DNA of 64,000 bases from Methylophilaceae bacterium (GTDB lineage: Bacteria > Pseudomonadota > Gammaproteobacteria > Burkholderiales > Methylophilaceae), in NCBI GenBank assembly GCA_036560445.1, contig DATBRG010000019.1, forward strand, positions 25,958 through 89,957. The letters run 5' to 3'. The position numbers were made by a program, and so were the translations under genes. Under the pieces are notes generated by a model. It saw nothing but the letters and a program-made list of their open reading frames with translations, was not told the DNA's origin and made no database searches. Numbering within the stretch: position 1 is the stretch's first letter; each line of letters starts with the position of its first letter. Of the stretch, positions 1-64,000 are shown piece by piece.

Positions 1-1116
1 GACAAACGGCAAACCGCTGGCTGCGGCTTCTATCAAAGTCAGGCCGAAAGGTTCGGTGAGCGCCGGGTTGACGAATACGCCATGCCAACGTGCCACTACC
101 CTGTATAGTTCGGGGATATATTCCACACTGCAATTTTTGGGGATAGCCACCTTGCCCCATAAATCAAATTTGTCTATATCCAGCAGTAAGTCACCCATTA
201 CCATTTGCTGCGCTTCTTCCATCTCGCGGATATCGGTACGTGTGCCAGCCACAATGATCAGGTTAGCAATCTGCTGTAACTGCGGGTTCTCGCCATAAGC
301 GTGCAGCAATCCAGGGATGTTCTTGCGTGTATCTGGACGGCTGATTGCCAGTATTGCTGGCTTGTCCGGCTCCGCCAGAAAGGGATTAAGCATGGTAATG
401 ACGTCTGGATTCAGGGCGCGGCGGCCAGGTGGAAAAAATAGCGATGTATCGGTACCAGGCGGAATCACCAGGTATTTTTGATCAGGCGTTTGATACATGC
501 CATATTGGTCGGTGACTTCTTGGCGTGTGCTGGCGACAATTAGCGAGGCATGTGACAGTACTTCTTCTTCAGCCCGGATGCGTCGATTGAAATTGAATTG
601 CCGCTCGATCGCTTGCTCTTTACGACCGCTATCCAGCAAGCGCTGGCGCTTCGGCCTGCCCAGTGAGTGGCCGGTGTGTATCTGCGGAATGCCCAACAGA
701 TTGGAAAGCTGTTGTCCAACATATCCGGCATCGGCATAGTGCGAGTGGATCACGTCAGGCAGGCGCCCCTGTTGGCGCAGCAGGTGCAGGCAGCGGTCTA
801 CCATCTGGTCCAGATGCGGCCACAGCAGCTCTTTTCGTATATAGCGTTTGGGCCCGCATGGCAGGCGCAATATGCGTACATTGTCTGCCAGCTGCTCTTC
901 GGGCCGGGCATAATCGCCAGATACTTGCGGGTCTTCGATCTGCCTGGTCAGTAGGTCGATCTGGACTACATTGGGGTTTCTGCCCAGCGCCTTTGCCAGT
1001 TCCACCACATAGGTAATCTGCCCACCGGTATCGGCATCGCGCCCTAGCTCCATATCCTTGCCACGCAACAAGCCGTGTACGCTGATCATTAATATGTAGA
1101 GTTTTTGTTCGGCCAT
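1..1116 (-). CDS. sps: Sucrose-phosphate synthase, N-terminal glycosyltransferase part (3' end runs off the window)
   Basis: Absent from the ORF track because it is open at the window edge. Hand translation of the minus strand from ATG at 1116 gives MAEQKLYILMISVHGLLRGKDMELGRDADTGGQITYVVELAKALG...HSHYADAGYVG...RWHGVFVNPALTEPFGLTLIEAAASGLPFV. The HGLxRG..ELGRDxDTGGQ block is the SPS (GT-B) signature. Confidence 0.8.
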   Translation of the reverse strand, partial: MAEQKLYILMISVHGLLRGKDMELGRDADTGGQITYVVELAKALGRNPNVVQIDLLTRQIEDPQVSGDYARPEEQLADNVRILRLPCGPKRYIRKELLWPHLDQMVDRCLHLLRQQGRLPDVIHSHYADAGYVGQQLSNLLGIPQIHTGHSLGRPKRQRLLDSGRKEQAIERQFNFNRRIRAEEEVLSHASLIVASTRQEVTDQYGMYQTPDQKYLVIPPGTDTSLFFPPGRRALNPDVITMLNPFLAEPDKPAILAISRPDTRKNIPGLLHAYGENPQLQQIANLIIVAGTRTDIREMEEAQQMVMGDLLLDIDKFDLWGKVAIPKNCSVEYIPELYRVVARWHGVFVNPALTEPFGLTLIEAAASGLPFV

Positions 1117-1131
1117 CACAAGATGCCTTGA

Positions 1132-2085
1132 TTACAGGCCCCATTCACGCAAAAAGGGGCGATAGAAATCTTTTGTTTGAGGTGTGGCGCCGCGAATCCC
1201 GCAGATGGCTGCTGAGAAGTCATTCGCGCGTGACATCGTAAGATATGTCGGCCAACCAAGGAGCATGCCCGCCATGAATACCGCGGCAAAAGCATCGCCA
1301 GCTCCAACGGTATCGATAACCTTTGAATCAGAAACGCTGCCCCGGTCTTCCGCCTGCATACCATCTTTATCAAGCAGCCAGGCGCCATCTTTACCGCAAG
1401 TCACCAGCACGCGTTCCAGCTCAAATCGCTTAATTAGTGCTGCGGCTTGCGCCCTGGTGTCGTTACCTGGCAAGCGCAGCATCTTGGCAAGCGTAGCAAG
1501 TTCGTCATCACTCATTTTTACGATATTCGCATGCTCCAGTGATCGATTGAGGATGCGCGTGTTGTACCAGGGAGCGCGTAGGTTCAGATCCAGTAGTCGC
1601 GCGGTGCTGGTGCTACGCAATAGTGCAGACAGGGCGCTACGTGAAATTTTGTGCCGCTGGGCCAGAGTGCCGAAATACAAAAGTTTAGGATGGACGCCGA
1701 GTTCAACCATGCGGGTGATTCCGGGGTGAATAAAGTCATAGGCCTGATGGTCAAGAATCTCAAACTGATGGCCATCGTCATTAATGTGGACAGCGACTTG
1801 GCCCGTGGGATGGAGCGGGTCGGACTGTATGCCGATAATGTCCATGCCCCAATCCAGCATGGCGTCGATAATAGGCTCGCGCAGCTCGTCATTACCAGTA
1901 CGGGAAATCAGTACAGGATGCAGGCCAAAGCCGCGTAAATGTCGGGCAACGTTAAATGGCGCGCCACCCAGGAGCATACGGTCGGGGAAGACATCTATTA
2001 ATACTTCGCCGAATAGAACTACGGTAGTTTTATCGTAGCCTGATGCTACTGGCGGGGATAAATTGTATTGTTGGTCTGTCAGCAT
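1132..2085 (-). CDS. PfkB-family sugar kinase, fructokinase-like
   Basis: 317-aa ORF with an N-terminal FGEVLIDVFP...GGAPFNVARHL block and a C-terminal DTVGAGDAF motif typical of PfkB/ribokinase-family fructokinases. It lies 15 nt upstream of sps on the same strand. Confidence 0.8.
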   Translation of the reverse strand: MLTDQQYNLSPPVASGYDKTTVVLFGEVLIDVFPDRMLLGGAPFNVARHLRGFGLHPVLISRTGNDELREPIIDAMLDWGMDIIGIQSDPLHPTGQVAVHINDDGHQFEILDHQAYDFIHPGITRMVELGVHPKLLYFGTLAQRHKISRSALSALLRSTSTARLLDLNLRAPWYNTRILNRSLEHANIVKMSDDELATLAKMLRLPGNDTRAQAAALIKRFELERVLVTCGKDGAWLLDKDGMQAEDRGSVSDSKVIDTVGAGDAFAAVFMAGMLLGWPTYLTMSRANDFSAAICGIRGATPQTKDFYRPFLREWGL

Positions 2086-2261
2086 TGATTAAGCAAGCCG
2101 GTGTTATCCATTTCAATATTCAGGATCCCCTTGCTAAATCCGGCATGTGTAGCCGTTGCTGCTAATTATTGTAAATTTTGTACTATCTGAAAGTAATGGA
2201 CAGCTATTCCGATGGTGGAGTTCCTCATTTTTGATGTATGGGGCGCTATCGGAACGGGGTT

Positions 2262-2570
2262 CTATCGGCCTTTACCGCTGCCTGAGCCGCGGTTGAAGTC
2301 TTTATCCCCAATAGGGATGCAGCGTCCGAGGCCAAACATACCGCCCTGAGAGCCTGCCGGGCAGCCCTGGTTTTCCGGATATTGTTTGGCGACTTCTGCA
2401 GCTTGTGCGGCTTTTTTCGCATCAATAAATTCCCAGCGGCCATTTGCATGCAACACAACCTGATCACCCTCAGCCGTGAGTGCTTTAAGGTCACCACCGT
2501 CATCTGCTGCATAAACCGGGCTAGCCAACAAGCAGCTTAGTAGCATGCCGTATACAATATTTCTCATCAT
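2262..2570 (-). CDS. Small exported protein of unknown function (about 102 aa)
   Basis: Start moved to the MMRNIVYGMLL Met pair because GGAG lies just upstream (revcomp of 2571-2580). Signal peptide LLSCLLASPVYA/AD. Two Cys (GCPAGSQGGMFGLGRC) and a Gly/Ser-rich tail. Begins about 24 nt after the nasA stop, same strand. Confidence 0.6.
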   Translation of the reverse strand: MMRNIVYGMLLSCLLASPVYAADDGGDLKALTAEGDQVVLHANGRWEFIDAKKAAQAAEVAKQYPENQGCPAGSQGGMFGLGRCIPIGDKDFNRGSGSGKGR

Positions 2571-2594
2571 CTCTCCGGGTTGAGTAAGCACTAA

Positions 2595-5315
2595 CTAATT
2601 AGGATGTTTGCTGTGCAATTGCAGCATGCGCTTCAGTTCTGGCACACAAGAGCCGCATTCAGTGCCGCATTTTAGTTTGTTCTGCAAAGTCGGCAGATCG
2701 GCACCCATTTGTATGGTTTCGATAATCTCATTTTCGGCAACATCCAGACAGTTACAGACAATTTTACCTCGACTATGTTGTCCTGTGGGCGGGGCACTGA
2801 GTGGCGCCAGTGCCCAGCGCCGCAGATCGTCGGAGAAATGGCCGTGGGTCATGACTTCCTTGAGCCAATCGGCGGCAAGGGTCTCACCGATCAGGCGCAC
2901 GCCTGTTACATGGTAATCCTCCACTAGCACGCGCTTGGATATGCCGCGCTTGGCATCGTTGTAGTTGAGCATGGACATTTCGTCGTCCATGCCTAGGATA
3001 GAGTCAAGCTCGGCGATCAGAGCTGGCTCGATGGCCGCAATATGGCTGGCACGCAGGATGACCATGCCGGGCTCGCGCCCAAACAGGCCGCAACTGGCAT
3101 AGTCGAAGTGTTTGAGTAGTCCGCGCAATCGTTGCAGCATACTCAGGTCGTGGCATACCCGCATGGCGATTAGGCGCCATGGCAGCACCATTTTTTCGAC
3201 CTTGACCGCCGTGTGCTTGAGCTCCGGCTGCTTCGAGACTTTGTCGAATGCACTGGGCATTAAGGCGTTGACGCCCATGCCGTTCATATATTGACTACCC
3301 CAGTGCATCGGGATGAACAGCTGGGCCGGCATCACTTCATCTGACGATTGCGCCCGTAGCACCATGCTTCCGCGCTTATTACTCACCTTGACTACGTCGC
3401 CGGACTTAATGGAGCGACGCTGCATGTCATCTTCGTTCATGGAGATGATGGGTTCCTCGGCGTGGTTGAATAATTGTGCCACGGTACCGGTGCGGCTCAT
3501 GCCATGCCACTGGTCGCGCAAGCGTCCGGTAGTCAGGTGCAGCGGATGGCGTGCATCAGTCTTGTCAGCGGTAGCTTTGTATACGGTGTTGATGAAGTGA
3601 GCTTTGCCATCAGGTTTTTCAAATTTCCCATCAGTATATAAGCGTGCATTGCCAGCGCTTACTCCCTCTGGAAACGGCCACTGTTGAGGGCCTTGTTTAT
3701 CCAAAAGCTTATAACTCAGGCCTGTGATATCAAGGTCGCGACCACGTGTGCTTTCTCGGTGCTCGTTGAAAACGTGCTCGGCTTGTGTATAAGGAAACAG
3801 CTTGGCAGCGTTAGGGCCACCTTCAAGCAGACGTCCGAGGCGGTGCGCAAATTCGGTCACTATCTGCCAATCGTGTCGTGTTTCACCTGGTGCATCTACT
3901 GCTGGCATCACATGGGTGATGCGTCGCTCGGAATTGGTGACACTACCTTCTTTCTCGCCCCATGTAGTGGCGGGTAGCAGCACATCGGCAAACTTTGTAG
4001 TGTCGGTATCGTGGTAGGCATCCTGCACGACTACCAGCTCAGCCTTGTCTAGCGCGTCGTGTACGCTATTGAGGTTGGGCATGGATTGAGCAGGGTTGGT
4101 GCAGGCGATCCAGATGGCCTTGATGCTGCCATTGTGTAGCGCATCGAACATTTCTACTGCAGTCTTTCCTGGATTTTCAGGTACGCTTTTCAGGCCCCAT
4201 AGCTTGGCTACTTCTGCGCGGTGTTCAGGGTTGGCCAAGTCACGATGCGCAGAAAGTAGGTTAGCCATGCCGCCAACTTCGCGTCCACCCATGGCATTCG
4301 GTTGCCCGGTGAGTGATAGCGGCCCTGCACCAGGCTTGCCGATCTGGCCGGTGGCCAAGTGCAAGTTAATCAATGCGGCATTTTTATCCGTACCGCTGGT
4401 GGATTGATTGAGACCCTGACAGTACATGGAAAGCGTAGGGCCAGCACCAAACCACTTGGCAGCAGTGATGATGTCAGCCTCCTTGATGCCGCAGATATCG
4501 GCCACCATCTTTGGTGTGTACTCGCGTACCGTGCTCTTCAATGCCTCGAAGCCTACTGTGTTGGCATTGATGTAGGTCATATCCAGCATACCTTCCCACA
4601 ACATCACGTGCAGCATGCCGTTGAACAGCGCAACATCAGTCCCCGGCAGGATAGCCAGATGCAGATCCGCCGCTTGAGCGGTATCGGTACGGCGTGGGTC
4701 GACCACGATCATTTTAAGGTTGGGGTTTTTCGCCTTGGCGTCTTCGATGCGACGATACAGGATGGGGTGCGCGTAAGCGGTGTTAGACCCGGCGATGAAC
4801 AGGCAGGCAGTATGGTCGATATCCTCATAGCAGGCCGGCGGTGCATCGGCTCCCAAGGTGACTTTGTAGCCAGCAACGGCAGATGACATGCATAGGCGCG
4901 AATTGGTGTCGACGTTGTTGGTGCCAATCAGGCCTTTAGCCAGCTTATTGAAGACATAGTAATCCTCAGTCAGTAGCTGGCCGGAGATATAAAATGCAAC
5001 TGCATCAGGGCCATGCTTGCGGATAATGGAAGCAAAACGCTCGGCGATGTAGTCCAGGGACTCATCCCAGCTGGCCTTGCGACGCGGTTCATTACGCGAT
5101 ATGCGCAACTCGGGAAATAACGCGCGTGCGTCTGGTTTGGCCGTCAGGTGCAGGGTTGAACCCTTGGTACACAAACGGCCAAAGTTGGCAGGATGGTCAG
5201 GGTCGCCACGCACACCAGTGATCTTGCCGGCCTCTGTTTTGATCAGAACGCCGCATCCCACGCCGCAATAGCAGCAGGTGGACTTGGTCTCGACGGGTTT
5301 TATCTCACTGCTCAA
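2595..5315 (-). CDS. nasA: Assimilatory nitrate reductase catalytic subunit (Mo-bisPGD) with C-terminal BFD-like [2Fe-2S] domain
   Basis: 906 aa. N-terminal 4Fe-4S motif CCYCGVGCG...C, molybdopterin oxidoreductase body, and a C-terminal CNC...CGTECGSC BFD-type cluster. The TTG start directly abuts the nirD stop (TAATTG). Confidence 0.9.
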   Translation of the reverse strand: MSSEIKPVETKSTCCYCGVGCGVLIKTEAGKITGVRGDPDHPANFGRLCTKGSTLHLTAKPDARALFPELRISRNEPRRKASWDESLDYIAERFASIIRKHGPDAVAFYISGQLLTEDYYVFNKLAKGLIGTNNVDTNSRLCMSSAVAGYKVTLGADAPPACYEDIDHTACLFIAGSNTAYAHPILYRRIEDAKAKNPNLKMIVVDPRRTDTAQAADLHLAILPGTDVALFNGMLHVMLWEGMLDMTYINANTVGFEALKSTVREYTPKMVADICGIKEADIITAAKWFGAGPTLSMYCQGLNQSTSGTDKNAALINLHLATGQIGKPGAGPLSLTGQPNAMGGREVGGMANLLSAHRDLANPEHRAEVAKLWGLKSVPENPGKTAVEMFDALHNGSIKAIWIACTNPAQSMPNLNSVHDALDKAELVVVQDAYHDTDTTKFADVLLPATTWGEKEGSVTNSERRITHVMPAVDAPGETRHDWQIVTEFAHRLGRLLEGGPNAAKLFPYTQAEHVFNEHRESTRGRDLDITGLSYKLLDKQGPQQWPFPEGVSAGNARLYTDGKFEKPDGKAHFINTVYKATADKTDARHPLHLTTGRLRDQWHGMSRTGTVAQLFNHAEEPIISMNEDDMQRRSIKSGDVVKVSNKRGSMVLRAQSSDEVMPAQLFIPMHWGSQYMNGMGVNALMPSAFDKVSKQPELKHTAVKVEKMVLPWRLIAMRVCHDLSMLQRLRGLLKHFDYASCGLFGREPGMVILRASHIAAIEPALIAELDSILGMDDEMSMLNYNDAKRGISKRVLVEDYHVTGVRLIGETLAADWLKEVMTHGHFSDDLRRWALAPLSAPPTGQHSRGKIVCNCLDVAENEIIETIQMGADLPTLQNKLKCGTECGSCVPELKRMLQLHSKHPN

Positions 5316-5624
5316 TTACAGCTCCAGATAAACCGTACCGTCTTCTACCTTGACCGCATAACACGCGGTATGGCCCTCATCCGGTTCTTCGGCATTGCCG
5401 TCAGCCAGGCCGATTTTCCAGCCATGCAGCGGGCAGGCTACCTTGTCTCCGTAGACGATGCCCTGGGATAGCGGGCCGCCCTTGTGAGGACATTCGTTAT
5501 GTAACGCGAATACACGGTCATCCTCAGTACGGAACACTGCGATATCACCTTTGCTGCTGCGCACTACTCTTGAGCCCAGTTTGGGGATTTCGTTCAGGGC
5601 AACTATTTTTTTCCACTCACTCAT
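5316..5624 (-). CDS. nirD: NAD(P)H nitrite reductase small subunit (Rieske-like)
   Basis: 102 aa with CPHKGGPL...CPLHGW motifs, the typical NirD size and pattern. Confidence 0.9.
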   Translation of the reverse strand: MSEWKKIVALNEIPKLGSRVVRSSKGDIAVFRTEDDRVFALHNECPHKGGPLSQGIVYGDKVACPLHGWKIGLADGNAEEPDEGHTACYAVKVEDGTVYLEL

Positions 5625-5637
5625 ACTTTTATCACTT

Positions 5638-7332
5638 TCACGAAACGACCAACAAATAGATCAACAAAAAATTCAAAATCAGCGAAAACAAGGCTATCCA
5701 TTGCCACTTTACCAGCTTGGCACGAGCAATAAGAGGCGTACGCTGCGGCGCCAGGATGGGCCTGAGTTCACCATGTTCAAGCGCCAGTAACATTTCTTCT
5801 GCGGTTTCAAAACGAGCGGCGGGTTCGCGTGCCACCGCTTTGAGTACGATATTCTCCAGCCAGCCGGGGATATCCGGCCGGTAACGTGTGGGCGGCACTG
5901 GGTCGCCAAAGCGCGGGCGCTGGAAGGGTTCGATTTCGCCGTAAGGATAACGTCGCGTTAGCAGGTGATAAAGCGTTACCCCGGCTGCATAGATGTCGCT
6001 GCTCATGCTTGCGGGCTGGCCGTCAAACAACTCTGGTGCCATGAAGCTAGGGGTGCCCGGGTTCTGCATGGCAGAAATGCTGCCGGTACCCATACTGAGC
6101 GCTACACCGAGGTCAAGTATGCGCAGGCGTTCGTCTTTCCCCTGGTGGATGTTGGCTGGCTTGATATCCCTGTGTACGATATTCAGGCGATGCAATGCGC
6201 CGAGGCCGCGCATGAGTTCAGTGCCTATGCGGCCAGTCTCTGTGGCGGTGAAATGGTGCCCGCTATCCAGCATCTTTTGTAGCGTCGCACCATCATGCCA
6301 ACTCATCACGTAGTAGAGCTGGCTGCGTTTGTCCATGGTCAGCGGCAGCACCTGCGGCACATATTGCGAGACAACGCGCTTGGCCAGCCACTCTTCATTA
6401 AGCAGGGCCTGACAGCTATCAGCATCTTCGGCCAGCAGCGGTTGCAATGTTTTAAGCACGAAATGCTGGCCGCTGCCGCTGTTGCGTACCTTATATAACA
6501 GGCTGGCGCGCGACTCATGTAGCAATTCCACCACTTCGAAACCATCCAGAGACTCGCCGGGCTTGAGTTTGGGTGGCACATGCAGGTGTTTCCCGCCCGC
6601 CAGTAGCTCTGAAAGAGTATCCTCGCCCGGCTGGTCTATACGTATGACCAATGCTGTCGCATTGTCCTGCCCATTTTGCGCCAACGCATCGTTGACCAGC
6701 CGGTCTGCGATCATTTGCGGGTTGTCATAGAGCCGGAGGGCCTCATGAATGGATTTTTGTCCGAGCACTTCCCATACACCATCGCTCATGAGTGCGAACA
6801 CATCGCCCGCCTGTAATTCGCCCTCGGCATAATCTGCCATCAAGTGCTGGTCAAGGCCGACTGCACGCTTGAGCACGTGGCGCATGTCGGGCCTATCCCA
6901 CACATGGTCGGCAGTGAGCTGCATCAACTCACCCTGGCGCAAACGGTAAATGCGGGTATCGCCGACATGGGCAAGGTAATAGCGCTGACCGCGTAGTACC
7001 AGTAGCGAGAGCGTAGTAGCCATGCCGGCGAGGTCACGATTAGAGGCAGCCTGCGCCAATAGCCAGCGGTTAGCAGCGCCGAGAACCTTATCCAACGATA
7101 CGTGTACTTCCCAGGTATCGGGGGTGGCATAGTAGTCAGACAGTACGCTACGTACGGTCATTTCAGCCGCTTCCAACCCGCCAGCATTCCCGCTAACACC
7201 ATCGGCCACGGCTACTAGCGCGCCTTTGATAGACATTTGCTCGCTGGTGGGCGTGACGATGCCGCAGTAATCCTCGTTACGTTCGCGCGGGCCGGCCTGG
7301 CTGCTTTGGCCGACGCGGAATTGCAAGGTCAT
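5638..7332 (-). CDS. Fused PP2C phosphatase / Hanks-type Ser-Thr kinase with C-terminal transmembrane anchor
   Basis: The N-terminal half has PP2C motifs (RERNEDY, VADGVSG, MSDGVWE, GQDNATA). The C-terminal half has kinase motifs (VLKTL Lys, HRDIKPANI, DLG, APE). The last about 25 aa are hydrophobic (WQWIALFSLILNFLLIYLLVV). Confidence 0.85.
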   Translation of the reverse strand: MTLQFRVGQSSQAGPRERNEDYCGIVTPTSEQMSIKGALVAVADGVSGNAGGLEAAEMTVRSVLSDYYATPDTWEVHVSLDKVLGAANRWLLAQAASNRDLAGMATTLSLLVLRGQRYYLAHVGDTRIYRLRQGELMQLTADHVWDRPDMRHVLKRAVGLDQHLMADYAEGELQAGDVFALMSDGVWEVLGQKSIHEALRLYDNPQMIADRLVNDALAQNGQDNATALVIRIDQPGEDTLSELLAGGKHLHVPPKLKPGESLDGFEVVELLHESRASLLYKVRNSGSGQHFVLKTLQPLLAEDADSCQALLNEEWLAKRVVSQYVPQVLPLTMDKRSQLYYVMSWHDGATLQKMLDSGHHFTATETGRIGTELMRGLGALHRLNIVHRDIKPANIHQGKDERLRILDLGVALSMGTGSISAMQNPGTPSFMAPELFDGQPASMSSDIYAAGVTLYHLLTRRYPYGEIEPFQRPRFGDPVPPTRYRPDIPGWLENIVLKAVAREPAARFETAEEMLLALEHGELRPILAPQRTPLIARAKLVKWQWIALFSLILNFLLIYLLVVS

Positions 7333-7360
7333 GAGAGCTTCCTAGTACAACATCCTTGCA

Positions 7361-8575
7361 TCATACCTTAGCGGCAGTAACCGCAGCTGAGCCCCAAGTT
7401 GTACGCCAGCGTGTCTTGACGCCCGTGAGGCCAACGATGGCCAACAGCGACAGCCCGGCGAATATCAGCAAACCTAGCTGATAGTTTCCGGTTGCTTGTT
7501 TGCACCAACCCAGGCTGGCGGCCAGATAAAAACCACCGATACCGCCGGCCATGCCGACCAGGCCGGTCATTACGCCGATCTCCTTGCGGAAGCGTTGCGG
7601 TACTAATTGGAATACCGAGCCGTTACCCATACCCAGCGCAGCCATGAGCGGCACCACCACCAATAGCGCGGTGGTCATGGTGGGTTGACCGAAGCTCATG
7701 ATAAACAATAGCGCTCCGGCAATGCCGTACATGATAAGCAGGGTGCGGATACCGCCGACGCGGTCGGCGATATAGCCACCTACTGGCCGTACCAGTGAGC
7801 CGGCGAATACGCAGGCTGCGGTGGCATAACCCGCAACTACAGGGCCTACCGCAAACAGATCGTTGAAATAGATAGTCAGTGATGATGCCAAGCCAACGAA
7901 ACCACCAAAAGTGACGCTGTAAAAGAACATGAACCACCAGGCATCCGCATCTTTAAGGATGGCGACATACTGGCCAAGTGACTTGGCAGGTGGGGTATCC
8001 GCGCTATCCTTGGCGTTAATGGCGTAAATCACCAGCACCAGCACCAGCGGGATCAATGCCAGGCCGAATACGTTATTCCAGCCGTAGGCCAATGCCAGGC
8101 TGGGAGCGAACAAGGCGGCGAATACGGTGCCCGAGTTACCGGCACCAGCGATGCCGAGTGCTGTTCCCTGATGCTCGGGCGGGTACCAGCGCGAAGCCAG
8201 CGGTAAAGCCACGGCGAAGGAGGCTCCGGCAAAGCCGAGGAATATCCCTAGAGTCAATGCTTGCTGGAAGTTTTCTATGCCATGCAGCCAGGCTGTAGTG
8301 AGCGCCAGGATGACAATCACTTGGCCAATCAGGCCCGCCTTTTTAGGTTTGATCTGATCGACCAGCACGCCCATGACGATGCGTAGCAAGGCACCAGCCA
8401 GAACTGGCGTAGCGACCATGAGGCCTTTCTGTGCAGGTGTCAGGTGCAGGGTTGTTGCAATCTGCACGGCCAAAGGGCCAAGCAGTACCCAAACCATGAA
8501 GCTCAGGTCGAAATACAGGAACGCAGAAAACAGGGTTGGCTTGTGGCCTGCCTGCCAGAAATTGCTTTTCATCAT
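7361..8575 (-). CDS. narK: MFS nitrate/nitrite transporter (NarK/NasA type)
   Basis: 404 aa with 12 predicted TM segments and Gly-rich NNP-family blocks (GFAGASF, GAGNSG). Sits between nirB and the kinase gene. Confidence 0.85.
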   Translation of the reverse strand: MMKSNFWQAGHKPTLFSAFLYFDLSFMVWVLLGPLAVQIATTLHLTPAQKGLMVATPVLAGALLRIVMGVLVDQIKPKKAGLIGQVIVILALTTAWLHGIENFQQALTLGIFLGFAGASFAVALPLASRWYPPEHQGTALGIAGAGNSGTVFAALFAPSLALAYGWNNVFGLALIPLVLVLVIYAINAKDSADTPPAKSLGQYVAILKDADAWWFMFFYSVTFGGFVGLASSLTIYFNDLFAVGPVVAGYATAACVFAGSLVRPVGGYIADRVGGIRTLLIMYGIAGALLFIMSFGQPTMTTALLVVVPLMAALGMGNGSVFQLVPQRFRKEIGVMTGLVGMAGGIGGFYLAASLGWCKQATGNYQLGLLIFAGLSLLAIVGLTGVKTRWRTTWGSAAVTAAKV

Positions 8576-8593
8576 AATCTCCTCTGGTGATGC

Positions 8594-11020
8594 TTATAGT
8601 GTGATGGTTTCGAACTCGGTGTGCTCTGCACGTTTCTCAACGCGCTCGGCCCATGGGTTGACTGCACCCTGCAAGGCGTATAGCAGGCGTTCGTAAGCGG
8701 CTTTGCGGCCTTCTGTATCTTCCAGTACACGTTTCTTCACGTAATCGAGACCCACGCGCTCTATCCAGTGCACGGTACGGTCCAGGTAGCGTGCTTCTTC
8801 ACGGTAGATCTGGATGAAAGCCCCGGAATATTCGAGCACTTCGGCTGAAGTCTTCACTTTGCACAGGAATTGCGCGACTTCGGTTTTGATCCCGCCATTG
8901 CCGCCGACATAGATCTCCCAACCGGAATCAACACCGATGATGCCGACATCCTTGATGCCGGATTCAGCGCAGTTGCGCGGGCAGCCAGAAACGGCGAATT
9001 TAACCTTGTGCGGTGCCCACATGTGGTCGAAGGCTTTCTCAATGTCGATACCCATCTGTGTCGAATCCTGGGTGCCGAAGCGGCAGAATTCGGAGCCGAC
9101 ACAGGTTTTGACAGTGCGGATGCCCTTGGCATAGGCATAGCCGGAAGGCATGTCGAGGTCTTTCCACATGTCGACTAGGTCTTCCTTCTTGACCCCAAGC
9201 AGGTCGATACGCTGGCCGCCAGTGACTTTTACCATAGGCACCGCATACTTATCGGCGACATCGGCGATCTTGCGCAACTGGTCAGGCGTGGTCACGCCAC
9301 CATACATACGCGGAATGACGGAATAGGTACCATCCTTCTGGATGTTGGCATGCACGCGTTCGTTGATGAAGCGTGATTGTGGGTCGTCCACAGCCTCATG
9401 TGGCCAGGTGGAAAGCAGGTAATAGTTGAGGGCTGGACGGCAAGTGGCGCAACCATTTGGTGTGCGCCATTCCATGGTCTTGATGGCATCCGGGATATTG
9501 AGCAGTTTCTTGTCGCGGATAATCTGCCGCACTTCTTCGTGGTTCTTGTCTGTGCAGCCGCATACTGCCTTGCTGGTGGAAGGTGGTGCATAGCCGCCGC
9601 CTAGCGCTGAAGCCAGAATCTGCTCGACCAGGCCGGTGCAACTGCCGCAGCTGGAAGCAGCTTTGGTTTGTTTCTTCACGTCATCAATCGTGAACAAGCC
9701 TTTTTCCTTGATGGCTTTGACAATAGTGCCTTTGCACACGCCGTTGCAGCCGCAGACTTCCATCTCGTCCGTCATGGCGGCAGCTTTGTCCTGGCCTTGG
9801 TGGCCGGTGTTGCCCAGGCTATCCTGGCCGAACATCAAGTGGTCGCGGATTTCGTGGACAGGCTTTTTGTCCCGCAGCAACTGGAAATACCAGGAGCCAT
9901 CGGTTGTATCGCCATAGAGCACGCTGCCGATGATTTTGTCATCTTTAATGATCAGCTTCTTGTAAACACCTCCCACCGCGTCGTGCAAAACTATTTCTTC
10001 GGTATCTTCACCGCCACTGAAGTCACCGGCTGAGAACAGGTCTATGCCTGTTACCTTGAGCTTGGTTGATGTGACAGAGCCGACATAGCGGCCGATACCA
10101 AAGTTGGCTAAGTGCGTTGCGCATACCTTGGCCATTTCAAATAAGGGTGCGACCAGACCGTAAGAGATACCACGGTGGGCCACGCATTCGCCCACGGCAT
10201 AGACACGTGGGTCGTAGGTTTGCATGGTGTCATTGACCACAATGCCGCGATCGCAGTGAATGCCTGCAGATTCTGCCAATGCGTAATTCGGGCGAATACC
10301 GACTGCCATTACGACGAGATCGGCATCAATCTCCTGGCCATCCTTGAAGCGAACCTTGGAAACGCGGCCATCCTTGCCGATGAGTTCTTCAGTGTCTTTT
10401 TGCAGTAAGAACACGAGGCCTTTGGCTTCCAGTGACTTTTGCAGCATTTTGCCTGCGGCTCTATCCAGTTGGCGTTCCAGCAGCCACTCGTTTTTATGAA
10501 CCACGGTGACTTCCATGCCCTGAATTTTGAGGCCGTTAGCGGCTTCCAAGCCAAGCAGGCCGCCACCGATCACAACTGCATGCTTGTGCTTCTTGGCGGT
10601 TTCTATCATGGTGTCGACATCCTTGATATCGCGGAAACCGATCACACCTTCCAAGTCTTTGCCGGGAATAGGCAGCATGAAAGGGGTTGAGCCGGTTGCC
10701 ATCAGGATGCGGTCATACTCTGCCTGGGTGCCATCTTCGGTATAGACGATGCGCCGGGTACGGTCTATCTTGTTGACGCGTTTGCCGGTATGCAGAGTGA
10801 TGTTGTTCTCGGTGTACCATTCGCGGCTGTTGAGAACGATGTCATTAATAGTCTGCTCGCCGGCCAATACCGGCGACAGCATGATACGGTTATAGTTGGG
10901 ATGAGGCTCATCACCAAATACTGTGATGTCGTAAAATTCTGGTGCCATCTTGAGCAGTTCTTCGACTGTTCTCATGCCGGCCATACCATTGCCAATCACT
11001 ACTAGCTTCATTTTTTGCAT
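8594..11020 (-). CDS. nirB: NAD(P)H-dependent nitrite reductase large subunit
   Basis: 808 aa. N-terminal FAD/NAD Rossmann motif (VVIGNGMAG), a central BFD-like CGCNGVC...CGSC cluster, and a C-terminal sirohaem/4Fe-4S nitrite-sulfite reductase domain (CVGSEFCRFG...SGCPRNC). Confidence 0.95.
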   Translation of the reverse strand: MQKMKLVVIGNGMAGMRTVEELLKMAPEFYDITVFGDEPHPNYNRIMLSPVLAGEQTINDIVLNSREWYTENNITLHTGKRVNKIDRTRRIVYTEDGTQAEYDRILMATGSTPFMLPIPGKDLEGVIGFRDIKDVDTMIETAKKHKHAVVIGGGLLGLEAANGLKIQGMEVTVVHKNEWLLERQLDRAAGKMLQKSLEAKGLVFLLQKDTEELIGKDGRVSKVRFKDGQEIDADLVVMAVGIRPNYALAESAGIHCDRGIVVNDTMQTYDPRVYAVGECVAHRGISYGLVAPLFEMAKVCATHLANFGIGRYVGSVTSTKLKVTGIDLFSAGDFSGGEDTEEIVLHDAVGGVYKKLIIKDDKIIGSVLYGDTTDGSWYFQLLRDKKPVHEIRDHLMFGQDSLGNTGHQGQDKAAAMTDEMEVCGCNGVCKGTIVKAIKEKGLFTIDDVKKQTKAASSCGSCTGLVEQILASALGGGYAPPSTSKAVCGCTDKNHEEVRQIIRDKKLLNIPDAIKTMEWRTPNGCATCRPALNYYLLSTWPHEAVDDPQSRFINERVHANIQKDGTYSVIPRMYGGVTTPDQLRKIADVADKYAVPMVKVTGGQRIDLLGVKKEDLVDMWKDLDMPSGYAYAKGIRTVKTCVGSEFCRFGTQDSTQMGIDIEKAFDHMWAPHKVKFAVSGCPRNCAESGIKDVGIIGVDSGWEIYVGGNGGIKTEVAQFLCKVKTSAEVLEYSGAFIQIYREEARYLDRTVHWIERVGLDYVKKRVLEDTEGRKAAYERLLYALQGAVNPWAERVEKRAEHTEFETITL

Positions 11021-11076
11021 AACATTTCTCCTCTTACTTCTTCAAATTCTATTGTTCAGAACACATGTGCCCTGAA

Positions 11077-11826
11077 CTAGGCAGCGACTGCCAGTGCATC
11101 CGCCAGATTGGCGCTATGCGCCAGGCGGACTACTTCACCAATTACGACGATGGTTGGGCTGCTCAGGCCTTCTTGTTGTATTGCCATCGGTAACATGTTT
11201 AATGGGCTGATGACTTGCCTCTGCTCGGGCAAAGTGCCTTGCTGTATGGCGGCTGCAGGCATGTCGCCTGGTACACCGGCAGCCAGCAGCTCGTTGACGA
11301 TTGATGCGATATGTCGCATACCCATGTAGATCACCAAGGTAGTGCCGCCATCAACCAGCGCTTTCCAGTTAGGACTGTCGCCATCTTGCGTATGGCCGGT
11401 GATAAAGCTTACGCCATGCGTGAATTCACGGTGTGTGACAGGGATGCCAATGATGGCTGGCGCAGCGATGCCGCTGGTGACTCCGGGGATGACTTCAACC
11501 GTGACACCAGCTGCTTTCAAGGCCAGCATCTCTTCACCACCACGGCCAAATATGAAGGGGTCGCCACCCTTGAGTCTGGCGATAGTCTGGCCTTGCTCGG
11601 CCAGCGATAACATAAGCCGGTTGATGAAATGCTGAGGCGTGGATTTACAGCCGCCACGCTTGCCGACTTCAACTACACGTGCCTGTGGAGCATGCAGCAG
11701 AATATCGCGGTTGACCAGGTCGTCAATCAATACCACGTCTGCTGCCTGCAAAGCGCGAACTGCTTTAAGCGTGAGTAACTCGGGATCACCTGGTCCTGCG
11801 CCTATCAAAAAAACCTTAGCTGTCAT
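11077..11826 (-). CDS. cobA: Uroporphyrinogen-III C-methyltransferase (sirohaem branch)
   Basis: VFLIGAGPGDPELLTLKA signature. Start moved to MTAKVFL (CAT at 11824-11826) with AGGAA upstream. The longer track ORF begins at 11865. Confidence 0.85.
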   Translation of the reverse strand: MTAKVFLIGAGPGDPELLTLKAVRALQAADVVLIDDLVNRDILLHAPQARVVEVGKRGGCKSTPQHFINRLMLSLAEQGQTIARLKGGDPFIFGRGGEEMLALKAAGVTVEVIPGVTSGIAAPAIIGIPVTHREFTHGVSFITGHTQDGDSPNWKALVDGGTTLVIYMGMRHIASIVNELLAAGVPGDMPAAAIQQGTLPEQRQVISPLNMLPMAIQQEGLSSPTIVVIGEVVRLAHSANLADALAVAA

Positions 11827-11860
11827 TTTGGTGCTATTCCTATTCAATCCGCCATTGCAT

Positions 11861-11877
11861 TGCAATTGCCGTGCCAG
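11861..11877 (-). promoter_or_regulatory. sigma54 (-24/-12) promoter of the cobA-nirB-narK-kinase-nirD-nasA operon
   Basis: The minus strand reads CTGGCACGGCAATTGCA, a full match to TGGCACG-N4-TTGC. It lies about 35 nt upstream of the cobA ATG. Confidence 0.7.
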
Positions 11878-11948
11878 TAAAAATTACCTGCATATACAGT
11901 TAGTTAAAACTCTCTCCAAGTTAGCCTACTAAAATGTCGCCACTATAA

Positions 11949-11987
11949 AGTGCATATGCACCATGCCGCGCATCGACATGGTGCGTA
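11949..11987. promoter_or_regulatory. Candidate enhancer (NtrC-like) site: inverted TGCACCA / TGGTGCG half-sites
   Basis: GTGCATATGCACCATGccgcgcatcgaCATGGTGCGTATC. The half-site is identical to the enterobacterial NtrC half-site TGCACCA. It lies about 75-110 nt upstream of the sigma54 element. Confidence 0.45.
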
Positions 11988-12014
11988 TCAACTCATCCCT
12001 TATTCATGACTGAA

Positions 12015-13406
12015 TCAGAATGTGTACATTGCTGTCAGCCATAGTTTTTCGGTATCACGGAAGTTCCCTGACTTAGCCGTTGGAGTTGCTTTGTAAGGGT
12101 CGTCTTCCGTGAATTTGCCGTACTCGATCTTGGTGGTGATATTTTTGTTTACAGCATACGCGCCAGATACGTTCCACTCCTTGCCGTATGAGTCACTTTT
12201 GCCGCCGCCAACCTTGTTGAAGTCTTCATCTGACTTCAGGATGTGGTAATCAGCAAAGAAACTGAAATCGCCGATTTTGTAGGTGGCCGTTACGAAACTG
12301 TCTTCAATACCTTGTTTGGGGGTAACCAGGAATTTGTCTACCCAGCCCTGAAACAGGTGGTTAGTCCCAAATGGTGTCTGGAAGCCATAAGTTCCGTTGT
12401 TACTGGAAAGCAGTTCCTGATCTACGCGTAGGCCAAAGTTACCGTAAGAGGCACCGCCACCGACCTTGTAGTAATGCGCATCGATACGGCTATCACCATC
12501 GCGATAATTATCCTGCTTGGCATATTCGGCGGTGTACATGGCTTTCCAATCGTCGGTCAGCTTGTGCACACCATCCAGGCGCAGGCCCAGAATCTGGTTG
12601 GATTGGTCAGCTTTGGCATTGGCTGGTACGGTGTTGCCAAACCAGGCCAGGCCGAAACCTAGATCACTGATGCTTGAAAAGTAGCCATAACCGGTAATGG
12701 ACTCGGTAGGTGAGAGGCGGTATTTAAGGTTGGCGATTTCCAGGCTGCCGTCATAACGCATACGGGTATTGATTTGTTTGACGCTTTCGATATGCCCCAG
12801 GAAAACTTCGGTATCCGGGATGGATTTGTTGAGTACGGTAACACCATCAAACACCTGCATTACTTGCCTGAAGCCAATGTCGCCAATGAAGCGCACGTTA
12901 TCAAGATTAATCTGCTGACGGCCTACGCGTAATCTGGTGTTCTTGATGCCGGTCCAATCAACAAAAAGCTGATTGATGTCGGTATCATCAGGGTCAACGA
13001 TCTTGGCGTATTGGGTATGCCCAGGTTGATTAGACAAGGCGTTGATAGTTTTTGCGTTGGTACTATCGTTATAGTCGTCGTCTAGCTTGGTGACATTAAT
13101 CAACTGCGCAGCAAAGCTAAGGTTGTGGAACGGTGCAGTTTGCCAGCCAACCAGGCTGCGCAAGGTCCACGCCTTGCCATCCTCTAATGGTTTGGTAGCA
13201 GAAGGCGTACCTGCAGGGCCATTGCCGTCTTGTTGCACATCTTCGTAGCGAAGTCTAAAGCTGGTCATGTTTTTCCCGGCCTTGATGGCGTCCAATAACG
13301 TGTAGTCGGGCGCTGTTGTTTCTTCGGCTTGTGCAAGGCTTGCTGCACTGGTAATTGCCAGCGCAACAAGCACTTGACGCAGTTTGAATCCGGTATTACT
13401 TTGCAT
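12015..13406 (-). CDS. Outer-membrane beta-barrel porin (alginate-export-like family?) inside the nitrate cluster
   Basis: 463 aa with signal peptide ALAITSAASLAQA/EE, alternating amphipathic strands, an aromatic-rich sequence, and the C-terminal ...WLTAMYTF (terminal Phe) typical of OMPs. Confidence 0.7.
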   Translation of the reverse strand: MQSNTGFKLRQVLVALAITSAASLAQAEETTAPDYTLLDAIKAGKNMTSFRLRYEDVQQDGNGPAGTPSATKPLEDGKAWTLRSLVGWQTAPFHNLSFAAQLINVTKLDDDYNDSTNAKTINALSNQPGHTQYAKIVDPDDTDINQLFVDWTGIKNTRLRVGRQQINLDNVRFIGDIGFRQVMQVFDGVTVLNKSIPDTEVFLGHIESVKQINTRMRYDGSLEIANLKYRLSPTESITGYGYFSSISDLGFGLAWFGNTVPANAKADQSNQILGLRLDGVHKLTDDWKAMYTAEYAKQDNYRDGDSRIDAHYYKVGGGASYGNFGLRVDQELLSSNNGTYGFQTPFGTNHLFQGWVDKFLVTPKQGIEDSFVTATYKIGDFSFFADYHILKSDEDFNKVGGGKSDSYGKEWNVSGAYAVNKNITTKIEYGKFTEDDPYKATPTAKSGNFRDTEKLWLTAMYTF

Positions 13407-13493
13407 AGTGTTGCTCCTTATTAAATCGAGTAAGAGTGACGAGTGCTTTGAGCACGGGGGCCTGTCCTGACCGACAGGCCTTTTTCTTTGTTG

Positions 13494-14285
13494 CTAAGCT
13501 GCTTTTTTCGCATGACGTTCATACAAAAACTTGAGGACTTCACTGCGTAAATGGTTGTATCTACCATCCTCAGCCAACTCCAGGCGTTTACGCGGACGTG
13601 GCAGGTCTACTTCGAGAATTTCACCAACCGCAGCTGCCGGGCCATTGGTCATCATGACGATGCGGTCGGACAGCAGCACCGCTTCATCTACATCGTGTGT
13701 CACCATCACTGTCGTGCAGCCGGATTTCGCCATGATGCGCATGAGTTCGTCCTGCAGGTTGGCGCGGGTAAGCGCATCTAGTGCACCGAATGGCTCATCC
13801 AGTAACAGCACCTTGGGCTCCATGGCCAGCGCACGGGCGATACCCACACGCTGTTTCATGCCACCAGAGATTTCATTGGGGCGCTTATCCGTGGCATGGG
13901 TGAGGCCAACTAGCTCAAGCGCTGCACTGGTTCTTTTGCTCATTTGCTGTTTGCTCTCGGTATCGGCAAATACACGCTCAACTGCGAGGTAAACATTCTC
14001 GAAACAGCTGAGCCATGGCAGTAGGCAGTGGTTCTGGAATACCACGGCCCGTTCCGGGCCAGGCCCACCAATTTCACGGCCGGCACAGAACAGCAGGCCG
14101 TCTGTGGGTTTGAGCAAGCCGGCGATCAGGCTAAGTACAGTTGATTTGCCGCAACCTGAATGGCCAATGATGGATACGAACTCACCTTCCTTGATGCCGA
14201 GGTTGATGCCACGTAAAGCTTCGAAGCTGCCTTTATTGGTGGTGAAACGCATGTTCACGTTTTCCAGTTGTACGTACTTTTCCAT
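13494..14285 (-). CDS. ABC transporter ATP-binding protein, nitrate/sulfonate/bicarbonate (NrtD/CmpD-like) family
   Basis: Walker A GHSGCGKST, signature LSGGMKQRV, Walker B LLLDEPF. Start moved to MEKYVQLENV (14285) with AAGGAAG upstream. The track start 14321 would overlap the permease gene. Confidence 0.85.
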   Translation of the reverse strand: MEKYVQLENVNMRFTTNKGSFEALRGINLGIKEGEFVSIIGHSGCGKSTVLSLIAGLLKPTDGLLFCAGREIGGPGPERAVVFQNHCLLPWLSCFENVYLAVERVFADTESKQQMSKRTSAALELVGLTHATDKRPNEISGGMKQRVGIARALAMEPKVLLLDEPFGALDALTRANLQDELMRIMAKSGCTTVMVTHDVDEAVLLSDRIVMMTNGPAAAVGEILEVDLPRPRKRLELAEDGRYNHLRSEVLKFLYERHAKKAA

Positions 14286-14295
14286 GTCGGCTTCC

Positions 14296-15237
14296 TTATT
14301 CGTAGTTGAAACGTTTAGCAATCAACAACAGCGCCTGTTCCAGCAGCAAACCGACGATGCCGACGACGACGATAGCAATGATGATGTGCTCTACATTCAG
14401 GTTGTTCCACTCATCCCATACCCAGAAGCCCAGGCCTACCCCGCCTGTCAGCATCTCGGCAGCGACGATCACGAGCCAGGCAACACCGATGGAAAGGCGC
14501 ACGCCAGTCATCATGTAAGGCAGTACCGAAGGGAATAGGATCTTGGTGAAAATCTTCCATTCCGACAGGTTCAGCACGCGTGCCACATTCATATAGTCCT
14601 GCGGTACTTTGGCGACTCCGGCAGCAGTATTGATGATCATGGGCCAGATGGCCGAGATGAAAATGACCCAGATCGCTGCCGGATTAGCTGCTTTGAAAAC
14701 CAGCAGGCCGATCGGTAACCATGCCAGGGGTGAAACCGGCCGTAACAGGCTGATGATGGGCGCAGCCATGCGTGACAGGAACTCGAAGCGGCCAATCATG
14801 AAGCCCATGGGGATGCCAATCAGAGCTGCCAGGCCAAAGCCCAGACCAACACGCTTGAGCGAGTTGAGTATGTTCCAGCCTATGCCTTGGTCATTCGGGC
14901 CATTGCTGTAGAACGGGTCGCTAAATACCACTACCGCAGACTTAAAAGTCGATATCGGCCCTGGCAGGCCTTTGGCTTGGTAGGAGAGCAAAGTCCAGAC
15001 AGCGAGCAGTAGGAGCAGGCCGAACAATGGCGGTAGTAGCCATTCAAAGAAGCTGCGCACTTGCAGGGCAAGGCTTCCAGTCTTGGCTGCTGGAGCTGTA
15101 GCGTCTTTCGCTACCAGAACCGGCGCTGGGGCAGGCGTTAATACCGATTCATTGGCGGCGACGGCGCTGATATTTTGCTTGCTGCTAACAGATCCAAGAT
15201 TTTCTTTACTCATGGTGATTGCACTCATAATGGCCAT
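14296..15237 (-). CDS. nrtB: ABC transporter permease (NrtB-like)
   Basis: 313 aa, multi-TM binding-protein-dependent transport permease. Located between the NrtA-like and ATPase genes. Confidence 0.8.
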   Translation of the reverse strand: MAIMSAITMSKENLGSVSSKQNISAVAANESVLTPAPAPVLVAKDATAPAAKTGSLALQVRSFFEWLLPPLFGLLLLLAVWTLLSYQAKGLPGPISTFKSAVVVFSDPFYSNGPNDQGIGWNILNSLKRVGLGFGLAALIGIPMGFMIGRFEFLSRMAAPIISLLRPVSPLAWLPIGLLVFKAANPAAIWVIFISAIWPMIINTAAGVAKVPQDYMNVARVLNLSEWKIFTKILFPSVLPYMMTGVRLSIGVAWLVIVAAEMLTGGVGLGFWVWDEWNNLNVEHIIIAIVVVGIVGLLLEQALLLIAKRFNYE

Positions 15238-15239
15238 CC

Positions 15240-16556
15240 TTAAGCACGGATCTTGAAGCTGGCGGCATAGGCTTTAGGGTCTTTGCCATCCCAAGCCACT
15301 CCATCTATGAGTTTGCTTGGGCGCATAGGGTCTTTCGGTACGCTGATACCCATTGCAGTGGCGGCTTCTGTATAGAGGTCAATGCGGTTGACCTTTTTGG
15401 CGACCGCGAGATAGTCCGGGTCAGTCTTGAGCAGACCCCAGCGCTTATGTTGCGTAAGGAACCACATGCCATCTGACAGGTAAGGGAAGTTGACCTTGCC
15501 GTCTTCGAAGAACTTCATGTAGTTAGGGTCTTCCCATTTCTTGCCGACACCATTGTCGTAATGGCCGAGGAAGCGGCCTTCGATCACTTCTTCCGGGGCA
15601 TTCACATAGGCTTTGCCCGAGATTAGCTTGGCCACCTTGGGGCGGTTGGCGGTGTTATCGATATAACGGCAGGCTTCGAGAACAGCCATGATCATGGCGC
15701 GTGCGGTGTTCGGATTCTTGGCGACAAACTCCGCCGTGGTGCCCAAAACCTTTTCTGGATGGTCAACCCAGATGTCCTGGCTGGTGGCGACGGTAAAGCC
15801 GATCTTGTCGTAAATGGCACGTGCACCCCAAGGCTCGCCTACGCAGAAGCCATCCATATTGCCGATACGCATATTGGCTACCATCTGCGGTGGTGGGACG
15901 ACAATGGTCTTGACGTCGCTCATAGGGTTGATGCCATTTGCAGCCAGCCAGTAGTAAAGCCACATGGCGTGGGTTCCGGTAGGGAATGTCTGGGCAAAGG
16001 TATAGTCACGATTTTCGTTATCAAGCAGGCGTTTCAAAGTGTGCCCGTCAGAGACACCTTTTTCTTTGAGCTGGCTGGATAAAGTGATGGCTTGGCCGTT
16101 ATGGTTGAGGCTCATCAGTGCAGCCATATCTTTCTGCTGGCCGCCTATGCCCATTTGTACGCCATAAACCAGACCATAGAGCACATGCGCAGCGTGCAAT
16201 TCACCGTTCACTACCTTATCGCGTACCCCTGCCCATGAAGCTTCTTTTGACGGGGTGATCTTGATGCCATATTTCTGGTCGAAACCCATTTCTGCGGCGA
16301 CTACGATAGGCGCGCAATCAGTTAACGGGATGAAGCCTATTTTTACTTCCTTGATTTCGGGCGCATCAGAGCCAGCAGCCCAAGCGCTGCTGCGAATTTT
16401 TTCTGGAACGATTCCTAGCATGGCGGCTGCACCCATGGCCCCGGCACCCATCATGCTGGCGCGGAAAAAGTTACGACGGCTACTGTTTACAGGGCTAACA
16501 CCGGCCTCGCTGATGGCGATTGGGTTTTCGCGGTTTTTCTTGCTCACTATGCTCAT
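15240..16556 (-). CDS. nrtA: Periplasmic nitrate-binding protein of ABC transporter (NrtA-like), Tat-exported
   Basis: 438 aa with twin-arginine leader SRRNFFRASMMGAGAMGAAAML and an NMT1/NrtA-like body. AGGAG lies 7 nt upstream of the ATG. Confidence 0.85.
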   Translation of the reverse strand: MSIVSKKNRENPIAISEAGVSPVNSSRRNFFRASMMGAGAMGAAAMLGIVPEKIRSSAWAAGSDAPEIKEVKIGFIPLTDCAPIVVAAEMGFDQKYGIKITPSKEASWAGVRDKVVNGELHAAHVLYGLVYGVQMGIGGQQKDMAALMSLNHNGQAITLSSQLKEKGVSDGHTLKRLLDNENRDYTFAQTFPTGTHAMWLYYWLAANGINPMSDVKTIVVPPPQMVANMRIGNMDGFCVGEPWGARAIYDKIGFTVATSQDIWVDHPEKVLGTTAEFVAKNPNTARAMIMAVLEACRYIDNTANRPKVAKLISGKAYVNAPEEVIEGRFLGHYDNGVGKKWEDPNYMKFFEDGKVNFPYLSDGMWFLTQHKRWGLLKTDPDYLAVAKKVNRIDLYTEAATAMGISVPKDPMRPSKLIDGVAWDGKDPKAYAASFKIRA

Positions 16557-16582
16557 CTAAATCTCCTGGCAAACTGCACAAA

Positions 16583-16642
16583 TAAAAAAGGCGTCCTGCG
16601 GGTGAATTAATCCTGAGATTAACCACTAGCAAGGACGCCTTT
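16583..16642 (-). terminator. Intrinsic terminator in the nasT-nrtA leader (conditional, antitermination target)
   Basis: Minus-strand RNA: AAAGGCGUCCUUGC...(inner UUAAUC/GAUUAA pairing)...GCAGGACGCCUUUUUUAUUU. A 13-bp GC-rich stem with one bulge is followed by a U6 tract, about 25 nt before the nrtA RBS. Confidence 0.75.
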
Positions 16643-16665
16643 GTCCGGTGAGCCGTCGATGGCTC
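16633..16665 (-). promoter_or_regulatory. ANTAR-type dual hexaloop hairpin (NasT RNA target / antiterminator)
   Basis: Minus-strand RNA: U-GAGCC-AUCGAC-GGCUC-A cc GGAC-AAAGGC-GUCC. Both loops are 6 nt with A at position 1 and G at position 4, matching the ANTAR target rule. The 3' half of hairpin 2 is the 5' arm of the terminator. Confidence 0.7.
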
Positions 16666-16723
16666 AATATCACTTATTGCTACACTGCATCCCATCGTTG
16701 GGTCGCAGTTTTATTCAAACCTA

Positions 16724-17299
16724 CTAGAGCAACAGTTTTGCTGCTTGTACTACTTGTTCGGCCAGTGTGGCCAAACGTATATTCTGTTTCATCGCCATGT
16801 TCCTGAGCATCGCATAAGCAGTATCTTCATCGACACCACGCTGCTTCATTAGCAGGCCCTTGGCTTTCTCTATCACCTTGCGCTCGCTGAGTTTGGTATT
16901 AGCCTCATTAAGCTCGTTGCGCAAAGCCTTAAATTCTTCGAAGCGCGCAATCGCCGCTTCCATGATGGGTTTCAGCCGTTCATTCGGCAACCCACCTACT
17001 ACATAAGCACTGACTCCGGCTCGTGTCGCAGACCTGATCTTTTCGCTATCGCCATCATGCGTAAACATCACGATAGGCCTGGGGGCGTTTTGTCCCATCA
17101 CAATCAGGTGTTCCAGCGTATCCCGGCTGGGTGACTCAGTATCGATAATCACCACATCTGGCATCAGCCTGCTGACCGCTTCATCTAAGTTGGCTGTATC
17201 CGTGAGGTGAGCAATCACCTCGTAGCCAGCTTCAGTAAGCGACTGCGTCAGCGGAGCTGTGCGCTCCAAGTGATTATCAACTAACATGACTCGGAGCAT
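16724..17299 (-). CDS. nasT: Response-regulator receiver + ANTAR RNA-binding antiterminator
   Basis: 191 aa. REC domain (VVIIDTESP Asp present) followed by an ANTAR helix bundle (KVIEKAKGLLMKQRGVDEDTAYAMLRNMAMKQNIRL). Confidence 0.9.
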   Translation of the reverse strand: MLRVMLVDNHLERTAPLTQSLTEAGYEVIAHLTDTANLDEAVSRLMPDVVIIDTESPSRDTLEHLIVMGQNAPRPIVMFTHDGDSEKIRSATRAGVSAYVVGGLPNERLKPIMEAAIARFEEFKALRNELNEANTKLSERKVIEKAKGLLMKQRGVDEDTAYAMLRNMAMKQNIRLATLAEQVVQAAKLLL

Positions 17300-17336
17300 T
17301 GCCGACCTAAATTTTTGTTACTCGGAACAGCTATAA

Positions 17337-17351
17337 GCAATGGCCGTGCCA
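17337..17351 (-). promoter_or_regulatory. sigma54 (-24/-12) promoter of nasT (and probably the downstream nrt genes)
   Basis: The minus strand reads TGGCACGGCCATTGC, an exact match to TGGCACG-N4-TTGC. It lies about 38 nt upstream of the nasT ATG. Confidence 0.7.
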
Positions 17352-17436
17352 ACTCCTATATTTATATGCTATTTTTATGGTCAGACAAGGAGTTAGGGAA
17401 ATTGCTCAGGAGGCAAGGGTGAATGGTGAAGCAACT

Positions 17437-17472
17437 TTGTGGTGCACAATCACTGTGCGTATGCACCACAAA
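17437..17472. promoter_or_regulatory. 11-bp-arm inverted repeat with TGGTGCA / TGCACCA half-sites (candidate NtrC-type enhancer; alternatively a 3' hairpin of the ABC exporter mRNA)
   Basis: TTTGTGGTGCA-caatcactgtgcgta-TGCACCACAAA. It contains TGCACAATCACTGTGCG (TGCAC-N7-GTGCg) and lies about 90-120 nt upstream of the sigma54 element. Confidence 0.45.
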
Positions 17473-17517
17473 ATCTAATATTTACTGCGCTAATGTTTTT
17501 TTCGGGAAAGTACTGAT

Positions 17518-19341
17518 TTAGATTGGGTCTGTTTGTTCTATATCTTCTAGCGAGTTTTCCTGTAAGCCAAATTGTAAGCTAGCCAGTCGAGCATACAGCC
17601 CATCGTTGCTGCGTAACTCGGAGGCAGTCCCGATTTCTACAATCTGGCCATTTTCCATGACAACGATACGGTCAGCCTTTTGTACCGTAGCCAAACGGTG
17701 CGCAATGATCAATGTGGTACGGCCTTCCATCGCCGCATTGAGGCCCTGCTGTACCAATATTTCGGATTCCGCATCGAGCGCGCTGGTGGCTTCGTCCAGC
17801 AGCAGTAATGGGGCATCTTTGAGGATGGCGCGGGCGATGGCAATGCGCTGGCGCTGCCCACCAGAAAGCCGCGTGCCTCGTTCACCAAGGAATGTTTGAT
17901 AACTCTCGGGCAGGCGGTTGATGAATTCGTCCACTTGGGCGGCCTTGGCAGCCACCATGACTTCAGCATCGGTGGCATAAGGGCGGCCATAGCGGATGTT
18001 CTCCATGGCGTTGGCGGAGAAGATCACCGGATCCTGTGGCACCACCGCAATCATGCTGCGGAGGTTTTCCAGGCTGAGTTCACGGATATCCTGACCATTG
18101 AGGGTAATACTGCCACTGCTTACATCATAAAAACGTAGTAGTAGCTGAAACATGGTGGTTTTGCCGGCACCAGAAGGGCCGACCAGGGCAATGGTCTCGC
18201 CTGCCACGATATTCAGTTCGATATGATTAAGTGCGGCTACCTGTGGACGCGAAGGATAACGGAAGCTGACTTGTCTGAACTCAATTGCCGCCTGGGCGTT
18301 GTCGCGCAAAGGTTCTGCCCGTGTGGGTTCGGCGATAGCAGGCTCTGCGTGCAACAATTCCAGTAAACGCTCGGTCGCGCCTGCAGCACGCATCACATCC
18401 CCCCAGACTTCTGCCATGGTCCCTACACTGCCAGCCACCATGGCGGCATACAGGATAAATGACGCCAGCTCGCCGCCAGTCATGGTGCCAGCGCTTACCT
18501 GGCGTGCGCCCACCCATAGCACAAAAATAATCGTTCCCATGACGGCAGTAATCATGATGGCGGTAAGTGCCGCACGTACACGTACGCGGCGGATAGCAGT
18601 AGTAAAGCTAATTTCGGTGGTATTGCGGAATCTGCCTATCTCGCGCAGCTCTTGGGTATAGGATTGCACCGTAGGCATGGCGTTGAGGATTTCGCCGGCC
18701 ATGGCCGAGCTATCTGCGATACGGTCCTGGGACTCGCGCGATAGTTTTTTCACGGTACGCCCGATCAACATGATTGGCAGTATCAACAACAACATCAGGC
18801 CAAAATTGAGTGAGAACAGATAAAAACTGGTGACAGCTAGCATGATCATGCCGCCGATGAACTGGAACAGGCTGCGCAAACCCATGGAGACAGAGCTCCC
18901 AACAACGGTTTGTATGAGTGTGGTGTCGCCGGTCAGGCGAGATAGCACCTCGCCAGTCTGCAGGGTTTCAAAGAATTGTGGTGATTGCGTCAGTACGCGT
19001 GCATACACCGCACTACGCAAATCTGCCGTGACACGTTCACCCACCCAAGAAACCGTGTAATAGCGTGATGCCACCATCAATGCCCAAAAGCAGGCTAAGC
19101 CGAAAAGCACAAAAAAGTGGCCGTTGAGGCCCATGCTTACAGATAGGCCAGTGGTTGGTTTTGTGGTTTGCCCGAAACCGAAATCAATCAGGTCGCGAAA
19201 CGCCAGGGGTACCAGCAAAAGCGTGGCAGAGGCAAAACATAGCAGGATAAAAGCCAGGAAGACTTGCAGACGGTATGGCCGCAAGAACGGCCATAGATCT
19301 CGTAGAGACGACAAACGTTTAGTGGGGGCGGGAGCTTGCAT
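17518..19341 (-). CDS. ABC exporter, fused transmembrane + ATPase (ABCB/MsbA-like)
   Basis: 607 aa. Six-TM N-terminal domain, Walker A GPSGAGKTT, signature LSGGQRQRIAIARA, Walker B LLLLDEATSALD. Confidence 0.85.
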   Translation of the reverse strand: MQAPAPTKRLSSLRDLWPFLRPYRLQVFLAFILLCFASATLLLVPLAFRDLIDFGFGQTTKPTTGLSVSMGLNGHFFVLFGLACFWALMVASRYYTVSWVGERVTADLRSAVYARVLTQSPQFFETLQTGEVLSRLTGDTTLIQTVVGSSVSMGLRSLFQFIGGMIMLAVTSFYLFSLNFGLMLLLILPIMLIGRTVKKLSRESQDRIADSSAMAGEILNAMPTVQSYTQELREIGRFRNTTEISFTTAIRRVRVRAALTAIMITAVMGTIIFVLWVGARQVSAGTMTGGELASFILYAAMVAGSVGTMAEVWGDVMRAAGATERLLELLHAEPAIAEPTRAEPLRDNAQAAIEFRQVSFRYPSRPQVAALNHIELNIVAGETIALVGPSGAGKTTMFQLLLRFYDVSSGSITLNGQDIRELSLENLRSMIAVVPQDPVIFSANAMENIRYGRPYATDAEVMVAAKAAQVDEFINRLPESYQTFLGERGTRLSGGQRQRIAIARAILKDAPLLLLDEATSALDAESEILVQQGLNAAMEGRTTLIIAHRLATVQKADRIVVMENGQIVEIGTASELRSNDGLYARLASLQFGLQENSLEDIEQTDPI

Positions 19342-19482
19342 GTATGGCAGACCTTACAACTGGGAAATTGATGTTAGCACTAGTCATGACAGTTGATGAG
19401 CTTTAATCGTTCATGATGGGGATAGCTAATTACAGCGGATTGTATGGGGATAAGCGGCTTAAATGCATTGAGTCCGGCCAAA

Positions 19483-19510
19483 TAAAAAGGGAGCAGTTGC
19501 CCCCTTTTTA
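19483..19510 (-). terminator. Intrinsic terminator downstream of pqqA
   Basis: Minus-strand RNA: AAAAAGGGGGC-AACU-GCUCCCUUUUUAUUU, a GC stem followed by a U-run. Confidence 0.65.
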
Positions 19511-19553
19511 TCGATAACGCAATCTTAGTGATTGCGCTGTATACAATGCAATC

Positions 19554-19625
19554 TTAACGATTGCATACGTACATGGTTACTTCAAAACCGAAACGCATTT
19601 CAGTAGCAGCTGGTTTGGTCCACAT
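19554..19625 (-). CDS. pqqA: PQQ precursor peptide PqqA (23 aa), orphan copy
   Basis: Hand translation: MWTKPAATEMRFGFEVTMYVCNR-stop. It has the conserved E-x3-Y cross-link pair (EVTMY). AAGGAG lies 8 nt upstream of the ATG. The gene is below the ORF-track size cutoff. Confidence 0.85.
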   Translation of the reverse strand: MWTKPAATEMRFGFEVTMYVCNR

Positions 19626-19926
19626 GATATAGCTCCTTAATTAAAGTTTAAATGCTAAATAAATCTGGAACGTTGCACTTGGAGATGAGCGTTCTGTTGG
19701 TATGAGTGCATCTTACGCGAGTCGTTCTGTCACACTACTGCCTAAAGCCATGATTAGAGCCTAGTGATTTTCATGAACTTGAATGAAATATTTGCTGGAT
19801 TGAATCTCGGTAGAGGTTCAAACTGGTTATGCATAAGTACGCTGCTATGGGCTCGATAACAAGCACCCAACAGGCTTTATCTTAAGATATATTAATCAAA
19901 ACTAGAATTTAGCTGAGGCGTTTGAT

Positions 19927-20412
19927 ATGGAAATCATGGGGAACGTAAGCACTTTAGAATTAGCAATGAGATTGGCTACAGCTATTGCTGTAGGCGCTTT
20001 GCTCGGGATCAATCGTGACCTTAATCGCAAGCCTGCTGGCCTGCGCACGCATGCAATGGTGACACTGGGTGCCGCATTGGCTACCTTGGTGGTGGTGTAT
20101 GTGCCAACAGGGGTGGTAGTCGACTTCAATGCCGTCAGTCGTGTAGTACAGGGCATATTGACGGGTATTGGTTTTCTCGGCGCTGGTGTGATTATTCGCG
20201 ATGCCGCAGGCCATGTTTCTGGTCTTACCACGGCGGCTACTATCTGGGTTTCCTCTGCACTTGGTGTGTTATGCGGGCTAGGTCACTGGCAGCTGGTTGG
20301 TCTTGCCACAGCTTCTATCATGATAGTGCTGACTGTTGGGGGTATGCTGGAGCGCAAGGCCGAACAGATATTCCACCATCGTCGCCATGACGATCTGCCA
20401 CCGCCGGCCTGA
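19927..20412 (+). CDS. mgtC: MgtC/SapB-family membrane protein
   Basis: 161 aa with the LAMRLATAIAVGALLGINRDLNRKPAGLRTHAMV signature of the MgtC family. Confidence 0.8.
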   Translation: MEIMGNVSTLELAMRLATAIAVGALLGINRDLNRKPAGLRTHAMVTLGAALATLVVVYVPTGVVVDFNAVSRVVQGILTGIGFLGAGVIIRDAAGHVSGLTTAATIWVSSALGVLCGLGHWQLVGLATASIMIVLTVGGMLERKAEQIFHHRRHDDLPPPA

Positions 20413-20417
20413 GTCTT

Positions 20418-21692
20418 TTATCTAGATAGAGTTGCCAGCATGGCGCAAACTGCAAGCGCCATCATCATAGTGGCTAACCAGCCTAGCAGTTTTAGTCGAT
20501 TACTTATGACAAACTGACTCATGATTTCGGGCTTCACCGCCATCAGCATCATCACTACCATAATGGGAACGGAGATGACGCCATTGATGACAGCGCTCCA
20601 GTAAAGCGCCTTGATTGGGTCTATGCTTGTGAAGCCAAGCATAATGCCAATCAAGGTCGAGATAATAATGATGGCGTAGAATTGCTTGGCCTTCATCAGC
20701 TTGCTTTCTAGACTACTTTTCCACTCAAACGCGCCCGCCATGGCATAGGCAGAAGAGCCAGCCAGCACGGGAATTGCCAGCAACCCTGTGCCGATGATGC
20801 CAGCGCTAAACAGGATAAAGGCAAACTCGCCTGCAATTGGGCGTAATGCAGTTGCCGCCTGTGCTGATGTCTGAATGTCGGTTATTCCATTTAAGTTCAG
20901 CGTTACTGCTGTCGTTAGAATAATGAAGAATGCCACCAGATTGGAAAACCCCATGCCGATGTAGGTATCAATCTTGATGCGCCTGAGGTTGGCTTTTGCT
21001 TGCTCGGGAGCATCTATCAAAGGTTGCGCTTTGGGGTCTGCCAACTGGTCTTCGACTTCCTGCGAAGCTTGCCAGAAGAAGAGATAAGGGCTGATAGTGG
21101 TGCCGAATACAGCAACCACAGTGGTAATGTATTCTGGCTGCCAAGATAACTTTGGTGCCAGTGCTTTTAGCAGTACCTGCGACCAAGGAATATGCACGAC
21201 AAAAGCGGTTGCCACATATGCCAGCAAGGCCAGCGTAAGCCATTTAAGGATGCGGACATAACGCCGGTAGGGAATGAAAATCTGGAGTAGCAGGGATGTG
21301 ATGCCAAATGCCACGGCATAGATTTGTGCCGGGCCGCCGACGATTAATTTCAACGCTTCGCCCATGGCTGATACATCGGCGGCAATATTGATGGTGTTGG
21401 CAACCAGCAATAGCCCAACCACGAAATATAGCAGCCATCGCGGGTAGTGCCGACGGATATTGGTGGCAAGCCCATGGCCGCTTACTCTGCCTATCCTGGC
21501 GCTGACAACCTGAATGCCAACCATTAAGGGGTATGTGAATAAAACCGTCCACAGCATGTTGAAACCAAACTGGGCTCCAGCCTGGGAGTATGTGGCAATC
21601 CCACTTGGGTCGTCGTCAGCGGCGCCTGTGATCAGGCCGGGCCCGAGTTTCTTGAGCCATGATTGTTCGCGGTTTTGAGCGGTAGGTTTCAC
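20418..21692 (-). CDS. Nramp-family divalent metal (Mn2+/Fe2+) transporter
   Basis: 424 aa with the GPGLITGAADDDPSGIATYSQAGAQFGF N-terminal Nramp motif and about 11 TM segments. Confidence 0.85.
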   Translation of the reverse strand: MKPTAQNREQSWLKKLGPGLITGAADDDPSGIATYSQAGAQFGFNMLWTVLFTYPLMVGIQVVSARIGRVSGHGLATNIRRHYPRWLLYFVVGLLLVANTINIAADVSAMGEALKLIVGGPAQIYAVAFGITSLLLQIFIPYRRYVRILKWLTLALLAYVATAFVVHIPWSQVLLKALAPKLSWQPEYITTVVAVFGTTISPYLFFWQASQEVEDQLADPKAQPLIDAPEQAKANLRRIKIDTYIGMGFSNLVAFFIILTTAVTLNLNGITDIQTSAQAATALRPIAGEFAFILFSAGIIGTGLLAIPVLAGSSAYAMAGAFEWKSSLESKLMKAKQFYAIIIISTLIGIMLGFTSIDPIKALYWSAVINGVISVPIMVVMMLMAVKPEIMSQFVISNRLKLLGWLATMMMALAVCAMLATLSR

Positions 21693-23032
21693 GTGGGCTC
21701 GATATCGGTGCGTTGCTTGTTCATATACATCCGTTCATCAGCAGATTTGAGCAACTCGCCGGTGGATTTTCCGTCTTGCGGGTAGAGTGCAAGGCCAATA
21801 GAGACATCCACATGCAGGTCATAGCCATCCATCTCTATCGGTTTGCGGACGATACTGCGCAACCTTTCCTCGAGTTGATGGATATAGGTTGAGTTTTTCC
21901 GCTCCACGATAACAATCACAAACTCGTCACCACCGAGCCGTGCCACTGTATCGCTGGCACGAATTTCTTCACGTACACGCTGGGCGATGGTCATGAGTAC
22001 GATATCCCCGGTTTTGTGGCCAAAGCGGTCATTAATCTTCTTGAAGTGGTCGAGATCAAAGAAAAATACTGCGCAAGTGGCATTTTCATCACGTTGTAGC
22101 CTGTAGATAGTTTGATCCAGCCTGTCCATCAGCAGCCGACGGTTGGCAAGCCCGGTCAGGCTGTCGTACATGGCTTGCTGGGCAAGATTGGCGCGGTCTC
22201 GCAGCAGGATATAGGCGGCGAGTGCCAGCAATGCACTGATCGCATAAGTCAGTATACGGATCACCCAAAGGAAGAGTAGCTCGGGGTTTAGTTTTACTGG
22301 TACTACAGCAAATTGCCATTTCCCCCCTGGAACATCGCTGTCAATCAAGACTGCTCGTGGATCTTTAAAAAGACCTGCGTTACCGTAAAAGGTCTGATTG
22401 GAGTCTTTCGTCCGCACGGCGAAGACGTATTCGTTGCTCGACATTTCACCGAAAGCACCCGCAAGGAATGAGGGCATATCTATTACAGTGGAAAGTAGTC
22501 CCCAGTATTGACCATCAATAAAGATAGGGTAACGGTAAATAAGGCCACTGCCGCCCTGAACCAGTGCCACAGGGCCGACCAGAACACCTTGCTTGCTGTC
22601 TACTGCTCTTTTTACGTCGGGCCACTGGTCGGGCACTAGGGTGTAATCCAATCCCAGTGCTTTCTCGTTAGCTTTGCGTGGAGCGATATAGGTGATTTTA
22701 TAACCCACCGCCACCGCAAAATTACGGATATGTTTACTGCGAGCATAGAGGTTATCGAGGACTGCATTTATTTTTACTCGGTCAAGTTCACCATGATAGA
22801 CGCTCAGATAACCGGTTAGTCCATTGGAGAGATATAGCAGAGCGTTAAGTTCGCGCTCAGTTCGTGCGCGCAATATACTGCCGTAGGATAACGTGTCGAA
22901 CTGATCATCAGTAGCTATCTTGCGTGCATCTGCCTGTAATAAAGACTCAAAGATCAGGACGAAAAGCAAGAAGATGAAAATGCTGACACGGCTGGCACTT
23001 CCTGGTTTGCCTATGATTTCCAGCAATCTCAC
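21689..23032 (-). CDS. Membrane sensor diguanylate cyclase (periplasmic CHASE/Cache-like domain + GGDEF)
   Basis: 447 aa with two TM segments flanking an extracytoplasmic domain of about 220 aa. GGDEF motif with an RxxD I-site (RASDTVARLGGDEF). The stop overlaps the Nramp start (ATGA, 21689-21692). Confidence 0.85.
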   Translation of the reverse strand: MRLLEIIGKPGSASRVSIFIFLLFVLIFESLLQADARKIATDDQFDTLSYGSILRARTERELNALLYLSNGLTGYLSVYHGELDRVKINAVLDNLYARSKHIRNFAVAVGYKITYIAPRKANEKALGLDYTLVPDQWPDVKRAVDSKQGVLVGPVALVQGGSGLIYRYPIFIDGQYWGLLSTVIDMPSFLAGAFGEMSSNEYVFAVRTKDSNQTFYGNAGLFKDPRAVLIDSDVPGGKWQFAVVPVKLNPELLFLWVIRILTYAISALLALAAYILLRDRANLAQQAMYDSLTGLANRRLLMDRLDQTIYRLQRDENATCAVFFFDLDHFKKINDRFGHKTGDIVLMTIAQRVREEIRASDTVARLGGDEFVIVIVERKNSTYIHQLEERLRSIVRKPIEMDGYDLHVDVSIGLALYPQDGKSTGELLKSADERMYMNKQRTDIEPT

Positions 23033-23185
23033 GTGCTGTCCTTATGCGTATTTGTTGAAATCAGTATACAGACTTGAATTAGGAAACATCCCGATACCAT
23101 TTAGCTAAATTACTTTATATTTGTAGTGATAACAATCCGTCGTGCACACTCTTGGCGATTATCCAGCTAGCCTGAAAGGTGGTTT

Positions 23186-23743
23186 ATGAAACTGAATCTT
23201 GGTTGTGGATTCAACAAAAAAGCAGGGTGTATCAATATAGACAAGTTTGATGCCTGTCAGCCGGATATGGTGCTGGATATTGAGCTTACTCCATGGCCAT
23301 TCAAAACGGGTGAAGTCGAAGAGGTTATTTTTAACCACTCTCTGGAACATGTTGGCGCGAATGCAGAAGTTTTTTTCGGCATTATGCGAGAGCTTTACCG
23401 GGTGTGCAGTGCTGGTGCAAAAATCCAGATTAATGTACCGCATCCAAGGCACGATCATTTCCTTAATGACCCAACGCATGTCAGGGTCATAACCCCCCAA
23501 TTATTGTCGCTCTTTAGTAAGAGGCTAAACCGGGAATGGAAGAAAAATGGAGTTTCGAACTCGCCACTTGCTATTTATCTTGATGTGGATTTCGAGGTTA
23601 AGACTGTGGCGCAAGTGCTTGAAAAAAAATACATGGACCTATTAAACAATGGGAAGATTAGCGAACAGGAGCTGGCAACTATCATCAATGAGAGAAATAA
23701 TATCGTCAGTGAATATCAGATTGCGCTTGAGGTAATCAAGTAA
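23186..23743 (+). CDS. Small class I SAM-dependent methyltransferase, substrate unknown
   Basis: 185 aa with the N-terminal LNLGCG motif I and the VIFNHSLEHV / ELYRVCSAGAKIQI blocks typical of Methyltransf_11/23-like proteins. Confidence 0.65.
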   Translation: MKLNLGCGFNKKAGCINIDKFDACQPDMVLDIELTPWPFKTGEVEEVIFNHSLEHVGANAEVFFGIMRELYRVCSAGAKIQINVPHPRHDHFLNDPTHVRVITPQLLSLFSKRLNREWKKNGVSNSPLAIYLDVDFEVKTVAQVLEKKYMDLLNNGKISEQELATIINERNNIVSEYQIALEVIK

Positions 23744-23901
23744 TTTTTGCTAAATTATTCCAGACCTTAGAACTTTGCCGTTTGCAAAAATCAACCGAGC
23801 TCTAAACGGCTCGCACCTCAATACTTAACTAAAGGCATCATATCTAAACTAGGGTGTGCTCAAAGTAGCTCGCTCCCGATAACAGATTTGGATCAGAAAC
23901 A

Positions 23902-24840
23902 ATGACAGAATCAACCGAAATGATGGACGACAGTACCGTCTATAAGACGTTGCTCGAATCCACCAAAGCGATCCCGTGGAAAATAGACTGGGGTACGATG
24001 AAGTTCGCCTATATAGGGCCGCAAATAGAAGAGTTGCTTGGCTGGTCGCCTTCCAGTTGGATAAGCGCGGATGATTGGGCAACTAGGATGCACCCTGAAG
24101 ACAGGGAATGGGTGGTTAATTTTTGTGTCTCGCAATCTCAGGCCGGGACTGACCACGAGGCAGATTACCGAGCACTGACCAAAGATGGAAATTATGTATG
24201 GATCCGCGATGTGGTTCATGTGGTTCGTAATGAAGATGGCACGGTTGATTCACTCATCGGCTTCATGTTCGATATCAGCGATCGGAAAAGGGGTGAGGAA
24301 AAGCTGATTAGCCTGCAGAAAGAGTTAGAAACCCTTTCCTTTATGGATGGCTTAACTGGCGTTGCCAATCGGCGGATGTTTGATTCCATCATGGAAAAAG
24401 AATGGGCAAATGCAAAGCGCAATAACCAGCCGCTTTCATTAATCATGATTGATATCGATTATTTCAAACAATACAACGACCATTATGGACATATCCAGGG
24501 GGACGATTGCCTTAAGCGTGTGGCAAAAGTGCTGAGTTCTGCGGCCTCCAGGCCGCGGGATTTTCTTGCCCGTTTTGGTGGGGAAGAGTTTGTGATGGTC
24601 TTGCCTGAAACGGACGAGAAATCTGCTGAAATGATTGCTGAAAGATGTCGTCACCTGATTATCGAAGACCATATTCCACATGCTGAATCTTCAGTTGCCG
24701 AAGAGCTGACTGTGAGTCTTGGCGTTGGCACTACTGTTCCGTCTCAGGATGCTGAGCCGATAGGCTTTATTGATGAGGTAGACAAGAGGTTGTACCAAGC
24801 CAAGCTAAAGGGCAGGAACTGCGTGGTTAAGGACAATTAG
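23902..24840 (+). CDS. Cytoplasmic PAS-GGDEF diguanylate cyclase
   Basis: 312 aa. PAS fold (HPEDREWV...DGNYVWIRDVV) followed by GGEEF with an RxxD I-site (RPRDFLARFGGEEF). Confidence 0.85.
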   Translation: MTESTEMMDDSTVYKTLLESTKAIPWKIDWGTMKFAYIGPQIEELLGWSPSSWISADDWATRMHPEDREWVVNFCVSQSQAGTDHEADYRALTKDGNYVWIRDVVHVVRNEDGTVDSLIGFMFDISDRKRGEEKLISLQKELETLSFMDGLTGVANRRMFDSIMEKEWANAKRNNQPLSLIMIDIDYFKQYNDHYGHIQGDDCLKRVAKVLSSAASRPRDFLARFGGEEFVMVLPETDEKSAEMIAERCRHLIIEDHIPHAESSVAEELTVSLGVGTTVPSQDAEPIGFIDEVDKRLYQAKLKGRNCVVKDN

Positions 24841-24937
24841 ATGCCCTCCCGCCTTTCAATAGCATTGTCTGATGCTCCAGATATCAACCATCGTTATGAC
24901 TGGTTGATTTAAGCGAAATCACGCCATACTGGGGCCT

Positions 24938-25696
24938 ATGTACGAATCAATATTTTTTCTGAGTGTGATGGGCTTCTTCGCTGGTTTGGTTGATTCAGCA
25001 GTTGGCGGCGGCGGCTTGATACAGATCCCTGCCCTGTTTAATGCCTTGCCAGAGGTGGCACCCGCTACACTGTTTGGCACAAATAAGTTCGCTTCCATTT
25101 TCGGTACAGCGAGTGCTGCGCGAACTTTTATTCGTCGAGTTAAGGTACCTTGGGTGTTGGTATTGCCAGCCACAGTCCTTGCATTTGTGATGTCGTTTGC
25201 TGGTGCGGCAGTAGTGAGTTATGTCCCAAAGACGGTCATTAAGCCGGTTGTGCTGACGCTGTTAATCGTGATGGCCATTTACACATTCTGGAAAAAGGAT
25301 TTCGGCAAGCTACACAAACCGAGCACTATCGGGGTGCGCGAACGCCGAATGGCAGCGGGCATTGGTGGATTGATTGGTTTTTATGATGGCTTGTTTGGAC
25401 CCGGTGCTGGCAGCTTCCTGATTTTCCTGTTTATTCGTTGTTTCGCATTTGATTTCTTATATGCATCGGCAGCAGCAAAATTCGTCAACCTGGCTACGAA
25501 TCTGGCTGCGCTTTGTTTCTTTGTGCCATCCGGCAATATTCTGCTTCATTACGCAGTGCCGATGGCGGTGAGCAATATATTTGGCAGCCTGGTTGGAACG
25601 CATCTGGCCATGAAAGGCGGTGCAGGGTTTGTCAGAATGCTGTTTTTGCTGATGCTTAGCCTGATGATAGGCAAGTTTGCTTACGACCTTATCTAG
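24938..25696 (+). CDS. TSUP (TauE/SafE) family anion permease
   Basis: 252 aa with about 8 TM segments and the FFAGLVDSAVGGGGLIQIPAL motif. Confidence 0.8.
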   Translation: MYESIFFLSVMGFFAGLVDSAVGGGGLIQIPALFNALPEVAPATLFGTNKFASIFGTASAARTFIRRVKVPWVLVLPATVLAFVMSFAGAAVVSYVPKTVIKPVVLTLLIVMAIYTFWKKDFGKLHKPSTIGVRERRMAAGIGGLIGFYDGLFGPGAGSFLIFLFIRCFAFDFLYASAAAKFVNLATNLAALCFFVPSGNILLHYAVPMAVSNIFGSLVGTHLAMKGGAGFVRMLFLLMLSLMIGKFAYDLI

Positions 25697-25722
25697 TTTG
25701 CAAAACCAGAGTTCGTCATATT

Positions 25723-25750
25723 AACCAGAAGACGGTTGCTGGTTTTAATT
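25723..25750 (+). terminator. Weak intrinsic terminator after the TSUP gene
   Basis: AACCAG-aagacggttg-CTGGTT followed by TTAATT. The stem is short and the loop large. Confidence 0.3.
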
Positions 25751-25753
25751 CAG

Positions 25754-26836
25754 CTAATCGGCAGAATCGCCTAAGTGTCTTATTGCCTGCGCTTTTACTA
25801 GGCAATAGACGCTATCGCCGCATTTAATTTCCAGGTCATGCACGGCTTTGGCCGTCACTTCAGCAATCAGTACGCAGCCAATGTCTACCGAAACGAGAAC
25901 GCGATGGTCTATTTTCCGGATGGCGGTAACGGTTCCATGTAATTGATTTTGGATAGTAAGCGCGCTTAATCTCAGTTTGGATAAAGCGATGTTACTAGCG
26001 GGTATTGAAATAGCAGTAAAGCTGCCAATGGGTTTGTTGAGCAGGGGTAAAAGGATTTTGTTCTCGCCATATCCGGTCAGGGTGTACTCGAATTCCTGAT
26101 TGTGCTCGAGTACTTCTGCATGGATTACATTATCCAGGCCCAATGAATGGGCCAGGGACAATACTCGCTCATCCTTTATTACTTCATGGAAACCGCCATT
26201 GGCAATGATGCTGCCAGCCTGAATAATAGCCAGTGTTTGGGTGAGATGCAGGATTTCGTTGATGGAATGGCTTACATAGATCATCGGGATTTGCAGTTGT
26301 TCTTTTATCCGGCGCAAGAATGGCAATATTTGATTCTTGAGGCGGCTATCCAGCGAGGCCAGTGGCTCATCAAGCAGTAAAAGACGTGGAGATGCAAGCA
26401 GGGCACGGCCCAGAGCTACACGTTGTTTTCCCCCACCCGAAAGCTGGTGTGGGCGTCGTTCAAGCAGGTGGCCGATTTCAAGCAGCGCTACAATTTGGTC
26501 GAAGCTGAATCGCTGATTCCTTGGTGCGAGTAGATTCAATCCGTAATCAAGGTTGTTGCGCGCGGATAAGTGCGGAAACAAACGACTATCCTGAAACACA
26601 AGACCGATCCGGCGATGATGGATGGCAACATCAACCTTTTTTTCGCTATCGAACAGGCACTCGCCATCAATCACAAACCGGCCTTCATCTGGCTTGATAA
26701 GGCCAGCCAGTATGGCCAATATAGTACTTTTCCCGGAACCAGAAGGGCCGAACAATCCGATGACCGGCTCATTGGTAAACAGCTTTGCATCAAGTACAAA
26801 ACTGCCTCGATTCAAACGGATATCAAGGTCAATCAT
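25754..26836 (-). CDS. modC: Molybdate ABC transporter ATP-binding protein
   Basis: 360 aa. Walker A GPSGSGKST, signature LSGGGKQRVALGRA, and a C-terminal Mop/TOBE-like domain. Follows modA-modB. Confidence 0.9.
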   Translation of the reverse strand: MIDLDIRLNRGSFVLDAKLFTNEPVIGLFGPSGSGKSTILAILAGLIKPDEGRFVIDGECLFDSEKKVDVAIHHRRIGLVFQDSRLFPHLSARNNLDYGLNLLAPRNQRFSFDQIVALLEIGHLLERRPHQLSGGGKQRVALGRALLASPRLLLLDEPLASLDSRLKNQILPFLRRIKEQLQIPMIYVSHSINEILHLTQTLAIIQAGSIIANGGFHEVIKDERVLSLAHSLGLDNVIHAEVLEHNQEFEYTLTGYGENKILLPLLNKPIGSFTAISIPASNIALSKLRLSALTIQNQLHGTVTAIRKIDHRVLVSVDIGCVLIAEVTAKAVHDLEIKCGDSVYCLVKAQAIRHLGDSAD

Positions 26837-27548
26837 CGTGTGGGTTCAAACCAAGCCTTTTGTTGGCTCGGCGTTCCAGTAAATCACTTACCAGCAGTGC
26901 GCAAAATGCCAGCAGCATGCTCAGAATAACCAGTCGCATTGCCGCCGTATCTCCACCTGGAATCTGCGTATAGGTGAAAATGGCCAGAGGCAGGGTTCTG
27001 GTCTCACCTTCGATATTGCCGACAAAGGTAATGGTGGCGCCAAATTCCCCCAGGCTGCGGCTGAAAGCCAGAATTAATCCTGTCAGTACCCCCGGCATCG
27101 CCAACGGCAAAGTGACAGTAAAAAAGACCCTGAAGGGATGCGCGCCCAGAGATTGGGCCGCGGCTTCAAGGTTGGTATCCACCTGACGGATAGCCAATCG
27201 TGCTGCGCGCACCATCAGTGGAAATGCCATGACGGCTGAAGCGATGGCGGCGCCTACCCAGGTGAATACCAGCGTTATTCCCCAGCTTTCATGCAACCAC
27301 TTTCCTATCAAACCTTGATTCCCAAGCAAGATCAGCAGCAAGAACCCTGGGACTACTGGTGGCAAGACAAGTGGCAAATGTACCAAGCTATCCAGCAGTG
27401 ATTTACCGATAAAAGATTTTCTGGCGAGCAGCCATGCGACAAATATTCCGGGCACACAGCTAGCGAGCGTGGACCACAGCGCGACCTTGATAGACAGGAA
27501 AAGTGCCGAGATTTCTGATGGAGTAAAGTTCAGCAAATCATGCAGCAT
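26829..27548 (-). CDS. modB: Molybdate ABC transporter permease
   Basis: 239 aa, CysTW-type permease with an EAA loop (SLGEFGATITFVGNI). Confidence 0.9.
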   Translation of the reverse strand: MLHDLLNFTPSEISALFLSIKVALWSTLASCVPGIFVAWLLARKSFIGKSLLDSLVHLPLVLPPVVPGFLLLILLGNQGLIGKWLHESWGITLVFTWVGAAIASAVMAFPLMVRAARLAIRQVDTNLEAAAQSLGAHPFRVFFTVTLPLAMPGVLTGLILAFSRSLGEFGATITFVGNIEGETRTLPLAIFTYTQIPGGDTAAMRLVILSMLLAFCALLVSDLLERRANKRLGLNPHDD

Positions 27549-27551
27549 GAT

Positions 27552-28319
27552 TTATTTGTTAATCGGGGTGAAGCCAAATTTTACGAAAATGGATTTCGCT
27601 TTATCCGAGCCCAAATAATCGATAAAGCTTCTAGCATTAGGCTGTGCGCCCTCAACTAAGGCTAGTGGGTAGACGATAGGCTCATGGCTGTCATCAGGGA
27701 ATACAGCCACAATCTCGACTTTGTCCGAGAGTTTTGCATCTGTTTCATAGACAATGCCAGCTGCGCATTCCCCGCGTTCTACAAAATTTAGCGCTGCACG
27801 TACATCTTGTGCGCCTACGACGCGTGATTTAATCGCATCCCACCAACCTAGTGTTATCAGGGATTGTTTCGCATAGATACCTACCGGGACAGATTCTACT
27901 TCGCCAGTACACAGTTTGCCGGTAAACGCACTGGCAAGGCTGGAAGATTTATCTATTTGCGCTTTAAAGCCTTGACCTTTAGGTGCGATCAATACGAGTC
28001 GATTGCTTAGTAGATTAGTGCGTGATTGTACGTTGATCCGCTTTTTGTCCTGCAAGTAGTCCATCCACTTGCTATCAGCAGAAATGAAGATATCTGCTGG
28101 AGCGCCATTTTCTATCTGCTTGGCTAATGCTGAGGATGCTGAGAAAGAGTTCTGAATTTTAGGAGACTTCTCGTTTTCGTATTCTGCGCTGATTTCATTC
28201 AATGCATTAGTCAGGCTGGCTGCCGCGAAGACGGTGATTTTTTGATCAGCCAATGAGGCTGTGGGTAGCCCTAGAACGCTAATAATGGTGATTAAGCGAA
28301 GTATTGAATAACGCAGCAT
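27552..28319 (-). CDS. modA: Periplasmic molybdate-binding protein
   Basis: Start moved to MLRYSILRLITIISVLGLPTASLA (28319), which gives a normal signal peptide. The ModA-like body includes FAAASLTNALNEI. Confidence 0.85.
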   Translation of the reverse strand: MLRYSILRLITIISVLGLPTASLADQKITVFAAASLTNALNEISAEYENEKSPKIQNSFSASSALAKQIENGAPADIFISADSKWMDYLQDKKRINVQSRTNLLSNRLVLIAPKGQGFKAQIDKSSSLASAFTGKLCTGEVESVPVGIYAKQSLITLGWWDAIKSRVVGAQDVRAALNFVERGECAAGIVYETDAKLSDKVEIVAVFPDDSHEPIVYPLALVEGAQPNARSFIDYLGSDKAKSIFVKFGFTPINK

Positions 28320-28338
28320 TTGAATGTCCCTGATTAAA

Positions 28339-28376
28339 ATGGATACGCTATTCCCATATGGGTATAGCGTATCCAT
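28339..28376. promoter_or_regulatory. 38-bp near-perfect palindrome: candidate ModE operator at the modA promoter
   Basis: ATGGATACGCTAT-tcccatatgggt-ATAGCGTATCCAT, with one symmetric mismatch pair. The CGCTAT core resembles the CGnTATAT core of enterobacterial ModE operators (from memory). It abuts the -10 box and covers the predicted start site. Confidence 0.5.
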
Positions 28377-28403
28377 TAGAAATCGAAAGTATGGGGATGT
28401 CAA
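28375..28403 (-). promoter_or_regulatory. sigma70-type promoter of modABC
   Basis: The minus strand reads TTGACA-N17-TCTAAT (28403-28398 and 28380-28375). Confidence 0.5.
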
Positions 28404-28423
28404 ATTCGACTTGGAAAGGCTAG

Positions 28424-28774
28424 CTAATCGGCCTGCCGCAAACTGTTAAGTATTGCTTGCATGTCAGCTTCGGCGCTTGCATGTGTTTTTGCGATGATAT
28501 CGCGGTAGCACTTCAGTATGTGCATACCGAGCTCAGTCACGCTAGCGCCACCACCATGGCTCCCTCCTGACGCAGTGATCACTAGGGGCTCCTGAAAACA
28601 CCGATTCATGGTATCCACTAACTCCCATGCCCGTCGGTAGGACATATGCATCTGTTTTGCAGCTGCAGATATCGAGCCAAACTTGATAATCGCCTCCAGT
28701 AAGTCTGCCTTGCCTGGGCCGATGGCAGTTATTTTCCCATGGGAGATTCGAATTTTGAGGGGGTCAGAACTCAT
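28424..28774 (-). CDS. modE: ModE-like regulator, N-terminal wHTH domain only (no Mop molybdate-binding domains)
   Basis: 116 aa. GPGKADLLEAIIKFGSISAAAKQMHMSYRRAWELVDTMN matches the ModE/LysR-like HTH. The protein ends where the Mop di-domain of the 262-aa E. coli ModE would begin. Confidence 0.75.
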   Translation of the reverse strand: MSSDPLKIRISHGKITAIGPGKADLLEAIIKFGSISAAAKQMHMSYRRAWELVDTMNRCFQEPLVITASGGSHGGGASVTELGMHILKCYRDIIAKTHASAEADMQAILNSLRQAD

Positions 28775-28931
28775 GATGTTAGGTAAATTAGTAGTGTACG
28801 CATCTCAATGTTACCTGTTATGTATTCGGCGCAATAGGCTCATTTGGCCTTAATGAACGCATCTAACTGAGAATATCTAAAAAACTCCCAATCCGAATTT
28901 TTATAAATGAAAGCAGTCCTAACATACAAAA

Positions 28932-28956
28932 CGTTATATACATGAAAATATAACAG
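28932..28956. promoter_or_regulatory. Mo-box-like A/T inverted repeat upstream of fdsG
   Basis: cGTTATAT-acatgaaa-ATATAACag, 55-75 nt upstream of the fdsG TTG start, in the intergenic region shared with the divergent modE-like gene. Confidence 0.4.
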
Positions 28957-29008
28957 ACGTAATATTTAACAAAATATATCGGCAGCACTTTTTTATACAG
29001 GAGTTGCG

Positions 29009-29479
29009 TTGTTTTCAGAATACTACTTACGAATCGAAAAGCTTATAGAAGCGCATAAACCTATTCCCGGTGGCTTGCTGCCATTGCTGCATGCTATTCA
29101 GGATGAAATTGGCTATATCCCGGAAGAAAGCTATGAGGGGATTTCTAAGACACTTAATCTTTCGGTGGCAGAAATACATGGGGTTGTGAGCTTTTATCAT
29201 CATTTCAGAACCAAAGCTCCGGGCAAACATATTCTGCATATATGCAGGGCTGAGTCATGTCAGGCGATGGGGTCGGCAGAGTTGGAGGGTTATGCGAAAT
29301 CAACATTGCATGTTGATTATCACCAAACGACTGCAGATGGGGCCATTACATTGGAGCCTATCTACTGCCTTGGTAACTGTGCATTGTCACCGGCTGTCAT
29401 GTTGGATGAGAAGCTTTATGGCCGAGTCAACAAGGCCAAGTTAGATTATTTGATTACCGCATCAAGAGCTGATAAATGA
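29009..29479 (+). CDS. fdsG: NAD-dependent formate dehydrogenase gamma subunit (NuoE-like 2Fe-2S)
   Basis: 156 aa. TTG start with CAGGAG upstream. The C..C...C..C pattern (ICRAESC...CLGNC) resembles NuoE. Confidence 0.85.
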
Positions 29480-31029
29480 CCATTAAAGTATATGTCCCAA
29501 GGGATTCTTCAGCTTTGTCGATGGGCGCAGACCATGTTGCTATGAATATCCTGGTCGAAGCTGCGCAAAGAGGGGCTTCGATTGAGATCATCCGAAACGG
29601 TTCCAGAGGTATGTATTGGTTAGAGCCGATGGTGGAAGTGCTAACCGATAAAGGAAGGGTTGCTTACGGACCAGTATCTCCTGCCAGTATTAATGGATTA
29701 TTTGAATGTAATTTCCTCTATGGAGGAGAACATCATCTACGAATCGGGCTGACTGACGAAATACCTTGGTTAAAAAAGCAGGAACGTCTCACTTTTGCTC
29801 GAGTAGGAATCACAGATCCAGTTTCACTTGAAGATTACATTTGCCACGATGGTTATCGTGGTTTGCGCAGCGCCTTGGAACTTTCACCCGCAAATATCGT
29901 GCAGGAAGTCACGGATTCCGGTCTGCGCGGGAGAGGCGGCGCCGCGTTCCCTACAGGGATCAAATGGAAAACAGTACTGGGTTGTGAGGCAGACCAGAAG
30001 TACATCGTCTGCAATGCAGATGAAGGAGACTCAGGTACCTATTCTGATCGCATGATCATGGAAGGTGACCCCTATGTTCTTATCGAAGGAATGACTATTG
30101 CAGCCTTGGCGGTAGGCGCAACGCAGGGCTATATCTATCTTCGTTCGGAATATCCCGATGCTTTGAAGATACTTAATGAAGCCATTGCCAATGCTTATGC
30201 AGCAGGTTACCTAGGTAATAACATTCTCAATAGTGGCCATCACTTTGATCTGGAAGTCCGCCGCGCCGCGGGCGCCTATATCTGTGGCGAAGAAACTTCA
30301 CTATTGGAAAGTCTGGAAGGAAAGCGTGGGGTGGTGCGTTTCAAGCCTCCACTACCTGCTGTTGAAGGGCTGTTCGGTAAACCAACGGTCGTCAATAATG
30401 TGATTTCTTTTGCAAGTGTGCCTATCGTTCTGGATAAAGGCGCCAGTTTCTATAAAGACTATGGCATGGGCCGCTCACGTGGCACCTTGCCTATACAGTT
30501 GGCTGGCAATATCAAGCATGGCGGGCTAGTAGAGAAGGCTTTCGGCATTACTTTGCGAGAGCTTTTATATGATTTTGGCGGAGGTTCTGCCACTGGTCGC
30601 CCGATTCGAGCAGTACAGGTTGGCGGCCCATTGGGGGCGTATTTGCCGGAATCACAATTCGACACACCGCTGGATTATGAGGAGTTCTCGAAAATCTGGG
30701 CGGTGCTTGGTCATGGCGGCATCGTTGCTTTTGACGATACTGTAGACATGGCCAAGATGGCACGTTATGCGTTTGAGTTTTGCGCCATCGAATCCTGCGG
30801 CAAATGTACCCCTTGCAGGATTGGCTCTACACGCGGTGTAGAGGTCATGGACAAAATTATTGCTGGCACTCAAGTCAGCAAGAACATTACTTTGGTTCGG
30901 GAGTTAAGCGACACCTTGCTTAATGGTTCCCTTTGCGCACTGGGTGGCATGACGCCCTATCCGGTTATCAGCGCAATGAATCATTTCCCCGAAGACTTTG
31001 GCCTGCTAAACGGCGAACGCGCTGCATAA
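29476..31029 (+). CDS. fdsB: NAD-dependent formate dehydrogenase beta subunit (NuoF-like, FMN/NAD)
   Basis: 517 aa with [23 protein letters not shown] and [10 protein letters not shown] motifs of the NuoF family. Confidence 0.9.
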
Positions 31030-31049
31030 ACAGGTTTTAAGGAGGCATC

Positions 31050-33896
31050 ATGGATACGCAAAAAGATTACGGAACACCAACCAAGATTAGTGAAAAACTC
31101 GTTACGGTAGAGATTGATGGTCAGCAAGTGTCGGTGCCTGCTGGTACCTCTATCATGCGGGCTGCGATAGAAACCGGAATTAATATTCCCAAACTGTGTG
31201 CCACTGATAGCCTGGAACCTTTTGGTTCATGCCGCCTATGCTTGGTTGAGATTGAAGGCCGTAAAGGTTACCCGGCTTCATGTACCACACCAGTTGATGA
31301 AGGCCTGAAGATACACACACAGAGCCCGAAACTGGCAGATATAAGGCGTGGCGTCATGGAGCTTTATATCTCGGATCATCCGTTGGATTGCCTCACCTGT
31401 GCAGCAAACGGTGACTGCGAGTTGCAGGATATGGCAGGTGCAGTCGGTTTGCGTGAGGTGCGCTATGGCTATGATGGTGAGAACCATCTGAAAGCAGAGA
31501 AAGATACCTCTAATCCATATTTCACATTCGATCCGTCCAAGTGCATCGTGTGTTCCCGATGTGTTCGTGCTTGTGAAGAAACGCAGGGTACTTTTGCCCT
31601 GACTATCCATGGTCGGGGGTTTGATTCAAAAGTGGCTTCCGGCACCGAGAATTTTCTTGAATCCGAATGCGTTTCATGCGGAGCCTGTGTGCAAGCCTGC
31701 CCAACTGCAACTCTCATGGAAAAGTCGGTAATCAATCATGGCTTGCCAGAGCACAGTGTCACCACTACTTGTGCTTATTGTGGTGTGGGTTGCTCATTCA
31801 ATGCCGAGATGAAGGGCGAAGAAGTAATCCGCATGGTGCCAAATAAAAATGGCGGTGCCAATCACGGGCATTCTTGCGTTAAAGGGCGTTTTGCTTGGGG
31901 TTATGCCACCCATAAGGATCGCATCACTACCCCCATGATACGCAAGAGCATCAAGGATGCATGGCAAGAGGTCTCGTGGGAAGAAGCAATCAATTATGCT
32001 GCCAGTGAACTCATGCGTATTCAAGCCAAATACGGTAAGGATTCGATAGGCGCGATTACCTCTTCACGCTGCACCAATGAAGAAGTGTATGTAATACAGA
32101 AACTGGTACGTGCGGTATTTGGCAGTAATAACGTAGACACCTGTGCCCGGGTCTGCCATTCCCCAACCGGCTATGGCCTGAAACAGACATTGGGTGAATC
32201 CGCCGGTACCCAGACTTTTGATTCGGTCATGAAATCCGATGTGATCATGATTATTGGCGCCAACCCTACGGATGGTCACCCGGTATTTGCCTCACAAATG
32301 AAACGCAGGTTGCGTGAAGGCGCCAAGCTGATCATCGCTGATCCGCGTGCCATTGACTTGGTTTCATCTCCACACGTCAAGGCAGACTACCACCTGAAAT
32401 TACGCCCGGGAACTAATGTTGCCCTGATCTCTGCCATGGCACATGTGGTGGTGACAGAAGGTCTTGCCGACGAGGAGTTCGTTAAAGCTCGTTGTGAGTG
32501 GGATTCCTACACGATATGGCGCGACTTCGTTACCAAGCAAGAAAACTCGCCTGAGGCATTGGAAGCTGAATTGGGCATAGCGGCCGACGTTGTTCGTGCT
32601 GCTGCGAGGCTTTATGCCACTGGTGGCAATGCGGCGATCTATTATGGTCTGGGGGTCACTGAGCATAGCCAGGGCTCTACCATGGTGATGGGTATCGCTA
32701 ATCTTGCCATGGCTACCGGCAATCTTGGCCGTGAAGGTGTGGGCGTGAACCCATTGCGTGGGCAGAATAATGTTCAGGGCTCGTGCGATATGGGGTCCAT
32801 GCCGCACGAATTCACTGGCTATCGCCACGTTTCGGATGATGCCACCCGTGCATTATTTGAAGCTGCTTGGGGCAGGCCGCTTAGCAGCGATCCGGGTTTG
32901 CGTATCCCGAATATGCTGGATATGGCTGGTGAAGGTACTTTCAAAGGCTTATATTGCAATGGCGAAGATATCGCACAATCCGACCCCAATACCCAGCATG
33001 TGACCCATGCGCTTGAGTCTATGGAGTGCGTGATTGTGCAGGACTTGTTCCTTAACGAAACCGCGATGTACGCGCATGTATTCTTCCCTGGCGCATCCTT
33101 TCTGGAAAAGAGCGGTACCTTTACCAATGCCGAGCGGCGTATCTCTCCTGTGCGCCGTGTGATGACGCCCAAGAATGGCTACGAAGATTGGGAAATCACG
33201 GCGATGCTTTCTACCGCTATGGGGTATCCGATGTTTTATAAACATGCGTCTGATATCCTGGATGAGATCGCCAGTCTGACGCCAACCTTCCAAGGCGTTA
33301 GCTTTAAAAAGCTGGATGAACTAGGCAGCGTGCAATGGCCCTGCGATGAAGAGCATCCGCAAGGCACTCCGACCATGCATATTGATGAATTTGTACGTGG
33401 CAAGGGTAAATTCTTTATTACGCAATATATGCCGACAAGTGAGCGGGTAACAAGAAAGTACCCGCTTATACTCACTACAGGCCGTATCCTTTCCCAGTAC
33501 AACGTTGGTGCACAGACGCGGCGTACCGATAATGTTACCTGGCATACTGAAGACCGTGTGGAAATCCATCCACATGATGCTGAAGAGCGTGGCATCAAAG
33601 ATGGTGACTGGGTAGGTATTGCCAGTCGTGCAGGTGATACGGTACTTAGAGCCACGATCACTGAACGAGTGCAGCCGGGGGTTGTGTATACCACATTCCA
33701 TCATCCGGAATCTGGTGCGAATGTTATCACCACGGATAATTCTGACTGGGCTACCAACTGCCCTGAATACAAGGTGACGGCAGTGCAGGTAACGCGTGTT
33801 AACCAGCTATCTGAATGGCAGAAGCAGTATCATGAATTTAGTGACGAGCAGATTGCACTCGCCAATACACAGCCGGATGAAGCCAGAATTGAATAG
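31050..33896 (+). CDS. fdsA: NAD-dependent formate dehydrogenase alpha subunit (Fe-S + Mo-bisPGD)
   Basis: 948 aa. N-terminal 2Fe-2S and 4Fe-4S Cys clusters, CAYCGVGC, and a molybdopterin oxidoreductase body. Confidence 0.9.
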   Translation: MDTQKDYGTPTKISEKLVTVEIDGQQVSVPAGTSIMRAAIETGINIPKLCATDSLEPFGSCRLCLVEIEGRKGYPASCTTPVDEGLKIHTQSPKLADIRRGVMELYISDHPLDCLTCAANGDCELQDMAGAVGLREVRYGYDGENHLKAEKDTSNPYFTFDPSKCIVCSRCVRACEETQGTFALTIHGRGFDSKVASGTENFLESECVSCGACVQACPTATLMEKSVINHGLPEHSVTTTCAYCGVGCSFNAEMKGEEVIRMVPNKNGGANHGHSCVKGRFAWGYATHKDRITTPMIRKSIKDAWQEVSWEEAINYAASELMRIQAKYGKDSIGAITSSRCTNEEVYVIQKLVRAVFGSNNVDTCARVCHSPTGYGLKQTLGESAGTQTFDSVMKSDVIMIIGANPTDGHPVFASQMKRRLREGAKLIIADPRAIDLVSSPHVKADYHLKLRPGTNVALISAMAHVVVTEGLADEEFVKARCEWDSYTIWRDFVTKQENSPEALEAELGIAADVVRAAARLYATGGNAAIYYGLGVTEHSQGSTMVMGIANLAMATGNLGREGVGVNPLRGQNNVQGSCDMGSMPHEFTGYRHVSDDATRALFEAAWGRPLSSDPGLRIPNMLDMAGEGTFKGLYCNGEDIAQSDPNTQHVTHALESMECVIVQDLFLNETAMYAHVFFPGASFLEKSGTFTNAERRISPVRRVMTPKNGYEDWEITAMLSTAMGYPMFYKHASDILDEIASLTPTFQGVSFKKLDELGSVQWPCDEEHPQGTPTMHIDEFVRGKGKFFITQYMPTSERVTRKYPLILTTGRILSQYNVGAQTRRTDNVTWHTEDRVEIHPHDAEERGIKDGDWVGIASRAGDTVLRATITERVQPGVVYTTFHHPESGANVITTDNSDWATNCPEYKVTAVQVTRVNQLSEWQKQYHEFSDEQIALANTQPDEARIE

Positions 33897-33902
33897 CTCA
33901 TT

Positions 33903-34739
33903 GTGAAACTCCCTGCTGACACTATCGCGACTGAAGTAAGCTCCAGCCATTATCCGGTTCTGAAATGGGATCAAGGGCACATTCTTAAACTGGATGACTG
34001 TGTTGCGGAGGAAGTGCCGATCGCCATGGTTTATAACGGTGTTTCTCATGCCGTCATGCTGGCTTCCCCGCAAGACCTAGAAGACTTCGCCATTGGGTTT
34101 TCCTTATCTGAGGGCATTATCTCAAGCCTAAGTGAAATATACGGAATTGAGGTCATTCATCAGCCCAAGGGTATAGAACTGCATATCGATCTGGCCGCCG
34201 AGCGTTTCCAATTACTTAAAGAACGCCGCCGTAGTATGAGTGGCAGGACAGGTTGCGGATTATGCGGCGCAGAGAGTCTAGAGCAAGCGATGCGTATTCC
34301 AACTAATGTTATCAATATTGTCGATCGTATTTCGAGTAAGGCTATATACAAGGCACACCTGCATATTAGAAGCCAACAAAAACTGCAGGTACAGACAGGG
34401 GCCACGCATGCTTGTGCGTGGGTTAAGACGAATGGAACTATCGAGAATTTGAGGGAAGACGTGGGCAGACACAATGCACTCGATAAGCTTATCGGTGCAA
34501 TGGCCAGAAAGCATTCAACTACTCCAGGATTTGTGTTGACGACAAGCCGTGCGAGCTACGAAATGGTACAAAAGGTTGCAACTGCTGGCATCCCTATACT
34601 CGTTGCGGTTTCTGCGCCTACTGGACTAGCCATCAGGATTGCACAGAATTGTGGGGTTACCTTGGTTGGATTCGCGCGCAACCATCAACACGTGATCTAC
34701 AGCAGGCCAGAAAGAATCCTGCATAAGGAAGAAGCATGA
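33903..34739 (+). CDS. fdhD: Formate dehydrogenase accessory sulfurtransferase FdhD/FdsC
   Basis: 278 aa with GTG start and the GRTGCGLCG and GRHNALDK motifs of FdhD. Confidence 0.9.
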   Translation: MKLPADTIATEVSSSHYPVLKWDQGHILKLDDCVAEEVPIAMVYNGVSHAVMLASPQDLEDFAIGFSLSEGIISSLSEIYGIEVIHQPKGIELHIDLAAERFQLLKERRRSMSGRTGCGLCGAESLEQAMRIPTNVINIVDRISSKAIYKAHLHIRSQQKLQVQTGATHACAWVKTNGTIENLREDVGRHNALDKLIGAMARKHSTTPGFVLTTSRASYEMVQKVATAGIPILVAVSAPTGLAIRIAQNCGVTLVGFARNHQHVIYSRPERILHKEEA

Positions 34740-34960
34740 ATACAGAACGTCTAATTATCATGGCCAATCAAATTGGTGATTTTTTTTGCTCTCATCCTGA
34801 TGCCGGTCAAGCAAAGACAGACATCGCCAACCACCTGAAGCGCTTTTGGGCACTGAGTATGCGCAAGCAGATTGTCGCTCATGTCCATGAGAAGCATGGT
34901 GTAGGTCTAGACCCCATCGTCGGCGATGCCATCAAGGAAAATCAATCTATTCTGATATGA
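34736..34960 (+). CDS. fdsD: Formate dehydrogenase delta subunit
   Basis: 74 aa with the LIIMANQIGDFF...HLKRFW pattern of FdsD. Overlaps the fdhD stop by 4 nt. Confidence 0.8.
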   Translation: MNTERLIIMANQIGDFFCSHPDAGQAKTDIANHLKRFWALSMRKQIVAHVHEKHGVGLDPIVGDAIKENQSILI

Positions 34961-35007
34961 CTCAGAGCCTAACGTGACTGGAACCGCTATGTCTGCCACG
35001 TTCCGGT

Positions 35008-35069
35008 ACCATGCCTTTGCCTTTTATCCCGGTTTATCGTCGTTTCTGACTAATCTGAATGCAAGTTCA
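35008..35069 (+). repeat. Copy A of a ~62-bp imperfect direct repeat (partner at 37161-37223)
   Basis: ACCATGCCTTTGCCTTTTATCCCGGTTTATCGTCGTTTCTGACTAATCTGAATGCAAGTTCA against copy B. About 80% identity by hand alignment with one 1-nt indel, same orientation. Confidence 0.7.
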
Positions 35070-35089
35070 GGATCATATCTAAGGAGTGG

Positions 35090-35668
35090 TTATTTGCTGA
35101 TGACCACCAAAAAAGAACCGAGTGAAATGGCCAGAGCCAACGATGACAGGAAAATTGCCCATTTTGCTAGCTTGCGATCTTGAATGGGCTGCTGGCCAAG
35201 CGTTGAAGCAGTTTGTTCTTCGCTTCTGCTTGGGTCAGTGGCTAGATGTAGCAATCCCATGACTTTATGCACCATGTCACCATCGAACGCGTAAGGGTCG
35301 AATTTTTTATAGCCATTGCTTGAAAGCAGGTGTTTCATTTGATTGTCTACGCCAACATATTTCATGGACCAATCGGGAAACGAAAGCTCGCTAATCATCT
35401 TTCTGGAAAGCAGCTTCAGATCCTTGTGGCGGCTATCTTCAAGTAATGTTTTATAAAGCGTATCAACGGTGCTTTCCTCACCTTCAAGGCATTGAAAGAA
35501 ACAGCCGTCGCCGAAATAAAGTACCCCGACCAAACCTTTGATACGGTTATTACTTCTGGATTTGGCCAATATGCGGGCTACATTTGGTTCTATGGTTCCT
35601 GCGCTATCGGTAGCGGCAAAAGTTGAACGGCTGATGTAGATGATCTGGATTAAATTTTTCATGGGCAT
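35090..35668 (-). CDS. BLUF (FAD blue-light sensor) domain protein with C-terminal membrane anchor
   Basis: 192 aa with the BLUF key residues present: Tyr11 (IIYISRS), Asn40/41, Gln59 (FFQCLEG), DSRH, Trp100 and Met102 (FPDWSMKY). C-terminal hydrophobic tail WAIFLSSLALAISLGSFLVVI. Confidence 0.85.
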   Translation of the reverse strand: MPMKNLIQIIYISRSTFAATDSAGTIEPNVARILAKSRSNNRIKGLVGVLYFGDGCFFQCLEGEESTVDTLYKTLLEDSRHKDLKLLSRKMISELSFPDWSMKYVGVDNQMKHLLSSNGYKKFDPYAFDGDMVHKVMGLLHLATDPSRSEEQTASTLGQQPIQDRKLAKWAIFLSSLALAISLGSFLVVISK

Positions 35669-35690
35669 ATTCCGGCAAATGAGTGACAGG

Positions 35691-35999
35691 CTAAATCGGT
35701 TTGGCAGGTTTTTTACGTAGCGATTCCGGCATGATCAGGCTGGCAGAATCCCAACCTTCAATTTCCAGTACCTTGCTCAAACATTCCTCCATGACCGCGT
35801 GCGCTTGCGCAGTTGCGGTGGCAATGGTCTCATGCACCAGACGGTCATTCGCGGAGTTGTTGGCGCAATTTATTTGATATTCAAAAAGCTCGCGTAATTC
35901 AAAAATGGTTCGACAAACCTGGGCTGGGCAAGCGCATTGATAAACCAGCGATTGATCAATGACCTTGCTGATCTGCGTGGCATTATATTTTTCTTGCAT
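35691..35999 (-). CDS. Cys-rich 102-aa hypothetical protein
   Basis: ORF spaced 3 nt after the cyclase gene and 22 nt before the BLUF gene. Five Cys, including the C-x-C-x4-C motif (YQCACPAQVC). I recognise no family. Confidence 0.6.
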   Translation of the reverse strand: MQEKYNATQISKVIDQSLVYQCACPAQVCRTIFELRELFEYQINCANNSANDRLVHETIATATAQAHAVMEECLSKVLEIEGWDSASLIMPESLRKKPAKPI

Positions 36000-36002
36000 G
36001 AA

Positions 36003-37034
36003 TTACACTCCGATTTTCTGTAATGAAGTATCTGGTTTAAAGGCAACACAATCGACACCGGCATCAAAGCCGCGAATGGCTACGGTACCAATATCTCTTG
36101 CTGTTGGGGTGTGAAGACGCGAGGTTAAGTTTATTTTGTTGGTGGCGATCACTTCTCCGGCATTGGCCATGCTGCAGAGACGGGCTGCGAGGTGAACAGT
36201 AGCGCCGATCACATCGTATTGTTGCCTTTGTCCTGCCTGATTGGAGTCACCGATGAATCCCGCGAGCACCAGACCCTCTGCCACGCCGACACCGAAGGGC
36301 ATACTATCCTGGCTGGTGCTGCGTGCGAGTTCGAGACCACAACGCAAAGCCAAATATGATCTGCCCATACCTCTGAATATTGCCATGACACCATCGCCGG
36401 TGTATTTGACGACAGCCCCCTCGAATTGGTTGATATGCCGTGCTTGCAGGCTTAGAGATTGATTCAGTAATTTGAAAAATTTACGTGGTGGCAGGTGTGT
36501 GATCGCTTCTGATGAGCGGCGAATATCGGTAAAAAGTATAGCCGCCTCAAACATCTCAGCTTCATCGGTGTGATCGCCATCAATCGCCGAAATTGCACCT
36601 TCCGGCAACAGGTTAGCCAAACGCTCAGCCCTTGTCTCAAGAACGCGCGCTGCATATCTTGCTTTGACCAAGTCGCCTAATGACATAAAAAAACGCTCAT
36701 CTGAAAGCGGTTTTTCTATGACGACGTCTACACAGCCGGTTTGTTTGGCCCAGGCCCGCACCGACTTCATGGCAGGGCCCGCTGAAACAATCGCCATGAC
36801 CGCCGTCTGAGGTGCAATGAGCTTGACCGCACTACAATTGATCAAGCTGTCCGGCTGGTGAAAGTGATAATTAAAGATCACCACATCTGGCTTTGATTCG
36901 GTGATTGCCTGATGTAAGTCTAGGCTTGCAGATATTCTGGTTATATTGTCAAAACCGCGTTGTTTCAAGTCTTCAATTAGGATTGAAGAAGTGTACTCAT
37001 CGCTATCGATCAAAAGTAGTTTTGCGTTTTTCAT
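36003..37034 (-). CDS. Pseudo-receiver (REC-like) + class III adenylate cyclase
   Basis: 343 aa. The REC fold keeps Asp10/Asp12 and a K-P motif (EKPL), but Asn55 sits at the phospho-acceptor position (VVIFNYH). The cyclase domain has metal Asp170 (LFTDIR) and Asp214 (TGDGVMAIF), and the Lys210/Asp274 adenine-specifying pair. His281 replaces the usual Asn (GATVHLAARL). Confidence 0.8.
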   Translation of the reverse strand: MKNAKLLLIDSDEYTSSILIEDLKQRGFDNITRISASLDLHQAITESKPDVVIFNYHFHQPDSLINCSAVKLIAPQTAVMAIVSAGPAMKSVRAWAKQTGCVDVVIEKPLSDERFFMSLGDLVKARYAARVLETRAERLANLLPEGAISAIDGDHTDEAEMFEAAILFTDIRRSSEAITHLPPRKFFKLLNQSLSLQARHINQFEGAVVKYTGDGVMAIFRGMGRSYLALRCGLELARSTSQDSMPFGVGVAEGLVLAGFIGDSNQAGQRQQYDVIGATVHLAARLCSMANAGEVIATNKINLTSRLHTPTARDIGTVAIRGFDAGVDCVAFKPDTSLQKIGV

Positions 37035-37160
37035 AAATCATTCAAGTTAAGGTTGGCGCTGAAAGAAGTTAGCCACCGCCATCGGACAAGCTGAACGCAT
37101 GAAAAATTCAAATTCGTGCACTAAATATTATGACTATAATGATAATGCGGCTCTAGCGAC

Positions 37161-37223
37161 ACCATATCTTTGCCTTTTTATCCGGGATTGTGTTCGTTGC
37201 TGACCAATCGGAATGCTAGTTCA
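37161..37223 (+). repeat. Copy B of the ~62-bp imperfect direct repeat
   Basis: ACCATATCTTTGCCTTTTTATCCGGGATTGTGTTCGTTGCTGACCAATCGGAATGCTAGTTCA. Lies 127-189 nt upstream of the cyclase start. Confidence 0.7.
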
Positions 37224-37275
37224 CTCAACTAGCCTTTGATCCATACATCTACATGCATGATTAGGAATCTCGCGT

Positions 37276-38028
37276 TCAGGTCCCCGGCTTGCATTGTCGA
37301 TTAACTTCGGACTGAAGTTGGCTAAATCCTGCGGTGGCTCCTGTCGCCTCGGCAAAGGGGTTGGACTCGACATACAAGATATTTTCCATCGTTCGCTCCC
37401 CGTAATGCTTGGATAGCTCTGTAGCCCTACAGCCACAAGCTTCTTGCGCCTTTTCCTGGCCCGGAAGGCTTTCCACACAGGTCTCGATCATTTTTGCTGT
37501 GAATGTTGGACTCCAAGGAGTGTTGTTGCTTGCATCAGTACCTGTTACCGCGCGAGCTTGAGAGAGCAAGGCATACATCATTTCAACGCTCGCATGCAGT
37601 TTGCCCAAGGCGTTGACTTGGAGCATGTCTTGGTGAGCAATCCCGAGCGTCTGTGGGTTTACCTTGAAGCTTGCCGATAGTCGCGGCTGGTCTGGCAAGC
37701 TGTAGCCTTGAGAGAAAAGCAAAATCTGCTTGGCCGGGTCTTTATCCAGAATTTCATGTGCCTCATTGAGGTCGTCCATTGGTAGACTCATGTTCATGAT
37801 TGCCTCATAACCACCCGTATCTGAGGGTTCCTTCGCGATAACCTCGAGCTTGATACGTTGATCGTTGTAGGCATGTTTAAACGCTGGTGGTATACGTTCC
37901 AGCATATAGGTGGCTTCTGTTTTTTCCAACTGGGCAAGCCCCTCTGTACTTAAACATGGCGCAGCCACAGCCTGAGTCGATGTAAGAGCGAGTAGAAAAA
38001 TGAAAGCGGCAGTAAAGCGAATCATCAT
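37276..38028 (-). CDS. Exported hypothetical protein (250 aa)
   Basis: Signal peptide FIFLLALTSTQAVA/AP and several Cys (APC, ETC, ACGC, RQC). I recognise no family. Confidence 0.6.
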   Translation of the reverse strand: MMIRFTAAFIFLLALTSTQAVAAPCLSTEGLAQLEKTEATYMLERIPPAFKHAYNDQRIKLEVIAKEPSDTGGYEAIMNMSLPMDDLNEAHEILDKDPAKQILLFSQGYSLPDQPRLSASFKVNPQTLGIAHQDMLQVNALGKLHASVEMMYALLSQARAVTGTDASNNTPWSPTFTAKMIETCVESLPGQEKAQEACGCRATELSKHYGERTMENILYVESNPFAEATGATAGFSQLQSEVNRQCKPGT

Positions 38029-38036
38029 GAACTTCC

Positions 38037-38570
38037 TTACTTCAGCGTCGGTATAAGCTGATTCATGATTTCGGGATCATCTGGCTCGGTAGGGGTGGGA
38101 AAACTTTGCACCTTCGTTCCATGCTCCGTAATCAGGAACTTGTGAAAATTCCATAACGGCTCCTGGCCAGTCGCTGATTTGAGCTGCTTGTAAAAGGGAT
38201 TTGCGTTTTTCCCGACAACGGAACTGCTTTCGACCATAGGAAACTTCACACCATAAGTCAGCTTGCAGAAGCTGCCGATTTCCTTGTTGCTCGCGTATTC
38301 CTGACGGAAGTCGTTGGAGGGAAAGCCGACTATCAACAGCCCTTTTTCCTTATACTGGCTGTATAACTTCTCCAACTTATCGAACTGAGGAGTAAAGCCG
38401 CACTTACTGGCGGTGTTGACCACCAGAATAGTGTTATCCCGATACTGACACAGGTCCAGTTTGCCGCCTTGTAGTGTACTGAACTGATGATTGAGCAGCG
38501 CCGGACATTCACCTGCATTCGCAAACCAAGGCAACATCAAGCTGAACAAAGCCAAAATGGTGTATTTCAT
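38037..38570 (-). CDS. Periplasmic glutathione peroxidase homologue (Cys type)
   Basis: Start moved to MKYTILALFSLMLPWFANA (38570). Motifs NTASKCGFT, FPSNDF and WNFHKFL indicate the GPx/BtuE family. The 278-aa track ORF would run over the cstA start. Confidence 0.85.
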   Translation of the reverse strand: MKYTILALFSLMLPWFANAGECPALLNHQFSTLQGGKLDLCQYRDNTILVVNTASKCGFTPQFDKLEKLYSQYKEKGLLIVGFPSNDFRQEYASNKEIGSFCKLTYGVKFPMVESSSVVGKNANPFYKQLKSATGQEPLWNFHKFLITEHGTKVQSFPTPTEPDDPEIMNQLIPTLK

Positions 38571-38757
38571 CTGGATTTCTCGTATGAATTTTAATGATGA
38601 GGTTGAGCATGTTTGGTAGGTGCAAGTTCCAACGCATCGTGAACATGATGCTCTCCCAGCTGATCTACGTCCCATTGCGCCTTGGTAGGTAGCTACCCAA
38701 TTATGGGTTAGTCTGTTTATACTTAGGGACAACTTTGATTCTATACCTGCCAACAAC

Positions 38758-40827
38758 ATGAAAAAATATCTTAAACCACTGATATGGCTAATTTTGGCTG
38801 TGCTTGGTGCAGCTGCACTTGGCGGCATAGCCCTGCACCGTGGTGAAAGCATTAATGCACTGTGGTTCATCACCGCGGCAGCCTGCGTTTATGCACTTGC
38901 CTATCGTTTCTACGCGGCATGGATAGCCGCCAAGGTACTAGTGATTGATGAGACCCGCGCTACCCCGGCTGAACGGTTGGATAATGGTCGCGACTTTATC
39001 CCCACCAACAAGTGGATTGTCTTTGGACATCACTTTGCTGCGATTGCCGGCCCTGGCCCCCTGGTTGGTCCGACGCTAGCGGCTCAATTTGGCTATTTGC
39101 CAGGCACCCTGTGGATATTGATAGGTGCCGTACTGGGCGGTGCCGTGCAGGATATGGTGACGTTGTTCCTCTCAACCCGCCGTGATGCCAAAAGCCTGGG
39201 CCAGATGGCACGTGACGAGCTTGGGCCCATCGGTGGTGCGGCAGCGTTGATAGGTACCTTTGCCATCATGATTATTCTTATTGCTGTGCTCGGGCTGGTG
39301 GTTGTTAACGCCATGAAGCACAGCCCGTGGGCCACTTCTACCGTGGCAGCGACCATCCCGATTGCGATGATAGTTGGTCTTTACATGCGTAACTTTCGCC
39401 CTGGACAGGTACTGGAAGCGTCGGCACTCGGTGTTGCCTTATTATTACTGGCTGTCGTAGGTGGTGGCTGGGTAGATCATCACGCAAGCCTGCGCGGCTT
39501 GTTCGACCACGAGGGGTTGACGTTGGCTTGGTGGATCATCGGTTATGGTTTTGCTGCTGCGATTCTGCCGGTCTGGTTGTTACTGGCGCCGCGCGATTAC
39601 CTCTCCACCTTCATGAAACTCGGTACGGTAATCCTACTCGCCATTGCCATCGTGATGTTGCAGCCGCATGTGAAGATGCCAGCGCTCACGCAGTTTACTG
39701 ACGGCACCGGCCCTATCTTCGGCGGCAAACTGTTTCCGTTTGTATTTATTACCATCGCCTGCGGCGCTATCTCTGGCTTCCATGCGCTGATTGCCTCTGG
39801 CACCACACCCAAGCTATTAGCTAATGAGCGCGATATTCGCATGATAGGTTACGGCGGTATGTTGCTGGAATCGTTCGTTGCCATCATGGCGATGATTGCC
39901 GCTACCGTACTTGACCCCGGTGTATTCTTTGCCATCAATAGTCCGGCGGGTATTGTTGGCAAAGAGGCAGTGGATGCAGTTGCCAAGATTTCTTCATGGG
40001 GCTTCCCCGTGACAGTAGAGCAGATGCAGATTCTGGCCAAGCAAATGGGTGAGGCTACGTTGTTTGCCCGTACGGGTGGAGCCCCATCATTGGCGGTGGG
40101 TATGGCTAGCATCTTTGGTAGTGCCTTCGGCCAAAGCCTTCTGGCACTGTGGTACCACTTTGCCATCATGTTTGAAGCCATATTTATCCTTACCACACTG
40201 GATGCCGGTACGCGCGTCGGTCGTTTTATGTTGCAGGATATGTTAGGTAACATCTGGCCTAAACTGGCGCAGACCTCCTGGATGCCATCGGTGTTATTGA
40301 CCAGTGGCCTAGTGGTGGCTGGCTGGGGTTATTTTCTTTACATCGGGGTCATTGATCCGAATGGTGGGGTGAATATCCTGTGGCCACTGTTCGGCATCGC
40401 CAACCAAATGCTGGCGGCCATCGCTTTGTGTGTGGCGACGGGCATCCTGATCAAGTCTGGCAAACTCCAGCATGTTTGGATTACCGGATTGCCATTGGCA
40501 TGGCTCGTCACTATCACCACTACGGCAGCCTGGGAAAAGATCGCCAGTAGCGATACGCGCGTCGGCTTCTTTGCTGCTGCTAATGACATGGCAAGCAAAC
40601 TCGCTGCTGGTAGCCTGCCGCCAGAAAAGGCGGCAGTAGCACCTCAGCTTATTTTCAACCAGCATTTAGATGCCTGGCTTACACTGTTCTTTGTAATTGT
40701 ATTGTGGACGGTGATTTTCGATATGTTACGTGTTTGCAGCCGTCATCTGGCCAGTAAGCCGGTGCCGCCATTGACCGAATCGCCGCATATTCCAAGCCGT
40801 CTGGTGGAAGATTGGGTGAGGGATTAA
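38758..40827 (+). CDS. cstA: Carbon starvation protein A (peptide/pyruvate transporter family)
   Basis: 689 aa, multi-TM, with the HFAAIAGPGPLVGPTLAAQFGYLPG signature. Confidence 0.9.
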   Translation: MKKYLKPLIWLILAVLGAAALGGIALHRGESINALWFITAAACVYALAYRFYAAWIAAKVLVIDETRATPAERLDNGRDFIPTNKWIVFGHHFAAIAGPGPLVGPTLAAQFGYLPGTLWILIGAVLGGAVQDMVTLFLSTRRDAKSLGQMARDELGPIGGAAALIGTFAIMIILIAVLGLVVVNAMKHSPWATSTVAATIPIAMIVGLYMRNFRPGQVLEASALGVALLLLAVVGGGWVDHHASLRGLFDHEGLTLAWWIIGYGFAAAILPVWLLLAPRDYLSTFMKLGTVILLAIAIVMLQPHVKMPALTQFTDGTGPIFGGKLFPFVFITIACGAISGFHALIASGTTPKLLANERDIRMIGYGGMLLESFVAIMAMIAATVLDPGVFFAINSPAGIVGKEAVDAVAKISSWGFPVTVEQMQILAKQMGEATLFARTGGAPSLAVGMASIFGSAFGQSLLALWYHFAIMFEAIFILTTLDAGTRVGRFMLQDMLGNIWPKLAQTSWMPSVLLTSGLVVAGWGYFLYIGVIDPNGGVNILWPLFGIANQMLAAIALCVATGILIKSGKLQHVWITGLPLAWLVTITTTAAWEKIASSDTRVGFFAAANDMASKLAAGSLPPEKAAVAPQLIFNQHLDAWLTLFFVIVLWTVIFDMLRVCSRHLASKPVPPLTESPHIPSRLVEDWVRD

Positions 40828-41007
40828 ATGTTAACCAAACTAAAATCAATCTGGCGTGGCATACGCCGTCTTTCAGGCGATGATGCCTATGAGCGCTATC
40901 TTGTGCAATACGCCGAGCATGGGCACGAAGGGCCGCCACTTAGCAAAGAAGAGTTTTTCAAGGAGTGGCAGGACGGCAAGTGGAAAGGCGTCAAGCGCTG
41001 CTGTTAG
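40828..41007 (+). CDS. YbdD/YjiX-family small protein (DUF466), CstA partner
   Basis: Hand translation: MLTKLKSIWRGIRRLSGDDAYERYLVQYAEHGHEGPPLSKEEFFKEWQDGKWKGVKRCC, 59 aa. The ATG follows the cstA TAA directly. One residue under the track cutoff. Confidence 0.8.
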   Translation: MLTKLKSIWRGIRRLSGDDAYERYLVQYAEHGHEGPPLSKEEFFKEWQDGKWKGVKRCC

Positions 41008-41020
41008 CGCTGGCCCTGGT

Positions 41021-41626
41021 TCAGGCCTCTATCAAACTATACAGTAATGGGGCGAGTGCGGTCGGTGGATTGATGATCTTCAACGCGGCCTGGCGGCCTT
41101 GTGGAGACATCTTATTCAACGTTTTGCGCAGGATATCGATAAACTTTGCCTCGTCATAGCCCTGATGCGACGAGACAAATTCCTCGAGATAGCTTTCGAG
41201 AAATACCAATACCACAACGTCTTCCAGCATCTGCACTTCGGGGTCGGTTTTCAGCCCCTCCTTACGAATTAATGAACAAACCCGGACGATAGCGGCATTG
41301 TCATAGCCCGCCTCTTGCAGCACCGCTTCAGCGGTTTCTGCGTGAAAGTTCCTCAAGGCTACGCGCCATTGATGGTAGCCGGGCTTGGTCATGGGATAGC
41401 TCGTACGTGCGATCTTCCAGCGCTGGATGTGCTGGCACCTGACAGCCAGTTGCAGGGCTTCGGAGGCTTCTGCTGTGTAGCGCTTCAGCATCTCGCTCAT
41501 GCGGTCTGCATAGAGTAATTCCTTGGCGTACGTTTTCCCGGCCACAACTTCATGGTTGGGGTCTTCTGCATTCAATTCATCAAAACGTGCAATGGCCTGG
41601 TTGAAGCGGTTCTGGTTTGCAATCAT
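41021..41626 (-). CDS. DUF4202-family protein
   Basis: Start moved to MIANQNRF (41626). The longer track ORF overlaps lgt. The sequence resembles conserved DUF4202 proteins (by memory). Confidence 0.6.
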   Translation of the reverse strand: MIANQNRFNQAIARFDELNAEDPNHEVVAGKTYAKELLYADRMSEMLKRYTAEASEALQLAVRCQHIQRWKIARTSYPMTKPGYHQWRVALRNFHAETAEAVLQEAGYDNAAIVRVCSLIRKEGLKTDPEVQMLEDVVVLVFLESYLEEFVSSHQGYDEAKFIDILRKTLNKMSPQGRQAALKIINPPTALAPLLYSLIEA

Positions 41627-41640
41627 TGCGATAGACCTGA

Positions 41641-42420
41641 TCAGGATTGTTTCTTGGCCATGGCCAGCATAGTTATGCCGACTAGTACCATGGGCAGGCT
41701 CAACCATTGCCCCATGCTCATGCCGAGCGCCAGGGTGCCCAGAAAACTGTCCGGCTCACGCGTGAATTCCACCAGGAACCTAAAGCTGCCGTAACCGATC
41801 AGGAACAATGCCGATACAGCCCCGACAGGGCGTGGTTTGCTGGAGTACCACCACAGCAGGCCGAATAGCACTATACCTTCGAGGCCAAACTCATAAAGCT
41901 GGGAAGGGTGACGCGCCACATTATCTACTTTTGGGAATACCATGCCCCAGGGCACGTCAGTTGCGCGGCCCCACAGTTCTCCGTTGATGAAGTTTCCCAT
42001 GCGTCCGGCACCCAAGCCTATAGGCACCATGGGAGCAACGAAATCCATGATGCTGAGCCAGCGTTTGCCAGTCTTGCGAGAAAACCACGCCATGGCAATC
42101 AGTACGCCGAGAAAGCCGCCATGGAATGACATCCCGCCTTGCCATAGTGCAAAGGTTTCCAGCGGATGATGGATGAAATAGCCAGGCTGGTAGAACAGCA
42201 CGTAGCCCAAGCGGCCGCCTAGAATAACGCCTAGCGCTCCGTAAAACAGGATGTCGTCTACATCGCTCTCTTGCCAGCCGGTCTGCGGGCCATGTTTGGC
42301 GCGCCATTTGCCTAGCCACAAAAAAGCCAGGAAACCAGTCAGGTACATCAGGCCATACCAGTGGATGCCCAATGGGCCAAGGTGTATTGCAACGGGATCG
42401 AATTGTGGGTGTACGAGCAT
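41641..42420 (-). CDS. lgt: Prolipoprotein diacylglyceryl transferase
   Basis: 259 aa. [21 protein letters not shown] and [14 protein letters not shown] are Lgt signatures. Confidence 0.9.
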
Positions 42421-42506
42421 GTTGGAGACAGTTTTGAATAATGGAGTAAAATACTCAGATTATACGTACATTTTCTGTTTGGCTTTGTTTCTGATTAGAG
42501 GTCGTT

Positions 42507-44357
42507 ATGCCTGAATACCGTTCCCGAACTACCACCCATGGCCGCAATATGGCCGGCGCAAGAGCCTTATGGCGCGCCACTGGCATGAAGGATGAGGATT
42601 TTACCAAACCAATTATTGCTATCTCCAATTCCTTTACCCAGTTCGTACCTGGCCATGTACACCTGAAAGACTTGGGCCAGTTGGTGGCGCGTGAGATCGA
42701 GCGTGCTGGCGGTGTCGCCAAGGAGTTCAACACGATTGCCGTGGATGATGGTATCGCCATGGGACATGGCGGCATGCTGTATTCACTGCCAAGTCGTGAC
42801 TTGATTGCCGATAGCGTTGAATACATGGTCAACGCTCACTGTGCAGATGCGTTGGTATGTATCTCCAACTGTGACAAGATCACCCCTGGTATGTTAATGG
42901 CAGCGTTGCGTCTGAATATCCCGACCGTGTTTGTTTCCGGCGGCCCGATGGAGGCTGGTAAGGTTAATTGGCAAGGCAACACGCACAAGCTGGACCTGGT
43001 CGATGCCATGGTAGCTGGCGCCGATAGCAAGGTTTCAGATGCTGAGTCTGATGCCATCGAGCGCTCTGCCTGCCCTACCTGTGGTTCCTGTTCTGGCATG
43101 TTTACCGCAAATTCCATGAATTGCCTGACTGAGGCTTTGGGTTTGAGCTTGCCAGGTAACGGCAGCACGCTGGCTACGCATGGCGCGCGTAAGGAGTTGT
43201 TCCTCAAGGCCGGTCGTTTAATCGTGGACCTGGCCAAACGCCATTATGAACAGGATGATTACTCAGTATTGCCCCGTTCCATAGCTACTATGCAAGCATT
43301 CGAAAATGCCATGAGTCTGGATGTGGCCATGGGCGGCTCAACCAATACCGTGTTGCATTTACTGGCGGCTGCACACGAGGCTGGTGTGGACTTCACTATG
43401 AAGGATATTGATCGCATTTCACGTCATGTCCCGTGCGTGTGCAAGGTTGCCCCGGCTACCGCCAAGTATCACATGGAAGACGTGCACCGTGCTGGCGGTG
43501 TCATGGGCATATTGGGTGAGCTCGATCGTGCCGGCCTGATTCACCATGATGCGCATACCGTGCATAGCCCAACCATGGGCGATGCGCTAGCCAAATATGA
43601 TATCAAGGTCACCACGGACGAAGATGTGAAGAAGTTCTACCGCGCTGCACCAGGTGGTATCTCTACTACCATTGCGTTCAGCCAATCGATGCTGTGGCCA
43701 GACCTAGATGATGACCGTGCCGAGGGCTGCATCCGCGACAAGGCTCACGCTTATTCGCAGGATGGCGGCCTTGCCGTGCTGTACGGCAATATTGCAATGG
43801 ATGGCTGCATCGTCAAAACGGCCGGTGTCGATGACAGTATTTTGAAGTTCACTGGCCGTGCACGTATCTTTGAGTCGCAGGATGCTGCCGTTGAAGGCAT
43901 CCTCGCTGATAAGGTAGTTGCTGGGGATGTTGTCGTTATCCGTTATGAAGGCCCGCGCGGCGGTCCTGGTATGCAGGAGATGCTCTATCCTACCAGCTAT
44001 CTGAAATCCAAGGATTTGGGTAAAGTGTGCGCGTTGCTGACTGATGGACGCTTCTCTGGCGGTACATCTGGTTTGAGTATAGGTCATGCCTCACCGGAAG
44101 CTGCGGAGGGTGGCGCGATAGGCCTGGTGGAAGAGGGCGATAGTATAGAGATCGATATTCCTAATCGTACTATCCATCTGGCAGTTTCGGATGAAGTATT
44201 GGCGCATCGACGTGCTGCCATGGAGGCCAAGGGTGATAAAGCCTGGAAACCAGTGGCACGTGAACGTGCAGTATCACCGGCCTTGCGCGCCTACGCCGCG
44301 ATGAGTACCTCTGCAGCACGCGGGGCAGTACGTGATGTCTCGCAAATAGAGAAATAA
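42507..44357 (+). CDS. ilvD: Dihydroxy-acid dehydratase
   Basis: 616 aa with the [27 protein letters not shown]-terminus and [11 protein letters not shown]. Confidence 0.95.
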
Positions 44358-44400
44358 ACCAAATCACAAATTAGCGCCATCAACATTATCAAGGTGAACT

Positions 44401-45336
44401 ATGGGCACTCAAACCCTGCAAGCAAAACTATATGAAACTGCTGAAGATGCAGACCAATTAGTGCATCCTCACATCAAACTGACTGAGGACGCCAACGGCC
44501 TGCGCTTTATCGAGATCGACAATCCGCTGGCGACAGCCAAGATTGCACTGCAAGGGGCACATGTCATTCATTGGCAGCCCAAGACGGAAAAACACCCAGT
44601 GTTATGGCTATCTGATCATGCGCGTTATGTGCCGGGCCGCTCCATCCGTGGCGGGGTGCCTATCTGTTGGCCATGGTTCGGTGCACATCCGACGGATAGC
44701 ACGCTTTGCCCACATGGTTTTGCACGTGTCATTCCGTGGCAATTGCTTGATTCAGACACCACAGATAGCGGCGCTACGCGCCTGGTACTGCAAATGATGG
44801 AAACGCCGGAAGCCAAGCGCCAGTTGTCTTACCCTTATGTGCTGACTATTACTATCACTATAGGCAAGCGCTTGAAGATCGATCTTGCTACCACTAACAA
44901 GGCTGCTCACCCATTTATCATTGGTGAGGCGTATCACACTTATTTGAATATCAGCGATATCGCCAATATTCAAATTGCTGGGCTGCAGGATTGTGTCTAC
45001 GCGGATAAGTTACTGGATTACTCCCGTAATGTGGAGCATGACACGCTGACATTTAATTCGGAGTTTGATCGCGTCTACCTTGATCATAGTGACGACTGTA
45101 TTTTGTACGATAGCGGCTATAATCGTAAGATCCGGGTTGCAAAATCAGGTAGTGACACTACTGTAGTATGGACCCCATGGGCAGACAAAGCTCATAAGAC
45201 TGGTGATATGGGCAATGGGGATGAATGGCGCCACATGATTTGCATAGAATCGACCAATGCCATGGAAAACTCGGTGGTCATCAATCCTAACCGTACTCAT
45301 GTTTTGAGTGCTGAATACAGCGTCGAGTCACTCTAG
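44401..45336 (+). CDS. D-hexose-6-phosphate mutarotase (aldose 1-epimerase family, YeaD-like)
   Basis: 311 aa with IRGGVPICWPWFG and HGFAR motifs. Confidence 0.75.
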   Translation: MGTQTLQAKLYETAEDADQLVHPHIKLTEDANGLRFIEIDNPLATAKIALQGAHVIHWQPKTEKHPVLWLSDHARYVPGRSIRGGVPICWPWFGAHPTDSTLCPHGFARVIPWQLLDSDTTDSGATRLVLQMMETPEAKRQLSYPYVLTITITIGKRLKIDLATTNKAAHPFIIGEAYHTYLNISDIANIQIAGLQDCVYADKLLDYSRNVEHDTLTFNSEFDRVYLDHSDDCILYDSGYNRKIRVAKSGSDTTVVWTPWADKAHKTGDMGNGDEWRHMICIESTNAMENSVVINPNRTHVLSAEYSVESL

Positions 45337-45378
45337 TCGGTATTACCCACAACCAGTCTTTCAGCGGGGGTTGATCTC

Positions 45379-47403
45379 ATGTCGAATCGTCTTGCCAATG
45401 AGACCAGCCCTTATCTGCTGCAACATGCCGATAACCCGGTAGACTGGTACCCTTGGGGTGAAGAAGCCCTGAAACTTGCTCGTGAGCAGGATAAACCCAT
45501 CCTTCTGTCAGTTGGGTATTCGGCCTGTCACTGGTGCCATGTGATGGCACACGAGTCATTCGAGGACCCTGAAGTAGCGGCCTTGATGAATGAGCATTTC
45601 ATCAATATCAAGGTCGATCGCGAAGAGCGTCCAGACATCGACCAGATATACCAGACTGCACATGGCATGTTATCCCAGGCTACCGGCGGCTGGCCGCTGA
45701 CCATGTTTCTTACGCCGCAGCAGGAGCCATTCTTCAGCGGTACTTATTTTCCCAAAACACCACGTTATCAACTGCCTGGTTTCGGCAATCTCATTTTACG
45801 TATTGCCGAGTTCTACCATGATCGCAAGGATGATTTAGCCGAGCAGAATCGCCAGCTGATGCAGGCTCTTGCTCGTACTGTTCCCGCCCCCAGCCAGCAA
45901 TTGACAGCCAATACTGACACCATCCAACTTGGTTTTGAGCAACTGCGGGGCAGTTTTGATTTCGAACACGGCGGCTTTGGCCGTGCACCGAAATTTCCTA
46001 ATCCTGCTGATGTAGATTTCCTGCTGCGCCGGGTCGGCAATCAAGAGGCAAAGGCCATGGCTTTGCAGATGCTGCGCAGTATGGCGGCGGGAGGCATCTA
46101 TGACCAGATCGGTGGTGGTTTCTGCCGCTACAGCGTCGATGAGCGCTGGAATATCCCCCACTTTGAGAAGATGCTGTATGACAATGGCCAGTTGCTTTGT
46201 CTCTACGCAGATGGCTGGCTGATAAGCAAAGACGGCATGTTTGAACGTGTCATGGAGGAGACGGTTAGCTGGCTCATGCGAGAAATGCGTTCGCCAGGAG
46301 GCGCTTTTTATTCCTCACTGGATGCAGATTCTCTGGATGAACATGGCCATAGTGAAGAGGGTAAGTTTTATGTCTGGCAGCCAGACGAAGTAAAGGCATT
46401 ACTTAGCCCGGAGGAGTTTGTGGTAGCCGCAAGATGTTACGGCTTCGACCGCGCCGCTAATTTTGAGGGCCAAGCCTGGCATGCTTACCTGGCAGAAACC
46501 CCGGCTACAGAAGATGAGGCTTTGCTACAGAGTGCACGTAAGAAATTATTTGCAGCACGTGAAAAGCGCATACATCCGGGATTGGATGACAAGATACTCA
46601 CTAGCTGGAACGCGCTTGTTATCAAAGGGCTAGCAAAAGCCGGGCGTGTGCTTGATAAACCGGAGTGGATTGTAGCTGCGCAACAGGCAGTGGATTTCAT
46701 TCATGCCAAGCTCTGGGTTGATGGCCGCCTGCTCGCTACTTGCAAGGATGAAACTGCGCACCTGAATGCCTATCTTGATGACTATGCATTTTTGCTCGAT
46801 GCATTGCTTGAGCTCATGCAGGCTGAATATCGACCACAGGATATGGTCTTTGCCGAAGACCTGGCAGAAGCCTTGCTGGAAGAGTTTGAGTCGGATGCTG
46901 GCGGCTTCTATTTTACTGGCCATCGGCATGAGACCTTGATCCATAGGCCTAAGCAGGGCTATGACAACGCCACGCCGAACGGCAACGGTATATCTGCTGT
47001 TGCACTGCAACGTCTCGGGCATGTGCTGGGCGAGCCACGATATCTGCAGGCGGTGGAGCGGGCACTCAAGGCGTTTGATCAGGTGATGCAGCGTAGTCCC
47101 GCAGGTTGTCCTAGTCTGTTGGTCGCACTGGAAGAGTATATGCAAGCGCCCACTTTCGTTGTGCTGCGTGGGCCATCGGCCGAAGCTAAGTGCTGGCAGC
47201 AGGGCATACGACAGCATTATCAACCTGGCGTGATGTGCTTCTATTTGGCAGATAGCTTAAAAGATTTGCCCGCAACGTTGAATCATCCATCCTCGGCAAG
47301 TGTCAACGCTTATATATGCCAGGGCGTTAAATGTTTACCTCCGATAGCTGATCGCTCTCGTTTTCAAGAGGCGATGGCTTCTATGCAGAAAAACATAATT
47401 TAG
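45379..47403 (+). CDS. Thioredoxin-domain protein of the YyaL/DUF255 family (with six-hairpin glycosidase-like domain)
   Basis: 674 aa. N-terminal [21 protein letters not shown]...[11 protein letters not shown] is the DUF255 signature. Confidence 0.85.
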
Positions 47404-47446
47404 CTATGATTGCATGGTAAGAGGAATATGGATGTAATAAGGAAAA

Positions 47447-47776
47447 ATGGTGAAATTCTCGCAATCAGTACTTGTTACGTTACTCTTTTTTATCTCAGTA
47501 AGCTTTGCTCACGCAGAATCCGCCGCATATGAACTGGCGCAAAGATACGGGTGTATGGCATGCCACTCGGCTAAGGAGGAGTTGATAGGACCATCCTTCA
47601 AAGCCATAGCGGATAAGTACAGGTCTGATGCAGACGCTAAAAATAAGCTTATCGCCAAGCTAAAAGCTGGTGGCAGTGGAGTCTGGGGCGTAAAAGTCCA
47701 ACCAGCTTACCGAGATGAAATAAAAAATCAGCAGCACTATGGTGTATTGATAGATTGGGTGCTGTCGCAACATTAA
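47447..47776 (+). CDS. Class I c-type cytochrome, c551/c8-like paralogue lacking the usual distal Met
   Basis: 109 aa with a signal peptide, CMACHS haem motif and GGSGVWG block. There is no Met in the mature chain after the CxxCH motif. Confidence 0.8.
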   Translation: MVKFSQSVLVTLLFFISVSFAHAESAAYELAQRYGCMACHSAKEELIGPSFKAIADKYRSDADAKNKLIAKLKAGGSGVWGVKVQPAYRDEIKNQQHYGVLIDWVLSQH

Positions 47777-47794
47777 CTATAAGTTTTAGGAGAT

Positions 47795-48124
47795 ATGATG
47801 AGATACATTTTTGGAGTGCTTCTGATGTCGGGATTATCGGTTTTTGCTAGCCAAGCAATGGCAGATGCAAAAGCAGGTGAAGCAGTGGTTAAGAAAAGCG
47901 ACTGTATGCTTTGCCATGCAGTTGATAAAGCAGTTGTTGGCCCGGCTTTCAAGGATGTTGCAGCCAAATACAAGGGTGCTGACAAAGCGACCATCGCTAA
48001 GCTGGCAGCTAAGGTCAAGGCTGGTGGTAGCGGTGTATGGGGTCAAGCTGCGATGATTCCACATCCACAACTTAGCGATGCAGAACTACAGGATGCAGTG
48101 ACCTGGGTTCTGGCACAACACTAA
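47795..48124 (+). CDS. Cytochrome c551/c552 (class I, c8 family)
   Basis: 109 aa with a signal peptide, CMLCHA, VGPAFKDVAAKY and GGSGVWGQAAMIP. The distal Met is present. Confidence 0.85.
   Translation: MMRYIFGVLLMSGLSVFASQAMADAKAGEAVVKKSDCMLCHAVDKAVVGPAFKDVAAKYKGADKATIAKLAAKVKAGGSGVWGQAAMIPHPQLSDAELQDAVTWVLAQH
48049..48078. terminator. Bidirectional intrinsic terminator between the cytochrome c gene and the convergent permease gene
   Basis: AAAAAA-GCCAGCA-TTTA-TGCTGGC-TTTTTT. Confidence 0.8.
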
Positions 48125-48198
48125 TCCAGTCGATTAGTTTGTAGCCATAAAAAAGCCAGCATTTATGCTGGCTTTTTTATGTTCCGGCTATCTCAAAA

Positions 48199-49599
48199 CT
48201 AAACGGATTTCAGTTTGCTGTTATGCATGGAGTAGGCAAAGTAAACCACCACACCCACACACAGCCAGATAAGGAAGCGGTGCCAGGTTTCTGCGGGTAG
48301 AAAAGTGGTCAAAGCACCACAAGACAATATGCCCAGCACCGGTATCAGCGGGTTCCAAGGGTTCTTGAATGGTCGCTTGAGGTTGGGCTGGCGGATACGC
48401 AGTACGATGACGCCTACACAAACCATGATAAAACTCATTAGCGTCCCAATATTGACGGTCTCAGCTAGTTCACCTAAGGGGAAGAATCCAGCAACTAGGG
48501 AGATGACGAATCCACACAATAAGATGATGCGTACAGGTGTTTGCCGACTAGGGTCGATTTTCGAGAATATCGGCGATATCAGCCCATCACGGCTCATGGC
48601 ATAAAGAATACGTGTCAGCCCGTACAGTAGCACCAGTAGTACGGTAATGAGCCCCGCCAGTACACCGGTAGCAACCAGTGTGGATGACCAGGTATAGCCG
48701 ATCTTGGTTAGTGCATAGGCAACAGGCTGTGCCACATTCAGTTCGGTATAAGGCACGATGCCGGTTAATAGTCCAGATACCAGAATATAAACCAGGGTAC
48801 AGAACGAAAGCGAGGCAATCAGGCCAATCGGCAGATCCCGCTGTGGGTTCTTGGCCTCATCTGCCGCGGTGGATACCGCATCAAAACCAAAATAGGCAAA
48901 GAATACTAGCGATGCGCCAGCGAATACGCCTATGGTTTTGCCGTTCTCTAGCGTGTCAAACCAACCATACGGCATAAACGGGTGCCAGTTCTCAGGGTGC
49001 ACATTAAACGAAGCAATGGCGATGAAAATGACGATGGTGCTGAGCTTGATGGCGACAATGACATTGTTGAATTGAGAGCTTTGCTTAACACCGCTGATTA
49101 ATAGCAGCGTCAATATCCAGATAATTGCAAAGGCTGGTAGATTGATAATACCGCCAAGCATAGGTGCCTTGGTAAGAGTTACGGGCAGGCTGATATTAAA
49201 ATTGGCTAGTGTGCCGATGAAATAGCCTGACCAACCATTAGCAACAGCTGCCGCTCCTACACCATATTCCAGTAGCAGAATCCAGCCCATCATCCAGGCA
49301 ATGAATTCACCAAATGCTGCGTAGCTGTAGCCGTAGGCGCTACCAGAGCCGCCCACCGATGCCGCCAGTTCTGCATAGGAGAATGCGGCAAATCCTGAAG
49401 CGATACCCGCGAAAACAAACGACAACATCACTGCTGGCCCCGATTGGGTCGCAGCGGCGATACCGGTTAATACGAATATGCCGGTGCCTATTGCACAGCC
49501 TATCCCCAGCAATGCGAGGTCAAATGCAGTCAGGCATTTTTTCAGGCCACTGTTGGTATTGAGCTCTACAGGTTTGGTGCGGAAAAGTTGTGCAAGCAT
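48199..49599 (-). CDS. APC-superfamily amino acid permease (cationic amino acid transporter-like)
   Basis: 466 aa with 12-13 TM segments and an N-terminal LKKCLTAFDLALLGIGCAIGTGIFVLTG block. Confidence 0.8.
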   Translation of the reverse strand: MLAQLFRTKPVELNTNSGLKKCLTAFDLALLGIGCAIGTGIFVLTGIAAATQSGPAVMLSFVFAGIASGFAAFSYAELAASVGGSGSAYGYSYAAFGEFIAWMMGWILLLEYGVGAAAVANGWSGYFIGTLANFNISLPVTLTKAPMLGGIINLPAFAIIWILTLLLISGVKQSSQFNNVIVAIKLSTIVIFIAIASFNVHPENWHPFMPYGWFDTLENGKTIGVFAGASLVFFAYFGFDAVSTAADEAKNPQRDLPIGLIASLSFCTLVYILVSGLLTGIVPYTELNVAQPVAYALTKIGYTWSSTLVATGVLAGLITVLLVLLYGLTRILYAMSRDGLISPIFSKIDPSRQTPVRIILLCGFVISLVAGFFPLGELAETVNIGTLMSFIMVCVGVIVLRIRQPNLKRPFKNPWNPLIPVLGILSCGALTTFLPAETWHRFLIWLCVGVVVYFAYSMHNSKLKSV

Positions 49600-49647
49600 G
49601 GTTTCTCCCTATTTTTATTTAAGTATGCACGAATCACGCCAAAATAT

Positions 49648-50553
49648 TCAGGTTTTTGCCAGCCAATCACGATCAACCAGGAAATCGCTGTAAAGTTTTG
49701 CTTCCGGGCTACCTTCCGTAGGCTTCCAGTCATAGCGCCATTTAACGATGGGTGGCATGGACATTAATATGGACTCGGTGCGGCCATTTGATTGCAGGCC
49801 AAATAGCGTGCCACGGTCATATACCAGGTTGAATTCAACATAACGCCCACGCCGGTAGGCCTGAAAATCCCGCTCCCGTTCACCATAAGAGGTATCCTTG
49901 CGGCGTTGCAGTATAGGCAGATAGGCATTGAGGAAACTATCGCCCACTGCCTTTTGCAGGGCAAAGCTGCGCTCAAACCCCAGCTCGTTAAAGTCATCAA
50001 AAAAGATACCGCCTATACCACGTGGCTCTTTGCGATGCTTGAGGTAGAAGTATTCATCGCATTGTTTCTTGAATTGTGGATAGTACTTTGTATCAAATGC
50101 ATCCAGCGCACTCTTGTTGGTGCGGTGAAAGTGGATGCAGTCATCGTCAAAGCCGTAATAAGGTGTCAGGTCCATGCCGCCACCGAACCACCAGATTGGT
50201 TCCTCACCAGTTTTCTCTGCAACAAAAAACCGGATATTCATATGCACCGTCGGCACATAGGGATTGCGCGGATGTAATACCAGAGATACGCCCATCGCCT
50301 GCCAACTGCGGCCAGATGCCTCTGGGTGGGCAACAGTAGCTGCTGGCGGCAATTTGTTGCCGAGCACATGGGAAAAGCCGACGCCCGCGCGTTCAAATAC
50401 GTTACCTTCTTCTAACAGACATGAGGTCCCGCCACCACCTTCGGCGCGCTGCCAGCTATCGTGCAGGAAATTCTTGCCATCTACCAGTTCAAGCGCCTCG
50501 ACGATACGTGTTTGCAGGCCTTGCAGGTAATTCAGAACGACATCGGGATTCAT
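49648..50553 (-). CDS. hemF: Oxygen-dependent coproporphyrinogen III oxidase
   Basis: 301 aa with the RFFVAE...[13 protein letters not shown] and GGIFFDD motifs. Confidence 0.9.
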
Positions 50554-50566
50554 TGATACTCTCTAA

Positions 50567-51118
50567 TTAGGCGCGCAGGATGCGCCCGGTTGCCAGGTCC
50601 TGGATGGTGGAAGGTTTGCGCCGTTTGCCAATGCGGCCAGCGATGATTCTAACGCTGTCACCGAATAAACGGTAACAGTCGCGAGTACTCTTGGCTGGCC
50701 GTAACCCGCTACGATTGGCGCTGGTGGAAACCAGTGCCATGCCCGCTTGAACGCATAGCTTTGCAGCAGGTTTGAATGCAGTGACACGAATAGCGATCGT
50801 TGGGTGACGGCCAGTCAAGGTTTTTGGGCAATGCCTGCCAGCGGGAACCAGCCAGGTATGTGGGCCTGGCCAGGTGCTATTGAGTTTGGCCTGTTGCTCA
50901 TGATTGATAGGTGCAATATAAGGCAGAAACTGCGTCAGTTCGCTACCAATCAGGATCAGGCCTTTGTGTTGCGGCCGGCCTTTAATTCTGAGCAATCGCT
51001 GCAAGCCGAGACGGTTTCTGGGATCGCAGCCCAAGCCAAAGCAGGATTCGGTGGGGTAGGCAATAATGCCGCCGTTACGCAAGTAATGCTGCAATCCGCG
51101 ATTGCTGCTGCCAGCCAT
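50567..51118 (-). CDS. tsaC: L-threonylcarbamoyladenylate synthase type 1 (YrdC/TsaC)
   Basis: 183 aa with the YPTESCFGLGCD, IKGRP and STSAN motifs. Confidence 0.85.
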   Translation of the reverse strand: MAGSSNRGLQHYLRNGGIIAYPTESCFGLGCDPRNRLGLQRLLRIKGRPQHKGLILIGSELTQFLPYIAPINHEQQAKLNSTWPGPHTWLVPAGRHCPKTLTGRHPTIAIRVTAFKPAAKLCVQAGMALVSTSANRSGLRPAKSTRDCYRLFGDSVRIIAGRIGKRRKPSTIQDLATGRILRA

Positions 51119-51130
51119 TGTCGGTGTTTC

Positions 51131-52399
51131 CTAGGATTTAACGGCTCTAAAACCAATATCCTTGCGGTATTGGGCGCCGGTGAACTTGATTTCTTCGGCA
51201 ATCTGGTAGGCTCGGCTCTGCGCGTATTTAACAGTTTCACCAAGTGCAGTCACACACAGCACACGGCCACCGCTGGTAATTGCCTGGCCGTCCTTGAGTG
51301 TGGTTCCGGCATGGAATACATGTGCATCCTGCAGGTCTTTCGGCAGGCCAGAGATCACATCGCCGGTGCGTGGCGCTTCTGGATAGTTCGCTGCGGCCAT
51401 CACCACGCCCAGTGCGGTACGCCTGTCCCAGTCCGCTTCGATTTTATCCAGCGTGCCTTCCACAGCATGTTCGGCCAGTGTCACCAAGTCACTCTTGAGG
51501 CGCAGCATGATAGGCTGGGTCTCAGGGTCGCCCATGCGGCAGTTGAATTCCAGCGTTTTAACATCACCGTTGGGTGAAATCATGAGGCCTGCGTAGAGGA
51601 ATCCAGTGTATGGGATTCCATCCTTAGACATCCCAGCCACAGTAGGCCTGATGATTTCACGCATGACCTTGGCATGGATGGTTGGCGTTACCACGGGAGC
51701 GGGCGAGTAGGCACCCATCCCACCAGTATTCGGCCCCTGGTCGCCATCCAGTAATCGTTTATGGTCCTGACTAGTTGCCAAAGGCAGGATGTTCTTGCCA
51801 TCGACCATGACGATAAAACTGGCTTCTTCGCCCTGCAGGAATTCTTCTATCACAACACGTGCGCCAGCTTGCCCCAGCTTATTGTCGGCCAGCATAGCGT
51901 CAATGGCTTCATGCGCTTCGGCTTCATTCATGGCGACGACCACACCTTTGCCCGCTGCCAGACCATCGGCTTTAACGACTATCGGGGCACCTTGGGTGTG
52001 TACATATTCATGCGCAGCGGCCGCGTCTGTAAATGTGGCATAAGCCGCAGTAGGGATGCCATGGCGCAGCATGAATGCCTTGGCGAAATCCTTGGAGCTT
52101 TCCAGCTGGGCGGCAGCCTTGGTAGGGCCGAAAATCTTCAGGCCTTTGCCATTGAAGGCATTCACCACACCTTGCGATAAGGGTGCTTCCGGGCCAACAA
52201 TAGTCAGGCCGATCTGTTCTTTGCGGGCAAACTCCACCAAATCGGCGACTTCGGTGATCGGCACATTTTTCATGTCAGGATTGAGTGCCGTGCCAGCATT
52301 GCCTGGCGCCACGTATACCATGCTGATTCTCGGGCTTTGCGCCAGCTTCCAGGCTAGAGCATGTTCGCGACCACCACCACCGATTACGAGTATCTTCAT
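51131..52399 (-). CDS. purD: Phosphoribosylamine-glycine ligase
   Basis: 422 aa with MKILVIGGGGREHALAWKL and an ATP-grasp body. Confidence 0.95.
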   Translation of the reverse strand: MKILVIGGGGREHALAWKLAQSPRISMVYVAPGNAGTALNPDMKNVPITEVADLVEFARKEQIGLTIVGPEAPLSQGVVNAFNGKGLKIFGPTKAAAQLESSKDFAKAFMLRHGIPTAAYATFTDAAAAHEYVHTQGAPIVVKADGLAAGKGVVVAMNEAEAHEAIDAMLADNKLGQAGARVVIEEFLQGEEASFIVMVDGKNILPLATSQDHKRLLDGDQGPNTGGMGAYSPAPVVTPTIHAKVMREIIRPTVAGMSKDGIPYTGFLYAGLMISPNGDVKTLEFNCRMGDPETQPIMLRLKSDLVTLAEHAVEGTLDKIEADWDRRTALGVVMAAANYPEAPRTGDVISGLPKDLQDAHVFHAGTTLKDGQAITSGGRVLCVTALGETVKYAQSRAYQIAEEIKFTGAQYRKDIGFRAVKS

Positions 52400-52411
52400 A
52401 TGAATCCCAAT

Positions 52412-53998
52412 CTAGTGGCGGAAATGGCGAATACCGGTAAGTACCATAGCCAAACCATGCTCGTCCGCGGCGGCAATCACTTCTTCATCGCGCATGCTGC
52501 CGCCGGGATGGATGACGCAGGCTGCACCGGCTTCTGCCAGCACATCAATACCATCGCGGAATGGGAAGAAAGCATCTGAAGCGACTACGGAGCCCTTTAG
52601 CGTCAAACCGGCATTTTGCGCCTTGATAGCGGCAATGCGAGTGCTGTCGACACGGCTCATTTGCCCTGCACCTACACCTAGAGTCATACCGTCACCACAG
52701 AACACGATGGCGTTGGATTTGACGTATTTTGCTACGCGCCAGGCAAACAGCAGGTCTTGCAGCTGCTTTTCGCTAGGTTGTTTCTTGGTGACGATTTTCA
52801 GGTCGGCTACACCGATTTCGTGATTGTCTGCCGTCTGGATCAGGATGCCAGAACCTACGCGCTTAATGTTGTGCGAATTGCGGCCTTTTTCCCAAGCAGT
52901 CTCGCCGCCAGTAGGTAAGTCAATCTTCAGTACACGTACATTAGCCTTGGCTTTGAAGATGGCCAGTGCTTCTGGGGTGTAAGCGGGTGCGATCAATACT
53001 TCCACGAACTGCTTGGATACGGCTTCGGCCGCAGCGGCATCTACAGGCTGGTTAAATGCAATGATGCCGCCAAAAGCTGAGCTAGGGTCGGTTTTGAAAG
53101 CCTTGTTGTAGGCTTCCAGAGGGGTCGTGCCCAAGGCTACGCCGCAAGGGTTGGCATGCTTTACGATGACGCATGCAGAGGTGTCGAAAGATTTAACGCA
53201 CTCCCAAGCGGCGTCGGCATCAGCGATATTGTTGTAGGACAGCTCCTTGCCTTGTAATTGCTGTGCTGCTACCAGCGAACCGGGTGCTGGGTGCAAATCG
53301 CGGTAAAAGGCGGCTTGCTGGTGAGGGTTTTCACCGTAACGTAGATCCTGCAGTTTGACGAAACGGCCATTGGTCTGGCCAGGGAACGCATTACGCGTGC
53401 CGTCTATGTTGAACGAGGACAGGTAATCGCTAATGGCCGCATCGTAGTTGCTGATGCGGTTGAAGGCCGCTACGGATAATCCAAAACGGGTTGCCTGGCT
53501 GGTGGCACCGCCAGTGCTCTTCATCTCTGCCAGTACGGCTGTATATTGCGAAGCATCTGTCAGTACGGTCACATCTTTCCAGTTCTTGGCGGCAGAGCGC
53601 ACCATGGCTGGGCCGCCGATGTCGATATTCTCGATGGCTTCTTCCAGCGTGCAATCGACCTTGGCGACAGTAGCCTCAAATGGGTAGAGATTGACTACCA
53701 GTAAGTCGATATTGGGAATCCCGGCTGTTTGCATGGCAGCTACGTGCTCAGGCAAATCGCGTCGGCCGAGCAGGCCACCGTGGACCTTCGGGTGCAAGGT
53801 CTTCACGCGGCCATCCAGCATTTCAGGGAAGCCAGTGTAATCACTGACTTCGATCACAGCGATATCGTTGTCGCGGAACAGTTTTGCCGTTCCACCGGTG
53901 GAGAGTATCTCAACACCAAAGCCGCTTAACGCCTTGGCAAATTCCACAATACCTTGTTTATCGGAAACACTGATGAGAGCACGTTTGATGACAGCCAT
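52412..53998 (-). CDS. purH: Bifunctional AICAR transformylase / IMP cyclohydrolase
   Basis: 528 aa with RALISVSDK...LSTGGTAK and a C-terminal ...TGIRHFRH. Confidence 0.95.
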
Positions 53999-54021
53999 GA
54001 TGAAAACTTAAAGAAAGGAGA

Positions 54022-54255
54022 TTATTGAATGTGGTACTGCTGCAACTTCTTACGCAGTGTATTGCGGTTTAGGCCGAGTATCTCGGCAGCCTTGCTCTGG
54101 TTGCCTCCGGCGCGATTAAGCACATATTCCAGCAAGGGTTTTTCCACGCACTGCAGTAGCATGTCGTATACGGCATGTGGTCGCTGGCCATCAAGATCCT
54201 TGAAATACTCATCGAGGGCGGCACGCACGCAGGCGTCTATGTCTTTATTACTCAT
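54022..54255 (-). CDS. fis: DNA-binding protein Fis
   Basis: 77 aa with C-terminal GNQSKAAEILGLNRNTLRKKL HTH. Overlaps the dusB stop by 1 nt (TGATG). Confidence 0.9.
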   Translation of the reverse strand: MSNKDIDACVRAALDEYFKDLDGQRPHAVYDMLLQCVEKPLLEYVLNRAGGNQSKAAEILGLNRNTLRKKLQQYHIQ

Positions 54256-55271
54256 CAGGCCGCCAGCGCTTCTTCAGGTTCTTCGTATTGCAAACGTTCG
54301 CCTTGCTGTTGCAGCTGCGCGAAGAAGGTGTTGATAGCATCCAATTGCAGCTCTATGGTCTGTAGCTGGTTCATGTTGTGGCGGAAATTAGCAGAGCCCA
54401 CGAGTCCCTTGGTGTACCAGGAGATATGCTTGCGCGCTACGCGCATACCGGTAAGGTCGCCATAAAATGCATAGAGGTCTTGCAGATGTTCCAGCATGAC
54501 TTGGTGAATCTCAGTAACAGTTGGCGGTGGCAGGTGTGTGCCAGTTGCCAGGTAGTGTTCAATTTCACGGAATATCCAAGGACGGCCCTGCGCGGCGCGG
54601 CCTATCATGACGGCGTCTGCCTTGGTGTAATCCAGCACGTATTTGGCTTTTTCCGGGGTGGCGATGTCGCCATTGGCAATCAGTGGGATATTAATTGCCT
54701 GCTTAACGGCGGCGATAGTGTCGTATTCGGCCTCACCCATATAGGCGCAGGCGCGTGTGCGGCCATGCATAGCCAGTGCCTGCACGCCGATGTCCTCAGC
54801 CATTCTGGCCACGGCAATGGCATTACGGTTCTGCTTATCCCAACCGGTGCGGATTTTCAGGGTGACGGGAACATCCACTGCGGCAACTACGGCCTTGAGT
54901 ATCTGTGATACCAGTGGTTCATCCTTGAGCAGAGCAGAGCCTGCCATCACATTACAAATTTTCTTGGCTGGGCAGCCCATATTGATATCAATGATCTGCG
55001 CGCCATTGTCGACGTTGTATTTGGCCGCTTCAGCCATCATCCTAGGGTCGGCGCCGGCAATCTGTACCGAGATGGGGTCAACTTCACCCTCATGGTTGGC
55101 ACGCCGCAGGGTTTTTTCGCTGCCGTACAGTAGGGAATTGGAAGTCACCATCTCGGACACAGCTAAACCTGCGCCGAGCTTTTTGCATAGGATGCGGAAA
55201 GGCCTGTCGGTTACGCCAGCCATGGGCGCAACGACAAGATTGTTCTTCAGTTTGTAAGGGCCGATTTGCAT
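54255..55271 (-). CDS. dusB: tRNA-dihydrouridine synthase B
   Basis: 338 aa with APMAGVTDRPFR and IDINMGCPAKK. The dusB-fis arrangement is classical. Confidence 0.9.
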   Translation of the reverse strand: MQIGPYKLKNNLVVAPMAGVTDRPFRILCKKLGAGLAVSEMVTSNSLLYGSEKTLRRANHEGEVDPISVQIAGADPRMMAEAAKYNVDNGAQIIDINMGCPAKKICNVMAGSALLKDEPLVSQILKAVVAAVDVPVTLKIRTGWDKQNRNAIAVARMAEDIGVQALAMHGRTRACAYMGEAEYDTIAAVKQAINIPLIANGDIATPEKAKYVLDYTKADAVMIGRAAQGRPWIFREIEHYLATGTHLPPPTVTEIHQVMLEHLQDLYAFYGDLTGMRVARKHISWYTKGLVGSANFRHNMNQLQTIELQLDAINTFFAQLQQQGERLQYEEPEEALAA

Positions 55272-55569
55272 TGCTGCTTAATTCAGTCTTTTCTTTTGAT
55301 ATCTATAGCAACTTGGTTGGATGCTGATGTACTCATTTCCACTTCGTTCTCTTTTCCCCTGATACCAGAGAACTGCAATGTCGCGGAAAAGTTGCCTATT
55401 TTATATGCAATCCGCATGTCTGTGAAAAACAATTAAGCTAAATTTTATATGGGATTAACAAAGCAATATTTTAGCCAGAGTGCACAAGTGGTTTGGCCTC
55501 ATGGGTTTGCGAGGCGGGCACAGTCTCGCGTATATTCTGGCCATGAATATTTTTATTGCAGGCTAAGCC

Positions 55570-56844
55570 ATGCCACGAACTCAGCGGCCGTCGATACACC
55601 ACATCGCTTTCGCCAGCTTTGTTGGCACGGCAATCGAATTCTATGATTTTTATATCTACGCCATGGCGGCTGCACTGGTCATTGGTCAGGTATTCTTCCC
55701 CGCCAGCGACCCGGCTACACAATCCCTTAATGCTTTCCTGACTTTTGGCATTGCCTTTATCGCACGGCCCTTGGGGGCTCTGCTATTCGGCCATTTTGGC
55801 GATCGCTTTGGACGTAAGACGACTCTGGCGGCCTCTTTGCTGGTGATGGGTGTTTCCACCTTACTCATAGGCTGTTTGCCTGGCTACGATGTACTTGGTA
55901 CATGGGCCCCAGTGTTTTTGTGTGTATTGCGTTTTGGGCAAGGCATGGGCATAGGGGGTGAATGGGGTGGGGCGGCGCTGCTAGCGAGCGAGTATGCGCC
56001 ACATGATAAGCGTGGCTGGTATGGCATGTTCCCGCAACTTGGGCCTTCGGTAGGTTTTTTGCTCGCTACCTTGAGTTTTCTCGGCTTGGCAGTGTTTCTG
56101 AGCGATGCCGAATTCAAGGCCTGGGGCTGGCGGTTGCCATTTCTTGCCAGTGCATTGCTGGTGGTAGTGGGGTTATATGTGCGTTTCAAGCTCGCCGAGA
56201 CCCCGGTTTTTACCCACGCATTACGGCAGAAATCCACACTGAAGCTACCGTTCAAGACATTGCTTACGCTACATTTGCGACCAGTGCTGCTCGGAGCGTT
56301 GGCGATGGTGGTCTGCTACAACCTGTTTTATACAGCGACAGTATTCTGCCTGAGCTATGGCACAGCTAAGCTGGGTATTTCACGGCCGGATTTTCTGGGT
56401 ATGTTGTGCGTCGCCATCCTGTTTATGACTCTGGCAACACCTATAGCTGCCTGGCTGAGTGATCGCTTTGGTCGTCGGCCAGTATTGCTGGCAAGTAGTG
56501 CGCTGGCAGTGCTAGCAGGATTTGCCTTAAGCCCATTGATGATGAGCGGTTCAGCGTTTCAAATTACATTATTCCTGTCACTGGCTTTATTCCTGATGGG
56601 AGCGACTTTTGCGCCTATGGGGGCAATGCTGCCAGAGCTGTTTCCGGTGGTGGTGCGCTATAGTGGCGCCGGTGTAAGTTACCAGCTAGGCGGCATACTA
56701 GGCGCTTCGTTTGCGCCTTATATCTCGCAACTGCTGGTTAATCGGGGTGGTTTGGCTTGGGTGGGTTTCTATGTTTCAGCCACTGCCGCCGTAAGTTTCT
56801 TTGCAGTGCTGGTGATGCACGAAACGCGCGATCGACAGCTATAA
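55570..56844 (+). CDS. MFS transporter, metabolite:H+ symporter-like
   Basis: 424 aa with 12 TM segments and N-terminal GTAIEFYDFYIY...RPLGALLFGHFGDRFGRK, typical of the MHS family. Confidence 0.75.
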   Translation: MPRTQRPSIHHIAFASFVGTAIEFYDFYIYAMAAALVIGQVFFPASDPATQSLNAFLTFGIAFIARPLGALLFGHFGDRFGRKTTLAASLLVMGVSTLLIGCLPGYDVLGTWAPVFLCVLRFGQGMGIGGEWGGAALLASEYAPHDKRGWYGMFPQLGPSVGFLLATLSFLGLAVFLSDAEFKAWGWRLPFLASALLVVVGLYVRFKLAETPVFTHALRQKSTLKLPFKTLLTLHLRPVLLGALAMVVCYNLFYTATVFCLSYGTAKLGISRPDFLGMLCVAILFMTLATPIAAWLSDRFGRRPVLLASSALAVLAGFALSPLMMSGSAFQITLFLSLALFLMGATFAPMGAMLPELFPVVVRYSGAGVSYQLGGILGASFAPYISQLLVNRGGLAWVGFYVSATAAVSFFAVLVMHETRDRQL

Positions 56845-56850
56845 GAGTAG

Positions 56851-57600
56851 TTACAGATTGGACCATGCAAAACCGGCTGCGCTGACTTCAGCCTTGATCT
56901 CGGCCATGGCTTTCTCGACGGCCTCTGCTGGGCCCTTGACGCCAAGTTCTATGGTTTTCTGTGGGCCTAACTTGGGCAGGCTGAACAGCTTAGTTTGTGG
57001 GTGTTTCAGCACGATGGTATTCATCAAGTCTATGAGCTGGCTTTCCCCTGCATCCATCACCAAAATCGACCATTCCACGATGAGCCGCTGGTGAAAAAGA
57101 TGGCTGTAGTGCGTATCCAACACCCACTCCATCATGGGCCAGGCCATTTGCGGAAAGCCCGGCAGGAAGTAGTGACTGCCGACCGAAAACCCCGCTACGC
57201 GGTTGACCGGATTGGGGATAAGTTGAGCGCCCTTGGGGAAATCCGCCATTAGCACGCGCTTAGGATAGGCCGCCTCGCCGAACTGCGCTTCAATCTCTGC
57301 AACCGCACCGGCATGGCGCGCTATGGGTAGGCCTGCCGCTGCGGCAGCACTCTGGCGCGTGTAGTCATCCGGCGTGGCACCTATGCCACCAAAGCTGAAC
57401 ACAATATCGTCTGTAGCCATGCTGCGCTTGAGTGCAACGGTGATATGTGCCGGGTCGTCACCCAGGTATTCAGCCCAAGCCAAGCTTAAGCCACGTGCTT
57501 TAAGGATATTGATAGCTTGCGATAAATGCGCATCCTGGCGTTTACCGGAGAGTATTTCGTCGCCGATAATGATGGCGCCGAAGTTGAGCGGTGCGCTCAA
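56851..57600 (-). CDS. CinA-N-like molybdopterin-binding (MoCF_biosynth) domain protein
   Basis: 249 aa with GAIIIGDEILSGKRQD...FSFGGIGATPDD. Confidence 0.7.
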   Translation of the reverse strand: MSAPLNFGAIIIGDEILSGKRQDAHLSQAINILKARGLSLAWAEYLGDDPAHITVALKRSMATDDIVFSFGGIGATPDDYTRQSAAAAAGLPIARHAGAVAEIEAQFGEAAYPKRVLMADFPKGAQLIPNPVNRVAGFSVGSHYFLPGFPQMAWPMMEWVLDTHYSHLFHQRLIVEWSILVMDAGESQLIDLMNTIVLKHPQTKLFSLPKLGPQKTIELGVKGPAEAVEKAMAEIKAEVSAAGFAWSNL

Positions 57601-60377
57601 TGCGCGCTATCCCAGTTATTGCCGACACCAACTTCGACCAACAATGGCACATCCAGTTTTGCTACCCCTCCCATGAGCTGCGGTAGGTTTGTCTTGATGG
57701 TTTCCAACTCGGCTTGCGGCACTTCCAGCACCAGTTCGTCGTGTACTTGCATGATGATGCGCGTAACCAGTTTTTGCTCATTCAGCCAGCCATGCACGGC
57801 AATCATTGCCAGCTTGATTAGGTCTGCCGCCGTGCCTTGCATAGGTGCATTGATAGCGGCGCGCTCTGCACCCTGGCGGCGCTGGCCGTTCGGGCTATTG
57901 ATCTCGGGTATCCACAGGCGGCGGCCGAATAGCGTCTCGACGTAGCCCTGACGTTTGGCCGTTTCGCGCGTGTTTTGCATGTAGTCGCGTACGCCGGGGT
58001 AGCGCGCGAAGTAGCGATCAATATAGGTTTGTGCAGCAGTGCGGTCTATATTGAGGTTCTGCGCCAGGCCGAAGGCGCTCATGCCATAGATGAGGCCGAA
58101 GTTGATGACCTTGGCATAGCGCCGCTGTTCGCTGCTGACGGCATCGCGCTCCACACCGAATACTTCCGCTGCTGTGGCGCGGTGAATATCCTCGCCGGCG
58201 GCAAAGGCCTTGAGCAGCCCTTCATCCTGCGAAAAATGCGCCATGATGCGCAGCTCAATCTGCGAGTAATCAGCGGACACAATCACGCTGCCAGGCGGTG
58301 CGATGAATGCTTCGCGGATGCGTCGGCCTTCTGCAGTGCGCACCGGGATGTTTTGCAGATTGGGGTCGTTACTTGATAGCCGCCCGGTATTCGCAATCGC
58401 CTGTCCGTAATTGGTGTGTACACGGCCAGTAGCAGGGTTGACTGCGCGTGGTAGTTTATCGGTATAGGTAGACTTGAGCTTGGCTAGGCCGCGGTATTCC
58501 AGTAGCACTTTGGGCAGCGGGTAATCCAGCGCCAGTTCCTGCAGCACGTCTTCGTCGGTGGAGGGCGTACCGCTCGGAGTTTTTTTCAGTGGTTTGATGC
58601 CGAGCTTGCCGAACAGAATTTCCTGCAACTGCTTGGGTGAAGCCAGATTAAATGGCTGGCCCGCCAGTTCGTAGGCCTGGTGTTCCAGCGCGACCAACTT
58701 CTGCGCTATTTCATGGCTCTGCGCTTGCAGCATCGGGCCATCAATCAGCACGCCGGTGCGTTCGATATCGAACAGGATTTCCATCACCGGCATTTCTATC
58801 TGTGCATATACATATTGCAACTTGGCATCGGGTGCGATTTGCGGGTACAGGGATTGGTGCAGTTGCAGCGTGATATCGGCGTCCTCGGCCGCGTATTCAC
58901 TGGCGGTTTCCACCGATACCTGATTGAAACCTACCTGTTTTGCGCCTTTGCCGGCAACTTCTTCAAACGTAATGGTAGTAACGCCCAGATGGCGCATGGC
59001 CAGGTCATCCATGCCATGCTGGCGGTGACTTTCCAGCACATAGGATTGCAGCAGGGTGTCGTGGGCGATGCCGTTGAGTGCAATGCCGTGGTTGGCCAGC
59101 ACATGCTTGTCATATTTGAGGTTTTGCCCGACCTTTTTGATAGCCGGGTTTTCCAGCAGCGGTTTAATTGTGGCCAGCGTGGCGTCGAACGGCAATTGGT
59201 CCGGTGCCCCGGCATAATCATGGGTGAGCGGCAGGTAAGCCGCATGGCCTGCCTCAATGGCGAACGACATACCGACCAGCTTAGCGGTCATGGGGTCGAG
59301 CGAGGTGGTTTCGGTATCGAAGCAGAGCAGTGAAGCCTGCGCTATTTTATCCAGCCAGGCTTGCAGTGCTGTTTCTGTCAGTATGGTTTCATAGCTGCGG
59401 GTTGTGACGGCACCTTTGGTTAAAGGTACTGGCGTAGCCTCACCGAAGAGTTGCCCCTGGCCGCTTTGGGGCGAACTAGGCGCGGCCTGGGCGCTAACAT
59501 TCGCCGTGTTGCTGGGGTTATCCAGCTCTCGCCGCCATGTCTTGAAATCGAAACGCTCAAACAGTTCCAATAGCTTGGCTTTATCCTGCGGCTGTGGCGC
59601 CAGGTCGGCAAGGCTTTCTTGTATGCCGACATCACAGCGTATGGTGATCAGCTCGCGTGCGGTGGGCAGCCAGGGCAGGGCCTTTCGTAAGTTCTCGCCG
59701 ACCACGCCGCTGATCTCATCGGCATGCGCAACGATGTTGTCCAGCGAGCCGTATTGTTTGAGCCATTTGACGGCAGTCTTGGGGCCGACCTTCTCCACGC
59801 CGGGTACGTTATCCGAAGTGTCGCCGATCAACACCAGATAATCGATCATCAAGCTAGGCGGGATACCGAATTTATTTTCCACGCCAACGATATCCAATAC
59901 TTCATCGGTTTTTCTGAAGGCATCGCGCATGGTGTTGACCACGGTCACATGCTCATTCACCAACTGCGAGATATCCTTGTCACCGGTGGAGATGATGACG
60001 CGCATGCCTTCGCGCTCTGCTTGTTTGGCCAGTGCGCCGATGACATCGTCGGCTTCCACGCCATCTTCCATGATGAGTGGCCAGCCCATGGCCTTGATGG
60101 CGGCATGCAGTGGTTCTATCTGCAGGCGCAGGTCGTCCGGCATGGAGGCGCGGTTGGCTTTGTATTCCGGGTAGATGTCATCGCGGAATGTCTTGCCCTT
60201 GGCATCAAATACACAGGCGCTATATTCCGCTGGATAATCCTTGTGCAAGCGGCGTAACATATTGAGTACGCCTTGGATCGCACCGGTCGGCTCATTATGC
60301 CTGTTGCGCAAATCAGGCATGGCGTGGAAGGCGCGGTAAAGGTAGGACGAGCCATCGACTAACAATAATGTTTTCAT
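57597..60377 (-). CDS. polA: DNA polymerase I
   Basis: 926 aa with a 5'-3' exonuclease N-terminus (LLVDGSSYLYRAFHA), a 3'-5' exonuclease domain and a Pol A palm (DYSQIELRIMAH, QVHDELV). Confidence 0.95.
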   Translation of the reverse strand: MKTLLLVDGSSYLYRAFHAMPDLRNRHNEPTGAIQGVLNMLRRLHKDYPAEYSACVFDAKGKTFRDDIYPEYKANRASMPDDLRLQIEPLHAAIKAMGWPLIMEDGVEADDVIGALAKQAEREGMRVIISTGDKDISQLVNEHVTVVNTMRDAFRKTDEVLDIVGVENKFGIPPSLMIDYLVLIGDTSDNVPGVEKVGPKTAVKWLKQYGSLDNIVAHADEISGVVGENLRKALPWLPTARELITIRCDVGIQESLADLAPQPQDKAKLLELFERFDFKTWRRELDNPSNTANVSAQAAPSSPQSGQGQLFGEATPVPLTKGAVTTRSYETILTETALQAWLDKIAQASLLCFDTETTSLDPMTAKLVGMSFAIEAGHAAYLPLTHDYAGAPDQLPFDATLATIKPLLENPAIKKVGQNLKYDKHVLANHGIALNGIAHDTLLQSYVLESHRQHGMDDLAMRHLGVTTITFEEVAGKGAKQVGFNQVSVETASEYAAEDADITLQLHQSLYPQIAPDAKLQYVYAQIEMPVMEILFDIERTGVLIDGPMLQAQSHEIAQKLVALEHQAYELAGQPFNLASPKQLQEILFGKLGIKPLKKTPSGTPSTDEDVLQELALDYPLPKVLLEYRGLAKLKSTYTDKLPRAVNPATGRVHTNYGQAIANTGRLSSNDPNLQNIPVRTAEGRRIREAFIAPPGSVIVSADYSQIELRIMAHFSQDEGLLKAFAAGEDIHRATAAEVFGVERDAVSSEQRRYAKVINFGLIYGMSAFGLAQNLNIDRTAAQTYIDRYFARYPGVRDYMQNTRETAKRQGYVETLFGRRLWIPEINSPNGQRRQGAERAAINAPMQGTAADLIKLAMIAVHGWLNEQKLVTRIIMQVHDELVLEVPQAELETIKTNLPQLMGGVAKLDVPLLVEVGVGNNWDSAH

Positions 60378-60398
60378 CTTTAATCAGGTACCCAAACA

Positions 60399-61127
60399 AT
60401 GTCTCAAGCCAAAAAACTGCCAAAAATTACTGATCCCGAGCTATTGGAGCGTGAGCACTCGGCTCGCGAGTCCTGGCATGCTTTTGAGATTATGGCAGAA
60501 TTCGTGAGCGCTACCGAGCGACTAAAAGAGATCACGCCCGCAGTCTCTATTTTTGGCAGCGCTCGTACCAAGCCGGATAGCCCATACTACAAGCTGACGG
60601 AAGATATCGCCCGGCATCTTTCTGATGCGGGTTTTAGTGTTATCTCAGGTGGTGGGCCCGGCATTATGGAGGCTGCCAACAGGGGAGCTTATTACGGTAA
60701 ATCGCCCAGTATCGGCTTGAATATTGAGTTGCCGCATGAACAGACGAATAATCAGTATCAGGATATCAGCCAGAATTTCCAGCATTTTTATATGCGTAAA
60801 GTGATGTTCGTTAAATATGCCTCAGCCTATGTCGTGATGCCGGGTGGTTTTGGTACCCTGGATGAGCTGATGGAAGCATTGACATTGATACAGACAGGCA
60901 AGACGCGCAATATCCCCATTATCCTGGTGCATGAGCCGTTCTGGCGCGGCATGCTGGACTGGTTCCGTAACGCATTGGTGGCTGAGGGTATGGTATCGCC
61001 TGAGGATATGAGCCTGATCAAGGTGATTGACGAGCCAGTCAAAGTGGTTGAGGCCATCTTCAAGCATTATGAGACGCGCGGTTTCGAGCCTTCTGCATCA
61101 GAGCGCCAGGTTCAGTTGTATTTATAA
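60399..61127 (+). CDS. LOG/TIGR00730-family nucleotide 5'-monophosphate nucleosidase
   Basis: 242 aa with GGGPGIMEAANRGA and MPGGFGTLDEL motifs. Confidence 0.8.
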   Translation: MSQAKKLPKITDPELLEREHSARESWHAFEIMAEFVSATERLKEITPAVSIFGSARTKPDSPYYKLTEDIARHLSDAGFSVISGGGPGIMEAANRGAYYGKSPSIGLNIELPHEQTNNQYQDISQNFQHFYMRKVMFVKYASAYVVMPGGFGTLDELMEALTLIQTGKTRNIPIILVHEPFWRGMLDWFRNALVAEGMVSPEDMSLIKVIDEPVKVVEAIFKHYETRGFEPSASERQVQLYL

Positions 61128-61218
61128 TGACTTTTGTATTGCGGTTTACCAGCAGTGCATGGTTTTTGTTAGAATGCTTTTCATCTCAATGCAGTACAAA
61201 CCCAAGCACGAGGTTACC

Positions 61219-61557
61219 ATGCGTCGTATTCATATCTTGTTAGTTCTGGCTCTATTATCGCCACTGGTGGCCTTGGCTGCGGGTAATCCGCCAAATCTGG
61301 AGCCCTTGCCAGAGCCACCACCACCACCGGCAGGCCTGGAAGGCCCGGATGCTGAGCCGCAGATCACCATCACCAAAAAAGGTACGGATAAGGTTGAAGA
61401 ATACCGTATCAATGGCGAGCTTTACATGATGAAGATCACGCCATCACATGGGGTTCCTTATTACATGGTGAAAGAGGATCAAAATGGGGGATGGTCGCGC
61501 TTCGAGGATTCCAACTCGCCCATCAGTATTCCAAAATGGGTGCTGTTTAACTTCTAA
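61219..61557 (+). CDS. Exported DUF2782-like protein
   Basis: Start moved to MRRIHILLVLALLSPLVALA (61219, GAGG upstream). Pro-rich linker followed by ITITKKG...EEYRINGELYMMKITP. The track ORF start at 61027 overlaps the LOG gene. Confidence 0.65.
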   Translation: MRRIHILLVLALLSPLVALAAGNPPNLEPLPEPPPPPAGLEGPDAEPQITITKKGTDKVEEYRINGELYMMKITPSHGVPYYMVKEDQNGGWSRFEDSNSPISIPKWVLFNF

Positions 61558-61595
61558 TTTTTAGTTAAGAGGGCTGCAAGGCTCTCTTAAATCTT

Positions 61596-62546
61596 ATGTC
61601 GGTATTTACCACTGTTACCATCGAGCAGCTACGCCAGTGGTTGTCGCCTTATTCTCTTGGAGATGTGCTGGATTTCCAGGGCATCGCCGCCGGTATTACC
61701 AATACTAATTACTTTGTGACGACGACCAGTGGGCGCTATGTGCTGACGCTGTTCGAGAAAAATTCGCAAGACGAGTTACCTTATTTCCTCGACTTGATGA
61801 CCCATTTTGCCGAGCGCGATATCCCGTGCCCACATCCAGTCAGAAAGCAGGATGGCAGCGGTCTTTGTGTTCTTAATGGCAAGCCAGCGGCACTGGTTAG
61901 TTGTTTGCGTGGCAAGGATATAGAGACACCCTCATCTGCCCAATGCGCAGAAGTAGGGAGGTTGCTGGCAGAGATGCATATCGCAGGCTTGTCATTCTCG
62001 GGCTATATGAAAAACCCGCGTGGGACAGAATGGCGCCTGGATACGGCTAACAAAGTGATGGATTTTCTTAGCCAAGATGACCGTGCCATGCTGCAACAAG
62101 AGCTGGAATTCCAGGCCAGGCTGTCTATCAGTGACCTGCCCTTTGGTGTGATTCATGCTGATCTGTTCCGTGATAATGTGCTGTTTGATGGTGAGCAGTT
62201 AGGTGGCGTGATTGATTTCTACTACGCGTGCAACGATGTCTTGCTCTACGACGTTGCAATTGCGGTTAATGATTGGTGCGTTAATGAGGATGGCAGCTTT
62301 GATGAGGGCAGATTAAAAGCCCTGCTGGCGACCTATCACAAAATCCGGGCCATAACGCTTGCTGAACAGCAGGCCTGGACAGGGTTATTGCGCTTGGCGG
62401 CATTGCGATTCTGGCTGTCACGCCTTTATGATTTACACTTCCCGCAAGCGGGGGAGCTTACGCATGCCAAGGATCCGCAGCATTTCCAGAAGGTCCTGAA
62501 ATTGCGTGTCTTGCAGCCATCGAATTTGGCGAAAGTATTAAGTTAA
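61596..62546 (+). CDS. thrB: Homoserine kinase, ThrB type II (APH fold)
   Basis: 316 aa with MSVFTTVT...GIAAGITNTNYFVTT and IHADLFRDNVLF. Confidence 0.85.
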   Translation: MSVFTTVTIEQLRQWLSPYSLGDVLDFQGIAAGITNTNYFVTTTSGRYVLTLFEKNSQDELPYFLDLMTHFAERDIPCPHPVRKQDGSGLCVLNGKPAALVSCLRGKDIETPSSAQCAEVGRLLAEMHIAGLSFSGYMKNPRGTEWRLDTANKVMDFLSQDDRAMLQQELEFQARLSISDLPFGVIHADLFRDNVLFDGEQLGGVIDFYYACNDVLLYDVAIAVNDWCVNEDGSFDEGRLKALLATYHKIRAITLAEQQAWTGLLRLAALRFWLSRLYDLHFPQAGELTHAKDPQHFQKVLKLRVLQPSNLAKVLS

Positions 62547-62594
62547 GCACGATAGTCGTGTGTTGTTAAATAGATTCAGGCGCCGGGGAGGCAC

Positions 62595-63368
62595 ATGATG
62601 AATACATCGGTATTGGATATACGCAAGGTTGATGCAGCAAATGGATGGAACTGGATAGCCGAGGGCTTTGCATTATTCAAGAAAAGCCCGGTGATCTGGA
62701 TTGCCTTGTTTTTTATCTATCTCTTGATTGGCATGGGTCTATCCATCGTCAAGATAGTCGGCCCCATTGTGCTGAATCTGCTGGCACCAATATTTGTCGC
62801 TGGTTTTATGATGGGCTGCCGCGCTCTGGATAACGATGAAGAACTGGAAATCAATCATCTGTTTGCCGGCTTTAAGCAACACGCGGCTCAATTGATCACG
62901 CTAGGCGGCCTTTATCTTGCTGGCGTGATCATCATTGTCGGCATCATGTTCGCTGGCACTGATAATACTGTCTTGCATGCCATGTTTTCCGGTGAAAAAC
63001 TGAGTGAGCAGCAAGCTACAGCCGCGCTCGGCGAAGGCTTTTTATTCACTGCTTTGCTAGGGATGTTCTTGTTGGTACCACTCATCATGGCTTACTGGTT
63101 TGCCCCCATCCTGATAGCTTTCCATGAGCTTACGCCGCTGGCGGCCATGAAGCAGAGCTTCAATGCCTGCTTGCGCAATTTGATGCCGTTTTTCGTTTAC
63201 AGCCTGATTTCCATGGTCCTGCTGTTGGTGGCAGCCATACCATTTGGCCTAGGCTTGCTGGTCATGATTCCAACCATGACTGCCTCGCTTTATGTCAGCT
63301 ACAAGGATATTTTTGCAGGTAGTCTGGTGCCGGCCGGTGCGCTGGTTGAAGAACAAGATAACGATTAG
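62595..63368 (+). CDS. Multi-pass inner membrane protein of unknown function (BPSS1780-like by memory)
   Basis: 257 aa with N-terminal GWNWIAEGFALFKKSPVIWIALF and 5-6 hydrophobic segments. Confidence 0.6.
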   Translation: MMNTSVLDIRKVDAANGWNWIAEGFALFKKSPVIWIALFFIYLLIGMGLSIVKIVGPIVLNLLAPIFVAGFMMGCRALDNDEELEINHLFAGFKQHAAQLITLGGLYLAGVIIIVGIMFAGTDNTVLHAMFSGEKLSEQQATAALGEGFLFTALLGMFLLVPLIMAYWFAPILIAFHELTPLAAMKQSFNACLRNLMPFFVYSLISMVLLLVAAIPFGLGLLVMIPTMTASLYVSYKDIFAGSLVPAGALVEEQDND

Positions 63369-64000
63369 ACTGCTTCCAGCTTGGCGTATTCCAACGCCAG
63401 CCATTTCAGGCCTTCACGGCCGAAATTGACTTGCACGCGCAGGTCGTCGGCATTGCCCTCATAGCTCACCACAACACCTTGCCCAAATTTACCGTGGGCG
63501 ACGGATTGGCCTATCTTCCATGGCATGGCACTTTTCTGGCTACTACTGGGGCTATTGCTCGGGGTAACGTTGTAGCCTGCCATCTGCTGGGCTACCTTGC
63601 TGGCGCTGGGTTTGGCATTCAGTCTGAGTAGTAGCTCTTCCGGGACTTCATCAAGAAAGCGCGAAGGGATGCCATAACGCACTTGTCCATGCAGCATGCG
63701 GCTCTGGGCGTAACTCAGGTAAAGCCGTTGGCGGGCTCGCGTGACAGCCACATACATCAGGCGCCGTTCTTCTTCCAGCCCGTTGGCTTCATACATGCTT
63801 TGCTCGTGCGGGCAGAGGCCTTCTTCCAGCCCACTGATAAATACCACCTTGAATTCCAGCCCCTTGGCTGAATGTACTGTCATGAGTTGCAGTGCATCAC
63901 GGCCAACATCAGCCTGATGTTCGCCCGCTTCGAGGCTAGCGTGGCCAAGGAACTGGGCGAGCAGGGATTGAGCTACTTCGCCATTTTCATCTACCTGTAC
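63365..64000 (-). CDS. uvrD: UvrD/Rep-family DNA helicase, C-terminal part (5' end outside the window)
   Basis: The track ORF starts at an internal Met. The frame stays open to position 64000 (hand translation ...LEAGEHQADVGRDALQLMTVHSAKGLEFKVVFISGLEEGLCPH...RRLMYVAVTRARQRLYLSY). Helicase motifs V and VI are present. Confidence 0.85.
   Translation of the reverse strand, partial: VQVDENGEVAQSLLAQFLGHASLEAGEHQADVGRDALQLMTVHSAKGLEFKVVFISGLEEGLCPHEQSMYEANGLEEERRLMYVAVTRARQRLYLSYAQSRMLHGQVRYGIPSRFLDEVPEELLLRLNAKPSASKVAQQMAGYNVTPSNSPSSSQKSAMPWKIGQSVAHGKFGQGVVVSYEGNADDLRVQVNFGREGLKWLALEYAKLEAV

Follow-up and report, generated by a model that had tools for sequence, protein, structure and literature searches.

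A three-gene operon of a Methylophilaceae bacterium suggests a multi-part route from light to a cAMP signal

The 64,000-nucleotide stretch of Methylophilaceae DNA analysed here (the window) carries a minus-strand operon for three separate proteins: a pseudo-receiver/class III adenylate cyclase (CYC), a small Cys/His protein (SML) and a short BLUF protein. Judged from sequence, this operon suggests a new, multi-part route from light to a cAMP signal. The reading that we prefer, to which we give a probability of about one half, is that the operon produces a cAMP signal in response to blue light or photo-oxidative stress, by way of the three proteins. Across genomes the conserved unit consists of CYC and SML, and BLUF is facultative. 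The link of the cyclase-SML pair to light is stronger than sequence alone had let an earlier note on this DNA see.

An ORF check confirmed the three genes (Table 1) and reproduced the tight packing of the window ORFs, with 3 nt between CYC and SML and 22 nt between SML and BLUF. All three genes are conserved across species and were therefore counted as real; cluster counts in a collection of 5.8 billion proteins were 290 for SML and 782 for BLUF. Their assignment to one operon, made before from the packing, was strengthened by the recurrent adjacency of the genes in other genomes and by a scan of the window, which found no terminator-like sites between them. The NCBI annotation starts BLUF at the second ATG, and the orthologues likewise start with M-x-NLIQ; the true SML-BLUF gap may thus be 28 nt, and the earlier BLUF residue numbers may run 2 too high. 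A consensus scan of the region upstream of CYC gave no match to a sigma-70 promoter. No sigmaE/ChrR-type promoter motif was found there either, the single match in the window (61457-61481) lying outside the gap. Rfam elements were absent from the 33-40 kb segment of the window. Neither the window nor the CYC loci contained genes for CRP-like cAMP receptors, which counts against the preferred reading. A 250-aa secreted protein encoded upstream (37276-38028) was dropped as a member of the system, being conserved at no other locus. The glutathione peroxidase (GSHPx) gene upstream probably starts at M102 of a 278-aa ORF.

Table 1. Features of the operon and its surroundings, in window coordinates
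Feature	Coordinates	Strand	Remarks
CYC, 343-aa pseudo-receiver/class III adenylate cyclase	36003..37034	-	NCBI HEY8118699.1; ORF and Guanylate_cyc match
Receiver-fold N-terminal domain of CYC, aa 1-125	36660..37034	-	No phospho-acceptor: Asn55 for Asp; D10, S84, K108 retained
Class III catalytic domain of CYC, aa 156-343	36006..36569	-	Residues mapped by alignment with Ma1120, CyaB and Cya
SML, 102-aa three-helix Cys/His protein	35691..35999	-	HEY8118698.1, annotated 'hypothetical'; stand-alone form of LitR-type MerR C-terminal domain
Short BLUF protein	35090..35668	-	192 aa as ORF; 190 aa from ATG 35662, NCBI HEY8118697.1
BLUF domain, aa 6-103	35360..35653	-	Y11, N40/N41, Q59, W100, M102; full-length Pfam match
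C-terminal hydrophobic tail of BLUF, aa ~170-190, predicted membrane anchor	35099..35161	-	Kyte-Doolittle
Presumed operon promoter region, 241-nt intergenic, 5' of CYC	37035..37275	-	Inferred; sole sizeable same-strand gap
Glutathione peroxidase (context gene), two genes upstream of CYC	38037..38570	-	GSHPx E 5e-30

The catalytic domain of CYC was identified by a Pfam scan, in which the Guanylate_cyc profile (PF00211) matched with E = 5e-12 and 46.2 bits against a cut-off of 21.9. The ATP-type specificity pair K210/D274, on which the earlier note had based its call of an ATP-using class III cyclase, is conserved in 76 of 77 homologues, as are the metal ligands D170/D214. These four residues and the retained R285 align with those of Ma1120, CyaB and Cya, and the closest solved catalytic domains are those of Ma1120, CyaB, LipJ and bPAC/OaPAC. 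The call therefore stands as a prediction, with ATP as the predicted substrate. The BLUF and Guanylate_cyc searches suggested in the earlier note passed their cut-offs, whereas Response_reg (PF00072), at 18.2-21.1 bits, stayed under its cut-off of 30.2 on CYC. The N-terminal domain gave weak, in-register matches to the receiver domains of RssB, PhoP and NtrC, and the phospho-acceptor Asp of RssB and PhoP is matched by N55, a position that is Asn in 75 of 77 homologues. The alignment bears out the earlier call of a pseudo-receiver, which, on these residues, cannot be phosphorylated.

The earlier note had overlooked that His281 takes the place of the catalytic Asn. This residue aligns with the transition-state Asn in the G-x-x-V-N-x-A-x-R motif of class III cyclases, and His is conserved at the position in at least 90% of the 77 CYC homologues, so that the cyclase may have low or atypical activity. 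The same substitution could be taken to mean that CYC is catalytically dead, a scaffold or pseudo-enzyme in an operon that signals by protein-protein interaction only. We consider this very improbable, because the metal Asp pair, the Lys/Asp pair and the Arg are retained in 76 of 77 homologues, which indicates selection on the active site, and because His281 is itself conserved and not random.

The BLUF profile (PF04940) covers the photoreceptor domain completely (model positions 1-92 of 92; E = 1e-26; 93.2 bits against a cut-off of 25), and the relatives in the PDB are BlsA, TePixD, OaPAC, bPAC and AppA. The full set of photocycle residues reported before was corroborated: Y11, Q59, W100 and M102 align with BlsA and TePixD and, together with N40/N41, are conserved in all 21 linked BLUF proteins. 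The proposed C-terminal transmembrane helix was upheld for part of the family. Residues 172-190 form a hydrophobic 19-mer (Kyte-Doolittle mean 2.45), and such a tail, unconserved in sequence, is found in all full-length Methylophilaceae orthologues; it is limited to this family and absent from the BLUF proteins of Gallionella, Rhodoferax and Mariprofundus.

Gene order was compared at 80 species-level loci, which span Comamonadaceae, Methylophilaceae, Gallionellaceae, Opitutaceae, Mariprofundus and others. CYC lies immediately upstream of SML in 79 of them, with a median of 2 nt from the CYC stop to the SML start and a 4-nt overlap in 25 of the 79. This obligatory pairing holds only for the SML subfamily with at least 52% identity; the neighbours of remote stand-alone SML homologues are neither cyclases nor recognisable receiver domains. 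BLUF follows SML directly in 17 of the 80 loci (Methylophilaceae, Gallionellaceae and Rhodoferax), at 10-40 nt in 16 and at 195 nt in one, and lies within 2.3 kb of CYC-SML in 3 further loci. It is the sole recurrent co-oriented third gene. The synteny test suggested in the earlier note thus shows that the trio recurs, with the CYC-SML pair as its constant core. Since 60 of the 80 loci, some Methylotenera among them, have no BLUF within 6 kb, BLUF is dispensable for the pair.

This distribution could also arise if the genes were parallel members of one light/photo-oxidative-stress regulon. CYC would then be controlled only by its own pseudo-receiver and SML, whose Cys/His site would sense singlet oxygen, ROS or redox, or hold its own chromophore, and BLUF would be co-located by the regulon and have other targets, as BlsA does. 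Besides the completeness of CYC-SML in the 60 loci without BLUF, three loci speak for this explanation (L077, L031 and L034), in which BLUF lies outside the CYC-SML transcription unit, on the other strand or in a different operon, so that membership of one regulon could account for their closeness. The BLUF subfamily of the window also occurs alone, for example in the cultured Methyloradius palustris, or with an EAL gene. We nevertheless regard this explanation as somewhat unlikely. The 10-40 nt spacing of BLUF after SML on the same strand, in 16 species of at least three families, is tighter than regulon membership needs, and BLUF also recurs beside the MerR-REC-SML genes described below (3 of 80 loci). 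Moreover, BLUF divergence parallels that of CYC: over 15 loci their identities are correlated (r = 0.96), with values falling to about 30% in Gallionellaceae. This parallel is compatible with co-inheritance, and it mostly opposes a separate recruitment of BLUF in each lineage. A possible exception to co-inheritance is Rhodoferax (L041), with 33% identity for BLUF against 71% for SML. One locus (L008) carries a second BLUF copy of the same subfamily.

SML gave no match in Pfam and NCBIfam scans, and the earlier note had found it unrecognisable. That description no longer applies, because homologues exist as fusions in MerR regulators. MerR_1 proteins match the SML profile at their C-termini, and hhalign of SML against the C-terminal domain of MerR regulators, negative controls included, gave a probability of 98.6% and E = 5e-16; a regulator of B. 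anthina reached 51 bits in this comparison. On these profile comparisons, SML is a homologue of the C-terminal domain found in LitR-type MerR regulators about 330 aa long. The AF2 model of SML (pLDDT 90.4) has three helices, and a Foldseek search of the PDB returned nothing below E = 2.7, so that the protein is not assignable to a known fold. With neither a Pfam family nor a solved relative, SML is a new Cys/His domain of three helices. The motif C22-x-C24-x4-C29 seen before is present in the window protein, but only C22 and C24 are kept family-wide, together with C45 and H56. In the family alignment C24, C45, H56, W83 and P91 are invariant and C22 is nearly so; the Cys residues of the window subfamily are C22, C24, C29 and C73. 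The Cys3His-type conservation (C22, C24, C45, H56) resembles that of the Zn-thiolate stress sensors ChrR/RsrA, a likeness that favours the shared regulon. Proteins of about 220 aa with a REC-SML architecture also exist.

In the MerR regulators, the SML-type C-terminal domain sits behind a receiver-fold domain without the acceptor Asp, the acceptor position being Glu; hence we call them MerR-REC-SML regulators. Because detection of this middle domain with Response_reg failed or was marginal (E = 0.12), its receiver fold was settled by AF2 (pLDDT 91.5) and by a Foldseek match to the DesR REC domain (TM 0.72). It aligned in register with the receiver domain of CYC (P = 1.5e-4; controls 0.16-0.32), with weak sequence similarity (hhalign probability 51%). 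The docking of REC and SML was not confidently placed by AF2 (pTM 0.62). For class III LitR of Burkholderia, a light-dependent absorption change and an unassigned C-terminus have been described; class II LitR serves a neighbouring short LOV protein as effector, and the light-sensing mechanism of B12-independent LitR-type regulators is an open question (PMC9758184). We equate the MerR-REC-SML family with the published class III LitR by inference from genus and regulon rather than from sequence comparison, given the Burkholderia members in a folE/sigma/photolyase cluster and the summary in PMC9758184.

The light link of the MerR-REC-SML regulators was seen only in a survey of 80 loci, after the first two neighbourhoods; no light genes were found in the neighbourhoods of Thiocapsa and Methylohalomonas. 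Photolyase-cluster genes occur at 33 of the 80 loci, with SDR (19), DCC1 (9), photolyase (8), CMAS (5), DUF1365 (4), DPRP (4) and BLUF (3) as the genes counted; GSHPx occurs at 6 of the 80. In Burkholderia and Caballeronia the regulator stands among folE, a sigma factor gene, SDR, DPRP and photolyase. Likewise, CYC-SML pairs are located inside photolyase/cfa-type clusters in Gallionellaceae, Mariprofundus and other lineages. The order in Gallionellaceae is CYC-SML-BLUF-GSHPx-AmOx-DUF1365-CFA-SDR-SnoaL; elsewhere we found CYC-SML-DUF2256-DPRP (L071), photolyase-CYC-SML (L072) and GSHPx-BLUF-photolyase divergent from CYC-SML (L077). GSHPx flanks CYC-SML-BLUF in Gallionellaceae and Mariprofundus and also lies upstream on the same strand in the window. 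This recurrent neighbour adds to the case for a shared regulon, as does a MerR-like regulator beside phr in V. cholerae, a possible member of the SML family and a proposed responder to blue-light-generated ROS (PMC5241685).

The same neighbourhoods bear on a further explanation, that a thiol- or metal-based redox sensor controls cAMP in a manner unrelated to light and that the photolyase, cfa and BLUF neighbours mark general oxidative-stress islands. The Cys-rich SML of the window subfamily would suit such a sensor; Polaromonas-type loci are flanked by FMN and FAD oxidoreductases and not by light genes, and two MerR-REC-SML loci adjoin cydABDC, PMSR or hemerythrin. However, photolyase, DPRP and BLUF are light-specific proteins, and light-specific genes recur with both SML architectures in several unrelated lineages, which makes an origin apart from light quite improbable.

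For the preferred reading, a three-protein path from blue light or photo-oxidative stress to cAMP, we propose the following working. The pseudo-receiver and SML would dock together as the regulatory module of a dimeric CYC, as a Rosetta-stone argument suggests. BLUF-FAD would take up blue light and alter its binding to this module, for which PixD with the receiver protein PixE and short LOV with class II LitR are the precedents, and the changed binding would raise or lower cAMP synthesis. In Methylophilaceae the BLUF tail would put the light step at the membrane. At loci that lack BLUF, REC-SML may respond alone through its Cys/His site, or an unlinked photoreceptor may be used. A BLUF-EAL-GGDEF operon elsewhere, whose BLUF belongs to the same subfamily and is 52% identical to that of the window, represents a known trans-acting pattern and counts for the proposal. 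A bolder and, in our estimate, unlikely version is that REC and SML together make up a hitherto unrecognised sensor that needs no other part and detects light, or singlet oxygen generated by light. CYC-SML would then be a new class of light-gated cyclase without BLUF, LOV, rhodopsin or bilin, and BLUF a lineage-specific add-on. Such a sensor would be common to the B12-independent LitR regulators and the CYC family.

If a short BLUF protein does control a separate cyclase, it would show a protein-to-protein relay of BLUF signals, and the split BLUF/cyclase system would offer modular parts for optogenetics. The anonymous 102-aa SML family now has a context as the end domain of B12-independent LitR-type regulators of photolyase/cfa clusters, and stand-alone SML, the ~220-aa REC-SML proteins and the CYC pair are small, tractable ways into the question of LitR light sensing. 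The loci further suggest that cAMP is part of the light/photo-oxidative-stress response in non-phototrophic freshwater and cold-habitat bacteria (Methylophilaceae, Polaromonas, Gallionella, Opitutaceae). The literature that we searched held no description of a trans-acting BLUF protein with a separate cyclase, in agreement with the earlier impression that a membrane-tethered BLUF protein beside such a cyclase is an undescribed arrangement. To our knowledge, the flavin-dependent photoactivated cyclases characterised so far all consist of one polypeptide.

Among known systems, bPAC/BlaC and OaPAC likewise combine BLUF and class III cyclase domains, the window BLUF and cyclase both match bPAC/OaPAC chains in the PDB, and light-controlled cAMP is the expected output. 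Photoactivated adenylate cyclases carry BLUF and cyclase on one polypeptide, whereas the window BLUF is separate and tail-anchored, with the SML gene lying between BLUF and CYC; CYC also differs in its pseudo-receiver, in SML as a genetic requirement and in the His for the catalytic Asn. The best relatives of the catalytic domain, Ma1120, P. aeruginosa CyaB and Rv1900c/LipJ, have the same metal and substrate residues but other N-terminal regulators, and Ma1120 and CyaB have the canonical Asn where the CYC family has His. BlsA of Acinetobacter baumannii is the closest solved BLUF protein (6W6Z, E 4e-19), and its FFQCLEGE and WSMKYV motifs are identical to those of the window BLUF. It is soluble and acts in trans on partner proteins (transcription regulators), in contrast to the window BLUF with its C-terminal membrane tail and cyclase operon. 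PapB-PapA likewise pairs the gene for a short BLUF protein with that for a second-messenger enzyme, an EAL phosphodiesterase, but the messenger is c-di-GMP and not cAMP, and SML and a pseudo-receiver are absent. PixD of Synechocystis is a short BLUF protein that binds PixE, encoded beside it, whose receiver-fold domain has no part in canonical phosphotransfer; we take the pair as a model of how BLUF might dock on a REC-like surface. The window operon likewise encodes a short BLUF with a receiver-fold partner; unlike CYC, PixE has no enzyme domain and no SML-like partner, and the output is phototaxis. The class II LitR with short LOV (PmlR2/PmSB-LOV) offers a flavin photoreceptor that acts in trans on the sensor region of an adjacently encoded LitR (PMC9758184). 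The MerR-REC-SML regulators, probably the class III members (Burkholderia) of the LitR/CarH family, resemble the window operon in a C-terminal domain homologous to SML, and they occur in photolyase/folE/cfa clusters in Burkholderia, Caballeronia and many metagenomes. They differ from the window operon, in which a Pfam scan found no MerR DNA-binding domain, the REC-like and SML parts belong to different polypeptides and the output is a cyclase.

The three close-packed minus-strand ORFs that the earlier note proposed as a split, light-regulated cAMP module are present in the window and encode a pseudo-receiver/class III cyclase (CYC), a small Cys/His protein (SML) and a BLUF protein. They are separated by 3 nt and 22 nt, no terminator-like site was found between them, and no Rfam element was found in the 33-40 kb region of the window. 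The NCBI annotation of a Methylophilaceae MAG lists the same proteins as an adenylate/guanylate cyclase domain protein, a hypothetical protein and a BLUF domain protein, the last starting at the second ATG to give 190 aa. A 1.9-kb contig binned as 'Methylobacter sp.' (L005) matches the window trio at 100% identity and is probably mis-binned, because the window matches the Methylophilaceae MAG. The neighbouring formate dehydrogenase cluster, comprising 2Fe-2S thioredoxin-like and Nuo51-like subunits, a 948-aa catalytic subunit, FdhD and FdsD, is consistent with a methylotroph host. Two genes upstream of the cassette, on the same strand, lies a glutathione peroxidase (GSHPx) gene, which probably encodes a 177-aa secreted enzyme with the signal-peptide-like start MKYTILALF...; the long form of its ORF overlaps the start of a cstA-like gene at 38758.

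Coordinates of the cassette and of related features in the window and in the collected loci (L-numbers)
Feature	Location	Strand	Remarks
CYC	window:36003-37034	minus	ORF, 343 aa
SML	window:35691-35999	minus	ORF, 102 aa
BLUF	window:35090-35668	minus	ORF, 192 aa
GSHPx-containing ORF	window:38037-38873		278 aa; start of real gene probably 38570 (M102)
NAD-dependent formate dehydrogenase cluster	window:29009-34960	plus	directly adjoins cassette
Tandem CYC-SML pairs	L026:1548-2889 and 4925-6309		Polaromonas MAG
Split cyclase, two ORFs	L072:3484-6309		Methylophilaceae MAG; directly after photolyase gene, before SML
Second tail-anchored BLUF paralogue	L008:9049-9998		Methylotenera; 214-aa ORF, 2.7 kb from trio
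BLUF-EAL-PAS/GGDEF operon	L180:4001-6766		led by 52%-identical member of ~190-aa BLUF subfamily
pyp (photoactive yellow protein gene)	L173:813-1190		Caballeronia plasmid pSBC1_3
REC-SML fusion P0217 with rhodopsin and RPE65-type genes	L088:790-3068 and 6001-6669		3 kb apart

Profile searches placed the cyclase domain (46 bits against Pfam Guanylate_cyc, cut-off 21.9) and the BLUF protein (93 bits over the full-length model, cut-off 25) above their thresholds, and the N-terminus of CYC (18-21 bits against Response_reg) under its cut-off of 30.2. For this sub-threshold region, which the earlier note called REC-like, alignment puts N55 where RssB and PhoP have their acceptor Asp. Of 77 CYC homologues, 75 have Asn there, and D10, S84 and K108 are kept. 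The specificity residues K210 and D274 are likewise in place and align, as do R285 and the metal-binding D170 and D214, with Ma1120, CyaB and Cya; D170, D214, K210 and D274 are kept in 76/77 homologues. Members of the CYC family thus join a cyclase to a receiver-fold domain that cannot be phosphorylated. What the first reading overlooked is that the class III transition-state Asn position is His281 in the alignments, retained in at least 90% of the 77 homologues. As judged from sequence, five of the six residues canonical for catalysis are in place and the sixth deviates in a conserved way, and His281 may confer low or atypical activity. No cAMP receptor gene was found near CYC.

Scanning one genome per species yielded 80 SML loci, from Polaromonas, Ramlibacter, Rhodoferax, Methylotenera/Methylophilaceae, Gallionella/Sideroxydans, Opitutaceae, Mariprofundus, a Rhodospirillaceae MAG and others. 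A CYC homologue lies directly upstream of SML on the same strand in 79 of them, the sole exception being cut by a contig end, with a median of 2 nt between the CYC stop and the SML start and a 4-nt overlap in 25 loci. The trio whose synteny the earlier note proposed to test also recurs, with BLUF directly after SML in 17/80. Polaromonas eurypsychrophila, Ramlibacter terrae and Caenimonas terrae, all culturable, have CYC-SML but no BLUF. SML forms 290 clusters in a 5.8-billion-protein collection, the best 120 of which are at least 68% identical. Eight independent Opitutaceae/Verrucomicrobia MAGs (L007, L012, L016, L029, L036, L049, L050, L054) have CYC-SML pairs that share about 70% identity with those of betaproteobacteria, which suggests horizontal transfer across phyla. 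One Polaromonas MAG has a tandem duplication of the core pair inside 5 kb. No cyclases adjoined the remote stand-alone SML homologues (33-37% identity).

The 102-aa protein had been called unrecognisable, and SML indeed has no match in Pfam or NCBIfam; it is nevertheless homologous to the C-terminal domain of MerR-type proteins. A profile search of 1.84 billion representatives gave 243 relatives, either stand-alone (~100-145 aa) or with SML as the C-terminus of ~206-260-aa and ~300-340-aa proteins, the latter beginning with a MerR_1 domain. Profile-profile comparison of the SML family with this MerR C-terminal domain gave 98.6% probability (E 5e-16, 85 columns), and the control comparisons with the other two MerR regions were negative. 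C22 (nearly), C24, P25, C45, H56, W83 and P91 are conserved family-wide, so that the reported C-x-C-x4-C motif survives in its first two cysteines, whereas C29, like C73, is limited to the cyclase-linked subfamily. AlphaFold2 gave a confident three-helix model (pLDDT 90.4) with no solved structural relatives (best Foldseek E = 2.7). One intramolecular Cys3His site seems unlikely, because helix 2 of this model has C22/C24 at one end and C45 at the other. A single 229-aa protein (P0167) has an SML-like N-terminus stopping shortly past the conserved His, followed by an AraC-type HTH; this may represent either a genuine fourth architecture or an artefact of a frameshift.

In each of the three main architectures SML is found together with a receiver-fold domain that lacks the acceptor Asp. 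The MerR and 220-aa proteins have the two fused in a single chain; the cyclase system encodes them in neighbouring genes that often overlap. The model of the 222-aa fusion P0217 (55 sequences, pLDDT 91.5) shows three helices behind a (beta-alpha)5 domain, and Foldseek matched the N-terminal domain to receiver domains (DesR REC, TM 0.72, rmsd 2.8, probability 1.0). With a pTM of 0.62, the P0217 model does not fix how the two domains are arranged with any confidence. The fused domain mostly has Glu at the acceptor position. The CYC receiver profile aligned with it in register (DVVIFNYH versus DVxVLEYP; P = 1.5e-4, controls 0.16-0.32), a match that is weak alone. Because the receiver fold and SML are fused elsewhere and are neighbouring genes here, we infer by Rosetta-stone reasoning that SML docks on the CYC pseudo-receiver. 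The P0217 gene itself lies near bacterial rhodopsin and RPE65-type carotenoid oxygenase genes, a further setting related to light.

The neighbourhoods of both the cyclase pairs and the MerR-REC-SML genes contain light-related genes. Gallionellaceae carry, on one strand throughout, CYC-SML-BLUF-GSHPx-amine oxidase-DUF1365-CFA-SDR-SnoaL-DUF3833. Other orders are CYC-SML-DUF2256-DPRP (L071), photolyase-CYC-SML (L072, where the split of the cyclase is either a frameshift or a pseudogene), GSHPx-BLUF-photolyase divergent from CYC-SML-lipocalin (Mariprofundus, L077), and photolyase-DPRP-DUF2256-DUF3429-DCC1 2 kb downstream of CYC-SML (L075). Among 80 metagenomic loci with full-length MerR-REC-SML proteins, whose neighbours were clustered and scanned, 33 had at least one photolyase-cluster gene, many contigs being short. 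The neighbours were SDR (19 loci), DCC1-like (9), DNA photolyase (8), stand-alone EAL (8, usually divergent: L111, L116, L117, L121, L135, L136, L145, L161), GSHPx (6), DUF1731 epimerase (6), CMAS (cfa; 5), amine oxidase (4), DUF1365 (4), the cryptochrome/(6-4) photolyase-like DPRP (4) and BLUF (3). The EAL genes are a hint that this light regulon also has a c-di-GMP branch. Genes around the regulator in Burkholderia anthina and B. arboris are cfa, DUF2256, GTP cyclohydrolase I, a sigma factor gene, DUF3429, SDR, FAD oxidoreductase, DPRP, DUF2878 and photolyase. In Caballeronia MerR-REC-SML is followed by folE and SDR, with pyp nearby (~7 kb away on pSBC1_3, an IS21 element lying between). No light genes were found at two MerR-fusion loci. 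Class III LitRs occur mainly in Burkholderia, have a C-terminus unlike any known domain and, as recombinant protein, show a light-dependent absorption change; in a class II case, a short LOV protein has the LitR encoded beside it as its effector (PMC9758184). Genus and regulon make it very probable that the MerR-REC-SML family is class III LitR.

The photocycle residues claimed for the BLUF protein (Y11, Q59, W100, M102) are present, align with BlsA and TePixD, and are retained in all linked BLUFs. The claimed C-terminal TM helix corresponds to a hydrophobic 19-mer (Kyte-Doolittle mean 2.45), but such a tail is restricted to Methylophilaceae among linked BLUFs. When all neighbours in the 80 loci were clustered, BLUF was the only recurrent, co-oriented third gene beside CYC-SML. 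The 17 directly downstream BLUFs (Methylophilaceae 10, Gallionellaceae and relatives 6, Rhodoferax 1) lie 10-40 nt behind SML in 16 loci and, in the remaining one, 195 nt behind it; three further loci have a BLUF within 2.3 kb. Identity to the window BLUF correlates with CYC identity (r = 0.96, 15 loci; Gallionellaceae about 30% and 33%, respectively), with Rhodoferax as an outlier, a pattern that fits co-inheritance with losses. The ~190-aa BLUF subfamily, with 782 clusters in the protein collection, stands alone in cultured Methyloradius palustris and in L181, and is present as a second copy in L008. A 52%-identical member heads the L180 operon, so the second-messenger enzyme that partners the subfamily apparently varies from genome to genome; BLUF with an EAL partner is a known trans-acting arrangement for short BLUFs. 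The second BLUF paralogue of L008 directly precedes a thioredoxin-like 101-aa ORF.

The best-supported reading of the cassette is a light or photo-oxidative-stress cAMP module. SML would bind the CYC pseudo-receiver, BLUF-FAD would absorb blue light and alter the pseudo-receiver/SML module, and cAMP output would then change; the Methylophilaceae tail would localise the light step to the membrane. The main rival takes BLUF as merely a fellow regulon member, with REC-SML itself sensing ROS/singlet oxygen via Cys/His or its own chromophore. The 60 of 80 loci without a BLUF within 6 kb, some Methylotenera among them, favour such a self-sufficient CYC-SML core, whereas the 10-40 nt spacing of BLUF behind SML in 16 loci favours direct partnership. 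The chance is substantial that the REC-SML module by itself represents a new type of sensor. As the earlier note had supposed of the split arrangement, full-text literature searches turned up no account of the SML small protein or of a BLUF acting in trans with a separate cyclase. The components are of known kinds, and the whole would belong with the light-regulated nucleotide cyclases and the partner systems of short BLUFs; new are the gene arrangement and the dual use of the SML domain in LitR-type regulators and cyclases.
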